Origin: an uncultured delta proteobacterium
GTDB taxonomy: Bacteria > Myxococcota > Myxococcia > Myxococcales > Myxococcaceae
Direction of reading: 5' to 3'
Length of the DNA: 64,000 bases
Assembly: GCA_963771175.1 (NCBI GenBank)
Contig: CAVYSY010000031.1
Span: 223,437-287,436, forward strand
Position numbers and translations under genes: made by a program. Below, in pieces: positions 1-64,000 of the stretch (positions are counted from its first letter, which is position 1; each line of letters opens with the position of its first letter). The notes beneath the pieces are model-generated. The model was not told the origin of the DNA and searched no databases. It saw nothing but the letters and a program-made list of their open reading frames with translations.

Positions 1-734
<734 letters not shown>

Positions 735-763
735 GCAGGCGGGCAGGCAGGCTCCACGGCTCG

Positions 764-808
764 AAAAAAACGGAACGCCTCCCCGGGGAAATTTTCGGGG
801 GGGCGTTC
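764..808. terminator. GC-rich hairpin flanked by an A7 run (terminator-like)
   Basis: gaacgcctccccg...cgggggggcgttc inverted repeat at 773-808, with A7 at 764-770. Confidence 0.5.
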
Positions 809-842
809 GCGCTTTCAAGAGTCGCACGAAAGGAGCACCTGT

Positions 843-1473
843 TTGTCGCAACCCCGCCTCGTCCTCTTCCTCGCTGACATCGAAGGCAACCTCACCGCCC
901 TTCGCCAGACGCTCTCCCGCGCCTGTGAGGACGCCCATGTCCCCGTTCCCGATGTCCGCTGGGTGGAGTCCGCCACCGCCCTGGCTGATGCCGGCTGGCG
1001 TGTCGCCGAGCTCAAGCTCTCCCCCTCTGGCGGCAAGGCCGTCCCCGAGGATCATCTGGACGCGCTCGTCCGGGCCGTGGCCCGCGACTTCCGCGACCAG
1101 GCCGTGGGCCTCTACACGGACAAGGCCGGCAGCTATGGCCGCGCGTCCATGAGTGAGCCCGGCCGCTCCTCGCGCTCCCTGGAGGGCGAGTACATCGACG
1201 TGGTGCGTCAGAGCGCCCGCTGGTTGGGCATCGAGGGTCCCGTGCTCGGCCGCCTGCTGGACGGCGGAGCGACGGCGCGCAACCTGCTCGCCGCCGCGGT
1301 GGACTTCGGCACCGAGCAGCCCCAGGCCCCCACGGGCCAGAAGGGCCCGGGCCGGCGTCAGCCCGAGCCACCCCCTGCCCCGCCCGAGCCAGACGAGGAC
1401 GACCGCTTCGTCGAGGCCAAGCTGGGCGAGGCTCGCCGGCTGATGGAGCAGTACCTCAGCCAGTCGCAAGTAG
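843..1473 (+). CDS. Hypothetical protein
   Basis: TTG start after GGAG; GC3-biased codons. Probable true stop is TAG at 1471-1473 after a small indel; the ORF track reads on into the next gene. Confidence 0.6.
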
Positions 1474-1570
1474 TCGCTGGAGCGATTAGCTCCACCACTA
1501 TGAGCATCGAGGGGGCGAGGACCAACGCGCCCTGCGACCGTCCGCGCCCCTGTGCTAAAGGGGCGCCACC

Positions 1571-3099
<1,529 letters not shown>

Positions 3100-3124
3100 C
3101 CCAGGACCCGGAGACCCGATTCCA

Positions 3125-3644
3125 ATGCGTTACTTCGCGAAGCTGCAGGGCCAGAAGGAAGCCGGTGCCGGTGGACATCGAGCCGCGCGGGCGACGGCCG
3201 CTACGCGCTCACGCTACAACGGCAAGACGCCACGATCGTGGACGCGCTCGACGCTCGACCACGGCGCGGTGTCGCATGCTGGTGGACGGCGCGCTCCTAC
3301 AGCGTCGAGTTCGAGGACGCAGGGGGACGAGGTGCCGGTGCATGGTGCGGGGGCAGATCACCCGCGTCGACGTGGCCGACGAGCGGCGGCTGCGCCTGCG
3401 CGCCGCCGCCGCGGCCTTCAGCGCCGAGGGCAGGCAGGTCATCACCGCGCCCATGCCCGGCAAGGTGGTGAAGGTGCTGGTGACGGTGGGCGACGAGGTG
3501 AAGGAGGGCCAGGGGCTGGTGGTGGTCGAGGCGATGAAGATGGAGAACGAGCTGAAGAGCCCCAAGGCCGGCAAGGTGGTGGAGCTGCCCGCCAAGGAAG
3601 GCAGCGCGGTGGAGATCAACGCGAAGCTCGTCGTGGTGGAGTAG
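3125..3644 (+). CDS. Biotin carboxyl carrier protein, frameshifted
   Basis: C-terminal [10 protein letters not shown]...[14 protein letters not shown] biotinyl domain with the MKM lysine. Confidence 0.88.
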
Positions 3645-3667
3645 ACGCGGCACCGGGGAAGACGCCC

Positions 3668-5345
<1,678 letters not shown>

Positions 5346-5355
5346 CGAGGAACGG

Positions 5356-5871
5356 ATGGAAATGCTCTGCACACTGCGCAGCCTGACGGAGAACCAGCGT
5401 CAGAAACTGATCGAGCACCCGGACAAGCTCGAGGAGTTCATCGACGACGAGGAGGACTTCGGGGACGCGGAGGGCGCGCGCTTCCTGGACCTCGACATCG
5501 GCGAGACGTGGCACGGCCTGCAGTACCTGCTGACGGGCTCGGCCTGGGAGGGCAAGGCGCCGCTGGACTTCCTGGTGCGCGGGGGCGTGGACGTGGGGGA
5601 CATCCCCTCGGACGAGGGCACCGCGCGCGTCTTCACCGCCGAGGAGGTGAAGGCACTCTCCAAGTCGCTCGAGGCCCTGCCCGAGAAGACGCTGCTCTCG
5701 CGTTACGATCCGGCGAAGCTGCAGGCGGAGGACATCTACCCCGGCATCTGGGAGGAGCCGCCCGATGACCTGGACCCGAAGGAGGAGCTGCTCTCCTACT
5801 TCGAGGAGCTGAAGAAGTTCATGGCCGGCGTGACGAAGCGCGGCCACGGCCTGCTCGTGTTCATCGGCTGA
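5356..5871 (+). CDS. YfbM / DUF1877 family protein
   Basis: Acidic 171 aa with LDIGETWHGLQYLLTG, DIYPGIW and a C-terminal GLLVFIG, typical of DUF1877. Confidence 0.75.
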   Translation: MEMLCTLRSLTENQRQKLIEHPDKLEEFIDDEEDFGDAEGARFLDLDIGETWHGLQYLLTGSAWEGKAPLDFLVRGGVDVGDIPSDEGTARVFTAEEVKALSKSLEALPEKTLLSRYDPAKLQAEDIYPGIWEEPPDDLDPKEELLSYFEELKKFMAGVTKRGHGLLVFIG

Positions 5872-5911
5872 GCGGGCGCGGCGGCACGGGGCGAGGGGAC
5901 CACTCTTCCCC

Positions 5912-6681
5912 TCACCCGGCGAACACGTCGCGGCCCAGCTTGAGAGCGAGCGCCGCCACCACCAGCAGCACCACCTTGCGCACCAGCTTGTCGCCCCCGC
6001 GCACGGCGAGGTGCGCGCCAATCCACCCGCCCGTGAACTGCGCCGCGGCCATGGGCAGGGCCACGTACCAGAGCACCACGCCCCGGTACGCGAAGAGCGA
6101 CACGGCCGCGAGGTTGGACGCGAAGTTCACCACCTTGGCGTCCGCCGAGGCCCGCGTCATCGAGTGCCCCAGCAGCCCCGAGAAGCAGATGATGAGGAAC
6201 GTCCCCGTCCCCGGCCCGAAGAAGCCGTCGTAGGTGCCAATGACGAGCGCGATGACCGCCCCCAGCGCCAGCATGCGGTTGCGCGGCGGCTCCGGCCTCT
6301 CCCCCGGCGGAGGCCCCCGGCGGAAGGCCAGGAAGACGGCCACGATCACCAACAGTGTCAGCACCAGGGGCTTGAGGACCTCGGGGCGCATCAACAGCAC
6401 CAGCCCCGCGCCGAGCGAACGAGCCCACCAGCCCGAGGGGGAAGGTGACGGCCGCCAGCTCCCGGCGAACCAGCCCCGCCCGGGAGAAGCGCACCAGCGC
6501 CGCGAACGCGCCAAACACCGACTGGCCCTTGTTCGTGCCCAGCGCCACGTGCGGCGGCAGCCCGGTGGCCAGCAGCGACGGCAGTGTCAGCAGCCCGCCC
6601 CCTCCCGCGATTGCATCCACCACACCGGCCGTGAGGGCCGCGACACACAGCAGGACGATTTCCAGCGGGAGTGACTTCCAC
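5912..6681 (-). CDS. TauE/SafE (TSUP) family membrane transporter, one frameshift
   Basis: AGVVDAIAGGGGLLTLP, ALGTNKGQS, GTYDGFFGPGTGTF and AKVVNFASN motifs; start is approximate. Confidence 0.85.
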
Positions 6682-6770
6682 GAGCGGCCACCTACCACGT
6701 CCAAAGCTTGCGCGCGCGTCGACTCTGGGCGTCAATTCGGGGCCAGCATCCCCCTCGCGGAGGTCCCCTC

Positions 6771-7575
6771 GTGCTCACCCCCCTCGTCTCCGTGATGACC
6801 CTCGTGCTGCTGTCGGCGGCACCCGCGGACCCCAAAGGGCCCACCTGCCGCTCCATCGACGGGCACGTGGCCTGCGGCTACCAGTGCAAGTCGGACGGAC
6901 AGCGCGTGCGGTGCGCCCAGACGCCCCAGGGCTCCTGCCAGGTCATCGACGGTCAGGCCGTGTGCTTCGACCCGCCGCCCCACATCTTCCGCATCTACGG
7001 CGACGCCCTGCCCCAGCCCGAGTGCAAGACCCTCGATGGGCAGGTGGCCTGCGGCTACCAGTGCGCCACCCAGTTCGGCAAGGTGAAGTGCGCGCGCACC
7101 CCGGCGGGCATGTGCGCCGGCCGCAACGACGAGCTCGTCTGTTTCGACCCGCCTCCCGAGGTGTACGCCGTCTACGGCAAGGAAACGCCCAAGGCCGAGT
7201 GCCGCGGAAATGGCGATGACATCGCCTGCGGCTACAAGTGCACCCTCGGCGCCGGGAAGGTGGCCTGTAGCAAGACCCCCATCGGGCGTCTGCAAGAGCG
7301 ACGGCCTCCGGCTGACCTGCTTCGACCCGCCCCCCCAGGCGTTCTGCGCCTGGGGCAAGTCGCTGCCGCCCCTGCAGTGCCAGCTCAGCGACAACCAGCC
7401 GGTGTGCGGCTACGGCTGCACCAAGGCCTACTCGAAGGTGGCTTGCGCGGCCACCCCCAATGGCGTGTGCAAGGTGTTCGACACCGAGGTCTACTGCTTC
7501 GACCCGCCCAGCACCCAGGACGCGGACCCGACCTGCCTGAGCCTCGTCGGACTGGCCTCGATGGGCGCGCCCTGA
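6771..7575 (+). CDS. Secreted cysteine-rich repeat protein (four ~59-aa repeats), one frameshift near 7285
   Basis: Hydrophobic N-terminus, then four copies of C-x8-CGYxC-x8-CxxTPxGxC-x8-CFDPP. Confidence 0.75.
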
Positions 7576-7656
7576 CGCGCGAGGCCCGGCAGCTTGCTTT
7601 CCCCTGCCCTGCGACAGGGGTAGGGTGACCGGAGTACACAAGGAGCGACATCGGAG

Positions 7657-10113
7657 ATGGCGGAGGGAGACGTCCGGCAATATTTCGTGCGAAACGACCA
7701 GGGGACCCTGTGGGGCCCGCTGGCCCTGCCCACCATCGAGTTGCTCATCGACAACGGGGCCATCCAGGGTCGGCTCCAGGTCTCCGAGGACGGCATCAAC
7801 TTCGCCTTCCCCGGGCGCTTCCCGCACCTCCGCGATTCCTTCCCTCGCGAGCTGTGGGGCGACGTCGTTCCTCCTGGCCCGCCGCCCCGCCCGCCCCTGC
7901 CGCGCCCAAGCCCGCTCCCCCCGGTCCCCCTCCAGGCATGGCCTCGGGAGCGCCCCCGCGGGGTCCAGTGGGTGTGCCCATGGCCGGACCCGGTGCCGTT
8001 CGCGGCCCGGCCGGGTCCGCCCGCCGTGGGTCCGGGTGTCCGGCCCGCCGCCCCCCCTCCAGGTGGCCCGCCTCGTGCCGTGACCCGGCCCCCCATTCCC
8101 GGCGCCGCCCCCCAGGTCGCCGCTCCCGCGACTCCACCGGGCGCCGCACCTCATCCGGCAGCCCCTGGTGGCCCTCCGCGTGCCGTGACTCGGCCCCCCA
8201 TTCCCGGCGCCGCCCCTCAGGTCGTCGCTCCCGCGACTGCACCGGGTGCCGTGCCTCAGCCGGCCGCTCCCGGTGGCCCTCCTCGTGCCGCCACCCAGCC
8301 CCCCATTCCCGGCGCCGCGGCCTCGAACGATGCGCCACCCACGAGCGGACAGCTCGAGACGCACTCGCCCGTGCGCCTCTATGGCCTCCTCGCCGCCGGC
8401 AACCACACGGGGCTGCTCACGCTCACCCTCGCGGACTGCGCCGTCAGCATCCACTTCCGCAAGGGCAACCCCGACTTCATCGACTCCTCGCACCCCGAGG
8501 ACGCGCTGGGCACCTCGCTCCTCCAGGCGAAGCTCGTCACCCCCGAGCAGCTCCAGCAGGCCGAGGCCTCGAAGAGCCGCTTCGGCGGGGAGCTGCTCGC
8601 CGCCCTCTTCGGGCTGGGCCTCCTGCAGCCGGCCTCCGCCTTCACCCAGCTCGCGCACCGCGCCCAGGCCATCCTCCTCAAGGGCCTGCGCGCCGAGTCC
8701 GGCTCCTTCACCTTCGAGTCCAAGGACCTCCCCCCCGCCAAGGCGATGCCGCTCGGCAACAAGTGGGCGGTGCTGACCGACCTCGTGCGCCGCATCCCCA
8801 GCGCGGACCTCCGGCGCCGGTTGCAGCCGGTGCTGAACCTGCCGGTGATGAAGTCCAACGGGCGCGTGGCCACCGGCGATCTGCGCCTCACGCCCCACGA
8901 GGTGCGCGTGCTCGCCCTCATCGATGGGGCGCGCTCGGCGAACCAGCTCCTCACGGACCTCCCCCAGGACGCCGACCACCTGCTGCGACTCGTGTTCCTC
9001 CTCAAGGAACTCGATGCGGTGTCCTTCGCCTCCGTGCGCGCGGGGCCACCATCCGCCGCGCCCCAGCGACCGAGCACCCAGGCTCCCATCGTGCAGTCCG
9101 CCGCCGCGCCCCAGGCCGCCACGGCCGCCCGCCCGGGCTCGCCTCCGGGTGCCGCCCAGCCCGGCGCCGCCCCCCAGGCTCCACGTCCGGCGGCTCCTGC
9201 TCCAGCGGCCGCTCCCGCCGCGAAACCGGCGGCTCCGGCTCCGACGGCCACTCCCGCCGCGAAACCAGCGGCTCCGGCTCCGACGGCTGCTCCCGCCGCG
9301 AAACCAGCGGCTCCGGCTCCGACGGCTGCTCCCGCCGCGAAACCGGCGACTCCGGCTCCGACGGCTGCTCCCGCCGCGAAACCGGCCGCCCCTGCCTCGG
9401 CCCCCGCCGCCTCGGGCTCCGCTCCGGGCGCTGGCGAGATTCCCGCGCTCCGCGAGCTGGCCGTGAAGCTGAAGGAGCAGAACCACTTCGAGCGCCTGGG
9501 TCTGGGCGGGGACACCAATGGCCCGGCGGTGAAGATCGCCTACTTCAAGCTGGCCAAGCAGTACCACCCGGACACCCTGCCACCCGGTGCGCCCCCGGAG
9601 CTGGAGAAGCTCAAGGCCGACATCTTCGCCTACATCGGCGAGGCCTACCGCACGCTCTCGGACGACAAGAGCCGCGCCGAGTACCTCGAGGAGCTCAAGA
9701 GCGGTGGCAAGCAGGAGGCGCAGGTGGACGTGGAGGCCATCCTCAAGAGCGAGGATCTCTTCCGCAAGTCCGGCCACTACATCAAGGCGAGGAAGTTCGC
9801 CGATGCGGTGAAGCTGCTCGACGAGGCCATCCAGCTCAACGGCGAGGAGCCCGAGTTCTACGCCTGGCGCGGCTACGCCCGCTTCTTCACCTTCGAGGAC
9901 AAGAAGGCGGGCTACACCGAGGCCTACAAGGACCTCCAGCACTGTCTGAAGAAGAACGACAAGGTCGCCTCCGCGCACTACTTCCTGGGCGTCATCGCCA
10001 AGCTATGTGGTGACCACAGCGGTGCGCTGAAGCACTTCCAGAAGACCGTGGAACTTCAGCCAAATCACATCGACGCGCAGCGGGAGATCCGCATGGCGGC
10101 CCAAAAGAAGTAG
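7657..10113 (+). CDS. DnaJ-domain / TPR protein with Pro/Ala-rich linkers and a probable DUF4388-like central domain
   Basis: J domain NHFERLGL...[13 protein letters not shown]-terminal TPRs ([10 protein letters not shown]...[11 protein letters not shown]), N-terminal GYF-like [13 protein letters not shown]. Confidence 0.85.
8062..8318 (+). repeat. 105-nt intragenic tandem repeat (~2.5 copies)
   Basis: ggtggccc.cc.cgtgccg starts at 8062, 8167 and 8272; encodes [19 protein letters not shown]... Confidence 0.85.
9211..9390 (+). repeat. 39-nt intragenic tandem repeat (~5 copies)
   Basis: (g/a)ctcccgccgcgaaacc starts at 9211, 9250, 9289, 9328 and 9367; encodes [13 protein letters not shown]. 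Confidence 0.9.
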
Positions 10114-10169
10114 GGTGCGCCAGCGCGGGAGCGCCCACGAGGGGCTCCCCATCTACGAGGAGAAGAATC

Positions 10170-10460
10170 TTGCCGTTGACCGGAAAGCAGCGCCGCCAGC
10201 TTCGCGCGCTGGGACACCACCTGGAGCCGGTGGTCATCGTGGGACAGTCGGGAGTCACCGAGGGCGTCGTCGCCGCCGTCGCGCAGGCGCTCCATGACCA
10301 TGAGCTCATCAAGGTGAAGATCAACGAAGGTCCCGAGAGCCGCCAGGAGGCCGCGCAGAAGCTGGCCGAGGGCACGGGCGCCGAGCTGGCGCAGCTCCTG
10401 GGCCGCACCGCCCTGCTCTTCAAGAAGCGGGAAGAGGACTCGGAGTTCGAGAAGCTCTGA
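10170..10460 (+). CDS. yhbY: YhbY / CRM-domain RNA-binding ribosome assembly protein
   Basis: LTGKQRRQLRALGHHLEPVVIVGQSG...ALHDHELIKVK. Confidence 0.9.
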   Translation: MPLTGKQRRQLRALGHHLEPVVIVGQSGVTEGVVAAVAQALHDHELIKVKINEGPESRQEAAQKLAEGTGAELAQLLGRTALLFKKREEDSEFEKL

Positions 10461-10469
10461 GGAGCGCCG

Positions 10470-11774
10470 TCAGCGCGTGAAGCCCGCCGCCTGGGCGGCC
10501 AGCTCGGCCCCCGTGCCCAGACGCTCCAGCAGCGCGGGGCCGAAGTACTGGCGACGGGCCTCGCCCTCACCGGCCTCCACCCGCTCCGGCGTCTCCACGT
10601 AGCCCACGTAGCCGTCCGCGAGCCCCAGCACGCCCGTGGCCCCGGTGCGCCGCAACAGCACCGAGCCCGCGCCCACCGTGGGCTCGCCCGGCAGCACCAG
10701 CAGCTCCAACGGGCCCAACGTGAGCGCCCCCACCTCCGTCATCTTCGAGGCCGAGGTGCAGAGGAAGTTGTCCCCCGCCGCGCGAGAGTAGGACGGCACC
10801 AGCCGCGAGGAGTCCGGCCTCGGCAGCGCCACCTCCGCCCGAGCGAAGGCCAGCCGCGTCTCTCCAACGGCCCCGGGCGTCGCCCGCTCCGCCAGCTCCG
10901 CCAGCGTTCGCGCGTAGGCCCGAGCCTTCTCCACGCCCTCGCCCTCGTCGAAGGAGTGGGTGACGTTGCCCCCCGCGCCCTGCAGCACCAGCGACACCCC
11001 ACCCTTCTCCTCACGGAGCTGGCTCAGCCGCCCCGGCCAGTCCGGGTCCAGGGAAGCCCGCCTGCGGGGGATGAGGGTGGGATGCGCGGCGAAGACGAGC
11101 ACCTCGGCCACGGGGCCCCCGGCACCGCGCAACACGACGCGGGTGAGCCGCCCATCCGGGTCCTCGCCGCCCGAGCGCGAGCGCACCAGCCCCGGCTCCT
11201 GGGCCTCGCCCACCTCCAGCGTGACGTCGGTGAGTCGGGCCGCCGCCTCGTGGAGCGCGGTGCTCGCCCCGGCCACCACGGCCTCCAGGGCCGCCTTCCG
11301 GTAACGCCCGGTGCCGGCGAGCTGAGACACCAGTCGCGCATCATATCCGCCCAACGAGGAGTGGGAGTGCGTGGCCATGACCACCACGCCCTGGAGCCCC
11401 AGGTCCGCGGCGCGCTCGCGCACCGCGGCCACCACGTCGTCGGGCACCAGCAGCAACTCCAACGAGACGAGCCCCACCTTCACCTCTCCCGCGGCGAGCA
11501 CCACCGCGCGGGCCTGGGGCATCAGGTCCGCCTGACTGGCCTCAGGGCGGGGAGGCGTGTAGCCCGCCACCACCACCGGGTAGGGCGGCTGCAGGGAAAC
11601 CCTCGCCGCTCCGGCTCGCAGGGGTCCCTCGGCGTGCACCTGCCCGAGCAGCACCGGCGCCCGCTCGTTCCACCGCCCGCACCAGTTCCACGAGGCGAGC
11701 GCATAGGCCGACCCCACCGTCAGGAGCGTCAGGGGAAGCAGGGAGCTCAGGAATCGCCGCCACCGGGAAGACAT
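10470..11774 (-). CDS. Neutral/alkaline ceramidase-family hydrolase
   Basis: N-terminal signal or TM segment; [27 protein letters not shown] and GLADGYVGY motifs. Confidence 0.7.
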
Positions 11775-11923
11775 GCGGGGAGGAAGCGTACCTCTCCCCA
11801 AGGAATTCCGGGACCCTGGCTGCTCGCCCCCTCGGCCCTTTCAATGAGCCGCTGGAATACCGCCGAACAAGACAACCGTTCTTCCAGTTCCGTTCGGCAC
11901 CCGAAGGGGGTAAGGCAGCGCCT

Positions 11924-13323
<1,400 letters not shown>

Positions 13324-13333
13324 GCTGACGGGC

Positions 13334-14254
13334 CTACGGGGAGGGGGACGTCCTCTCCTCGGCGCCCATGTGGGGCAGGGCATTCATGGCCCGCAGCATG
13401 CCGCCGAGCACCTCGTCCAGGGTCGTCCGGCCGCGCACCATCTGTTGGGGGTGCTCGAAGGAGGCGTGACCGCTGTTGATGGCCTCGGTGAGCTCCATCA
13501 TCAGGCGCGCCAGCTCCTCCGAGAAACCGAAGCCCATGAGCATGGGCACCAGCGCCGCCGGGGCGTGCTCCGCCAGCTGGATGGGCCGGCCGAGCAGTCG
13601 CGCCAGCGTGTCCGCCATCTCGTTTGGGCTGTAGTCCACCGGGCCCGCCAGCTCCACCACACGCCGGCCGAGCGCGGGCTCGAGCAGCATCCGCGCCGCC
13701 ATCTCGCCGATGTCCCGCGTCGCCGCCATGGGGATCCTCCGGTCCGAGGGGGAGAAGAAGCTCGGCAACACGCCCGACTCCACCGCGGAAGGCAGCGAGC
13801 CACCCAGGTTCTCCATGAAGTACGCCGCGCGCACGAACGTGACCGGCGGGCCCAGAGCGCCCCATTCCCGCTCGGCGAGGTTCAGCGTCTTCACGATGCC
13901 CGTGCCCTCGGCGTGCTGAGCCCCCACCGAGGAGAGGACCACGAGGTGGGGCACACCGCTCGCCTTCACCGCCTGCCCCACGGCGTCCACCGTGCGCCAG
14001 CACGCCTCCATCACGCCGGTGATAGAGGGCACGGGAGGAGGAATCAGCAAGTAGGCCCCCCGCGCGCCCGTCATCGCCAGGGTCATCGCCGGGACATCCT
14101 GCAATTCCGCCAGGGCGACCTCGGCGCCCCACTGCCGCCACGGCGCGGCCTTGGCCTTGTCCCGGAGGACAACCCGGACCCGCTCTCCCTTCTCCAGCAG
14201 TGTCCGCGCCACGACCGACCCTGTATGTCCCGATGCTCCAGTGACCACGTACAT
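13334..14254 (-). CDS. NmrA-family NAD(P)-binding protein
   Basis: MYVVTGASGHTGSVVA Rossmann motif, LVVLSSVGA, FVRAAYFMEN. Confidence 0.85.
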   Translation of the reverse strand: MYVVTGASGHTGSVVARTLLEKGERVRVVLRDKAKAAPWRQWGAEVALAELQDVPAMTLAMTGARGAYLLIPPPVPSITGVMEACWRTVDAVGQAVKASGVPHLVVLSSVGAQHAEGTGIVKTLNLAEREWGALGPPVTFVRAAYFMENLGGSLPSAVESGVLPSFFSPSDRRIPMAATRDIGEMAARMLLEPALGRRVVELAGPVDYSPNEMADTLARLLGRPIQLAEHAPAALVPMLMGFGFSEELARLMMELTEAINSGHASFEHPQQMVRGRTTLDEVLGGMLRAMNALPHMGAEERTSPSP

Positions 14255-14445
14255 GCGACCCTCCTCGCGTTTCCGGGAGCCGGGACACCTGACCCAGGCC
14301 CCTCTCCAGCACTAACGAGCGGCTCGCGCCTTTTCGGGGAGACCCTCGCGAGGTGCATCACTCGAGGCGCTGGCTCGGCGGCTACGGGACAGGGCACCTG
14401 CTCAGGCCCTGCTTCCGGCGAGTGCCCTCGCGGTACAGTCGCCCC

Positions 14446-15408
14446 ATGAAAGCAAAGCCCCCTCCGACCCTAGCGCCCCCTCGCTCGCGCCGCTGGAGCG
14501 CCCTCCCCTTCGGCCTGCTGCTGCTGGCGACCAGCGCCTCGGCCGCCGAGCCGAAGGACGCAGCCTGGGCCGAGCTCCTGCCCGTCCCGTCCCGGACGCC
14601 CGCCACGCAGCCGAAGCCGGCCCAACCGGCCCCGTGCCAGCCGGAGAACTTCATCCCGGGGGAGACGCCTTCCAAGCGCGTCGATACCGGTGGCTCGCCC
14701 GCGCAGCTCTACGAGCTCTCCACCGGCGAGCAGATGAACATCAACGGCTGGGAGCAGGAGAACGCGCAGGTGCGCGAGCTGCCGGCGCCGTTCTCGCTCA
14801 CCTATTACGCGTTCGGCTGCGCGAGTGACTTCTCGTACGTGCTCGACATCTCGCGCGGCGGCAAGCGCCATGCGCTCTACCAGCACGTGCTCGGCTTCGA
14901 CGTGCACCCGACGAAGCCCGTCCTCTTCTTCGCCCAGAACGAGCGCAAGAACGACCGCTACCAGAAGTTCGTCGGCCTCGTGAACCTCACCAACAAGCGC
15001 AAGATGCCGCTGCCGGCGCTCCCGTGCGTGTCGGGAACGAACGCGCGCTTCTCGGGAGACCGGCTCATCACCTACGGGGATGCGCGCACGGGCAACGAGG
15101 GGAAGACGGACGTGTGCGTGTGGAGCCTCGACGGCAAGCTGAAGGCCCGGCTGCTCGCGGACCTCGACTGGACGGCGGGCGCGGGAGACATCCTGCTCGA
15201 CCAGATCGGCGTGCTGCCGCGCGAGCCTGACACCTTCTATGCCCTCCACCACGACCGCTTCGGCGACCCCTCCCACTGTGAGCTCCGACTGCAGAGCCTC
15301 AAGCGCGCCAGCCAGTCGCGCCGGGTGGACCTCGGCGCCTCCGAGTCGCAGGAAGCCTGTCTGCGCAACGAGACGAAGCTCGGCACCATGAGCCTCATGG
15401 GACGTTGA
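14446..15408 (+). CDS. Secreted hypothetical protein (possible beta-propeller)
   Basis: Signal peptide ending ATSASAA; beta-rich mature part with several Cys. Confidence 0.6.
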   Translation: MKAKPPPTLAPPRSRRWSALPFGLLLLATSASAAEPKDAAWAELLPVPSRTPATQPKPAQPAPCQPENFIPGETPSKRVDTGGSPAQLYELSTGEQMNINGWEQENAQVRELPAPFSLTYYAFGCASDFSYVLDISRGGKRHALYQHVLGFDVHPTKPVLFFAQNERKNDRYQKFVGLVNLTNKRKMPLPALPCVSGTNARFSGDRLITYGDARTGNEGKTDVCVWSLDGKLKARLLADLDWTAGAGDILLDQIGVLPREPDTFYALHHDRFGDPSHCELRLQSLKRASQSRRVDLGASESQEACLRNETKLGTMSLMGR

Positions 15409-15736
15409 GGTCCTCGGCGTACTGGTCGTGGTCCTGGAACCTGGCGCTGTCCATGCGGGCCTCGGACAGCGTGTCCGGCGAGAGGTCCATCCTGTCGGCC
15501 GCCTCCAGCACCTCGCCCAGGCTGGCCTTGCGGATCTGCTCCCTGTCCAGCAAGAGACGGATGTCATCCCCGTCAATCGTGTCCACCGAGCTGAAGGGGA
15601 CCCGGTAGTCCCTGGCGTAGAGCACGCCCTTCTCCACGACGAAGGCATCCGCCGCCAGGCCGATGACCGTGCCCAACCGGCGCCCGTCCTTGCTCTTCAC
15701 ATCCATGCCGACCCGAACATCCATCCGCTGCGCCAT
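15395..15736 (-). CDS. Small PRC-barrel / DUF2171-like protein
   Basis: VRVGMDVKSKDGRRLGTV...FVVEKG...DYRVPFSSV; GAGGAG RBS upstream. Confidence 0.65.
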   Translation of the reverse strand: MAQRMDVRVGMDVKSKDGRRLGTVIGLAADAFVVEKGVLYARDYRVPFSSVDTIDGDDIRLLLDREQIRKASLGEVLEAADRMDLSPDTLSEARMDSARFQDHDQYAEDLNVP

Positions 15737-15935
15737 GGCGGGCTCCTCGCTGCGGTGAGGGAACGGAGACGGCCGGGCCCTCCCGGACGCCCCCGGGGGA
15801 AGATGAGGATCGAGGCATTCCCTCGCAAGAGGCGCTAGCCCCCTCCCCTCCCCCGCGGGCCGGTGAGCGGTTCCTGGCGGTCAGATACAATGGCAGACGA
15901 TCTGAGGCCCGCCGTCTCGAGCAGTCCCCGCCACC

Positions 15936-16802
15936 ATGCCAAGTCCCTTGATTGCTCCCCGCGAACTGGTCACGACCGAGGCGCAGCGGAACCTCGTCCT
16001 CATCGACGCGCGTAGCGGCCCCGACGCGCGGGCGCGGTACGAGGAGAGGCACCTCGAAGGAGCGCTCCACGTCGACCTCGACCAGGATCTCGCGAGCAAG
16101 CCGGCCAATCCGGCGCAGGGGGGGCGGCACCCACTCCCCAGTCCCGAGGCGTTCGCGGCGGTGCTCGGGCGGCTCGGGATCGCGCCGACAACGAGAGTCG
16201 TCGTCTACGACGACAAGGGTGGCGCGAACGCGGCATCACGCTTCTGGTGGATGCTCAAGGCCATCGGTCACGAGGACGTGCGGGTGCTCGACGGCGGGCT
16301 TGATGCCGCGCTCGCGGCCGGCGTCCCGGCCGGCACACACGGCCCGCGCCCATCGGAGCGCCCCGCGTATCGATTCGAGCACTGGCAGCGGCCGACGGCC
16401 AGCATGGACGAGGTCGCGAGCGCGTCGCGAGATCCCAGATGCCTTGTGATCGACGTGCGCGATCCCGTGCGCTACCGCGGGGAGAGCGAACCCATCGATC
16501 TGATACCAGGCCACCTGCCCGGCGCGATCAACGTGCCCTTCTCGAGCAACCTCGGCCCTGACGGGCACTTCCTGCCGTCCGAGGAACTCGCCAGGAAGTA
16601 CCGGGCGGTGATTGGCGATCGCGAGACCTCGAACGTGATCGTGCATTGTGGGTCGGGAGTCACGGCGTGCCACACGCTCCTGGCCATGGAGCACGCGGGG
16701 CTCATCGGCCCGAAGCTCTACGTAGGCTCGTGGAGCGAGTGGTCGCGGAGCGGCCGCCCGATCGCGAAGGGCCCGTCGCCCGACAGTGGACGAACAGAAT
16801 GA
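15936..16802 (+). CDS. Tandem-rhodanese sulfurtransferase (SseA-like)
   Basis: GGRHPLP, RFWWML, LDGG, active-site HCGSGVTAC, LYVGSWSEW. Confidence 0.9.
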   Translation: MPSPLIAPRELVTTEAQRNLVLIDARSGPDARARYEERHLEGALHVDLDQDLASKPANPAQGGRHPLPSPEAFAAVLGRLGIAPTTRVVVYDDKGGANAASRFWWMLKAIGHEDVRVLDGGLDAALAAGVPAGTHGPRPSERPAYRFEHWQRPTASMDEVASASRDPRCLVIDVRDPVRYRGESEPIDLIPGHLPGAINVPFSSNLGPDGHFLPSEELARKYRAVIGDRETSNVIVHCGSGVTACHTLLAMEHAGLIGPKLYVGSWSEWSRSGRPIAKGPSPDSGRTE

Positions 16803-16890
16803 AGAGGGGTCGCCCCGCCTCCATACTTTCTCAAGATTTCGTCCGTACGGTGGGCGTGCTGGGAGACACCATCCTCCCGAGGAGCCCACC

Positions 16891-18289
16891 ATGAGACCCC
16901 CTGTAGTGTCCCGTCCCCCATCCTCTCGTCACTGGCTGCCCGCGCTGCTGGGGATGCTCGCGCTCATGGCCTGTACGGAGAAGCCCCGCGAGCCCTCACC
17001 GCCCCTCGCGGACGTGTGCGCCGAGGCCAGCTCGGGGCGGGAGGTGACGTGGTACCGGGACGTGAAGCCCCTCATCGATACGAAGTGTGGCGGCTGTCAC
17101 CAGACGGGAGGCATCGCCCCCTTCTCGCTGACGGAGGCCTCCCAGGTCCGAGGCATGAAGGACGCCATCCTCCGCGCGGTGTGTGCGCGCACCATGCCCC
17201 CCTGGTCGCCCCACCAGGCCTGCAACCAGTACAACAACGATCGCTCGCTGTCGGACGAGCAGATCGCCCTCCTGCGCGACTGGGTCCGCGCCGGTGCTCC
17301 GATGGGCAATGAGAGCGACGCCGCTCCGGCGGCTCCCGAGCCAGGGCCAACTCTCCCGGGTGGACCTCGAGTTGGCGATGAAGGAGCCGTACACGCCCCA
17401 GCTCCAGCCGGATGAGTACCGCTGCTTCCTGCTCGACTGGCCCGAGACCGAGGAGAAGTTCGTCACGGGGCTCGGCATACGGCCGGGGCGCACGGAGCTC
17501 GTGCACCACGTCCTCGTCTCCGTCGTGCCGCCCGAGGCGGTGGACTTCTACACCCAGGCGGACGAGGCCGAACCGGGCCCGGGTTACGCGTGCCCCGGAG
17601 GCTCCTCCCTCCCCAATGCGCCCCAGGACAGCGGCGTGCTCTCCCTCATGGGCGGTTGGGTACCCGGCGGTGAGGGCACGGACCAGCCCGAAGGGACAGG
17701 CATCCGCGTCCGTCCGGGCTCCCGGCTGGTGATGCAACTGCACTACAACACCTCGGCCGCCCCGACCGCGCCGGATGTCTCGAGCCTGCTGCTGAAGCTG
17801 GATGACGCGGTCGAGCACGAGGCCTTCATGTTCCCCTTCACGAATCCCAACTGGGTGCGGAAGCGGGAGATGGACATTCCCCAGGGCGAGGCGGACGTCT
17901 TCCACATCTTCTCCTATGACGCGCTCACCGCGGCCACGCGCGCGAGCAAGAAGAAGCTCCGCGACGATGCCCCCATCAGCGTCTACGGAGCGGGGCTGCA
18001 CATGCACAAGCGGGGAACGCGCACGGTGCTCACCGTCGAGAAGTCCGGCAAGGAGCAGGCGTGCCTGCTGGAGGTCCCCGAGTGGGACTTCCACTGGCAG
18101 GGCGTGTACCAGCTCCGGCAGCCGGTGCGCGTTTCACCCGGAGAGGACCTGCGCATCGAGTGCCACTGGAACAACGCGGGCTTCACGCCCCACCACGGAG
18201 AGCCCGTCTCCGCCGTCTCCGGCCTGAACTGGGGCGAGGGCACGGACGACGAGATGTGCATCGCCTTCCTGTACGTCACGCAGGAGTGA
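16891..18289 (+). CDS. Lipoprotein with a c-type heme motif and copper type II ascorbate-dependent monooxygenase domains, one frameshift near 17350
   Basis: Lipobox LALMAC, CGGCH, then VHHV, MQLHYN, LHMH, WDFHWQ and DEMC. Confidence 0.8.
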
Positions 18290-18366
18290 CGACGGACGAC
18301 ACGGCCTCCGCGCGGTCGTCATCGCCCGAGGACCGCGCGTTTGGTAGGGTGCCATCGGTTCTCCCG

Positions 18367-19701
18367 ATGACTGCAGCACCTGACCTGTTCTCCGCTTCCG
18401 TCGATATCAACCGCTTCGCGCCTCTCGCCGAGCGGATGCGCCCGCGCACGCCCGATGAGTTCATCGGACAATCCCATCTGCTCGGCCCTGGCGCTCCCCT
18501 GCGCCAGCTCATCGAGCGCAAGGCGCTCGTCTCCTCTCTGTTCTGGGGGCCTCCGGGCGTTGGGAAGACCACGCTCGCGCGCATGCTGGCCGCGAGCGTC
18601 GACGCGGAGTTCGTCATCCTCTCGGCGGTCTCCGATGGCATCCCCCGCATCCGGGAGGTGGTGGCCGAGGCCGAACGCCTGCGCAACCAGTACCATCGGC
18701 GGACCGTCGTCTTCGTGGACGAGATCCATCGCTGGGCGAAGAACGTCCAGGAGCAGGCTCTGCCCCACGTCGAGAGCGGCCTCCTTCTCCTCCTCGGGGC
18801 GACGACCGAGAACGTCAGCTTCGAGGTGAGGCCCGCCCTCATCAGCCGGTGCCGCGTCTTCCAGCTCCGCGAGCTCACCCCCGAAGACATCCGCACCGCG
18901 CTCTCGCGTGCGCTCTCCGATGTGAAGCGCGGGCTCGGTGCTCGGCGTCTGACGGCGAGTGACGAGGCGCTCACCGTCCTGGCGGAGGGGAGCGGGGGCG
19001 ACGTGCGCAAGGCGCTGGGAGCGCTGGAGCTCGCGGCCCAGCTCACCGCCGATGACACGGAGCTCTCACGGGAGACCGCCATCCAGGCGACGGGCACGCG
19101 CCTGGCGCGGCACGACAAGGACGGGGACCAGCACTATGACCTGTTGAGCGCCCTCCAGAAGTCGTGCAGGGGGTCCAACGCACAGGGGGCCATCTTCTGG
19201 GCGGCGCGGCTGCTCCAGGCGGGGGACGACGTGGCGCTGTGGCGCCGGCTCAAGGTGATTGCCGTGGAGGACGTGGGACTGGCAATGCCCGAGGCCATCA
19301 GCATCGTGCGCGCGTGCGAGGAGAGCTTCTATTCCGTGGGGATGCCGGAGGGGCGGATCTTCGTCGCCCAGGCGACCCTCCTCCTGGCCACGGCGAAGAA
19401 GAGCAACCGAGCCTATCTGGCGATGGATGCCGCGCTGGCCGCCGTGGAGGCGAACCCCAATGCGGCCCCACCGCTCCACCTCCGCAACGCCCCCACCGAG
19501 CTCCTGAAGGAGCTGGGGTACAAGCAGGGCTATCAGGCGCCGTGGAGCTCCAAGGACCACTACGCGCCCGGGCAGACGTACCTTCCCGAGCCGCTGGAGC
19601 GCTCCATCTTCTACCGGCCGAGCAAGGAGGGCCACGAGGCGGAGCTCCACGAGCGGATGAGCCACTGGTGGCGCGAGGACAAGGCGTCCCGGGGGGAGTG
19701 A
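18367..19701 (+). CDS. rarA: Replication-associated recombination protein A (MgsA/RarA AAA+ ATPase)
   Basis: PLAERMRP, WGPPGVGKTT, FVDEIHR, GATTEN, EDVGLA, PLHLRNAPT. Confidence 0.92.
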   Translation: MTAAPDLFSASVDINRFAPLAERMRPRTPDEFIGQSHLLGPGAPLRQLIERKALVSSLFWGPPGVGKTTLARMLAASVDAEFVILSAVSDGIPRIREVVAEAERLRNQYHRRTVVFVDEIHRWAKNVQEQALPHVESGLLLLLGATTENVSFEVRPALISRCRVFQLRELTPEDIRTALSRALSDVKRGLGARRLTASDEALTVLAEGSGGDVRKALGALELAAQLTADDTELSRETAIQATGTRLARHDKDGDQHYDLLSALQKSCRGSNAQGAIFWAARLLQAGDDVALWRRLKVIAVEDVGLAMPEAISIVRACEESFYSVGMPEGRIFVAQATLLLATAKKSNRAYLAMDAALAAVEANPNAAPPLHLRNAPTELLKELGYKQGYQAPWSSKDHYAPGQTYLPEPLERSIFYRPSKEGHEAELHERMSHWWREDKASRGE

Positions 19702-19780
19702 CTCCGCGGTGCCTCCTGAGCCAGCGGCCTTGCTGTCCCTCGCGGTCGCCCCCAGCTTTGGGGCAGGAGGGCATCCAACC

Positions 19781-20482
19781 ATGGTGCAACACAAGCGCGA
19801 AGTGGGCATTGCCGCCGGGGGGCGACTGCTGGAGGGAACCCTTACCGTGCCCGAGCAGATGAAGGGACTGGTGCTCTTCGCCCATGGGAGCGGGAGCAGC
19901 CGCTTCAGCCCCCGGAACAACGCGGTGGCGAGCGTCCTCAACGACGCGGGCCTGGCCACGTTGCTGTTCGATTTACTGACGGCCGAGGAGGAGATGGCCG
20001 AGCGCTTCACCCGTCACCTGCGCTTCGACATCGACCTGCTCGCCAACCGGTTGGGGGCGGCCATCGGCTGGGTGGGGCGAGACCCCGAGGTGAACACCCA
20101 GCCGGTGGGGCTCTTCGGCTCGAGCACGGGCGCGGCGGCGGCCCTCGTGGCGGCGGCGAAGTTCCCCGGGGACATCTTCGCTGTCGTCTCCCGCGGGGGC
20201 CGGCCCGACCTGGCGGAGGATGCCCTGCCCCTGGTGCGCGCGCCCACCCTCCTCCTCGTGGGGGGAAACGACGAACCGGTCATCGAGCTGAACGAGGGGG
20301 CGCTCGCGCAACTGCGCTGCCAGAAGGAACTGCGCATCATCCCCGGCGCCACCCACCTCTTCGAGGAGCCCGGCACGCTGGACGAGGTGGCGCGTCTGGC
20401 CGCCGACTGGTTCTCCGAGCACCTCGGCCGGGTGCGCCGCGAGGTGTCGGGCTGGGCGGATGAGCAGGGGCGCTGGGTGTAG
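19781..20482 (+). CDS. Dienelactone-hydrolase-like alpha/beta hydrolase
   Basis: FAHGSGSSRFSPRN, GLFGSSTGAAAAL, VSRGGRPDLA, IPGATHLFEEPG. Confidence 0.85.
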   Translation: MVQHKREVGIAAGGRLLEGTLTVPEQMKGLVLFAHGSGSSRFSPRNNAVASVLNDAGLATLLFDLLTAEEEMAERFTRHLRFDIDLLANRLGAAIGWVGRDPEVNTQPVGLFGSSTGAAAALVAAAKFPGDIFAVVSRGGRPDLAEDALPLVRAPTLLLVGGNDEPVIELNEGALAQLRCQKELRIIPGATHLFEEPGTLDEVARLAADWFSEHLGRVRREVSGWADEQGRWV

Positions 20483-20497
20483 CGGGCCGGGGGAGGC

Positions 20498-22702
20498 TCA
20501 GCGCTCGGGGCCCCCGCGCGGGAGCTCCACCGTGAAGAGGGACCCCTCACCCAGACGACTGTCCACGCTCACCCGCCCGCCATGGGCCTCGATAATCTCC
20601 CGGCTGATGTAGAGCCCCAGGCCCAGGCCGCCGTAGTGCCGGACGCTCACCGCGCGCTCGAAGCGCCCGAAGAGGCGAGGCAGATCCTCGGGACCGATGC
20701 CGATGCCCTTGTCGCGCACGGTGAGCCGGGCCCGCTCGGCGGTCGCCTCCACCTGGATGTGGATGGGCTGGCCCTGTCCGTACTTGGCCGCGTTGGTGAG
20801 CAGGTTGACGACGACCTGCTCCAGCCGGAGCGCGTCCCAACGCCCCACCACCGGGCCCTCGGCCTGGAACGTCACGAGGCAGCCGGCCTGCTCGAATACC
20901 TCGAGCAGCCGCTCCAGGGACTCTTGCACGAGGTGGGTGAGGTCCACCTCGGACAGCTCCAGGATGACGCGGCCGGTGGCGACGCGGCTCACGTCGAGCA
21001 GCATGTTGACCAGACTGGCGAGCCGGTCCACCTGGCGGCGGGCGGTCTCCATCTTGGGGCGGACCTTCGACCGCGACTCCTCGCTCATGAGCCGCTCGAT
21101 GAGGGAGAGCTGCAGCCGCAGCGAGGTGAGGGGCGTCTTCAGCTCGTGGCTGGCGATGGAGAGGAACTCGTCGCGCAGGCGGACGGCGTCCTGGGCCTCG
21201 CGGAACAGCCGCGCGTTGTCCACGCTGAGGGCCGCGCGGCGCGCCAGCTCCTCGGCCAGCCGCAGGTCCTCCTCGGAGTAGTGCCGTCCGCTCTCGGCCT
21301 GGGCCATCATGAGGGCGCCGAGCACCCGGCCGCGCACCAGCAGCGGCACGTAGATGACGGAGCGCAGGCCGATCGACCGCAGCAACGGCCGCAGCTCGGG
21401 CTCGCGCGCCGCGCCAATCAGGGCCTCCTCGGGCACGACTGACATCCACTCCGACTGGCCCGTGCGCAGCACCTTGCCCACGCCACCGGGAGCGGACAGG
21501 TCGATGGGCTGGCGACGCGACATCTCCCGCGCCAGCTCCACCCGGGACGGGTCCTGGTGCATCACCGCGAGCAGCTCCACGCCCCCGCCCTCGGTGAGCA
21601 TGTACACCGAGCACCAGTCCGCGAGCTCGGGCACCACCAGCCGCGTCAGGCTCTCCAGCGTGGTGGTGTAGTCGAGCGAGCCGACCAGCAGCGTGCTGGC
21701 CTCGGCGAGGAAGCGCAGCCTGCTGGCCAACACCTCCAGCTCCTGCCGGGCGCGCACGTGTTCCTTCACCTGGGACTCGGCCTCGGCGCGCGCCGCCTGC
21801 TCGCGATCGAAGAGACGGGCCCGGTCGAGCGCGAGCGCCCCCTGGTGTGCCAGCGCCATCATGAAGCCGCGGTCCGCCTCGTCGAAGGTGCGAGGCTGGG
21901 CGAAGGAGAGCAACAGCGCGCCCAGGACAATGTCCTTGGCGCGCATGGGCAGGCAGGTCAGGGCCTGGACGGGGGAGATCCGCACCTCCGCGACCAACTG
22001 GGGGTAGCGCGCCTCGAAGTCCGCGAGCGAGCACAGCCACTCGGGCTCACCGGAGTGGAAGCACCGGGCGATGGGTACCTCCGCGCCGAGCGGCACGAAC
22101 TCGTACCTGCGTACCAACTCGGAGGATAACCCCTCGCTGGTCACCAGTCGCACCATGTTCCCCTCTGGCTCCGGGATACCGATCGCGCCCCCCGTGGCCC
22201 CCACCGCCAGCATCGCGCCGCGCATGATGACGTCCACCACCTCCTCGGCGGAGGCCGCCTCGGACAGCTTCGTCGTCACCGCCTGCAGCAGCGAGAGCCG
22301 GGCCGAGCTCTTCTCGAAGGCCTCCTCCGCCTGACGGCGCGCCGTCACATCCCGGAAGATGACCACGAGGTTGTTCCCGCGAGGCACCATGCGCGCCTCG
22401 AGCCAGACACCGAGCTGGCGCAGGAAGGTCTCGACGGTGAAGGACACCCCCTCGGCCATGGCACGGAGGTAGGCCTCGCCGAAGAGCGTGCCGCGCGCCT
22501 GGGGATACTCGTCCCACAACACCCGGCCGAGCAGCTCCTCGCGCCGACGCCCTATCACCCGGGCGGCCACGGCGTTGAGGTACGTCATGCGCCAGCTCGC
22601 GTCGAAGACCACCACCCCCTCGAGGAGTACGTCCAGGAGGACCTCGGGAGGCAACCCGTCCGCCGTGCTGGAGCCGTCTGGGGGAAAGCGGTCTTCGATC
22701 AT
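20498..22702 (-). CDS. PAS-GAF-GAF sensor histidine kinase
   Basis: H-box FLSIASHELKTPLT, N-box NLLTNAAKY, DKGIGI and GGLGLGL; N-terminal PAS and two GAF-like segments. Confidence 0.9.
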   Translation of the reverse strand: MIEDRFPPDGSSTADGLPPEVLLDVLLEGVVVFDASWRMTYLNAVAARVIGRRREELLGRVLWDEYPQARGTLFGEAYLRAMAEGVSFTVETFLRQLGVWLEARMVPRGNNLVVIFRDVTARRQAEEAFEKSSARLSLLQAVTTKLSEAASAEEVVDVIMRGAMLAVGATGGAIGIPEPEGNMVRLVTSEGLSSELVRRYEFVPLGAEVPIARCFHSGEPEWLCSLADFEARYPQLVAEVRISPVQALTCLPMRAKDIVLGALLLSFAQPRTFDEADRGFMMALAHQGALALDRARLFDREQAARAEAESQVKEHVRARQELEVLASRLRFLAEASTLLVGSLDYTTTLESLTRLVVPELADWCSVYMLTEGGGVELLAVMHQDPSRVELAREMSRRQPIDLSAPGGVGKVLRTGQSEWMSVVPEEALIGAAREPELRPLLRSIGLRSVIYVPLLVRGRVLGALMMAQAESGRHYSEEDLRLAEELARRAALSVDNARLFREAQDAVRLRDEFLSIASHELKTPLTSLRLQLSLIERLMSEESRSKVRPKMETARRQVDRLASLVNMLLDVSRVATGRVILELSEVDLTHLVQESLERLLEVFEQAGCLVTFQAEGPVVGRWDALRLEQVVVNLLTNAAKYGQGQPIHIQVEATAERARLTVRDKGIGIGPEDLPRLFGRFERAVSVRHYGGLGLGLYISREIIEAHGGRVSVDSRLGEGSLFTVELPRGGPER

Positions 22703-22712
22703 GGCGGATTCC

Positions 22713-23705
22713 TCATGGCCGGCCGGCGATGAAGTCCTGGAGGTCCTCGGGAAGGGGCGAGTCGAAGGTGACGATCTCTCTAGTGCCCGGATGGGGGAAG
22801 GAGATGCGCGCGGCGTGGAGGGCGTGGCGAGGCAGGCGGAGCCGGAGCCAGGCCTCGGGCTCCAGGGAGTGCTTGCTGAAGCGGTCGAAGTAGCCGGGGT
22901 CCGGGCCGTACATCTTGTCGCCCACCAGGGGGAAGCCGGCCTCGCGCAGGTGGATGCGAATCTGATGCTGGCGGCCCGTCTCCGGGTAGCAGCGCAGCAG
23001 GGCGAAGGGCTCGCCGCTGCGAGAGAAGCGCTGGAGCACCTGGAAGCGGGTGCGGCTCTCCTTGCCCTCCACGGGATCGATTCGCACGGCGATGCGGATG
23101 AGCTCGGTGCCCTCGGCGATGGGGGCGTCCACGACGAAGGTGTCCTCGGGCGGGTGGCCTTCGCAGACAGCGAGGTACTCCTTGTGGACGTCGCGGGAGA
23201 CGAAGAGGCGGCCGAGGACACGGCAGGACTCGGTGGTGCGCCCGCAGACGACGAGGCCGCTCGTCTCGCGATCCAAGCGGTGGGCGGGCTCGGCGAAGGC
23301 CTCGCCGAAGCGCTCGCGCAGCAGGGTGACAAGCGTGCCCTTGTGGTAGCGGGCGGTGGGATGGATGGGGAGCCCCGCGGGCTTGTCGAGCACGAGCAGC
23401 CAGTCGTCCTGGAAGAGGGCGGGCAGCTCGGTGGGCGTGTCCGGCTCCTGGCTGGCGGGGCGGCGGATACGGAAGGAGAGGCCCGGGTAGACGGGCGTGG
23501 AGGGCTTGAGGCGGCGCCCCTCGCAGAGGACACCGCGCTGGATGATGCCCTGGAGGCGCGCGAGCGGGAGCCGGCGAATCTTCTCGGAGAGGTAGCGGTC
23601 GAGCCGCCAGCCGGCATAGTTCGGCTCGACGACGAACGGAATGTCGACGTAGCCCTCGGGGGCCTCGCCGGAGACGGGGGCTGTGTCCTCGCTCGGGGTG
23701 CGCAT
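22713..23705 (-). CDS. RluA-family pseudouridine synthase
   Basis: LDKPAGLPIHP, HRLDRETSG, TGRQHQIRIH, LVGDKMYG, HALHA. Confidence 0.92.
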   Translation of the reverse strand: MRTPSEDTAPVSGEAPEGYVDIPFVVEPNYAGWRLDRYLSEKIRRLPLARLQGIIQRGVLCEGRRLKPSTPVYPGLSFRIRRPASQEPDTPTELPALFQDDWLLVLDKPAGLPIHPTARYHKGTLVTLLRERFGEAFAEPAHRLDRETSGLVVCGRTTESCRVLGRLFVSRDVHKEYLAVCEGHPPEDTFVVDAPIAEGTELIRIAVRIDPVEGKESRTRFQVLQRFSRSGEPFALLRCYPETGRQHQIRIHLREAGFPLVGDKMYGPDPGYFDRFSKHSLEPEAWLRLRLPRHALHAARISFPHPGTREIVTFDSPLPEDLQDFIAGRP

Positions 23706-23819
23706 GCGACCGTCCCGGCTTAACACAGTGCGACGCCCGCTTCCTCCCCGAGGTTCACTCCGGGCGAACCCCACGCGCCCCCCAGCCACGGGCGGGCCTG
23801 ATAACCTCGCGGGCCCGCT

Positions 23820-25425
23820 ATGGAACCGACCGCCGTCTCCGACCCCCGTATCGGCACCATCCTGCAAGAGCGTTACCGGATCCTCCAGCGACTCGCCGCC
23901 GGGGGCATGGGCGTGGTGTACCGCGGTGAGCGACTGGAGCTCGGCCGTGCGGTGGCCATCAAGTTCCTCCACCCGTGGATGGCGGCGGACCCAAGCTTCC
24001 AGCGGCGGTTTCAGATCGAAGCGCAGGCGATGAGCCGGCTGTCGCACCCGTGCTGCGTCTCGGTCATCGACTTCGGCGTGGAGGGCAATGCGCCCTTCAT
24101 GGTGATGGAGTTCGTCACGGGGCGGACGCTGCGCTCGGTGTTGCGCGAAGACGGGCCGCTCTCCGTGAAGCGGGCTCTGGGCATCGTGCGTCAGGTATTG
24201 GCGGGGCTGGCCCACGCACACGCCCAGGGCATCGTCCACCGGGACATCAAGCCGGACAACATCATCCTGACGGAGGCCATCGGGCTGGGAGATCAGGTCC
24301 GCATCCTCGACTTCGGTCTCGCCCGGCTGCGAGACACGGTGACGGGTCTGACCATGGGCCTCGCCGTGGGCACGCCCGGCTACATGGCCCCGGAGCAGAT
24401 CCGTGCCGGGGAGATCGACGCCCGAACGGACCTCTACTCCGTCGGCGTGCTCCTCTTCGAGCTGCTCACCGGAAGCAAACCCTTCAACGGCGAGCTGGCC
24501 ACCGAGGTGATGCGCAAGCACAAGGAGGCCGCACCGCCGACCCTGGGCAGCGTCCGCTCCGGGGCGGACTTCTCCCCCGAGTTGGAGAGGCTCGTCGGCA
24601 AGGCGATGGCGAAGCAGCCGGAGCACCGCTTCCAATCGGCCACGGATTTCGCCGCCGCACTGGATGCACTCCCGGAGCTGAGCGCTCCCGTCGAGCCGTC
24701 CGCTGCGGCCACCCTCCCCAACCACCCGGCGGAGCGCGACTTGCCGCCGCCGGCACCGGTGGCTGGCCCCGACGGTGCTCGACTCGCGGGAGCTGGTGCC
24801 GCGCCGGGACAAGCGGCCGATGCTGGCCGTGGGCGCCACGGGCATGATCCTGCTCGGTCTCGGCGCGGCGCTGCTCTGGCCGAAGGAACAAGCCGCGGAG
24901 CCCGCCACGAACGCGCCTCCTTCCGTCGCGAAGAGCTCCCCCGCGCCCAAGCCGCAGCCCCCTCGCGGCGAGAAGACGGAAGCCCTCGCCGAGGAGAAGA
25001 CCGGCTCGCGGGAGGAGCTCCCCGACATCGAGCAGATCGAACGCTGGGCGAAGGAGGGAGAGCGTCGGAGGGAGCAGACGCTCCGCGCGCTCGCGAGACT
25101 TCGCACGCAGTATCCCAGGAACGCCTACGCCCCTTATCTGGAGGGGCACGTCAACTTCGACAACCTCCGCTGGGAGGATGGCCTCGCCTCCTATGGCGCG
25201 GCCATTCGCAACGACCCCGCCTACCGCTCGGATGAGAAGCTCATCCGCAACGTCATCCGCTGCCTGGTGAGCGATCGCTCCCACAGGAAGTGCTCGGACT
25301 TCCTCGTGCGCGAAGTGGGAGCCCCCGCGGCCCCCTACCTCGAGGAGGCGGCGCGCACGGACCCATACGCCAACGTCCAGAGCCGGGCGGCCAGACTCGT
25401 CCCGAAGGTGGCCGCACAGCGCTGA
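23820..25425 (+). CDS. Membrane-anchored Ser/Thr protein kinase, frameshift near 24750
   Basis: [22 protein letters not shown] and GTPGYMAPE; the next frame gives a TM helix and a TPR-like C-terminal domain. Confidence 0.88.
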
Positions 25426-25428
25426 CGC

Positions 25429-26472
25429 TCAGACCTGCTGGCGGCCCACGGACCAGACGAAGCCGTCGTACCAGAAGTGCATGAGCGACACGACGATCGT
25501 CACCGCCCACAGGCTCTCCAGGTCCGGGTTCAGCAGCTCCGCACCCGACGCCGTAGGCGAGCACCGAGCCCAGGAAGACGGCAGCCGCCCCAGGCGTGCT
25601 GGCGCGCCACCGTCCGAGCCGCAGCCGCTCCCGGATGCGCTCCCGCTCGGTCGCCCACACCAGGGCCAGGTACTGCACGGCGTGGAGCAGGTTCATGATG
25701 AAGAAGGCCTCGCCCCAGCTATTGAAGCCCCAGGTGTAGATGGAGCAGGCGCCCGTGGTGACGAGCAGGAAGACCTTCTGGAACGAGAGCCGGTGTCCCC
25801 GCCGCGTGCAGGCTGCCAGCTCGCGAGCAGGTAGAAGACGAGGAAGGCGGACCCGACGGTGCAGCACCCCGAGCGTCCACACGCGGTGGGTCGCCGACAT
25901 GAAGGCCGGAACGGCGGTGAAGAACGGCATCCCCACGTCCGCGAAGCGCCTCGAAGCCGCGGACGTGGTCCAGCAGCGTCGCGCCCGCGAGGATGGGCCC
26001 GGCGTAGAGGAGCTGGTTGAGCCAGAAGTCGAGGCGCCGGGCCGAGCAGCGGGCGGGTTGCCTCCGTTGCGGTCGTAGATGCGCGCGAAGCCGAACGTCT
26101 GCGCCCCGAGTGCCACACGTCCCAGAAGGTGGCGAGCACGGTGGCCGCGGCCGCTACCCAGCTCGACCCGCGGATGGCGACCCAGACCAGCACCGGCACC
26201 AGCAGGAAGCGCAGCGGATAGCGCCGGAAGATGGCCGGGTTGCCGTGGCTGCGGAAGAACACGGCCACGAGGTGCGCGTGGATGAGGGTACCGACGAGCA
26301 GCCCGGCCCCGGTCTTCTCGCGGCCCCAGAACGTGAGCGGCTCGCCGCTGAACGCGGTGCCGGAGATGGCCACCCCCAGCGCGAGCGCCAGGAGCGGCGG
26401 CAGCAGGAAGAAGGCCCAGTCGTAGGCCGGCCCCACGATGTACGGCGACGGCTTGTCCACGGAGGCAGGCAT
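25429..26472 (-). CDS. Integral membrane protein with several His motifs, multiple frameshifts
   Basis: Hydrophobic helices with [27 protein letters not shown] and [11 protein letters not shown]. Confidence 0.65.
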
Positions 26473-26487
26473 GGCCCGGTCGCCGCG

Positions 26488-27208
26488 TCAGCGCTCGGGG
26501 GGTACGAGGGTAACGCGCACGCGCGCCCCCAGGTACTCCACCAGGGCGGAGAGGAAGAGGCTCGACCCCCAGCAGCTCGAGGGACTCCTCGACGAGGTCG
26601 ATGAGCGCGTAGACGAGGTTGTCGTTGCCATGCCGCTCCGTCCAGTAGCCGAGCGGCAGCTCCATGCCGAGCGCGCCGCCCACGTAGAGCACGCCGGCGA
26701 CGAGGAATTGCCGGCGGGGCCTCGCGGGCAGGTCCGCGAGGAAGGGCAGATAGGCCAGCGCGAGCACCGCGACGAGGGCCCCCGCCGGCACCACCCAACT
26801 GAAGTACAGCACGCCCTGGAGCTCCAGAGACTCGCCGAGGTGCTCGTGCAGGCCGACCGCCTCGTCCAGGGACATGTAGAGGAAGGCTACAGCGAGCCCC
26901 CACCAGTGGAGGCGGCGCGGAGCACCGGTGAGCGCCGCCTCTCGTGCGATGAGCGCGAGCGCCAGTGCGCAGCAGAGCAGGAGTCCCGAGGAGTACCAGG
27001 TGGGCAGGTTCTGCTCGTAGCTGAGCGACAGGAAGCCCGAGCACCGGCGTCAGCCCCCGAGGCCGCCACACGGCATACGCGAGCTCGACTGCCAGGCCCG
27101 CCCCGGCGAGGACCCCGAGGAGCAGGAGCAGGAGCTTGCGGAGCGTGGTGTGTGAAGGCAGGAGACCCATCGGAACGAGCGGATGCGGAGGCGCACCGCG
27201 GGGTGCAT
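26488..27208 (-). CDS. Hypothetical membrane protein, frameshifted
   Basis: [31 protein letters not shown] and [10 protein letters not shown] in TM-rich frames; boundaries approximate. Confidence 0.6.
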
Positions 27209-27381
27209 CCTGTAGCGAGACGGGCGCCCTGTGAACACCTCGGAGGAGCTGCCCTCACGCATGCCGTACAGTCAGGCGGGCGAAGACGCAGCGGCGCTAC
27301 AACCCCGAGCACCGAGGCCCACCGAGCGGCTCTTCTCCTTCATGCCATCCGTCGTAGTCTGCGCGCCCCACGGAGGTGGAG

Positions 27382-28081
27382 ATGGCACGGATGGACTTGA
27401 TGGGCTGGGCACTCCTGCTGGCGCTTGCCGGTGCGGGGTTGAGCGAAGCGAAACCGGTGAAGTACGCGGGACTGCACCCGCGCACCGGTGAGCCCAATGG
27501 CGGGCTCTGCCACATCCAGGCGGTGCACGTGCACACCGCGGCGCCCATGCACGCGCAGGTCCTCTACCGGCTGCACGGCGACGTGTACTTCTTCATCGGC
27601 GACCCGGCGCCCTTCGGGTACGAGGGGCCGCGCCACTCGTATCTACGGGCACCACCCGGTGGTCATCAACGTCATCCTCGAGGAGGACACCGAGGAGGAC
27701 GACGTGGAGTACTGCTACCACGACGGGCCGCACTACCATTCCTACCCGCCGCCCCCGAGGCACGATTTCGAGGAGCAGGAGGACGTGTACTACTACGCGG
27801 GCGAGTACCCGGAGGAGTACAGGCGCGACAGCCCGAAGCTGGTGAAGGTGAACGTCCTCTACCGCCCGTGGAGCTACACGCTCCCGGTGGTGGTGAAGCT
27901 GCCGCCGCCCGAGTACCGCGGCCCGGTGCTGCAGGTGGAGGTGAACGTGCCAGCCGTGGGCGTCAAGGTGAAGGTGGAGCCGGTGCCGGTCCGCCACGAG
28001 GTGATCATCGTGGAGGAGCCTGAGCGTCCGAGGCACAAGCACGAGAAGCACAAGCACAAGAAGTTCAAGGACAGGGACTGA
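27382..28081 (+). CDS. Secreted His/Tyr-rich hypothetical protein, one frameshift near 27641
   Basis: GGAGGT RBS, signal peptide, two YxGxHP...C...HxH units, basic His/Lys tail. Confidence 0.65.
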
Positions 28082-28083
28082 GC

Positions 28084-28455
28084 ATGCGACGGAAGCTCTT
28101 GTGCCTGGGTCTACTGCTGCTGGCGGCATGCAGCAGCAGCCCCGAGGACGTCATCGACGCGTGGCGCAAGGCGGGCCAATCGCCGGGGGAGTTCAAGGAT
28201 GTGGGCGAGAAGCTGCCCGGCGGCAAGTGCTTCGCCGGCAAGGTCGCGGGCCTGGACGCCACGGTGTGCGAGTTCAAGGAGGCGGAGCAGGCCCGGAAGG
28301 CAGAGGATGCGGGCTGGGAGCTGGTGGGCAACACCGTCGGCTCCTCGCTGGCCTCGGGCAAGGTGCTGCTGGTCATCGCGGACCCGCGCAAGGAGGACCC
28401 GAGCGGGCGGCGGATCAACGAGGTCATCCAGACGTTCCGGCAGGAGACGCGCTAG
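28084..28455 (+). CDS. Hypothetical lipoprotein
   Basis: MRRKLLCLGLLLLAAC lipobox; starts 2 nt after the preceding stop. Confidence 0.75.
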   Translation: MRRKLLCLGLLLLAACSSSPEDVIDAWRKAGQSPGEFKDVGEKLPGGKCFAGKVAGLDATVCEFKEAEQARKAEDAGWELVGNTVGSSLASGKVLLVIADPRKEDPSGRRINEVIQTFRQETR

Positions 28456-28529
28456 GAACGCCTCCTCCAGGAAGCAGGGGGAGGCGAGTCGCCCACGGAC
28501 TTCGCCCCCCTGCTCGATGCCGCCGGGAG

Positions 28530-29658
28530 CTACCCGGCCACGCGCTTCGAGAACTCCCCCACCCCGAGGAACTGCTCGTAGATGCGGGCGATGCGCTCGC
28601 CGGTGCGCCCGTCCCACAGGTCCGGGATGCGGCCCCGCTTCCCCAGACCCTCGAGGATGCGGTCCGCGGCCTGCTGGATGCGGGCCGGGTCGGTGCCCAC
28701 CACGACGTTGGTGCCGATGTCGACGGTGATGGGACGCTCGGTGTTCTCGCGCACGGTGAGACAGGGAATGCCGAGCACCGTGGTCTCCTCCTGGAGGCCA
28801 CCGGAGTCGGTGAAGACGAGCCGGGCCTGGGAGGTGAGCGCAGAGGAACTCCAGGTAGCCCATGGGGTCCACCAGCCGCAGGCCCGGGGTGCGCTCCAGC
28901 GTGGCGCCGAGCCCCATTTCCGCGAGGCGCTTGCGGGTGCGCGGGTGGACGGGGAAGACGACGGGCAGCCGGTTGGCCACGTGGGCCAGCGCGGACAACA
29001 GCCCGCCGAACACCTTCGCGTCATCCACGTTGGAGGCGCGGTGCAGGGTGCAGACGGCGTAGCCGCGCGGCTCGAGGCCCAGGTCCTCGAGCGTGGAGAG
29101 CCGCAGGGCCTTGTCCCGGGCCGTCAGCAGCGAGTCGATCATCACGTTGCCCACGAGGCGGATGCGCTCCGGCTCCAGGCCCTCGCGGATGAGGTTGGCG
29201 TCCGCGTCGGCCGAGGGCGTCAGCAGCAGGTCCGAGATGCGATCCGTGAGGATGCGGTTGATCTCCTCGGGCGCGGTGCGTTCGAGGCTGCGCAGCCCCG
29301 CCTCCACGTGGGAGAGGGGGATGCCCATCTTCGCCGCCACGAGCGCGGCGGACAGGGTGCTGTTGACGTCCCCCACCACGGAGACGAGGTCCGGCTTCTC
29401 GCTGGAGAACACCTTCTCCAGCTCCAGCATCATCCTGGCCGTCTGCTCGGCGTGGCTGCCCGAGCCGATACCGAGGTGGACGTCCGGGGCGGGCATGCCC
29501 AGGTCGGTGAAGAAGACGTCGCTCATCTTCACGTCATAGTGTTGGCCGGTGTGCACCAGCCGCTGCGTGAGCACGCCGCGCTCGGAGATGGCCCGGTGGA
29601 TGGGTGCCACCTTCATGAAATTGGGACGCGCCCCGACGATATGGAGGACCTTCTTCAT
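28530..29658 (-). CDS. wecB: UDP-N-acetylglucosamine 2-epimerase (non-hydrolysing), one frameshift
   Basis: HIVGARPNFMK, VHTGQHYD, HVEAGLRS, TDSGGLQEET, TVRENTERP. Confidence 0.92.
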
Positions 29659-29753
29659 ATTGGGGGTGAAACTAGGCACGGGCCCGGTTGCGCCTAGGGG
29701 CTCAGGCCCTGGGGCGCATGGCAGCGTCGTGAATCTGATAGACAGCGCGCGTC

Positions 29754-30491
29754 ATGACCGCCCCCCGCACCGTCGCCGTCATCCCCGCCCGCTACGCCAG
29801 CACGCGCTTTCCCGGCAAGCCGCTGGCCCTCATCGCCGGCCGCCCGATGATTCAGCACGTGTGGACCCGCTGCCAGGAGGCGCGCGTCTTCGACGAGGTG
29901 CTGGTGGCCACGGACGACGTCCGCATCCAGGAGACGGTGGCGAGCTTCGGAGGCACGGCGGTGATGACGTCGCCGGATTGCGCCACGGGGACGGACCGGG
30001 TGGCCGAGGTGGCTCGGGCGCGCCCGGAGGTGGAGGTGTGGGTGAACGTGCAGGGGGACGAGCCGCTGGTGGACCCGGATTCACTGCGGGTGCTGGCGGG
30101 CCTCTTCGCGGACCCGGCCGTGCGGATGGGCACGCTGGTGCGCCCGCTGGAGACGGCCGAGGCGGACAGCCCCCACGTGGTGAAGGCGGTGCTGGCCCTG
30201 GATGGGGACGCGCTCTACTTCAGCCGCAGCACCGTGCCCTTCATCCGCGAGCCGGCCGAGGCGGGCGCGGTCCAGCGCTGGGCGCACCTGGGACTGTACG
30301 GCTACCGGCGCGAGACGCTGCTGCGACTGGCGGGCCTGAGCGCCACCCCGCTGGAGCAGGCGGAAAAGTTGGAGCAGCTACGAGCGCTGGAGCACGGCCT
30401 CCGCATCCGTTGCGGGAAGGTGGCGGGGCGCTCGGTGGCGGTGGACGTGCCCGAGGACGTGGCCCGGGTGGAGGCGGTGATGCGCGGCTGA
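29754..30491 (+). CDS. kdsB: 3-deoxy-manno-octulosonate cytidylyltransferase
   Basis: VIPARYASTRFPGKPL, GTDRVAE, NVQGDEP, LEQLRALE. Confidence 0.95.
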   Translation: MTAPRTVAVIPARYASTRFPGKPLALIAGRPMIQHVWTRCQEARVFDEVLVATDDVRIQETVASFGGTAVMTSPDCATGTDRVAEVARARPEVEVWVNVQGDEPLVDPDSLRVLAGLFADPAVRMGTLVRPLETAEADSPHVVKAVLALDGDALYFSRSTVPFIREPAEAGAVQRWAHLGLYGYRRETLLRLAGLSATPLEQAEKLEQLRALEHGLRIRCGKVAGRSVAVDVPEDVARVEAVMRG

Positions 30492-30553
30492 AGCCGCCGC
30501 CCCGCCATTCAGGTAGGCATGCGGCGCGACATGCCCCGGGTTAGTCTGCGCGC

Positions 30554-32335
30554 GTGTCCGACGCCCCCAAGAAGCCCGATGCCCCCCAGAAGCCGAAGTT
30601 CTCCCGCGTGACGTTCCGGCGCATCATGAGCCTCGCCCGTCCCCAGGCGCGCAGGCTCGTCGCCGGCACCGTCTTCCTGCTCATCGCCAGCGCCCTGGGT
30701 CTGGTGTACCCGAAGGTCATCGGCGACATCATCGACCAGGCGCTCAAGGCGGGGGACCGCGCCCGCATCGACAACATCGCCCTGACCATGGTGGCCGTGT
30801 TCCTGCTGCAGGGCCTGACCATGGCGATGCGCTTCTACCTCTTCACCACCGCGGGCGAGCGGGTGGTGACGCGACTGCGGCAGGAGCTCTTCGGCAGCCT
30901 CATGTCCCAGGACGTGGGCTTCTTCGACGAGCGACAAGACGGGCGAGCTCACCAACCGGCTCGCCTCGGACACCACGGTGCTGCAGAACACGGTGAGCGT
31001 GAACATCTCCATGGCCCTGCGCAACGCGGCGCAGGCGATGGGCGGCATCGCGCTGCTCTTCTACACCTCCCCGGTGCTCACCGGGCTGATGCTGGCCATC
31101 GTGCCCGTGGTGGCGGTGGGGGCCGTGACGTACGGCCGCAAGGTGCGCGGGCTCTCCAAGCAGACGCAGGACGCGCTCGCCGTCGCCAACGAGGTGGCCG
31201 AGGAGAGCCTCTCCGGCATCCGCACCGTGCGCTCCTTCGCCGCCGAGCGGCACGAGGTGGCCCGCTACGCCTCCGCCACCGAGCGCGCCTATGAGATTGC
31301 GCGCCACCGGGCGCGGCAGTCCTCCTTCTTCCTGGCCGGGGCCTCCTCCGCCGGCTACCTGGCCTCCGCGGTGGTGCTCTGGTACGGCGGCCGGCTGGTG
31401 CTGGATGGCAAGATGACGGTGGGCAACCTCACCTCCTTCCTCATCTACTCGCTCATGGTGGCCATCGCGCTGGGGGCCCTGGCGGACCTCTGGGCGGACT
31501 TCATGCGCGCCTCGGGCGCCGCCGAGCGCGTCTTCGAGCTCATCGACCGCAAGCCCGCCATCCCCGCCTCGGGCGGCGAGCGCCTGCCGTCCGTCCAGGG
31601 CCGCGTCGACTTCCAGGAGGTGCGCTTCGCCTACCCCACGCGCCAGGACGTGCCGGTGCTGCAGGGCATCGACCTGCAGCTCGCCCCGGGCGAGGTGGTG
31701 GCCATCGTCGGCCCCTCGGGCGCGGGCAAGTCCACCATCGCCGGCCTGCTGGCGCGCATGTATGACCCGCAGGGCGGGCGCGTGCTGCTGGACGGCAAGC
31801 CGCTGACGCGCGCTCGACCCCGAGTGGCTGCGGCAGCAGATTGGCACGGTGGCGCAGGAGCCGATGCTCTTCGCCGCCTCCATCGCGGACAACATCCGCT
31901 ACGGCCGCATGGACGCCACGCGACGCCGAGGTGGAGGCCGCCGCGCGCGCCGCCAACGCGCACGAGTTCATCTCCCGCTTCCCCGAGGGCTACCGCACCC
32001 TGGTGGGCGAGCGCGGCGTGCAGCTCTCCGGCGGCCAGAAGCAGCGCATCGCCATCGCCCGGGCCGTGCTCAAGGACCCGCGCCTGCTGGTGCTGGACGA
32101 GGCCACCAGCGCGCTCGACGCGGAGAGCGAGCACCTGGTGCAGGAGGCCCTGGAGCGGCTGATGGAGGGCCGCACCACGCTCATCATCGCCCACCGCCTG
32201 TCCACGGTGATCGGCGCGGACCGCGTGCTGGTGCTGGAGGGCGGCAAGGTGGTGCAGAGCGGCAACCACGCCGCGCTCATGGACCAGGACGGCCTCTACC
32301 GCCGGCTGGTGGAGCGCCAGTTCGTGGCGGCCTGA
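30554..32335 (+). CDS. ABC exporter with fused TMD-NBD (MsbA/ABCB-like), frameshifted
   Basis: TM domain, Walker [41 protein letters not shown]. Confidence 0.9.
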
Positions 32336-32435
32336 GGAGCGCTCGCCCGGCCGCCTGCTCTCCAGGCGGTCCCACCGTGTGTGCCCGCGGCAGTGGCGCG
32401 GTGGAAATGCCGTCATTACTTAAGCGCCCGCAGAC

Positions 32436-32598
32436 GAAAGGAGGTGATGCCTTGACCGATAGCATGAGTCAGGCGTCCACCTCCGCTGGGATGGCGCGCT
32501 GAAGAAGCCACCGTCCGGCGGGGAGTGACGCCGAAGAGTGCGGGCCCGCCCGTCCTACGCACCCCAGAGCGGGGCCGTGGGGCGGGCGGGTCTTTTTT
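32436..32598 (+). ncRNA. Candidate structured RNA or small-peptide gene with a sequestered Shine-Dalgarno
   Basis: GAAAGGAGGTGA at 32436 pairs with CACCTCC ending at 32484 in a long hairpin; 16-codon ORF 32452-32502; strong terminator 32543-32598. Confidence 0.5.
32543..32598 (+). terminator. Rho-independent terminator
   Basis: ggcccgcccgtcctacg pairs with cgtggggcgggcgggtc (17 bp including G-U), followed by T6. Confidence 0.8.
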
Positions 32599-32682
32599 GC
32601 CCACCCTCGGGAATGCACGCGCGACATCCCTGTTTCAGCCGCCGGGGGAAAAAGGCCCGTTCATCCGCCGGAGGCCCTGACC

Positions 32683-32916
32683 TTGTCCATCACACCTTGC
32701 CCCAGCCCTCTGCCCTCCGCCCTGCGTGACGAGTCGGCGGTGGACTCCCAGCGCAACCTGTTCTGCTTCAACTATGACGCCTGCCTGCACCTCGCGGTGA
32801 AGCGCGGGTGGGAGGGTTGGAGCTGCCGGCACTGCCCGTTGCGCGACCAGCGCGCCAGCGAGCCAAGGGCCCGCGACTACGCCGAGTCCCGCCCCCGGAG
32901 CCAGGGTCAGGACTGA
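32683..32916 (+). CDS. Small 4-Cys (putative metal-binding) hypothetical protein
   Basis: GGAGG RBS and TTG start; RNLFC-x5-CL...WEGWSCRHC. Confidence 0.65.
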   Translation: MSITPCPSPLPSALRDESAVDSQRNLFCFNYDACLHLAVKRGWEGWSCRHCPLRDQRASEPRARDYAESRPRSQGQD

Positions 32917-32980
32917 GATCCCTCCCTTGCTGGACTTCCGGGACCAGGCAACCGTCCAGCCGCGCTGGAAGAATCATTGA

Positions 32981-34636
<1,656 letters not shown>

Positions 34637-34640
<4 letters not shown>

Positions 34641-35471
34641 GCACCCCGAGCATCAACCTCTGCGGCTACAAGGTCGGCCCGGGGCAGAAGCTCTTCGTCA
34701 TCGCCGGCCCGGACAGCATCGAGTCCGAGGAGATGGCGCTGCGGCACGCCAGGCTCCTCAAGGAGATGACGTCGCGGCTGGGCGTGCCCTACGCCTTCAA
34801 GTGCTCCTACGACAAGGCCAACCGCACCAGCGGCAAGTCCTTCCGGGGCCCCGGCCTGAAGGAAGGCCTGCGCATCCTCGACCGCATCAAGCGCGAGGTG
34901 GGCGTGCCCGTCCTCACGGACGTCCACGAGACGAGCCACGTGGGCCCCGCCGCCGAGGTGGTGGACATCATCCAGATTCCCGCCTTCCTCTGCCGCCAGA
35001 CGGACCTGGTGGAGGCGGTGGCGCGCACCGGCAAGGGCGTCAACCTGAAGAAGGGCCAGTTCGTGGCGCCCAAGGACATCGTCCACTCGGCGCGCAAGGC
35101 CGTGGAGGCGGGCAACCCCAACGTGCTCGTCACCGAGCGCGGCGCCACCTTCGGCTACAACAACCTCGTGGTGGACATGCGCGGCTTCCTGCAGATGCGC
35201 GAGGCCGGGCTCGTCGTGTGCTTCGACGCCACCCACTCCGTGCAGCTGCCCCTCGGCCGGCAATGGGGAGACGGCCGGTGAGCGCAAGTTCGTGTCGCTG
35301 CTCGCGCGCTCCGCCGCCGCCGCTGGAATAGACGCACTCTTCACGGAAGTGCATGAGGACCCGGATCGTGCCCTGTGTGACGGTCCGTGCTCGCTCTCAC
35401 CCCAGATGTTCGAGGACGTGCTAGGTCAGGTGTTGGCCATCCGGCGTGCGTTGGGGCACGAGCCGGCATAG
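34637..35471 (+). CDS. kdsA: KDO 8-phosphate synthase, frameshift near 35255
   Basis: [57 protein letters not shown] overlap with pyrG. Confidence 0.95.
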
Positions 35472-35523
35472 TTCGCGGTCGAAGTGAATCGAAGTCGTGG
35501 GAGGGGAATCCCAGGGGCACGAC

Positions 35524-36102
35524 ATGACGGAGCTGCCGCCCAAACCGAGCAAGGACGAGCTGACCGAGCGCGCATCGCGCGTGCGGCTGCTCGTCTTCGA
35601 CGTGGACGGTGTGCTCACGGATGGAGGCCTCTTCTACGGCGATGGCGGCGAGGTGATGAAGCGCTTCGACGTCAAGGACGGCCACGGGCTGGTGATGGCG
35701 AAGGTGGCGGGCCTGCGCACCGCCATCCTCACCGCGCGCAGCTCGTCCATCGTCGAGGTGCGGGGCCGCGAGCTGGGCCTCTCCGCCGTATTCCAGGGTC
35801 GCAAGAACAAGGCGGCGGGCTTTCGCGAGCTGCTCGCCCAGTTGGAGGCATCCCCCGAGGAGTGTGCCTATATGGGGGACGACCTCAACGACCTGGGCCC
35901 GCTGAGCCAGGCGGGGCTGTCGGCATGCCCGTCGGATGCAGCGCCCGAGGTGCGTCAGGAAGTCCATTACGTCGCTCGGAACCGGGGTGGTCACGGCGCC
36001 GCGCGCGAATTGGTGGAGCTGTGCTTGAAGGCATCGGGACGGTGGGAGGCCACCGTTCGACACATCAGGGACCCTGATGCCCTACAAGCTGTCAAGTTGT
36101 GA
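35524..36102 (+). CDS. kdsC: KDO 8-phosphate phosphatase (HAD family)
   Basis: FDVDGVLTDG, FDVKDGHG, YMGDDLND, GGHGAARE. Confidence 0.92.
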   Translation: MTELPPKPSKDELTERASRVRLLVFDVDGVLTDGGLFYGDGGEVMKRFDVKDGHGLVMAKVAGLRTAILTARSSSIVEVRGRELGLSAVFQGRKNKAAGFRELLAQLEASPEECAYMGDDLNDLGPLSQAGLSACPSDAAPEVRQEVHYVARNRGGHGAARELVELCLKASGRWEATVRHIRDPDALQAVKL

Positions 36103-36183
36103 AATCAAAGAATTTTCGCTTCCCGCTTAGGTGTCTTATCCTATGAAGGCCGGAAGCCAGCGAGCAGTAGTAAGGGGAGTTCG

Positions 36184-36778
36184 ATGACGGATCAGCTCTA
36201 CACGACCCACGACATCAGCCGGTTGCTCCAGGTGGACCCGTCCACGGTGAGCAAGTGGATCGACCGAGGCATCCTGATGGCGTTCCGGACGCCAGGTGGT
36301 CACCGGCGCGTGCGCTCGGCGGACCTGCGGACGTTCCTCATCACCCACCAGATGCCGGTGCCCGAGGAGCTGGGCAGCAGCACCGTGCGGCTGCTGGTGG
36401 TGGATGACGAGCGGCAGGTGCTCGACGCCATCAAGCGCGCCTTCAAGCCCTACGCCAACCAGGTGGAGCTGCAGACGACCACCAGCGGCGTCGAGGCGCT
36501 GCTGCTGGTGAGCGAGCAGAAGCCGCACGGCATGCTCATCGACCTGAACATGCCGGACATCGACGGTCTCGAGGTGTGCCGCCGCATCCGCGCGCGCAAG
36601 CAGATGGAGGGCGTGCGGCTCATCACCATGACCTCCGCCCACTCGCCCGAGGTGGTGGAGCAGCTCCAAGCAGGCCGGCGCCGTGGCGTGCCTGCCCAAG
36701 CCGCTGGACGTGCAGCAGGTGCTCGAGCTGTTCCGCGTGCCGCTGGCGCTCGGGGCGGCCCCCGCCGTCAAGCGCTAG
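36184..36778 (+). CDS. Response regulator with N-terminal excisionase/MerR-type HTH and C-terminal receiver, frameshift near 36665
   Basis: YTTHDISRLLQVDPSTVSKWIDRG...RTPGGHRR, then LLVVDDE, IDLNMPDIDG and CLPKPLD. Confidence 0.88.
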
Positions 36779-36937
36779 CGCGCGGGTACGACGAGAGCGG
36801 CGAGGCGTCTCCACGGGGCCATGTTCCAGGGCCCCGAGAGATGGCGCATCGCCGCTCGTGTCTTTCGTGTCGCCCGAAAACGAACGGGACGAGCCCCTCT
36901 TCAGGAGCCCGTCCCGCCCGGTGCGACGTGTCACCGC

Positions 36938-37387
36938 TCAGCTATTGACCTTCACCTCGACGACGCGGGGGCGGGACTCCTCGCGGCGCGGTACCGTCAG
37001 GGTGAGCACGCCGTTCTCGTAGCGGGCCTCCACCTTGGACGCATCCACCGTGCGCGGTAGCACGAAGGAGCGGGCGTACACGCCGAAGCTGCGCTCCAGC
37101 CTCCGCGCGCCCTCCTTGTCCGGGCGCTCCGCCTTGCGCGCCGACTTGAGGGTGAGGGTGTCGTTCTCCACCTTCACCTCGATGGACTTCGGGTCATGCC
37201 CCGGCAGGTCCACCAGCAGGGTGATGCCCTCGGCCGTCTCGTAGACGTCGGCGGCCGGGATGAACTCGCGCGAGCCGCCCGGGCGCACGCCCATCTCACG
37301 GAAGAGCTGGTCGAACTCCCTCGCCATCAGGGGGCCCAGCGCCACGGCACCATTGCTCGTCTCGAACGGGTTCCAACGATTCTGCAT
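36938..37387 (-). CDS. Small heat-shock protein (Hsp20)
   Basis: PAADVYET, VDLPG, ERSFGVYARSFVLP, ARYENGVLTLTVP. Confidence 0.92.
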   Translation of the reverse strand: MQNRWNPFETSNGAVALGPLMAREFDQLFREMGVRPGGSREFIPAADVYETAEGITLLVDLPGHDPKSIEVKVENDTLTLKSARKAERPDKEGARRLERSFGVYARSFVLPRTVDASKVEARYENGVLTLTVPRREESRPRVVEVKVNS

Positions 37388-37595
37388 GGTCGTCTCCTGT
37401 TCGCGTCGCACTCCTCGCGGAGCAGCGGCGCGCTGGCTGTATTGAAACTGTTTGGTTGTCTACCCGCGCCGAGCCCTCTCGCTCCGGGGCCCGGCGCCTC
37501 TCACAGGTTCAAGAGAACCATGCTTCGGGACGTGTCAAGGCGACCCCGTCGCGGGCCATTCCCGTGCTCGTCCGCGAAGGGCCGCATCAGGGCGC

Positions 37596-37946
37596 TCATC
37601 CCTGCTCGGGGGCCTGCCAGGCGAGCAAGGGCCGCTCGCCCGCCTCGCCCGCACGCCACCGCACCACCCGCGGGCACAGGCCGCCCACGTCCATGCCCTC
37701 ACAGCTGGGAGGGAGTTGCTCGAGCCGCTCCAGCGCGCGGGAGAAGAGTATCCACGCCCCCCGGGCGTTGCCCGCGTCCCGCTTCAGCCAGCCCGCCGCC
37801 ACGAGGATGAGGCCCTGGAGGAGCAGCCGGCGTGCGCCGCGCTCGTGCAACCACGCCTCTTCCCAGACCTCGTGCGCCTCGTAGAAGCGCCCGGAGTTGA
37901 AAAGCGCCACCCCTTCGGCCAGGCAGGTCTCGAATCCACGTGGCAT
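37596..37946 (-). CDS. DUF309-family protein
   Basis: GVALFNSGRFYEAHEVWEEAW...LLQGLI. Confidence 0.85.
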   Translation of the reverse strand: MPRGFETCLAEGVALFNSGRFYEAHEVWEEAWLHERGARRLLLQGLILVAAGWLKRDAGNARGAWILFSRALERLEQLPPSCEGMDVGGLCPRVVRWRAGEAGERPLLAWQAPEQG

Positions 37947-37987
37947 CGAACGCGACTCCGGGCTTCTTCCTTCGTAGACTGGCGACC

Positions 37988-38829
37988 ATGGCCGCACCTC
38001 GCAACCGTATTGGAGAAGTCCTCGTCAAGGCCCGCGTCATCGATGAGATGCAACTGCGCAGCGCCCTCGCCCAGCATGACCAGTGGGGCGGGCGCCTGAC
38101 GCGCATCATCAGCGACATGGGCATCGTCACCGAGGACGCCATGACCCAGGCCATCAGCCAGGGCATGGGCGTGCAGCGTGTTCAGTTGGGCAACATCCAA
38201 AAGGACGCGGGCGCCCTCGCCAAGCTGGATGTCGGCTTCGCCGAGCAGAAGGGCGTCTTCCCCGTGGGCCTGCGCGACAACGGCAAGACGCTCGTGCTCG
38301 CGATGGCGGACCCGTCCGACCTGCAGAGCATCGATCAGGTGGCCGCGCGCAGCCGCACGCGCGTCATCCCCATGGTGGCGGGTGACCGGGAGATCGAGCA
38401 CGCCATCCTGCGCCACTACCGGAACCAGGAGCCGAACGTCACCCACTCGGCCCACTCCTCGCGAAGGGAGAGCGCGGGTCAGGCCGACGCGGATGAGTTC
38501 AAGATCGTCGACATCAGCGGCAAGACGGTGATGAAGGCCATCTCCGACATCTCCCCGCGCCTGGCCGAGCAGAACGCCCGGGAGCAGGCCGCCGCGCCGC
38601 GGCCTCGCGACCCAGTGGTGGAGGCTCGAGCGCCGCGGACCTGCTCGATGAGATCCTCAGCACCTCGCCGTCCCCGGCCGCGGTGTTCTCCCCCGAGGAG
38701 ATGCAGCGGCTGGAAGCGGTGCAGGTCAATCAGGAGAAGAGCTCGAAGATCCTCCGCGCCCTGCTTCAGCTTCTGCTGGAGAAGGGCATGCTCCAGCAGA
38801 AGGAGTTGGCGGCGCGGATGCGCACCTGA
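37988..38829 (+). CDS. MshEN / GspE-N-domain protein without an ATPase, frameshift near 38615
   Basis: RIGEVLVKARVIDEMQLRSALAQH...RLTRIISDMG, LVLAMADPSDL, and a C-terminal RALLQLLLEKGML. Confidence 0.8.
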
Positions 38830-38835
38830 GCCGCC

Positions 38836-40037
38836 CTACCCCAGCACCTCCTGGAGCTCGCGCGCGCTGAGCCCCAGGAGGTAGAGGATGGCGTCCAGGC
38901 CGCCGGCGGAGATGGAGGTGTCGGCCGCCTCGCGCAGCTTGGGCTTGGCGCGGAAGGCGATGCCCAGGCCCGCGCGCTCCAGCATCAGCAGGTCGTTGGC
39001 GCCGTCGCCCACCGCGATGACCTGGTCGAGGAGGATGCCCTCCGACTGCGCGATGCTCTCCAGCAGCTCCGCCTTGCGCTGCGCGTTGACGATGGGCCCC
39101 AGCGCGCGGCCGGTGAGCTTGCCGTCCCGCACCTCCAGCACGTTGGAGTAGGCGTAGTCGATGCCCAGCCGGCGCCTTGAGCGCCTCGGCCGCCACGGAG
39201 AAGCCGCCGCTGATGACGGCGGTGCGGTAGCCCAGCCGCTTGAGCACGCGGATGAGCGTCTCGGCGCCCTCGGTGAGCGGCAGGTTGGCGGCGATGTCCG
39301 CGCAGCACCGTCGCGTCCAGCCCCTCCAGCAGCGCCACGCGCTGGCGCAGGGACTCGTCGTAGTCCATCTCGCCCTGCATGGCGCGCTCGGTGATGCGCG
39401 CCACCTGCTCGCCTACCCCGTCCGCGCGCGCCAGCTCGTCGATGACCTCGATGCGGATGAGCGTGGAGTCCATGTCCATCACCACCAGCCGCTTGCCGCG
39501 CCGGTAGAGGCTCTCGCGCTGCAGCGCCACGTCGAAGGTGCTGGAGGCCATGGCCAGCTCCAGCAGCGAGCGCTTGAGCTCCTCGGGGTCGCGCTCCGGC
39601 GACAGGGAAATGCGGATCTCGACGGAGCCGAGTTCCGCTCGGACAGGCGGTCGATGCGCTCGATGTTGGCCCCATGCGCGCGCCAGACGCTCGGCCACGG
39701 CGTGCAGCTCGCGCGCGCCCAGGGCGCGCCCCACAGCGGTGACGACATGGCGGCTGAGGGCCGAAGCAGCGGCGGCCGGCGCATCCACCGGCTGGAAGTC
39801 CAGCGACACGCCCAGCTCCTGGGCCGCGAAGAGCAGCTCCTTGAGGACGCCGCGCGCCTCGGGCAGGCGCACCAGCAGGCACAGGGTGAGCTGGCCCTGC
39901 ACCACCACCTGCTCGATGTCGAGCAGCTCCGCGCCCACCTCGGCGAGGATGCCGGTCAGGCGCGCGGTGATGCCGGGCTGGTCCTTCCCGGTGACGGTGA
40001 CGAGGACGGTGTCCTGGGGGCTCTGGCTGTCGCTCAT
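38836..40037 (-). CDS. serB: Phosphoserine phosphatase with ACT domains, frameshifted
   Basis: VTVTGKDQPGI, MDMDSTLI, ISGGFS, AVGDGANDLLML. Confidence 0.92.
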
Positions 40038-40095
40038 GGCGGAGCGGATCTACCAGCCCGACCCGCCCGCCGCGAGCGCTCGTCACACCGGAGCG

Positions 40096-41608
40096 TTACT
40101 GCGGCTCCGAGGACAGGATGAGGTCGCCCTTGGCGAGGAACTCCGCCTCGGTGAAGGACTTGTAGAAGTCCTCCAGCATCGCGTCGATGTCCGGGTAGCG
40201 CTGCTCGCCCCGGTCCTGGGTCATCTTGTCGAAGATGGCGTCCAGACCGGCGGGGGCCTCGGGGTTGACCTCGGAGGGCAGCGGCGAGCGGCGACCGGGA
40301 ATCTGCCCGGTGAGCATCTCGTAGAGGAGGATGCCCAGCCCGTAGACGTCCGCGGCGGGACCGGCCTCCTTCGCGCGCTGCGGCTGGATGAGCTCGGGGG
40401 CCAGGTACACCATGCCGCCGGCGCCCACGAAGACCTGGGGCAGGCCCTTGGAGGCATCCTGCTCCACCACGCGGCCGAGGCCGAAGTCGCCCAGCTTCGC
40501 GTTGCCGTAGACGTCGAAGAGGACGTTCTCCGGCTTGAGGTTGTGGTGGGTGAGGCCCACGACGTGCGCGGCGCGCAGCGCGTAGGCGAGCTGCAGGAAG
40601 CAGCGCATGGCGACGGGCACCGGCACGCCCTTGCCCCCGCCCTCGTCCAGCTTGCCCTTGAGGCTGCCGTGCAGCAGCTCCAGCACGTAGTAGGGCCGGG
40701 CCGTCTCCGTGTTCTGGTCCAGCACCTGGACGATGCCCGGGTGGCGCACCTGGGCCTGGGCGCACAGCTCCTTCTTCAGCCGCTTGAGCACCTCACCGCG
40801 CTGGAGGAAGGAGAAGTAGCCGAAGATGTCCTTCAGCTCCTTGACGCAGATGTCCAGCCCGAGCGCGTTGAAGCGGCCCTTGTACGCGGTGCCGAGCGGC
40901 CCGGTGCCGAGGGAGTCCAGCTTCTGGTAGCGCTGATCCAACAGCTCGGCGGCCTTCGAAGTGGAGGAAGTGGCCAGCGGGGGTACGGGCGCGGGAGCGG
41001 GCATGGGAGCACGGAATGAACAGGAGCGGCGGCCATCGGCGGCACGGAAGGCACTGGCACGGCGGGCGGCGGAGGCACCGCGTCGTTGCGCACGCTGGCC
41101 ATCCGGCGGGCGGCACGGGCGCGGCGTGTGCCGCCTCCACCCCGAACGGGCCAAACGAGCCGGACGGGCGGGCCCTCGGCAGGGCGGGGGGCTGCTCCAC
41201 GGGCGGCAGCACCTCGTTCTCCTCGAGGAGGATGTCCGGCGGGGGCGGAGGCCTCCTCCTCGGGTTCGACCCCTCGTCGCTGGCCGGGGCGGAGTCGTCC
41301 GACTGGAGCTGCTCGGCGCAGAACTCGTCCACCTCCACGCCGAACTTCTCCTGCAGCTCGCCGTCCACCACGCGCTCGCCCTGCTCGGTGAGCCGGAGCT
41401 GCGCCTCCCGGGGATCCAGGGCGATGTAGAGGTACTTGCGGAGGAAGAAGTAGTAGCTGTCGAACTCCAGCGAGACGGACGGCTCGAGCGCGGCCTTCAC
41501 ATCGGCCAGCTTGCTCGAACGTCCCAGACGGCCGTTCTCCCTCAGACTCTGGAGGATGAACAGCGCCTCGCCGCTAAAGGTGTCGCGGTGGATGGCGGGC
41601 TTGGGCAT
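40096..41608 (-). CDS. Ser/Thr-kinase-fold protein, probable pseudokinase, with an N-terminal helical domain; frameshifted linker
   Basis: LGTGPLG, CVKE, HHNLKPEN, DFG and YLAPE; the N-terminal domain is in ORF 40793-41608. Confidence 0.8.
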
Positions 41609-41669
41609 GCGCCCCGGACTCTACGCCTTCCCGGCCCCCTGCCTCAACGTGGGGCCGCCCGGCCGAGCG

Positions 41670-42437
41670 TCAGGGAATGTGCAGCAGCTGCTTCACCGTC
41701 TCCAGCACTTCCTGGAAACGCACCGGCTTGCGCAGGTAGATGTCCACGCCGAGCTGCATGGCGCGCTCGCGCGCCTCCGGCCCGCCCGCGGAGATGGCCA
41801 CCACGGGAATGGACTTGAGCAGCGCCTCCGCGCGGATGCGCTCGATCAGCGCGAAGCCGTCCATCACCGGCATGTACAGGTCCGTCATCACCAGGCTGAA
41901 GCGGCCCTGGCGCTCCAGGAGCTGCTGTAGCGCGTGGTGCCCGTCCGGCGACGAAGTGGACCTCCAGCGGTACCTTCCCCGCCAGCTCGCCGCTCGCCAG
42001 CTTCTTGAGGACGTAGCTGTACATCTCGACGATGTGCGGGTTGTCCTCGACGATGAGCACACGGTAGCCCTCGCGTTGGGAGGGCCGCCCTGGTCCGACG
42101 CGCGGGTCTGTCCTGGCGAACTCAAGATTTCACCCAGATCGCTGCCGGTCCTGATCGCGCACCACACGGATGCCGACACCACCCGGCACCTCGGCCGTCG
42201 CTGGCCGTACCCAGGCCACCGTCCCGACGACTTCTACCGGATTCAGGAGCCCCGGGAAAGAAAGTGCCAGCCCCACCTTCTTGACCCAGCAGTGAAGGCC
42301 GCTCGGTCTGCACGAAGAGCCCCCCCTTGGAGAGGTTCTCCGTCACCGCCACCAGTCCGGCGCCTGATCCGGGAAGCGCACCCGCAGCACGAATGGCACT
42401 CGGGACTGTCGCGCTGGTCGTCTGATCCCCGATTCAT
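41670..42437 (-). CDS. PilZ (TIGR02266-like) plus receiver-domain protein, heavily frameshifted
   Basis: QRDSP..., TENLSKGGLFVQT; C-terminal LIVEDNPH, MTDLYMPVMDG and YLRKP. Confidence 0.75.
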
Positions 42438-42541
42438 AACAAGGGCTTGAAATCGCTCGGCATTTCGCTGATGGCGCGCAGTGTAGCGTCGTGGGTTTAT
42501 CGTTGACAACGAAGCCATTCGGGACTTACGAAGCGCCCGCC

Positions 42542-43029
42542 ATGGCGGAGCCCCTGTTCACCCCCGAAGAGCAGAAGAAGTTCGATGCGGAGATCGCCGA
42601 GATCCTCTCGCACTATCCCGCGGATCGTAAAAGCGCCGCGATGCTGCCCGCCCTGCGGCTGCTTCAGGAGCTGAAGGGCTGGTTGCCCCCCGAGGGGCTG
42701 CAGCTGGTGGCCAGCCGGCTGGGCGTCACTCCGGAGCGCGCCTATGAAGTGGCGAGCTTCTACGTGATGTACCACCTCAAGAAGCCCGGGAAGTACGTGG
42801 TCGACGTGTGCACCAATCTCTCCTGCTCCCTGTGGGGCGCGGAGAAGATGCTCGCCTACCTGGAGCAGAAGCTCGGCCTGAAGGCCGGTGAGGCGAACGA
42901 GCGCTTCACCTGCGCGAGACCGAGTGCCTGGCCTCTTGCGGCACCGCGCCGTGCCTGCAGATCAACGAGGACCACCACGAGAGCCTGACGAAGGCCAAGG
43001 TCGACGCCATCTTCGACAAGCTCTCCTGA
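42542..43029 (+). CDS. nuoE: NADH-quinone oxidoreductase subunit E, frameshift near 42910
   Basis: AMLPALRLLQ, EVASFYVMY, VCTNLSC and ECLASCGTAP (2Fe-2S ligands). Confidence 0.92.
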
Positions 43030-43054
43030 ACTCCTCCATAAGGACCTGATTTCC

Positions 43055-44389
43055 ATGGCGACAACGGCATTCGAACCGATCATCACGAGCGCCTGGGGGA
43101 AGCCCAACTCCTGGACGCTGGATGAGTACAAGAAGCGCGGAGGCTACAAGGGGCTGGAGAAGGCCCTGGAGATGACGCCGGCGCAGATCATCGACGAGGT
43201 GAAGAAGTCCAACCTGCGCGGCCGCGGCGGCGCGGGCTTCCCCACGGGCCTCAAGTGGAGCTTCGTCCCCAAGGACAGCCCCAAGCCCAAGTACCTGGCG
43301 GTCAACGGCGACGAGTCCGAGCCGGGCACCTTCAAGGACCGCTACATCCTCGAGAATGACCCGCACATGATGCTCGAGGGCATCGCCATCGCCTCCTTCG
43401 CGCTGGGCGTGCACACCTGCTACGTGTACCTGCGCGGCGAGTTCAAGTTCCAGGCGGAGCGCGCCAACGCGGCCATCAAGGAGGCCTACGCCGCCGGCAT
43501 CTTCGGCAAGAAGATGCTGGGCAAGGACTTCAAGCTCGACTGCTACGTGGTGCGCGGCGCCGGCGCCTACATCTGCGGCGAGGAGACGGCGCTGCTCGAG
43601 AGCCTCGAGGGCAAGAAGGGCTGGCCCCGCCTCAAGCCGCCGTTCCCCGCGGTGGTGGGCCTGTTCGGCAGCCCCACGGTGGTGAACAACGTGGAGACGC
43701 TCGCCAGCGTGCCCCACGTCTTCACCCGCGGCGCCGGCTGGTACGCCGGGCTGGGCACCGACAAGTCCGGTGGGACGCGCCTGGTGTGCCTCTCGGGCAC
43801 GGTGAACCGACCGGGCGTGTACGAGGTGCCGCTGGAGACCACCTTCACCCAGCTCATCTTCGACGACAAGTACGGCCGGGGCCTGCCCGCGGGCCGCAAG
43901 GTGAAGGCCGTCATCCCCGGCGGCTCGTCGGCCCCCATCCTCAGCCCGGACGAGCTCGACATCGCCATGGAGTTCGAGGCCGTCAAGGTGAAGCAGACCA
44001 TGGCGGGCTCCGGCGGCGTCATCGTGATGGATGACACCACCTGCATGGTGCGCAGCCTGTGGCGCGTGGCGCGCTTCTACGCCGAGGAGTCCTGCGGCCA
44101 GTGCACCCCGTGCCGCGAGGGCACCCCGTGGCAGACGCGCCTGCTGCGAAAAATCGAAGAGGGCCGCGGCGAGCCGGGCGACGTGCAGATTCTCAGCAAC
44201 GTGGCGTCCTCCATCGCGCCCTACCCGCCCATCGGCCTCGGCAACACCATCTGCGCGCTGGGTGATGCCGCGGCGCTGCCGACCCATTCCTTCCTCATGC
44301 GCTTCCGCGACGAGTTCGAGGCGCACATCCGCGAGCACCGCTGCCCGTTCGGCGACAAGCCCTGGGGCGCGTTCGGAGACTGGTCGTGA
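43055..44389 (+). CDS. nuoF: NADH-quinone oxidoreductase subunit F
   Basis: LRGRGGAGFPTG, NGDESEPG, GAGAYICGEET, ESCGQCTPCREG. Confidence 0.97.
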   Translation: MATTAFEPIITSAWGKPNSWTLDEYKKRGGYKGLEKALEMTPAQIIDEVKKSNLRGRGGAGFPTGLKWSFVPKDSPKPKYLAVNGDESEPGTFKDRYILENDPHMMLEGIAIASFALGVHTCYVYLRGEFKFQAERANAAIKEAYAAGIFGKKMLGKDFKLDCYVVRGAGAYICGEETALLESLEGKKGWPRLKPPFPAVVGLFGSPTVVNNVETLASVPHVFTRGAGWYAGLGTDKSGGTRLVCLSGTVNRPGVYEVPLETTFTQLIFDDKYGRGLPAGRKVKAVIPGGSSAPILSPDELDIAMEFEAVKVKQTMAGSGGVIVMDDTTCMVRSLWRVARFYAEESCGQCTPCREGTPWQTRLLRKIEEGRGEPGDVQILSNVASSIAPYPPIGLGNTICALGDAAALPTHSFLMRFRDEFEAHIREHRCPFGDKPWGAFGDWS

Positions 44390-44901
44390 ACGTCGAGCTG
44401 GTTCTCTTTGGAGCCTTCGCGCTCCTGACGCTGCTGTCCGCCGGGCTGGTCATCTTCGCGAAGAACGCCATCAGCTCCGCCATGGCGCTGGTGGCCACGT
44501 TCTTCTTCCTGGCCGGCATCTACGTGCTGCTGTGGGCCCACACCGTGGCGGTGCTGCAGGTGCTGGTCTACGCGGGCGCCATCATGGTGCTCTTCCTCTT
44601 CGTCATCATGCTGCTCAACCTGGGCGAGTCGAGCTCGTCCGGGCCGAGGCTGACGCTCTCGCGGATTGCCGGCGGAGCGGCGGCGGCGGGGCTGCTGGTG
44701 GTGCTGGTGGTGGCCATCTGGAAGATGCCGGTGCGCGCCGAGCAGTTCGCGGGCCCTCAGGCGGTGGCCAGCGGCTTCGGCACCCTGGCGGTCATCGGAC
44801 AGACCATCTTCACCAAGTGGCTGCTGCCCTTCGAAGCGGTGAGCTTGCTGCTGCTGGTGGCCATGGTGGGCGCGGTGGTCGTCGCCAAGTCGAGGATCTG
44901 A
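44386..44901 (+). CDS. nuoJ: NADH-quinone oxidoreductase subunit J
   Basis: QVLVYAGAIMVLFLFVIMLL, LPFEAVSLLLLVAMVGAV. Confidence 0.95.
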   Translation: MNVELVLFGAFALLTLLSAGLVIFAKNAISSAMALVATFFFLAGIYVLLWAHTVAVLQVLVYAGAIMVLFLFVIMLLNLGESSSSGPRLTLSRIAGGAAAAGLLVVLVVAIWKMPVRAEQFAGPQAVASGFGTLAVIGQTIFTKWLLPFEAVSLLLLVAMVGAVVVAKSRI

Positions 44902-44904
44902 CCC

Positions 44905-45207
44905 ATGGTTCCCATTTCCTACTATCTGATCCTCGCCGCCGCGCTGTTCTGCCTCGGCATGTTCGGCGTGCTCATCCGCCGCAACGCACTGGTGGTCTTC
45001 ATGTGCGTGGAGCTGATGATGAACGCGGCGAACCTGACGTTCCTCGCCTTCGCCAAGCAGACCGGTGACTTCACCGGCCACGTGTCCGCCTTCTTCGTCA
45101 TCGCAGTCGCCGCGGCCGAGGCCTCCATCGGTCTGGCCATCGTCATCGCGGTGTTCCGCAGCCGCGGCAGCATCAATATCGATGACATGCGGACGATGAA
45201 GCACTGA
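44905..45207 (+). CDS. nuoK: NADH-quinone oxidoreductase subunit K
   Basis: RRNALVVFMCVELMMNAANL, AVAAAEASIGLA. Confidence 0.95.
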   Translation: MVPISYYLILAAALFCLGMFGVLIRRNALVVFMCVELMMNAANLTFLAFAKQTGDFTGHVSAFFVIAVAAAEASIGLAIVIAVFRSRGSINIDDMRTMKH

Positions 45208-45247
45208 TGCACCGGCCCCTCATTTTGTCCTCCTAGAGAGCCCATCC

Positions 45248-47479
45248 ATGGATGCCCTCAAGCAGTTCTTCATGACCGCGCCGGTGGACCCCGCCGTCTT
45301 CGCGCAGTCACTGTGGCTCATCATCGCGCTGCCCCTGCTGGGCGCGTTCGTGTGTGGCGTGTTCGGCAAGATGCTCGGCCGCGCCAACGTGAACCTCATC
45401 GCCTCCGCGACGGTGGCCGGTTCCTTCGTGCTGTCCGTGCTGGCCTTCTGGTCGGTCAGCCACGTGTCGGGCGGCAGCCCGGTGTCGATCGACAACGCCT
45501 TCTCGACCGGCAGCATCCGCTACGCCATCGCCCATGACTATGGCACCTGGTTCAGCGCCGGCACGTTCCGGGTGAACTTCGGCCTGATGGTGGACCACCT
45601 GTCGGGGACGCTCCTGCTGGTCATCACCGGCGTGGGCTTCCTCATCCACCTGTACTCCACCAGCTACATGGAGCACGACGAGGCCTACTGGCGGTACTTC
45701 GCGTACCTCAACCTCTTCGTGGCCGCCATGCTCACGCTGGTGCTCGCCGACAACCTCGTCCTGCTCTTCGTGGGCTGGGAGGGCGTCGGTATGGCCAGCT
45801 ACCTGCTCATCGGCTTCTGGTACTCGGACGCGGCCAAGGCGTGGGCGGGCCGCAAGGCGTTCATCACCAACCGCATCGGTGACTTCGCCTTCCTCATCGC
45901 CACCTTCCTGGTGGTGATGCTGGTGAGCGCCTTCAACAGCCAGGCCAACCCGGGCAACTTCGCCCAGGTGGGTGGCAACGCCGAGTCCGTGCAGGTGCGC
46001 TTCCGCGACGGCCTGCAGCAGAAGGGCCCCGTGACCTTCCAGGGCCTGGAGGTCATGGCCAACGCGCTGCCCTCGGCGGAGGGCACGCAGGCCGCCGTCA
46101 CCCTGCAGAGCACCATCACGGACGGTCCGCTGGCGGGCCGCACCTTCGGTGGCGTGCTGACGGTGGCGCTGCTGCTGTTCCTGCTCGGCGCCGCGGGCAA
46201 GAGCGCCCAGTTCCCGCTGTACGTCTGGCTGCCGGACGCCATGGCCGGCCCGACGCCCGTCTCCGCCCTCATCCACGCGGCGACGATGGTCACCGCGGGC
46301 GTCTACCTCTTCGCCCGCATGAGCTACCTGCTGGTGATGAGCCCCACCGCCATGGTGACGGTGGCCATCATCGGTGCGCTCACCTCGCTGATCGCCGCGC
46401 TCATCGCCTTCGCGCAGGACGACATCAAGAAGGTGCTCGCCTACTCCACGGTGTCGCAGCTGGGCATCATGTTCATGGGCGTGGGCGCGGGCATCTTCTG
46501 GGCGGCGGTGCTGCACCTCGTCACCCACGCGTTCTTCAAGGCCTGCCTCTTCCTCGGCGCCGGCAGCGTCATGCACGGCAACGCGGACGAGACGGACATC
46601 AAGAAGCTGGGCGGCCTGCGTCACGAGATGAAGTGGACGTGGGGCACCTTCATGGTGGCCACCCTGGCCATCACCGGTATCGTCCCGCTCTCCGGCTTCT
46701 TCTCCAAGGACGCCATCTTCCACGGCGTGCACCACAACCACCTGCACGGCTTCGAGGGCGCCATGCACGCCCTGTACTACGTGGGCCTCCTCATCGCGGC
46801 GTGCACGGCCTTCTACATGTCGCGCGTGTACCTGCTGACCTTCGAGGGCAAGCGCTCGCCGGAGGCGAAGATTGCCCACGCGCACGAGAGCGCCTGGCAC
46901 ATGACGCTGCCGCTGGTGGTGCTGGCGGTGCTCAGCGTGGTGTCGCTGGTGTACGCGCTGCCGCTGATGCCGGGTCGCGCCGGCCCGCAGCCGGTGATGG
47001 AGAACTTCCTGGGCCCCGTGTTCGCGAGCGCCGAGCGCATCGCCGGGCGCGGCGAGCTGGTGAAGCTGGACCACAGCGTCCCGAGCATCGTGGACTACGT
47101 CTTCGCGTGGCTGGTGGCGCTGTCGGGCGGCGTGGCGGCGGCCTTCCTGTACATGAAGTACTTCCCCGCGCAGGTGGGCAAGCCGGTCCCGGCCTTCGCC
47201 CGCTCGGTGCAGCGCTTCACGCAGAACAAGTTCTACGTGGATGAGGCCTACGAGTTCCTGGTCATCCGGCCGGTGAAGAACGTGAGCGCCATCCTCTACA
47301 AGCTGGTGGACACGCTCCTCATCGACACGGTGGCGGTGCGCGGCACGGCGTGGGTGACCGCCCGCGTCGGCAGCGCCCTGCGCTACGTGCAGACGGGAGA
47401 CGCACAGGCCTATGCCGCGGTGATGGCCCTGGCCCTGCTCGGCGGCGCGGTGTACGCCCTCATCCAGGTGCTGCAATGA
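45248..47479 (+). CDS. nuoL: NADH-quinone oxidoreductase subunit L
   Basis: GWEGVG, NRIGD, GKSAQFPLYVWLPDAMAGPTPVSALIHAATMV, HAFFKACLF. Confidence 0.96.
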   Translation: MDALKQFFMTAPVDPAVFAQSLWLIIALPLLGAFVCGVFGKMLGRANVNLIASATVAGSFVLSVLAFWSVSHVSGGSPVSIDNAFSTGSIRYAIAHDYGTWFSAGTFRVNFGLMVDHLSGTLLLVITGVGFLIHLYSTSYMEHDEAYWRYFAYLNLFVAAMLTLVLADNLVLLFVGWEGVGMASYLLIGFWYSDAAKAWAGRKAFITNRIGDFAFLIATFLVVMLVSAFNSQANPGNFAQVGGNAESVQVRFRDGLQQKGPVTFQGLEVMANALPSAEGTQAAVTLQSTITDGPLAGRTFGGVLTVALLLFLLGAAGKSAQFPLYVWLPDAMAGPTPVSALIHAATMVTAGVYLFARMSYLLVMSPTAMVTVAIIGALTSLIAALIAFAQDDIKKVLAYSTVSQLGIMFMGVGAGIFWAAVLHLVTHAFFKACLFLGAGSVMHGNADETDIKKLGGLRHEMKWTWGTFMVATLAITGIVPLSGFFSKDAIFHGVHHNHLHGFEGAMHALYYVGLLIAACTAFYMSRVYLLTFEGKRSPEAKIAHAHESAWHMTLPLVVLAVLSVVSLVYALPLMPGRAGPQPVMENFLGPVFASAERIAGRGELVKLDHSVPSIVDYVFAWLVALSGGVAAAFLYMKYFPAQVGKPVPAFARSVQRFTQNKFYVDEAYEFLVIRPVKNVSAILYKLVDTLLIDTVAVRGTAWVTARVGSALRYVQTGDAQAYAAVMALALLGGAVYALIQVLQ

Positions 47480-49161
47480 GCTTCTTCGACAACCATCTGC
47501 TCAACCTCGTCATCTACCTGCCGCTCGTCTTCGCGGCGCTCGTGTGGATGCTGCCCGGCGGTGAGCGCGGGCAGATTCGCACCGTCACGTTCATCGGCAT
47601 GCTGGTGGACGCCGTCTTCGGGCTCTGGGCCTACCTGCGCTTCGAGCCGGGCGGCCCCGAGTTCCAGCTCGAGTACCGCGCGCGCTGGCTGGAGCAGCTC
47701 GGCGTCAGCTACCACATCGGCGTGGACGGCCTGGCCATCAGCCTGCTGCTGCTCACCGTCTTCCTGGGGCCCCTGGTGGTGATGGCCTCGCAGACGTACA
47801 TCACCGAGCGGGTGAAGGAGTTCCACCTCTCGCTGCTGGTGCTGCAGACGGTGATGATGGGCGCGCTGGTGTCCCTGGACGTGCTGCTCTTCTACGTCTT
47901 CTGGGAGGCCATGCTCATCCCCATGTACCTGCTGGTGGGTGTGTGGGGCGCCGAGGATCGCCAGATGGCGGCGGTGAAGTTCTTCCTCTACACCCTGGCG
48001 GGCTCGCTGCTGATGCTGGTGGCCATCGTCGCCCTGTACTTCATCAGCAGCACGCCGGGTCACCGCTCCTTCGACTACGCCACCATCTACAACAGCCTCA
48101 TCTCCGCCAACCGGGAGATGTCCGCGTGCATGGCCGCCGGTGACTGCTCGCAGCTCACGGGGCTGGCCAGCATGCTGCACCGCTGGGGCCCGTGGCTCTT
48201 CGCCGCCTTCGCCCTGGCCTTCGCCATCAAGGTGCCGATGTGGCCCGTGCACACGTGGTTGCCCGACGCCCACGTGCAGGCGCCCGTGGCCGGCTCCATG
48301 ATTCTGGCCGGCGTGATGCTGAAGATGGGCACCTTCGGCTTCTGGCGCTACGCGATTCCCTTCTTCCCGGTGGCGACGCAGCAGGCCCGGCCCTTCCTGT
48401 CCGCCCTGGCGGTGATTGGCATCGTCTACGGCGCGCTGATGTGCCTGGCGCAGCGAGACATCAAGAAGCTCATCGCCTACTCGTCGGTCAGCCACCTGGG
48501 CTACTGCATGCTGGGCATGCTGGCCCTCACCAACGAGGGCGCCACCGGTAGCGCCTACCAGATGCTCAACCACGGCGTGTCCACGGGCGCGCTGTTCCTC
48601 CTGTTCGGCTTCATCTACGAGCGGCGCCACACCCGCCTCATGTCCGACTACGGCGGCATCGCGCGGGTGATGCCGGTGTTCACGGCGGCCTTCGTCATCA
48701 TCACGTTCTCGTCCATCGCGGTGCCGGGCACCAACGGCTTCGTGGGCGAGTTCCTGGTGCTGCTGGGCACCTTCAAGAGCAACCTGGGCCTCGGCTTCGG
48801 CGTCCTGGCCACCCTGGGCGTCATCCTCGGCGCGGCGTACATGCTGTGGATGGTGCAGAAGGTGTTCTTCGGCCCCCTCACCCACCGTGAGAACCAGCAC
48901 CTGACGGACCTGAGCCTCCGCGAGTTCGCCACCGTGGCGCCCTTCCTCGTCCTCGTGGCGGTGATGGGCCTGATGCCCCAGCCCTTCCTGGACCGCATCA
49001 ACCCGTCCACCGAGCGTTTCATCAAGCGCGCCAGCGTGGGCGCTCCCGGCACCCAGCTGCAGCCCGCCGACGTGCAGATCTCCGTGATGGGGCTGCCCGC
49101 CGCCGACGTGGCCGCTGCCCCCACCGCCCAGCCGTCCGGCATGTTCGCCGACCGGCGCTAG
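47476..49161 (+). CDS. nuoM: NADH-quinone oxidoreductase subunit M
   Basis: FYVFWEAMLIP, KVPMWPVHTWLPDAH, LIAYSSVSH; ATGA overlap with nuoL. Confidence 0.96.
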   Translation: MSFFDNHLLNLVIYLPLVFAALVWMLPGGERGQIRTVTFIGMLVDAVFGLWAYLRFEPGGPEFQLEYRARWLEQLGVSYHIGVDGLAISLLLLTVFLGPLVVMASQTYITERVKEFHLSLLVLQTVMMGALVSLDVLLFYVFWEAMLIPMYLLVGVWGAEDRQMAAVKFFLYTLAGSLLMLVAIVALYFISSTPGHRSFDYATIYNSLISANREMSACMAAGDCSQLTGLASMLHRWGPWLFAAFALAFAIKVPMWPVHTWLPDAHVQAPVAGSMILAGVMLKMGTFGFWRYAIPFFPVATQQARPFLSALAVIGIVYGALMCLAQRDIKKLIAYSSVSHLGYCMLGMLALTNEGATGSAYQMLNHGVSTGALFLLFGFIYERRHTRLMSDYGGIARVMPVFTAAFVIITFSSIAVPGTNGFVGEFLVLLGTFKSNLGLGFGVLATLGVILGAAYMLWMVQKVFFGPLTHRENQHLTDLSLREFATVAPFLVLVAVMGLMPQPFLDRINPSTERFIKRASVGAPGTQLQPADVQISVMGLPAADVAAAPTAQPSGMFADRR

Positions 49162-49177
49162 TCGAGAGTCACCATCC

Positions 49178-50740
49178 ATGAACCTGCCTACCCTGACCTC
49201 GGCGGACTTCCTCCCGCTCATCCCCGCCATCATCCTGGTGGTGGGCGCGTGCGTCCTGCTGCTCTCGGAGGTGTTCCTCACTCCGAACTCGTCGCGCGGC
49301 TACCAGGCGGTGCTGGCGTCGGCCACGTCCATCATCGCCGGCCTCGTGTCCCTGGGGATTCTGTTCGAGCCGGCGCGCGAGGTGTTCCTCGGCTTCGGCG
49401 CGCTGGACCCCTTCTCCAGCTTCCTGACCTTCATCGTCTGCGTGGCGCTGGCGCTGGCGACGCTCACCTCGGCCGCCTTCCTGCGCAAGCGCGGCGCCGA
49501 GCGCGGTGAGTTCTACGCGCTGATGCTCTTCTCCGGCGCGGGCATGAGCCTGCTGGGCATGTCCAACGAGCTCATCACCGTCTTCGTCAACATCGAGATC
49601 CTCTCCCTCGCCACGTACGCGCTGACGTCCTTCCTGCGGCGCGGCACGCGGCCGAGCGAGGCGGGCTTCAAGTACTTCATCCTCGGCGCCTTCTCCTCGG
49701 CGATCCTGCTGTACGGCGCGGCGCTGCTGTACGGCGCCACCGGCACCACGCTGCTGTCGGACATGGTGCAGCCGCTGAGGAACGCGATGGGCACCAACAA
49801 CGCGCCGCTCGTCTACGTTGGCGCGGTGCTGGTGGCCGCCGGCTTCGCCTTCAAGGTGGCCGCGGTGCCCTTCCACATGTGGACGCCGGACGTGTACGAG
49901 GGCGCCCCCACCCCCGTCACCGCGCTGATGAGCGCGGGCGTGAAGGCCGCCGCCTTCGTCGCCCTGGTGCGCGTGTTCGTCACCGTGGGCAGCGGCATCG
50001 ACGCGAAGCTGCCCTTCGCCATCTTCTCCACCCTGGCGGTCCTCACCATGGTGGCGGGCAACCTGATGGCCCTCCCGCAGCGCAACGTGAAGCGCATGCT
50101 GGCCTACTCCTCCATCGCCCACGCCGGCTACCTGCTGCTGGGCGTGGCGGCCCTCTTCGCCACCCAGCCGGGCCAGGAGTTCCGCCTGCTCGGTCCCACC
50201 GCCCTGGTGGGCGCCAGCCCCGAGCTGGTGACGCGCGTCGAGGCCCTGCGCAGCATCCTCTTCTACCTGCTCGCCTACACCGTCACCGCGGTGGGTGCCT
50301 TCGGCATCATCTCCGTCCTGGAGCGCCGCGAGGACGAGGAGAAGGGCACCGCCTGGGACCTCGAGCGCTTCAGCGGTCTGGCCCAGCGCCGGCCGGGTTG
50401 GGCCTTCGCCATGGCCGCCTTCATGCTGTCGCTCGCCGGCATTCCGCCCACCGTCGGCTTCCTCGGAAAGCTGCTGCTCTTCCGCGCCGCGGTGGACGCG
50501 GGCCTCGTCGGCCTCACCATCATCGCGGTGCTCGCCAGCGCGGCCGGCGCCTATTACTACCTGCGCATCGTCGTCTACATGTACATGCGGCCCGTCCCCG
50601 AGGGCGCCCACGTCCTGGAGCGCAACTGGATGACGGAGGTGGCCCTCATCGTCTCCACCGTCGCCGTGGTGGTGCTGGGCATCATCCCCGGCCCCGTCGC
50701 CGAGTGGATCGCCCAGGCCGGCACCATCTTCAGCCGCTGA
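49178..50740 (+). CDS. nuoN: NADH-quinone oxidoreductase subunit N
   Basis: EAGFKYFILG, FKVAAVPFHMWTPDVYEGAP, KRMLAYSSIAHAGY. Confidence 0.96.
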   Translation: MNLPTLTSADFLPLIPAIILVVGACVLLLSEVFLTPNSSRGYQAVLASATSIIAGLVSLGILFEPAREVFLGFGALDPFSSFLTFIVCVALALATLTSAAFLRKRGAERGEFYALMLFSGAGMSLLGMSNELITVFVNIEILSLATYALTSFLRRGTRPSEAGFKYFILGAFSSAILLYGAALLYGATGTTLLSDMVQPLRNAMGTNNAPLVYVGAVLVAAGFAFKVAAVPFHMWTPDVYEGAPTPVTALMSAGVKAAAFVALVRVFVTVGSGIDAKLPFAIFSTLAVLTMVAGNLMALPQRNVKRMLAYSSIAHAGYLLLGVAALFATQPGQEFRLLGPTALVGASPELVTRVEALRSILFYLLAYTVTAVGAFGIISVLERREDEEKGTAWDLERFSGLAQRRPGWAFAMAAFMLSLAGIPPTVGFLGKLLLFRAAVDAGLVGLTIIAVLASAAGAYYYLRIVVYMYMRPVPEGAHVLERNWMTEVALIVSTVAVVVLGIIPGPVAEWIAQAGTIFSR

Positions 50741-50763
50741 GCTCCGAAGCCACTCGCTTCACC

Positions 50764-50794
50764 GACGCCCGGGCGCACTCCGCCCGGGCGTTTT
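50764..50794 (+). terminator. Rho-independent terminator of the nuo operon
   Basis: gacgcccgggcg-cactc-cgcccgggcgtttt, between convergent nuoN and GNAT. Confidence 0.8.
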
Positions 50795-50803
50795 CGTTGC
50801 GGG

Positions 50804-51632
50804 CTACTCCGGCAGTGGCCCGCGCATCTCCAGCGTCTCCAGCACCAGCCGCGCTCCCGCCGCGCGCAGCAGCGCCTGCAGGGGCTCGTCTCCCGTCACC
50901 AGCCGCAGCTCCCGCGCGCTCCCCACCTCGAGGAAGGCCGCCTCCAGCAGGGCGCGCGCATGCGCGGGCGTGGCCGCGACGAGGGGGAACAGCAGGCCCT
51001 GGCTGGGGCCGCAGGTCCATCATCCCCAGCCGTCCCACGTCCGGCTGCTCCGGGTGCGCCAGGCGACGCAGCCGGTGCATGGACTGCGTGGCGTAGCTGG
51101 CCAGCTTCCCGGGCACCAGCCCGAAGGCCTCCGTGAACGGGGCGAAGTCCGCCTCGACCATCGGCACCACCTCGAGCTCCTCGGGGGCCAGCGGCAGGGT
51201 CGCCACGTGCTCGCGCGTCACGCACCATGTGCGCTCCAGCTTCCTCGGCTTCATCCCCAGCGAGGAGTACAGCGCCACCGCTGGCGCGTTGTCCGGCTTC
51301 ACGTATAGCCGCCACTGGCGACAGCCCCGCGCCCGCAGGAGCTCCGCGAGCCGCTCCATCACGAACCGCCCCAGGCCCAGCCCCCGCTGGCCTGGCGCCA
51401 CCACCACGGTCGACACATGGCCGGTGTCCCCCATCACGTCGATGAGGCCGAGCGCACGCGGACCCTCGGGCCCATCCACGAAGTACGAGTGCTTCACCAT
51501 GCCCGAGGCCCACACGTCCAGCGGAGGCGGTGGCTCCTCCAGGCCCAGCTCCCCGAAGAGCCGAACGAAGTCCGCGTGGTCCTCCACCCGCCCCGGCCGT
51601 AGCTGCCACGTCGCGCCGTGTGCGCCCCGCAT
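50804..51632 (-). CDS. GNAT-family acetyltransferase, one frameshift near 51000
   Basis: VVVAPGQRGLGLG acetyl-CoA motif, LYVKPDNAPAVALYSSLG. Confidence 0.85.
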
Positions 51633-51686
51633 GTCGAAAGCCCCCTCCTCCGCGCCACGAAGCCGGGCGCGAATGGACAGAGCGTA

Positions 51687-51810
51687 TAAAAGAAGGCGGC
51701 CCGGCACCCTCAGGAAGGGGACCGGGCCGCAGGTTCTTCTCAAGAAGCCCACCGGAAGGGCTGAAGGGGTGGGGGGGAACCACTTCAGCCCTGCTTCGAC
51801 GTGCTCCGTG
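51687..51810 (-). ncRNA. pxr: Pxr-like sRNA, copy 1 (GNAT-proximal)
   Basis: GGGCUGAAG...CUUCAGCCC stem around a UUCCCCCCCACC loop; 3' GCGGCCCGG...CCGGGCCGC terminator with U run; sigma54 promoter upstream. 5' end estimated from promoter spacing; Pxr identity from recalled synteny. Confidence 0.8.
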
Positions 51811-51820
51811 TCTACTCTTT

Positions 51821-51836
51821 AGCACTTGCCATGCCA
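51821..51836 (-). promoter_or_regulatory. sigma54 -24/-12 promoter, copy 1
   Basis: TGGCATGGCAAGTGCT (GG-N10-GC) on the minus strand. Confidence 0.8.
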
Positions 51837-51911
51837 GCCCCAACGGCTCGTGTTTTCAGGTACTTGGCGCCAGGGGCGCTCCAGAAACCCCGCTCGGCTT
51901 TCAGCCCTGCA

Positions 51912-51944
51912 TTGCAGCCCTGAAATCGCCTTGCAGATGTGAAA
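51912..51944. promoter_or_regulatory. Paired enhancer-like sites, copy 1
   Basis: TTGCAGCCCTGAAA and TTGCAGATGTGAAA, 19 bp apart, about 80-110 bp upstream of the -24 element. Confidence 0.65.
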
Positions 51945-51977
51945 GGCACCGAGGAAGGAGCCTGAGGCGGAGGCCTG

Positions 51978-52102
51978 AAAAGAAGGCGGCCCGGTACCCT
52001 CAGGAAGGGGACCGGGCCGCGGGTTCTTCTCAAGAAGCTCACCGGAAGGGCTGAAGGGGTGGGGGGGAACCTCCTTCAACCTTGCTTCGACGTGCTCCGT
52101 AC
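51978..52102 (-). ncRNA. pxr: Pxr-like sRNA, copy 2
   Basis: Same architecture as copy 1; first stem arm is AGGUUGAAGG (G-U wobble), C7 loop and terminator retained. Confidence 0.78.
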
Positions 52103-52112
52103 CCTCTGGCTT

Positions 52113-52128
52113 AGCACTCACCGTGCCA
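52113..52128 (-). promoter_or_regulatory. sigma54 -24/-12 promoter, copy 2
   Basis: TGGCACGGTGAGTGCT. Confidence 0.82.
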
Positions 52129-52269
52129 GCCCCGACGGCTCGTGTTTTCAGGCACTTGACACCAGGGGCGCTCCGGAAACCCCGCTCGGCTTTCAGCCCT
52201 GCATTGCAGCCCTGAAATCGCCTTGCAGATGTGAAAGGCACCGGGGAAGGAGCCTGAGGCGGAGGCCTG

Positions 52270-52393
52270 AAAAGAAGGCGGCCCGGTACCCTCAGGAAGG
52301 GGACCGGGCCGCGGGTTCTTCTCAAGAAGCTCACCGGAAGGGCTGAAGGGGTGGGGGGGAACCACTTCAGCCTTGCTTCGACGTGCTCCGTAC
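52270..52393 (-). ncRNA. pxr: Pxr-like sRNA, copy 3
   Basis: Same stem, C7 loop and terminator architecture. Confidence 0.78.
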
Positions 52394-52403
52394 CCTCTGG
52401 CTT

Positions 52404-52419
52404 AGCACTCACCGTGCCA
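52404..52419 (-). promoter_or_regulatory. sigma54 -24/-12 promoter, copy 3
   Basis: TGGCACGGTGAGTGCT. Confidence 0.82.
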
Positions 52420-52566
52420 GCCCCGACGGCTCGTGTTTTCAGGCACTTGGCGCCAGGGGCGCTCCGGAAACCCCGCTCAACTTTCAGCCCTGCATTGCAG
52501 CCCTGAAATCGCCTTGCAGATCTGCAAAGCCGCCTGGCCAGCTCCATGTCCGCGAGCAGGAGCCCG

Positions 52567-52691
52567 AAAAGAAGGTGGCCCGGCCCCCTCAGAAAGGGGA
52601 CCGGGCCACGGGTTCTTCTCAAGGAAGCGCATCGGAAGAGCGAAGTGGTGGGGGGGAACCGCCTTCAGCCCTGCTTCGATGTGCTCCGTGC
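52567..52691 (-). ncRNA. pxr: Pxr-like sRNA, copy 4 (activator-proximal, diverged)
   Basis: C7 loop retained; terminator stem has a compensatory change (GUGGCCCGG/CCGGGCCAC); 3' arm of stem 1 is altered. Confidence 0.7.
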
Positions 52692-52701
52692 CCTAGGGAT
52701 T

Positions 52702-52717
52702 AGCATTCGCCATGCCA
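52702..52717 (-). promoter_or_regulatory. sigma54 -24/-12 promoter, copy 4
   Basis: TGGCATGGCGAATGCT. Confidence 0.8.
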
Positions 52718-52794
52718 GCTCCCCAAGAATCTCAGAACCCAGTAACTTCAAGTACTTAGCAGTTCAAATGGCCTCGCGAGGCCCCTTCCCCGCA

Positions 52795-52827
52795 TTGCAA
52801 CCCTGAAATCCCTTTGCAGATTTGAAA
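52795..52827. promoter_or_regulatory. Paired enhancer-like sites, copy 4
   Basis: TTGCAACCCTGAAA and TTGCAGATTTGAAA, conserved although the surrounding sequence has diverged. Confidence 0.65.
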
Positions 52828-52921
52828 ATCCGCAATGATTTCAAATGCTTCTGTTTTTCACGGCTGACGGGGCATTGCACATCCGCCCGGGTGTGAGCTG
52901 GGGGACAACTCCCGTACAGCC

Positions 52922-54360
52922 TCACTCCCGGTGATCGCCCCCGAGCGGACGGAGGTTGAGGCGCTTCATCTTCCGCCACAGCGTGGTGGAGGAGACGGCC
53001 AGCTCCTCGGCGACGCGGCCCAGGTCCATTCCGTGCCGCTCCAGGGATTGGGCAATCGCCCGCCGTTCGGCATCCTCCACCGACTCGGCCAGCGTGGGCA
53101 CCCGGGTGGAGGAGTCCGTGGGCGCGAGAGCGGGCGAGGCCTCCGCGGGGCCATTGGCCGCCATGCCCGTACTGGGGCGCACGGGGAAGTCCTCGGGCAG
53201 CAGCTCCTCCCCCTCGGACAGCGCCGCCGCCTGCTCCACCAGGTTCTCCAGCTCGCGCACGTTGCCGGGGAAGCTGTAGCCCATCAGGTGGTCCACCGCC
53301 GCCTGCGACAGACGCTTGGGCTTGGGGCTGCGGGCATTGGCGCGCTTGAGGAAGTGCTCGGCGAGCGCGGGCACGTCCTCCAGGCGCTCGCGCAGCGGCG
53401 GCACGCGCAGCGTCACCACGTTGAGCCGGTAGTAGAGGTCCTGCCGGAAGCGCTTCTCGCGCACCTCCACCTCGATGTCGCGGTTGGTGGCGGCGACGAT
53501 GCGCACGTCCACCTTCACGGTGGTGGACTCGCCCACGCGCCGCACCTCGCCCTCCTGCAGGGTGCGCAGCAGCTTGGACTGGAAGGCGGGGGCCGTCTCC
53601 GTCACCTCGTCGATGAAGAGGGTGCCGCCGTCCGCCTCCTCGACGAGGCCGCGGCGGGCCCGCACCGCGCCGGTGAAGGCGCCCTTGGCGTGGCCGAACA
53701 GCTCGCTCTCCAGCAGCGTCTCGGTGATGGCGGCGCAGTTGACGGGGACGAAGGGCTTGTCCTTGCGCCGGCTGTGCGCGTGCAGCGCGCGGGCGACGAG
53801 CTCCTTGCCCGTGCCGCTCTCGCCCTGCACCAGCACCGTGGCGTCGCTCTGCGCCACGCGCTGCAGGCGCTGCGTCAGCTCCTGCATGGCCGGGCTGCGG
53901 CCCACCAGCGCGGAGAGGCCGTGGCGCTCGTTGAACTCGTCGGCGAACAGGCCCACCTGCGACAGCAGCCGGGCCCGCTCCAACGCCGCGATCCACCCGG
54001 TAGAGCAGCTCGCCTATCCTTGAAGGGCTTGGTGACGTAGTCGAACGCCCCCTGGCGCATGGCCACCACCGCGCTCTCGATGGTGCCGAAGGCCGTCATC
54101 ATGATGACCTGGAGGCGCGGGGCTACCTCGAGCGCCTTCTTGAGGAGCGTGAGCCCGTCCATGGGCTCCATCTTCAGGTCCGTCAGCATCAGGTCCACCT
54201 CACCGCCCGACAGCATGGCGAGCGCCTCCTCTCCGGTGGCGGCCTCCTGGACGTGGTAGCCCTCGATGCGCAGGAGGAGCGCGGTGGAGGTGCGCATGTT
54301 GCGCTGGTCGTCCACGACCAGGATGCGGCCACGAGTGGAAGAAGTCGATGCGTCGTTCAC
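52922..54360 (-). CDS. NtrC-family sigma54-dependent response regulator (PxrR/Nla19-like), frameshift near 54000
   Basis: Receiver ILVVDDQ...TDLKM; AAA+ [37 protein letters not shown] and [10 protein letters not shown]; Fis-type HTH. Confidence 0.93.
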
Positions 54361-56863
54361 GGCGGGCTCGTCGGCTGGGTGAAGGGAAGACGGAAGGTAA
54401 AGGTGGTGCCACGCCCCGGGGCGCTCTCCAGGGCCAACTCCCCGTGGTGTTCCTCGATGATGCGCTTGACCACGGCGAGTCCCAACCCGGTGCCCTGGGC
54501 CTTGGTGGTGAAGAAGGGCTCGAAGACGCGGTGGACGAGCTCGGAGGGGACGCCACAGCCCTGGTCCGCCACGTCGATGCGCAGCAGCTCCCGGTCGCCG
54601 TGCACCTCGCGCCGGGCCTTCACCTGCACCAACCCGCCCCGTGGCATGGACTGCAGGGCGTTGAGGAGCACGTTGACGAGCACCTGGCGGATGAGGCGCC
54701 GATCCAGCGGCACCGGGGGCAGCTCCGGCTCCACCTCGGTGGAGAGGATGACGCGACCATCGCCGCCCTGCCAGGCCCGCGCGGCCTCCACCGCGTCCTG
54801 CAGCAGGCGGGGGATGTCCTCGGCGTGCAGGATGGGCTCGCGCGGGCGGGTGAAGTCCAGCAGGTCGCCCACCATGCGGTTGAGCCGGTCGCTCTCCTCC
54901 GCGAGGATGTCCAGCAGCATGGCCGGGTCACCCTCGGGCTTGAGCATGCGGCGCAGCGAGGCCACCGCGTTGAAGATGACGCCCAGGGGGTTGCGCACCT
55001 CGTGGGCCACGATGGCCGACAGCTCGCCGAGCGCGGCCAGGCGCTCGCGCTTGACCATCTCCGCGCGCGCGGCGGCCAGCTCCGCGTAGGAGGCCCAGAG
55101 CGACTCGTAGAGGCGAGCGTTGGCGATGGCCAGGGAAATCTGTCCGCACGTGGCCTCGGCCAGCTCGATGAAGGAGGGACTGAAGACGCGCGGGCGGCGG
55201 GTGTCGTCCAGCAACACCACGCCGATGAGCTCCTCGCGAGAGGTGAGCGGCAGCGCCAGCAGGGCCTTCTCGTCGAAGCGGCGGACGAGCTCGCGCTGCT
55301 CCATGCCCTCGACCTTCGACAGGTCCGCCATGGCGATGGGCCGACGCTCGCGGGCCACGCGCGCGACGATGCTGCCGGGGTCATCCACCGGAATCACCAC
55401 GGAGCGGAAGAAGTCGCGGTGGGTGGCGGAGGCGGCGGAGCCGCGCAGGACACCGGCCTGCTCGTCGTGCAGGAGGATGAAGCAGTTGGAGACGTCCAGC
55501 AGCTTGACGAGGAAGTCCGAGGCCACGTCCAGGATGCTGGCCACATCCAGGGTGGCGGTGGTGGTGCGGGCCAGGTCCAGCAACAGGCGCGTGTCGGCGA
55601 GCTGCCGGGAGGACTCGGCGCGCAGGCGGCGCTGGTCGAGCAGCGTCATCAGCAGCTCGGACAGCGGGCCCAACAGCCGCAGGTCCGCCCCGTTGAAGGG
55701 GCGCCCCGGGGAACGCACCACCTGGAGGAGGCCCCAGGGATGGCCGCCCTGGGACAGGCGCATCGCCGCGCCACAGCCCAGGCGCCCGCCGGTGGCCCGC
55801 AGCAGCGCGACCTCCTCGGCCTCGGTGGAGAGCACCGCGCCCCGGGCCGCCGCCAGGGAGGGCCGCCAGGGGCGCGGCGAGCCCCGCGCTCAGGTCTCCG
55901 TCCAGGCCCACGTGGGCCGAGAGGACCAGCTCGCCCTCGGGTGATTCGGAGGTGTACAGCAGCACGGCCTCCGCGCCGAACAGCGTGGCCAGACGCGCGA
56001 GGAAGTCCTCGGGCGAGGGCGGCTCCGGTTGGGCCACGAAGCGCGCCGACTCGGCCACGGCCACCATCTCCCAGCGGCCCCGCTCCACATCCGCCAGCAG
56101 CCGCGCGTCGGTGAGGGCCGCCCCCACCACCTTGGCGAAGAGCGCCAGCACCGAGCCATACGAGGGCGACAGCCCCGAGCCCTCCACCCACAGCACCTCC
56201 GACACCGTGGTGCAGAGCGGCAGGTAGACGTGCGTGGAATCGTGGCCCGGCAGGGAGCCGAAGGCGGGCCGTCCCTCGGAGAGCGCCCGCAGGCCCAGCG
56301 CCGCGTCCTCCGGCGGCGGGGCCCCGTCTCGAGTCGTGAAGCCCTCGCCGTCTCGCCACAGGAAGCGCGCGGACAGGCCCACCTGGGTGAGGCCCGCGAG
56401 GGACACCCGCCGCACCGCCTCCTCCGAGCGCGCCGCGACGAGCTCCGCGGACGTCTCCACCAGTCGCTCGGCCGTCTCCAGTTCCGCCGGCCGCGCCCCC
56501 AGCACCAGGCAGTTGATGAGGAGCCCCCAGCCGCCCTCTTCCAGCTCCACCTCCTGCACGTGGACCGCCACCTCGCGCACGCCCCGGTTCGGAGTGGACG
56601 GCAGCAGGTAGCGCCGCGGGCCCGGCTCCTTCAGCGTGCCCTCCTCCCGCTGGCGGTGACGCGCCATCAGCCGCACCCGGTCCTCCGGGTGGACGAAGTC
56701 CCACATGAGGCGCCCTTCCACCTGCGCCCGGTCCAGCCCCAGCATGTCGAGGTAGGCCTCGTTCGCCGCCCACACCCGGCCCTCCCGGGCCACGTACATG
56801 GGGTTGCCGAAGGACTCGATGAGGGACCGCAGGGCGGCCTCGCTGTAACGCTTCTGTCGTCAT
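54357..56863 (-). CDS. PAS/GAF sensor histidine kinase (PxrK-like), frameshifted
   Basis: N-terminal PAS (WDFVHPEDR), GAF, H-box VAHEVRNPL, NVLLNALQ, FFTTKAQGTGLGL. Overlaps the selB stop and the regulator start. Confidence 0.88.
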
Positions 56864-58778
56864 GCGCGCCGCAGCACCCGCTTCTCTCCGACCCGGAGCG
56901 TCACCTTCTCCCGGTCGAAGTACTCCGAGAGAGGAATGACGAACTTCCGGCTCTGCCCCACCATCTCCTTGAAGGCCTGGGTGGAAATCTCCTTCTTCTC
57001 GCGCAGGTGGGCAACCAGCCGCTCCTTGAGCCCGGCCAGCGCACCCGCGTCGAAGAACAGCTCCTCGCTCACCCGCACCACCCGCCCCTCGGCCACCGCC
57101 GACCTTCAACAGCTCCTGCACGCGCGCCGCTGGCAGATGGAGCCGCTGTGCCAGCTCGTTGAGGGTGGGAGGCGCGAGGCCCGCGCCCAGGAGGTCTGCC
57201 ACCAGCCGTGCTCGCGCCGCCTCCTCGTCCAGGGTGAGCGTCCGGCCTCGCCCCTTGAGGCGCACCACCTCCTTCTCCACCTCCACCTTCCCCGCCTCCC
57301 CCAGCGCCTGCACCACCCGGGCGAAGGCGCGCGCATCCAGCTCGCCCGACAGGCGCTGGCGCAGCTCCTCGCGCGAGAGGCCCTCGCGCAGCGGCTCGCG
57401 CTCGTGGAAGGCGGCCAGCAGCGCCAGGGCGCGCGCCTGCAGTCCCTCGAACACCTCGCCCGAGAGGTACAGCCGCCGCTCGCGGTCCACCAGCAGCGCC
57501 GCGCCGCGCGAGCCCAGCAGCTCCAGCGCGCGGGAGAGCACCTTGGGCGCCAGCGCCGAGCGCGCGAAGAGCTCGGCCTGGGTGAGGCCACGGTAGCCCG
57601 CCTGCCGCAGCAGCCACGCCACCATGCCGTTGGCGTCCGCCTCCAGCAGCGGGGCCACCACCTCGGAGCCGCCCTTGCGCCGACGCGGCGGGGTGATGGA
57701 CAGCACGCGCCCACCGGCCAGCGTGGCGCCCCGGCCCGGCAGCGCGCGCGAGCCCCGGAGGATGAAGCGCTGGCCCGGCAGCGCGGCCATCGGCTCGGAG
57801 AGGCGGAGCTGCGCGAGCGCCGTCTCCCCCGGCTCCAGCTTCTCCAAATCCAGCAGCGCCACCGTGGCCTCCACCTGCGCGGTGCCCAGGTGCAGCAACA
57901 GCTTGCGGCGCTGGGGCAGCGCCACCTCGACCGCGGGCAGCAGGCTCAGCTCCACGTCCAGCATGTGCGTCTCGGGCACCTCGCCCGCCTTCACCAGCAC
58001 CATGCCGCGCGCGATGGCCTCGGGCTCCACGCCCGTCAGGTTCACCGCGGTGCGCTGGCCCGCCGACACCTTCTGCACCGCCTCGCCGTGCATCTGCAGC
58101 CCGCGCACGCGAAACGGGCCGGGCAGGCCCGGCAGCAGGGACACGGCGTCCTCCACCGCGAAGGTGCCGGACAGCAGCGTGCCCGTCACCACCGTGCCGA
58201 AGCCCTTGATGGTGAAGGCCCTATCCACCGGGAGGAACGCGGGGCCCTCCGAGGGACGCGTGGGCAGTCCCTTCGCGGCCCGGGTGAGCGCGGCGCGCAG
58301 CTCGTCCAGCCCCTCCCCCGTCTTCGAGGACACGGGCACCACCGGCGCGCCCTCCAGGAAGGTGCCGGCCACCAGCGCGCCCAGGTCCGCCTCCACCAGC
58401 GCGACGCCACTCCGCGCCCAGCTCCGCGAGCAGGTCCGACTTGGTGAGCGCGATGACGCCGGCCTTCACGCCGAGCAGCCGGCAGATGTCCAGGTGCTCG
58501 CGCGTCTGGGGCATCACGCCCTCGTCCGCCGCCACCACCAGCACCGCCAGGTCCACCCCGCCGGCGCCCGCCACCATCGCCTTGACGAAGCGCTCGTGCC
58601 CGGGCACGTCCACCACGCCCGCCACCGTGCCATCGTCCAACTGGAGGTGGGCGAAACCCAGCTCCAGGGTGATGCCCCGGCGCTTCTCCTCCTTCAGCCT
58701 GTCGGTGTCGATACCGGTGAGCGCCTTGACCAGTGACGTCTTGCCGTGATCGATGTGCCCCGCGGTACCGATGATCAT
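56860..58778 (-). CDS. selB: Selenocysteine-specific elongation factor, frameshifted
   Basis: [51 protein letters not shown]-terminal winged helix [13 protein letters not shown]. Confidence 0.95.
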
Positions 58779-58799
58779 CTCGCCCGGCTCTCCCCTCGG

Positions 58800-59468
58800 C
58801 TACGCCCCCGCTTTGTCCGGATCCACGTCGAAGCGGCCATCCTCGGTGACGGACTCGTAGTCCCACGGGAAGACGACGAGGGCATCGGTGGGCAGCGCGC
58901 AGAAGCCCGGGGCGAAGCCTCCGGGGCGAGCCACCAGGGCGGCGGTGTCCACTTCCTTGGCGCCCACCTTCTGCGCCAGGGCCGTGGCCAACTCCAGCGT
59001 GTCGCCGCTGGAGGCGACGTCGTCCACGATGAGCACGCGCTTGCCCTTGAGCTCGCGCGGCATCTCCCCGGTCAGCTTCGGATTGGTGGCGCCCTTGTCC
59101 CGGCTGCGGCGGCTGATGCGCACCGGGTAGAACTCACAGCCGAGCGCGCTGGAGAGCGCCCCGCCCACGAACACGCCCCCGTGCGCCACGCCCACCACGG
59201 CCTGGGGCTTGTAGGTCTTGCCGATGGTGACCGCGAGCGTCTGCACCGCGCGGTCGAACTCCGCCCAGGACAGCTCCTGGATGCGGGTCTTCTGTCGCGA
59301 TTGATCTCTCCCGGTGAGCTGGCGCGGCGCCTCCACCTGAGGCGCGAGAACCATGTCCGACGGGATGGAGACGAGCTTCTCCACCTGCTGCTTCTGGGAA
59401 GGCTTGCCCTTCGTGCCCTTGGGCGGTGCCTTGGGCGCCGCCTTGGACGTTGCCCGCTTGGTGGCCAC
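58800..59468 (-). CDS. Type I phosphoribosyltransferase (Gpt-like)
   Basis: VVGVAHGG, PRPP motif VLIVDDVASSGDT, VVFPWD. Confidence 0.85.
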   Translation of the reverse strand: MATKRATSKAAPKAPPKGTKGKPSQKQQVEKLVSIPSDMVLAPQVEAPRQLTGRDQSRQKTRIQELSWAEFDRAVQTLAVTIGKTYKPQAVVGVAHGGVFVGGALSSALGCEFYPVRISRRSRDKGATNPKLTGEMPRELKGKRVLIVDDVASSGDTLELATALAQKVGAKEVDTAALVARPGGFAPGFCALPTDALVVFPWDYESVTEDGRFDVDPDKAGA

Positions 59469-59561
59469 TGTGAGGACTCCGGGGAGTGAGGTGCCGTGCC
59501 GTCATACCCCGGAGGACAAAGCCCCGCCACTCCCGACCGAGCCCGCTCGTCTGCCCGTCGC

Positions 59562-60455
59562 TCAGCTCGAGGCCATCGCCGCCAACAGCTCGCGAATCTC
59601 ATCCCCGCTGACGACGTAGTGCGTCGTGCAGAAGTGACAGTCCGCCTCGGCCTGGCCTTCCTTGGCGAGGATGTCCTCCAGCTCCTCGCGCCCCATGGAC
59701 AGCAGGGCCCGCTTCACCCGGTCCTTGCTGCAGGAGCAGGTGTAGGCGACCGGATAGCGGGACATCACCTCCAGGTCCTGCTCGGGCACCAGCGCCTTGA
59801 GGAGGGCGGTCGCGCCCTGACGGGCGTGCACCCGCACGGTGCCCTCGAACTGCCCGGCGAGCCTGTTGCCGAGCGCCCGGAAGGCCTCCGGGTCTCCATT
59901 GGGCAGCGGCTGGAGGAGCATGCCCACCACGGTGCCCAGCGGCTCCTCGGTGCCGTCGGACTGCGTCGGCTGCACGGTGAGGTAGACGCGCGTGGGGACC
60001 TGGTCCGAGATGGAGAAGTAGCGCTCCAGGTCCTTCGCCAGGTCGAAGCTCTCCAACTCCACCGAGGAGCGGTAGTACTCGCCCCCGCCCAGGTCGCGCA
60101 GCACGGAGAGGAAGCCCTTGTTCCCGAGCGCCGGACGCCAGTGGTACTCGCCCTCGGTGCCCACGTGAGTCACCAGGGGATTCTTGCTGTAGCCGCGCAG
60201 CACGCCCGAGGCGTCGCCATCCACGAAGAGGCCCCGCAGGGGCCCGTCGCACTCGAGCTGCAGGTTCACGCGCGAGTCGCTCTTCTGCAGGGCGGAGAGC
60301 AGGGCGGCGGCGGTCAGGCCTTGCGCCAGCAGCGAGGCGGAGGCCGTGGCGGAGTGGTGCAGCTCACGCGCCCGGCGAGACAGTTCGCCCGCGGTGACGA
60401 GCACCACGCGCAGGTCGGTTTCTTTCAGAAGTCCACTGACGAGTTCATCGGCCAT
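59562..60455 (-). CDS. hslO: Hsp33 redox-regulated chaperone
   Basis: DGPLRGLFVD, YFSISDQVPT, zinc centre CSCS...CHFC. Confidence 0.92.
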   Translation of the reverse strand: MADELVSGLLKETDLRVVLVTAGELSRRARELHHSATASASLLAQGLTAAALLSALQKSDSRVNLQLECDGPLRGLFVDGDASGVLRGYSKNPLVTHVGTEGEYHWRPALGNKGFLSVLRDLGGGEYYRSSVELESFDLAKDLERYFSISDQVPTRVYLTVQPTQSDGTEEPLGTVVGMLLQPLPNGDPEAFRALGNRLAGQFEGTVRVHARQGATALLKALVPEQDLEVMSRYPVAYTCSCSKDRVKRALLSMGREELEDILAKEGQAEADCHFCTTHYVVSGDEIRELLAAMASS

Positions 60456-60696
60456 AGAAGATGGGACTAGCGTGCCCACCCGCGAGCCGCTCGCCAATGC
60501 CGGAAATGATTCCCCTGCCCGGGGGGCGGCCAGCGGGGCATCCTGGAGCCATCACCCGGGCTGATACCTCCGTGCGTCCCGACGCCATGGGCTGATGGCA
60601 GAAAATCCTATCCGCTTGGCGGGACGGGCTATAACGCCCTGTCCGTCCGTCTGTCACTCGACGCGGCCCCCAATCCGCGCGATGTCCGGAGTACCG

Positions 60697-61419
60697 ATGA
60701 GCACCCACGCAGCCGCCGTTCCCCAGGTCCAGAAGACGCCGCTCCTCCAGTCCCGCCTGGGCTCGTTCCTCGCCGTGTTTCCGCTGAGCATCTGGGTGGT
60801 GAACCACCTGTGGGACAACCTCGCCGCTTTCAAGGGCGGGGCGGCCTGGCAGTCAGCGGTGACGGAGTACAAGCACCCGTACGCGCAGATCGCCACGTTC
60901 GTGGTCGTGATGCTGCCGCTGCTCATCCACACCGGGTGGGGCATCATGCGGCTGCTGAGCTTCAAGCCGAACCTCAAGCCCTACCCGTACTACGCCAACC
61001 TCAAGTACATCCTCCAGCGCGTGGCCGGCATCGGCGTGCTCTTCTTCCTGGGCGCCCACATCTGGCTGGCCTTCCTCCAGCCGCGGCTGGTGTACGGCGG
61101 CGCGGAGCCGTTCGCCGCCATCGCCTACGAGATGCGCTGGCACGGGCCCACCCTCATGGTCTACGCGCTGGGCGTGCTGGGCACGGCCTACCACCTCGCC
61201 AACGGCCTGCAGGGCTTCGCCATGGGCTGGGGAATCCTCGCCTCCGAGCGCTCCATGCGCCGCTTCGAGCCCTGGTCCATCGCCATCTTCCTCGTGCTCC
61301 TCACCATGGGCTGGGGCACCATCTTCGCGATGTACAAGGCTGGCGAGACGCAGGAGATCCAGCAGGAGCGCGCGCGCATCATGAGCGAGCGCGGAGTGTC
61401 GGCGAGCGAAACCCACTAG
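60697..61419 (+). CDS. Succinate dehydrogenase cytochrome b558-like membrane protein
   Basis: Five TM helices with His ligands (NHLW, LIH, AHIW, YHLANG) and LQRVAG, resembling Bacillus-type SdhC. Confidence 0.7.
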   Translation: MSTHAAAVPQVQKTPLLQSRLGSFLAVFPLSIWVVNHLWDNLAAFKGGAAWQSAVTEYKHPYAQIATFVVVMLPLLIHTGWGIMRLLSFKPNLKPYPYYANLKYILQRVAGIGVLFFLGAHIWLAFLQPRLVYGGAEPFAAIAYEMRWHGPTLMVYALGVLGTAYHLANGLQGFAMGWGILASERSMRRFEPWSIAIFLVLLTMGWGTIFAMYKAGETQEIQQERARIMSERGVSASETH

Positions 61420-61453
61420 AAGCACGGGAGCCCAAGCGGGCTCCTGAAGCACC

Positions 61454-61488
61454 AACGGCCGCCCCGGTTACCCGGGAGCGGCCGTTTC
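61454..61488. terminator. Hairpin between convergent sdhC-like and ssb genes
   Basis: aacggccgc.ccgg...cgggagcggccgttt inverted repeat. Confidence 0.6.
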
Positions 61489-61509
61489 ATTTGCGGGTGA
61501 AGCGCGAGC

Positions 61510-62038
61510 CTAGAACGGGATGTCGTCGTCCCCGCCACCGCTGCCGCCACCACCACCGCCGCCACCGCCACCGCTGTCATCCATGCCCATGGGGGACGAG
61601 CCGTAGTCGTCGTAACCGCCGCCCTGCTGCTGCTGAGCACCGCCGCGCTGCGACTGCGAGTAGCCGCCGCGGCCACCCCCACCGCCCGAGCCCGCCCCCG
61701 CGCCATCACGGCCGCCGAGGAAGGTCACCGCGTTGGCCACCACCTCCGTGGTGTAGTTCTTCCGGCTCTTCCTTGTCCGTCCACTCGCGCGTCTGCAGGC
61801 GACCCTCGACGTAGCACTGGCGACCCTTCTTCAGGTACTCGCCGCAGAGCTCCGCGAGCTTCCCCCACACCACGATGCGGTGCCACTCCGTCCGCTCCTG
61901 CTTCTGGCCCGTCTTGTCGGTCCAGTTGTCGCTGGTCGCGATGCTGAAGTTGGCCACTGCCTGGCCACCCGGAGTGAAGCGCACCTCGGGGTCCTTCCCG
62001 AGATTGCCGATCAGGATGACCTTGTTGACACTTGCCAT
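61510..62038 (-). CDS. ssb: Single-stranded DNA-binding protein, one frameshift near 61765
   Basis: [24 protein letters not shown], Gly-rich linker, DDDIPF tail. Confidence 0.96.
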
Positions 62039-62223
62039 GACTGCCGTTCCTTTCATCGAGAACCGCCCCGCCCTGGGACGGTTACCTGCATGGCGTCGCG
62101 GGCCACCGGCCCCACGTCACCATGCCCTATAGCATACCGGGGGAGTCCCTACCTGAACAGGGATTCACCCGGTCATGTGTTGCCTGCTTGCTTGGGGGAC
62201 GGCGGGGGGAGCGAGCCGGGGAC

Positions 62224-64000
62224 TCACCCGCCCGGACGGGTCTCCGCGGTGCCCTCGATGGGGCCGGGCCCCATCTGGACGGCCGAGGCCGGGGCCACCA
62301 CCTGCGCGGGCACGAGCTGCTGGAGCTTGGGGGCCTTCTCCTCGGCCACCTTGCGCGACAGCGTGCCTTCCAGCGAGCGGGCGAAGTCCGCCAGCTTCGC
62401 GTCGGTGGAGCCGAGGCTCTTCTTCAGCGCCTTCCAGAAGGGGTGGTCCGCATCGCCCGCCTGGACGAGCCCGCGCGCCAGCAGGCGGGTGCCCACCTCG
62501 CGGTCCGTGGCCGAGGCGCCGCGCAGCGCGTGCACCAGCTCCTCCGGCGCCGTACGGGCCACCGCGCCCAGACCCTCGGCCATCTCTTCCTCGGCGGCGC
62601 GTCGCCCGCCGAGGCCCCGGCCAGCTCGATGATGCGGGTGAGCGCCTCGGCGTTGCCGCTGGCGGCCAGCTCCACCAGGCTGCCCAGGCCAGGCACCTCC
62701 ACCGAGAGCTCACGCGCCACCGCGCGCAGCCGGCCGTACACCTCCGCGCCCGCTGAGTAGCTGTCCAGCAGCGTGCGCACCCCGAGGTAGTCCTGCGGGT
62801 TGGACTGGTAGAGGCTCTCGGCCACCACCGCCGCGCACCGCGGGATCGCTCTCGCTGCGCCACGCCGTGCGCAGGAAGCCGATGTTGCGCTGATCCCTCT
62901 GGCCGCCGAGCGCCAGGTACGTCTTCACCCGGCTGGACACCTCCGCCGTCGGGCTGCTCGGCTTCTCGCCACTGGCCAGCTCGGCCACGGCGCGCCCGGG
63001 GCCCATGGAGGAGCCCACCGAGGCCACCGCCGCGCCCAGCGCATCCAGCCCGCGCACCACCGGCCCGGAGCGGCCCGGGTAGTCATTCACCATCATGGAG
63101 AAGATGAACTTCTCCCCACCGGCCGCCTGCACGTAACCGCTGAGGGCCGTCACGTTCTCCAGCGTGCCCGTCTTGGCGCGCAGCCGGCCCACGGCCTCGG
63201 TGCCGTCGAAGCGGTACTTGAGCGTGCCGTCCTTGCCGGCGATGCCCAGCGAGGACAGGTACTCGGGCGCCAGCGGGAAGCGCTCGTACATGTAGCGGAG
63301 GATGCGGTCCATCTGCGCGGCGGAGAAGCGGTTGGTGTCGTTGAGGCCGCTGCCGTTCTTCATCACGTAGGTGCCGCGGGGGATGCCCACCTCGCGCGAG
63401 AGGAAGTCCTCCACCACGTCGATGCCCTTGGCGAAGGAGCCCGGAGCGCCCTCGCGCCTCGGCGCCCATCGTCTTGAGGAGCGTCTCGGCCACGAAGTTG
63501 CTGGAGAGCTTGTTGAGGCGCTTGAGGATGATGTCGAAGGTGTCCGAGTGGGACACGTACACCAGCTTCGCCTTGTTGGGCGTGGTGGCCAGCTTCACCT
63601 TGCCCCTCACCTTGACGCCGCGCGCGTTCAGCATCTGCTTGAACGTCTGGCCGAAGTACATGGGCGGGTTGTCGATCTTCTTGTACACGCTCATGTAGCC
63701 GCCGCCTTCCGGCACCTGGCCCCGCACGATGATCTTCTGCTGGGCGCCGGCCGCGTCCGAGGCCACCGAGAAACGGCGGGCCCGGCGGTTGCCGGTGGTC
63801 AGCGCGTTCTCCACCACGAAGAAGTCGCTCTGGGGCTCGAGCTCCACCAGGCCCTTGGCGCCCACGGCCTCCCCGGACGCAGGTACACGCCCACCGCGTT
63901 CCAGTTGAGGCTCACGGCACCGGTGGGGGACATGTAGGCCCGGTCCGAGTCCTCCTGGTCATAGCCAGGAGGGGTGCGCTCGGCGTCGAACCACGAGTCA
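62224..64000 (-). CDS. dacB: D-alanyl-D-alanine carboxypeptidase/endopeptidase (PBP4) with a C-terminal extension, 5'-truncated and frameshifted
   Basis: SLNWN, LNKLSSNFVAE (SxN), NGSGL and RAKTGTL (KTG) motifs. Confidence 0.9.

Follow-up and report, generated by a model that had tools for sequence, protein, structure and literature searches.

The 64-kb window, by which we mean the whole stretch of DNA analysed, comes from a genome whose genus is Archangium (formerly Cystobacter). It holds, by Pfam and in this order, a GAF-HisKA-HATPase histidine kinase gene, a gene for an activator with REC, sigma-54 AAA+ and HTH_8 domains, a tandem array and a GNAT acetyltransferase gene (Table 1). Searching the array against Rfam with cmscan returned four minus-strand matches to the Pxr family (RF01812) at 99.3, 91.9, 85.2 and 81.3 bits (E 1.7e-12 to 2e-16; curated gathering score, 80 bits), each covering model positions 1–109 of 109, which bears out a sequence-only reading that had proposed Pxr-like paralogs here. 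The RNA 3' ends of neighbouring units are spaced 290, 292 and 297 bp, identical to the periods of the four units in that reading, and its view that no credible open reading frame explains the array also held, as none of the 5 ORFs (86–267 aa) overlapping it had a Pfam match at E ≤ 0.01. Tandem Repeats Finder reported a single array at 51688–52719 (period 292, 3.5 copies, 90% matches, score 1584); it missed the upstream half of unit 1, which is more diverged. The window sequences lie about 20% from the RF01812 consensus. The four units were the only matches to this model in the whole 9.8-Mb genome, and the same search of 14 control genomes gave none. The gene order matches the published pxrK-pxrR-pxr-pxrA (PMC5684412, PMC10217877, PMC11928866), which we count as support for the Pxr assignment. 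We are confident that the region comprises four complete, independently promoted Pxr-family small-RNA genes of an Archangium genome.

Table 1 Features of the Pxr array and its neighbours (window coordinates)
Feature	Coordinates	Strand	Basis and remarks
Unit 1 enhancer-like block (three dyad-like sites), putative NtrC-type activator sites	52784..52828	-	genome profile match
Unit 1 sigma-54 promoter, TGGCATGGCGAATGCTA (-24 GG, -12 GC)	52701..52717	-	pattern search
Unit 1 Pxr RNA, adjoins pxrR	52567..52690	-	Rfam 52567-52676 + ~14 nt predicted 5' leader (start predicted solely from promoter spacing); 81.3 bits, E=1.7e-12; MFE -65.8 kcal/mol, z=-5.6
Unit 2 enhancer-like block	52482..52528	-	genome profile match
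Unit 2 sigma-54 promoter	52403..52419	-	pattern search
Unit 2 Pxr RNA	52270..52392	-	Rfam 52270-52378 + leader; 91.9 bits; MFE -62.0 kcal/mol, z=-6.3
Unit 3 enhancer-like block	52191..52236	-	genome profile match
Unit 3 sigma-54 promoter	52112..52128	-	pattern search
Unit 3 Pxr RNA	51978..52101	-	Rfam 51978-52087 + leader; 99.3 bits; MFE -63.0 kcal/mol, z=-5.7
Unit 4 enhancer-like block	51899..51944	-	genome profile match
Unit 4 sigma-54 promoter	51820..51836	-	pattern search
Unit 4 Pxr RNA, last copy, GNAT start codon 55 nt downstream	51688..51810	-	Rfam 51688-51796 + leader; 85.2 bits; MFE -66.4 kcal/mol, z=-5.6
pxrR-like NtrC-type sigma-54 activator	52922..54360	-	Pfam; REC 53875-54360 and AAA+/lid/HTH_8 52922-53983 in different frames
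pxrK-like histidine kinase (GAF, HisKA, HATPase_c)	54357..55835	-	Pfam
pxrA-like GNAT acetyltransferase, frame break near 51005	50804..51632	-	PF00583, E=3.9e-12
Two convergent NADH:quinone oxidoreductase / Mrp antiporter-type membrane subunit genes	47350..50740 (47350-49161, 49178-50740)	+	PF00361

Each unit has its own promoter motif and upstream block. The pattern TGGCAY-N6-TGCTA occurs four times in the window, once in each unit, against 0.01 occurrences expected from 100 shuffles, in agreement with the sigma-54 promoter previously read in every unit; the genome encodes rpoN (Sigma54_DBD, 224 bits). Upstream of the promoters lie enhancer-like blocks with sites of the forms TT[T/G]CA-N4-TGCAA, TTTCA-N4-TGCAA and ATGCA-N4-TGAAA. 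Paired TTGCA-N4-TG(A/C)AA sites had been described here, and dyad-like sites are indeed present in every unit, but there are three per unit rather than a simple pair. A profile of the block matched the 9.8-Mb genome four times at E<1e-11 (next best, E=0.81). Because this profile search found no such sites outside the array, we propose no wider PxrR regulon.

The RNA anatomy expected by the earlier reading, a transcript of ~120 nt with a stem around a C7 tract and a GC-rich terminator with a U run, is predicted by cmscan and minimum free energy (MFE) folds in all four units. The hairpin loop of SL1 is UUCCCCCCCA in every unit and in all 54 aligned sequences, and each RNA ends in a GC-rich stem followed by UUUU. 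Folding energies of the four RNAs lie 5.6–6.3 s.d. below those of their own shuffles. Across the 54 sequences (48 distinct), 96.9% of alignment cells are paired, compared with 35–54% in slid controls, and nine pairs have changes on both sides (shuffled mean 2.8), a number reached in 0 of 500 shuffles. Within SL3, GCGGCCCG pairs with CGGGCCGC in units 2–4. In unit 1 the partners are GUGGCCCG and CGGGCCAC, so that both strands of the stem differ and pairing is kept; these stretches would correspond to the published 8-bp SL3 core. cmscan also reported additional mismatches in SL1 of unit 1.

SL2, the short second hairpin in the Rfam model, does not form in any of the four units, where cmscan reported non-standard pairs, and in MFE folds the SL2 stretch pairs with the 5' leader instead. 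Such pairing between the conserved leader and the SL2 region is predicted by folding. The missing SL2 is no ground against Pxr membership, because it is reportedly absent from the Cystobacter paralogs Cb.1 and Cb.3 as well (PMC5568312). When the leader model was set against the chimeric constructs described in that paper (M. xanthus leader with Cystobacter RNA bodies), the helix would be mismatched for all three paralogs; one of them still worked, so that assay does not require the helix. By eye, the inner leader helix is out of register in genus g37, with the outer GGAGC/GCUUC as the only clear remainder.

To place the array in its clade, we compared it with other genomes. Pxr matches were present in 16 of the 17 other Archangium genomes, the exception being a genome of 73% completeness. 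Each of the seven that are closed or nearly so (1–2 contigs) had four or five in tandem, and arrays of 4–7 copies occur in two genera. Among 51 units from 12 Archangium genomes, there is little or no variation in TGGCA, TGCTA, the loop, the terminator and the greater part of the enhancer block, whereas spacers vary. The same holds within the window, in which unit 1 shares with units 2–4 75% identity in the enhancer block, 82–88% in the promoter, 86–93% in the leader and 80–83% in the RNA, against 21–40% in the spacers. These values are in line with the earlier proposal that entire transcription units were amplified, and an origin of the array by whole-unit duplication fits the sequence. A tree branch (99/99) set 14 first copies and three single-copy outgroups apart from the distal copies, and in a separate tree 39 distal copies formed a clade (100/99). 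The pxrR-adjacent copy belongs to an old class, grouping with the single-copy Pxr of other genera, and units 2–4 to a derived class whose members recent duplication or gene conversion keeps alike in any one genome. In several genomes the RNAs of the last two units are identical or nearly so.

We considered whether working Pxr genes make up only part of the array, the remainder (for instance unit 1, whose SL1 is weaker, or distal copies that are redundant) being duplicates in decay without a role. Unit 1 scores lowest, barely above the cut-off, with several non-standard pairs, and genomes differ in copy number (4–7). Nevertheless, the promoter, enhancer block, C7 loop and terminator are kept in all four units though the spacers have diverged, the SL3 core of unit 1 still pairs after changing on both sides, and a contig from run X1 shows no insertion or deletion in the unit 1 RNA body. 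Moreover, the first-copy class adjoins pxrR in all 12 aligned Archangium genomes and in two from a second genus, and this retention argues for long-term selection. We therefore regard partial decay as improbable, with the proviso that family membership does not guarantee equal function of each copy, because of three Cystobacter paralogs placed in M. xanthus only the second blocked development (PMC5568312).

Read support for the locus consists of Logan contigs, and those from runs X1 and X2 break inside the array and so give no copy number. The sole signal from RNA libraries was one 316-nt metatranscriptome contig (run X15) on unit 4 (51696–51840), with 9 differences and 2 gaps; because it covers the promoter too, it may represent DNA, read-through or a relative's copy. 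Coverage by RNA runs X15 and X16 falls mainly on the conserved AAA+ region of pxrR, with depth maxima at 53.2–53.8 kb, and probably stems from many organisms.

Downstream of the array, the GNAT gene resembles pxrA, and we call it pxrA-like, a probable positional homologue. Its product shares 49–55% identity, across some 200 of its 209 residues, with GNATs encoded 25–80 nt downstream of pxr in six genomes of four other genera, and the linkage to pxr holds in all eight genomes with such GNAT matches (five genera, the window's own genome included). One GNAT-linked locus, G080, has a 262-nt pxrR–pxr gap and a 108-nt pxr, as described for M. xanthus. We discarded the idea that the C7 loop pairs with the GNAT ribosome-binding site (GGAGGAGGGGG before the start codon), as inspection of four loci from other genera (G080, G100, G060 and G055) showed that the G-rich site is not conserved. 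NADH:quinone oxidoreductase-type genes, here on the far side of the GNAT, are a neighbour also reported for pxr loci. A frameshift suspected in the one at 49178–50740, which has two Pfam stretches, was dismissed because the 519-aa product of a closed relative aligns in one frame.

The kinase/NtrC pair and the GNAT that the sequence-only reading placed on either side of the array are all present by Pfam, but the frames of all three genes are split in the assembly. Two 1-nt insertions, near 53986 and 54014–54016, split the pxrR-like gene, and comparison with the closed relative G006, together with local alignments, suggests that the pxrK-like gene extends to ~56862, with more frame breaks near 55870 and 56855. 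If real, these breaks would leave the array without its activator. An intact but silent array, marking a natural loss of Pxr control, would be in keeping with the absence of both pxrR insertions from all 11 relatives, with the further breaks in the kinase and GNAT genes, and with the single such indel, between the two genes, in 5.5 kb of neighbouring nuo-type genes. However, outside the array we counted 55 window-specific indels of lengths not divisible by three, mostly 1-nt insertions, spread over the 35.3 kb of the window covered by two closed relatives, and the genome is 81.7% complete in 58 contigs, together the pattern of an error-rich assembly. Both pxrR insertions are also absent from an X1 contig that differs from the window by ~1–4%. 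The breaks in pxrR, pxrK and the GNAT gene are most likely sequencing errors, and we consider a silenced array quite unlikely. A collapsed or inflated repeat is a still more distant prospect as the source of the count of four. In its favour, units 2 and 3 are 93–100% identical in every segment but a short spacer 5' of the enhancer block, X1 short-read contigs break inside the array (51935–52108 uncovered) and the assembly is of draft quality. Against it, every unit differs from its neighbours (unit 1 strongly), one X2 contig has a joint that jumps back by 583 bases, or about two periods, which a tandem array predicts, and the seven nearly or fully closed Archangium genomes carry 4–5 units with matching location and periods.

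Four complete Pxr genes invite comparison with Pxr of M. xanthus. There, the pxr gene follows nla19/pxrR and precedes the GNAT gene MXAN_1079/pxrA (PMC11928866, PMC5684412), and Pxr is inactivated when the fifth base of its SL1 loop mutates from C to A (PMC5684412); the sequence-only reading had given both the position and a mutation in a C run correctly. The window units share with M. xanthus Pxr full-length matches to the model, the UUCCCCCCCA loop that holds this mutation, a GC-rich SL3/terminator and a sigma-54 promoter, as well as the setting downstream of pxrK/pxrR, upstream of a GNAT gene and beside an NADH dehydrogenase-type gene (PMC5684412, PMC5568312, PMC11928866). They differ in being four rather than one and in lacking the short SL2 hairpin.

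The closest precedent, also named by the earlier reading, is the report of tandem pxr paralogs at three positions, each with its own sigma-54 promoter, in Cystobacter minor and C. violaceus (PMC5568312). These belong to the same clade as the window, lie in tandem between nla19/pxrR and an NADH dehydrogenase gene, and in some cases lack SL2. Three positions in print contrast with four units here and 4–5 in closed genomes; a PCR-based count of three might have arisen because the last two units have identical or nearly identical RNAs in several genomes. The tandem arrangement is real but largely described before for this clade, as PMC5568312 documents. The window itself is one more example of the published Cystobacter/Archangium paralog array.

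Other bacteria also carry multiple small-RNA paralogs. The Vibrio Qrr genes are several dispersed paralogs that depend on sigma-54, LuxO and Hfq, and PrrF1/PrrF2 are two copies with Fur-repressed sigma-70 promoters. Qrr1–4/5, to which Pxr has been likened (PMC5568312), resemble the array in outline, as paralogous small RNAs under sigma-54 and an NtrC-type regulator (LuxO) in population-level gating, but they are unrelated to Pxr in sequence and structure, are dispersed rather than tandem and do not form the same family; M. xanthus is stated to be without hfq (PMC5684412). The PrrF1/PrrF2 genes of Pseudomonas aeruginosa, cited in the same Cystobacter study (PMC5568312), are tandem duplicates with their own promoters, yet their RNA is unrelated to Pxr and they differ in copy number and promoter type.

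For transcription, activator binding, processing and a developmental role we infer the following scheme. The -24/-12 promoter of each unit would drive an RNA of ~123 nt, and its enhancer-like block would be bound by the adjacent pxrR-like activator, itself presumably controlled by the adjacent pxrK-like GAF histidine kinase. The long first stem-loop would present the invariant loop, the likely functional element, and the GC-rich hairpin and U run would terminate the RNA. By homology with M. xanthus Pxr, these RNAs most likely keep cells from entering fruiting-body development as long as nutrients are plentiful, and multiple copies would raise or diversify Pxr output, whether as dosage control or as sub-functionalisation. 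A more specific and tentative proposal, which may well prove wrong, is that the array is a two-class system rather than a simple dosage repeat. The first Pxr would be orthologous across Archangium and a second genus, the two classes would differ in targets or kinetics, and the distal number (2–6) would be tuned by unequal crossing-over. The primary transcript would start ~14 nt upstream and its leader pair with the SL2 stretch, and removal or loss of this helix could be part of Pxr-L to Pxr-S maturation.

Few bacterial small RNAs are known to control a decision in a multicellular life cycle, and Pxr is one of them. To the three paralogs in print, our analysis adds arrays of 4–7 copies in at least two genera, two copy classes, the GNAT linkage and a leader helix. 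Earlier work reported the pxrA-type acetyltransferase from a few Myxococcus species only; positional homologues in Archangium and other genera suggest that the pairing of pxr with pxrA may have a greater age than has been proposed. The predicted 5' leader helix suggests a hypothesis on Pxr processing that can be tested, and the coexistence of old and homogenised copy classes lends itself to experiments in which copies are deleted or swapped.

Across the entire 64-kb window, a cmscan search found just four matches that reached a family's Rfam gathering score, and all four were to Pxr (RF01812, gathering score 80 bits), the small RNA that holds back fruiting-body development in myxobacteria. Each match spanned model positions 1-109, so the model search proposed by the sequence-only reading returned four full-length matches, all above 80 bits. 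The units lie head to tail within 52830-51688 (minus strand), and the unit spacing read earlier (290, 292 and 297 bp) recurs between the RNA 3' ends. Tandem Repeats Finder reported a single array (51688-52719; period 292, 3.5 copies, 90% matches, score 1584). Five ORFs (86-267 aa) overlap it, none with a Pfam match, in line with the earlier view that no credible ORF explains the repeats. The source genome (9.83 Mb in 58 contigs, 81.7% complete) held no Pxr matches beyond these four.

Coordinates of the Pxr units, their predicted leaders and neighbouring genes in the window, and of two arrays in genus g37
Feature	Position	Strand	Remark
Unit 1 Pxr match	52567-52676	-	81.3 bits
Unit 2 Pxr match	52270-52378	-	91.9 bits
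Unit 3 Pxr match	51978-52087	-	99.3 bits
Unit 4 Pxr match	51688-51796	-	85.2 bits
Unit 1 leader	52677-52690	-	
Unit 2 leader	52379-52392	-	
Unit 3 leader	52088-52101	-	
Unit 4 leader	51797-51810	-	
selB-like gene	55649-58396	-	SelB winged-helix, beta-barrel, EF-Tu domain 2; upstream of kinase
Histidine kinase	54357-55835	-	GAF-HisKA-HATPase_c; upstream of array, same strand
NtrC-type activator, first part	53875-54360	-	REC; upstream of array
NtrC-type activator, second part	52922-53983	-	Sigma54_activat, AAA_lid_14, HTH_8; upstream of array
GNAT acetyltransferase	50804-51632	-	ATG at 51632; downstream of array
Two NADH:quinone oxidoreductase/Mrp-type genes			convergent; beyond GNAT
g37 array, G092	C1:1698204-1700263		
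g37 array, G110	C1:1721317-1722725		

Domain searches found the expected histidine kinase/NtrC pair and GNAT on the two sides of the array. The gene order is the published pxrK-pxrR-pxr-pxrA plus an NADH dehydrogenase gene; published work places pxrR and pxrK by pxr (PMC5684412, PMC10217877), equates pxrA with MXAN_1079 (PMC11928866) and names an NADH dehydrogenase gene as a pxr neighbour (PMC5568312). The Myxococcus xanthus order of pxrR, pxr and GNAT given in the sequence-only reading agrees with PMC5684412 and PMC11928866.

A search with GNAT residues 1-209, the part ahead of its frame break, gave full-length matches (49-55% identity) in six genomes of four genera outside Archangium, plus one match of 81% in a single Archangium genome. 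In all eight genomes with such matches, the window's included, the GNAT lies 25-80 nt downstream of pxr on the same strand. The counterparts in other genera sit directly downstream of a single-copy pxr (counterpart loci L037, L038, L039, L040, L041 and L042), and weaker matches (29-43% identity) lie away from pxr. In the closed 9.0-Mb genome G080, the pxrR-pxr gap is 262 nt and pxr is 108 nt long; these lengths equal the M. xanthus values in PMC5568312, so its GNAT may be MXAN_1079. Among the 11 fetched Archangium relatives, the GNAT is full length in five, fragmentary in two and missing from four. These comparisons suggest that pxr-GNAT linkage may be older, with repeated loss, a view at odds with PMC11928866, which limits PxrA homologues to a few Myxococcus species and makes pxrA later than pxr.

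Each unit reads, 5' to 3' on the minus strand, as an enhancer-like block, a spacer, a promoter, the RNA and a GC-rich hairpin ahead of UUUU, the last being the terminator described earlier. The block (~46 nt) does contain dyad-like sites of the TTGCA type, as had been claimed, although there are three per unit rather than two: TT[T/G]CA-N4-TGCAA, TTTCA-N4-TGCAA and ATGCA-N4-TGAAA. A profile made from 51 Archangium units matched the genome at the four units alone (E 7e-12 to 2e-15; next E=0.81). Beyond a variable spacer of ~65 nt comes TGGCA(C/T)-N6-TGCTA, present four times in the window where 0.01 would be expected, which bears out the sigma-54 promoter claimed for every unit; this motif is the predicted -24 GG/-12 GC element. 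The source genome encodes an rpoN-type protein (Sigma54_DBD, 224 bits). Transcription should start at ~52691, 52393, 52102 and 51810, ~12 nt past the -12 GC, as judged from usual sigma-54 promoter spacing rather than mapped ends. These predicted starts lie ~14 nt 5' of the Rfam 5' end, so primary transcripts would be ~123 nt long.

The activator is split over two frames, with single-base insertions near 53986 and 54014-54016, and, compared with relatives, the kinase, selB-like gene and GNAT shift frame as well. One reading is that the strain truly lacks a Pxr activator, pxrR being genuinely frameshifted, and we keep this as a rival. Both pxrR insertions are missing from 11/11 same-genus relatives, and single-base insertions break the selB-like gene relative to the same number of relatives. 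Against two closed relatives, the window has 55 specific indels of length not divisible by 3, coding and non-coding together, over 35.3 kb covered by both relatives within 28800-63900, array excluded; most are 1-nt insertions. Several genes thus appear frameshifted through single-base indels (examples lie at 53986, 54016, 56855 and 57101), and this load, together with the genome's incompleteness, suggests an unpolished assembly. A contig from public run X1 differs from the window by 15-18 letters per 400-1200 bases, which makes it a near but different strain, and it carries neither pxrR insertion. We therefore take the broken frames as very probably assembly errors. The same caution should apply to single-base differences among the four RNA copies; the overlying X1 contig has no indel within the unit 1 RNA.

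Copy number, raised earlier as a possible artefact, is matched in relatives. The relatives belong to Archangium (one is Archangium violaceum Cb vi76). Pxr matches occurred in 16 of 17 other genomes of the genus, the remaining one being 73% complete. The seven assemblies in 1-2 contigs hold four tandem matches (G004, G006, G016, G017) or five (G001, G008, G015), and a profile search of the 11 fetched loci found 4-5 units apiece with periods of ~290-340 bp. Fragmented drafts have fewer matches, placed at contig ends (G010, G013), as expected if the repeat collapsed. Short-read contigs from runs X1 and X2 break inside the array and give no unit count; in one X2 contig, a joint leads back by 583 bases, ~2 periods. 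A 316-nt biocrust metatranscriptome contig (run X15, depth ~7) lies over unit 4 (51696-51840) with nine differences and two gaps. This may be Pxr RNA from a relative; as the promoter is also covered, it could instead be read-through or DNA.

When the GTDB family was sampled evenly (81 genomes, 51 genera; G081, flagged unpublished, included), 71 genomes and 45 genera had Pxr matches at E<=0.001, with 20 genomes above the cut-off. Genus g37 has tandem arrays spaced ~325 bp, with seven units in G092 (L051) and five in G054 (L052) and G110; distal copies that are almost identical come after a diverged first one, and every unit has its own enhancer block, sigma-54 promoter and terminator. Two adjacent matches occur in G024 (genus g8) and G085/G104 (genus g6).

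The window's units fall into two classes. Unit 1 is 75% identical to units 2-4 in the enhancer block, 82-88% in the promoter, 86-93% in the leader, 80-83% in the RNA body and 21-40% in the spacers. Units 2-4 are mutually 92-100% alike in the enhancer block, enhancer-to-promoter spacer, leader and RNA body; over the promoter and next 10 nt, unit 4 is just 40-82% like units 2 and 3. In a maximum-likelihood tree of 55 units, 39 non-first Archangium copies formed one clade (100/99) with 12 first copies outside. Unit 1 shared a group with eight further first copies (97/87); support for joining units 2-4 was weak (83/57). A second tree, with the long-branch row G022 removed and units from other genera added, had a 99/99 branch parting 14 first copies (12 Archangium and two g37, the latter flagged by the program as long branches) and three outgroups with a single copy each from every distal copy. 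Rows G024 and G085 are likewise long, and they are numbered arbitrarily. Within genomes, the last copies frequently match exactly or almost exactly. The closed Archangium genomes G008 (L018) and G015 (L019) repeat a two-unit block (c2 matches c4, c3 matches c5), a sign of unequal crossing-over at that scale. The tree classes and near-identical last copies therefore point to a single old duplication and to later lineage-specific duplication or gene conversion.

The loop UUCCCCCCCA, which contains the C7 tract singled out earlier, is invariant or nearly so across 51 Archangium units and outgroups, as are the promoter motifs, most of the enhancer block and the terminator. Over 54 aligned RNAs (48 distinct), 96.9% of cells pair in a three-helix structure, falling to 35-54% when partners are slid, and nine pairs changed on both sides where shuffling gave a mean of 2.8 (0/500 shuffles that high), figures inflated by kinship among the sequences. 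The folds of the four window RNAs lie 5.6-6.3 sd below those of their shuffles. By cmscan, none of the four copies forms the Rfam model's SL2 hairpin; PMC5568312 also describes Cb.1 and Cb.3, two Cystobacter paralogs, without it.

A conserved leader of ~14 nt, (C/U)ACGGAGCAC(G/A)UCG, separates the predicted start from the Pxr 5' end as annotated and is complementary to the segment that carries the SL2 annotation. With the leader included, RNAfold and RNAalifold pair the two, lengthening the SL1 helix. Across the 48 distinct sequences, the eight pairs are 100% paired. Between Archangium and three single-copy outgroups, two neighbouring pairs swap A-U/G-C for G-C/A-U, probably in a single evolutionary event, and three further pairs vary on one side only. 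The helix has two points against it: by eye, g37 clearly retains the outer part alone, and the chimeric constructs in PMC5568312, which left one Cystobacter paralog functional, would mismatch it. We regard this modelled helix as a lead rather than a finding.

The Pxr family, its regulators, per-paralog sigma-54 promoters and the tandem arrangement in Cystobacter are already published. The Cystobacter paralogs mentioned earlier are those of PMC5568312, which gives three positions (Cb.1-3), the second alone working in M. xanthus, whereas the window has four units. Our literature search on Pxr, whose reach did not extend to the 2014 source paper, returned no report of at least four tandem copies or naming Archangium. 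By homology, we infer expression, activator binding, processing and a developmental role for the four RNAs. The locus is correctly identified as one of a known kind, in one more species, and the small extensions that it offers are the copy number, the two classes of unit, the pxrA linkage and the candidate leader helix.
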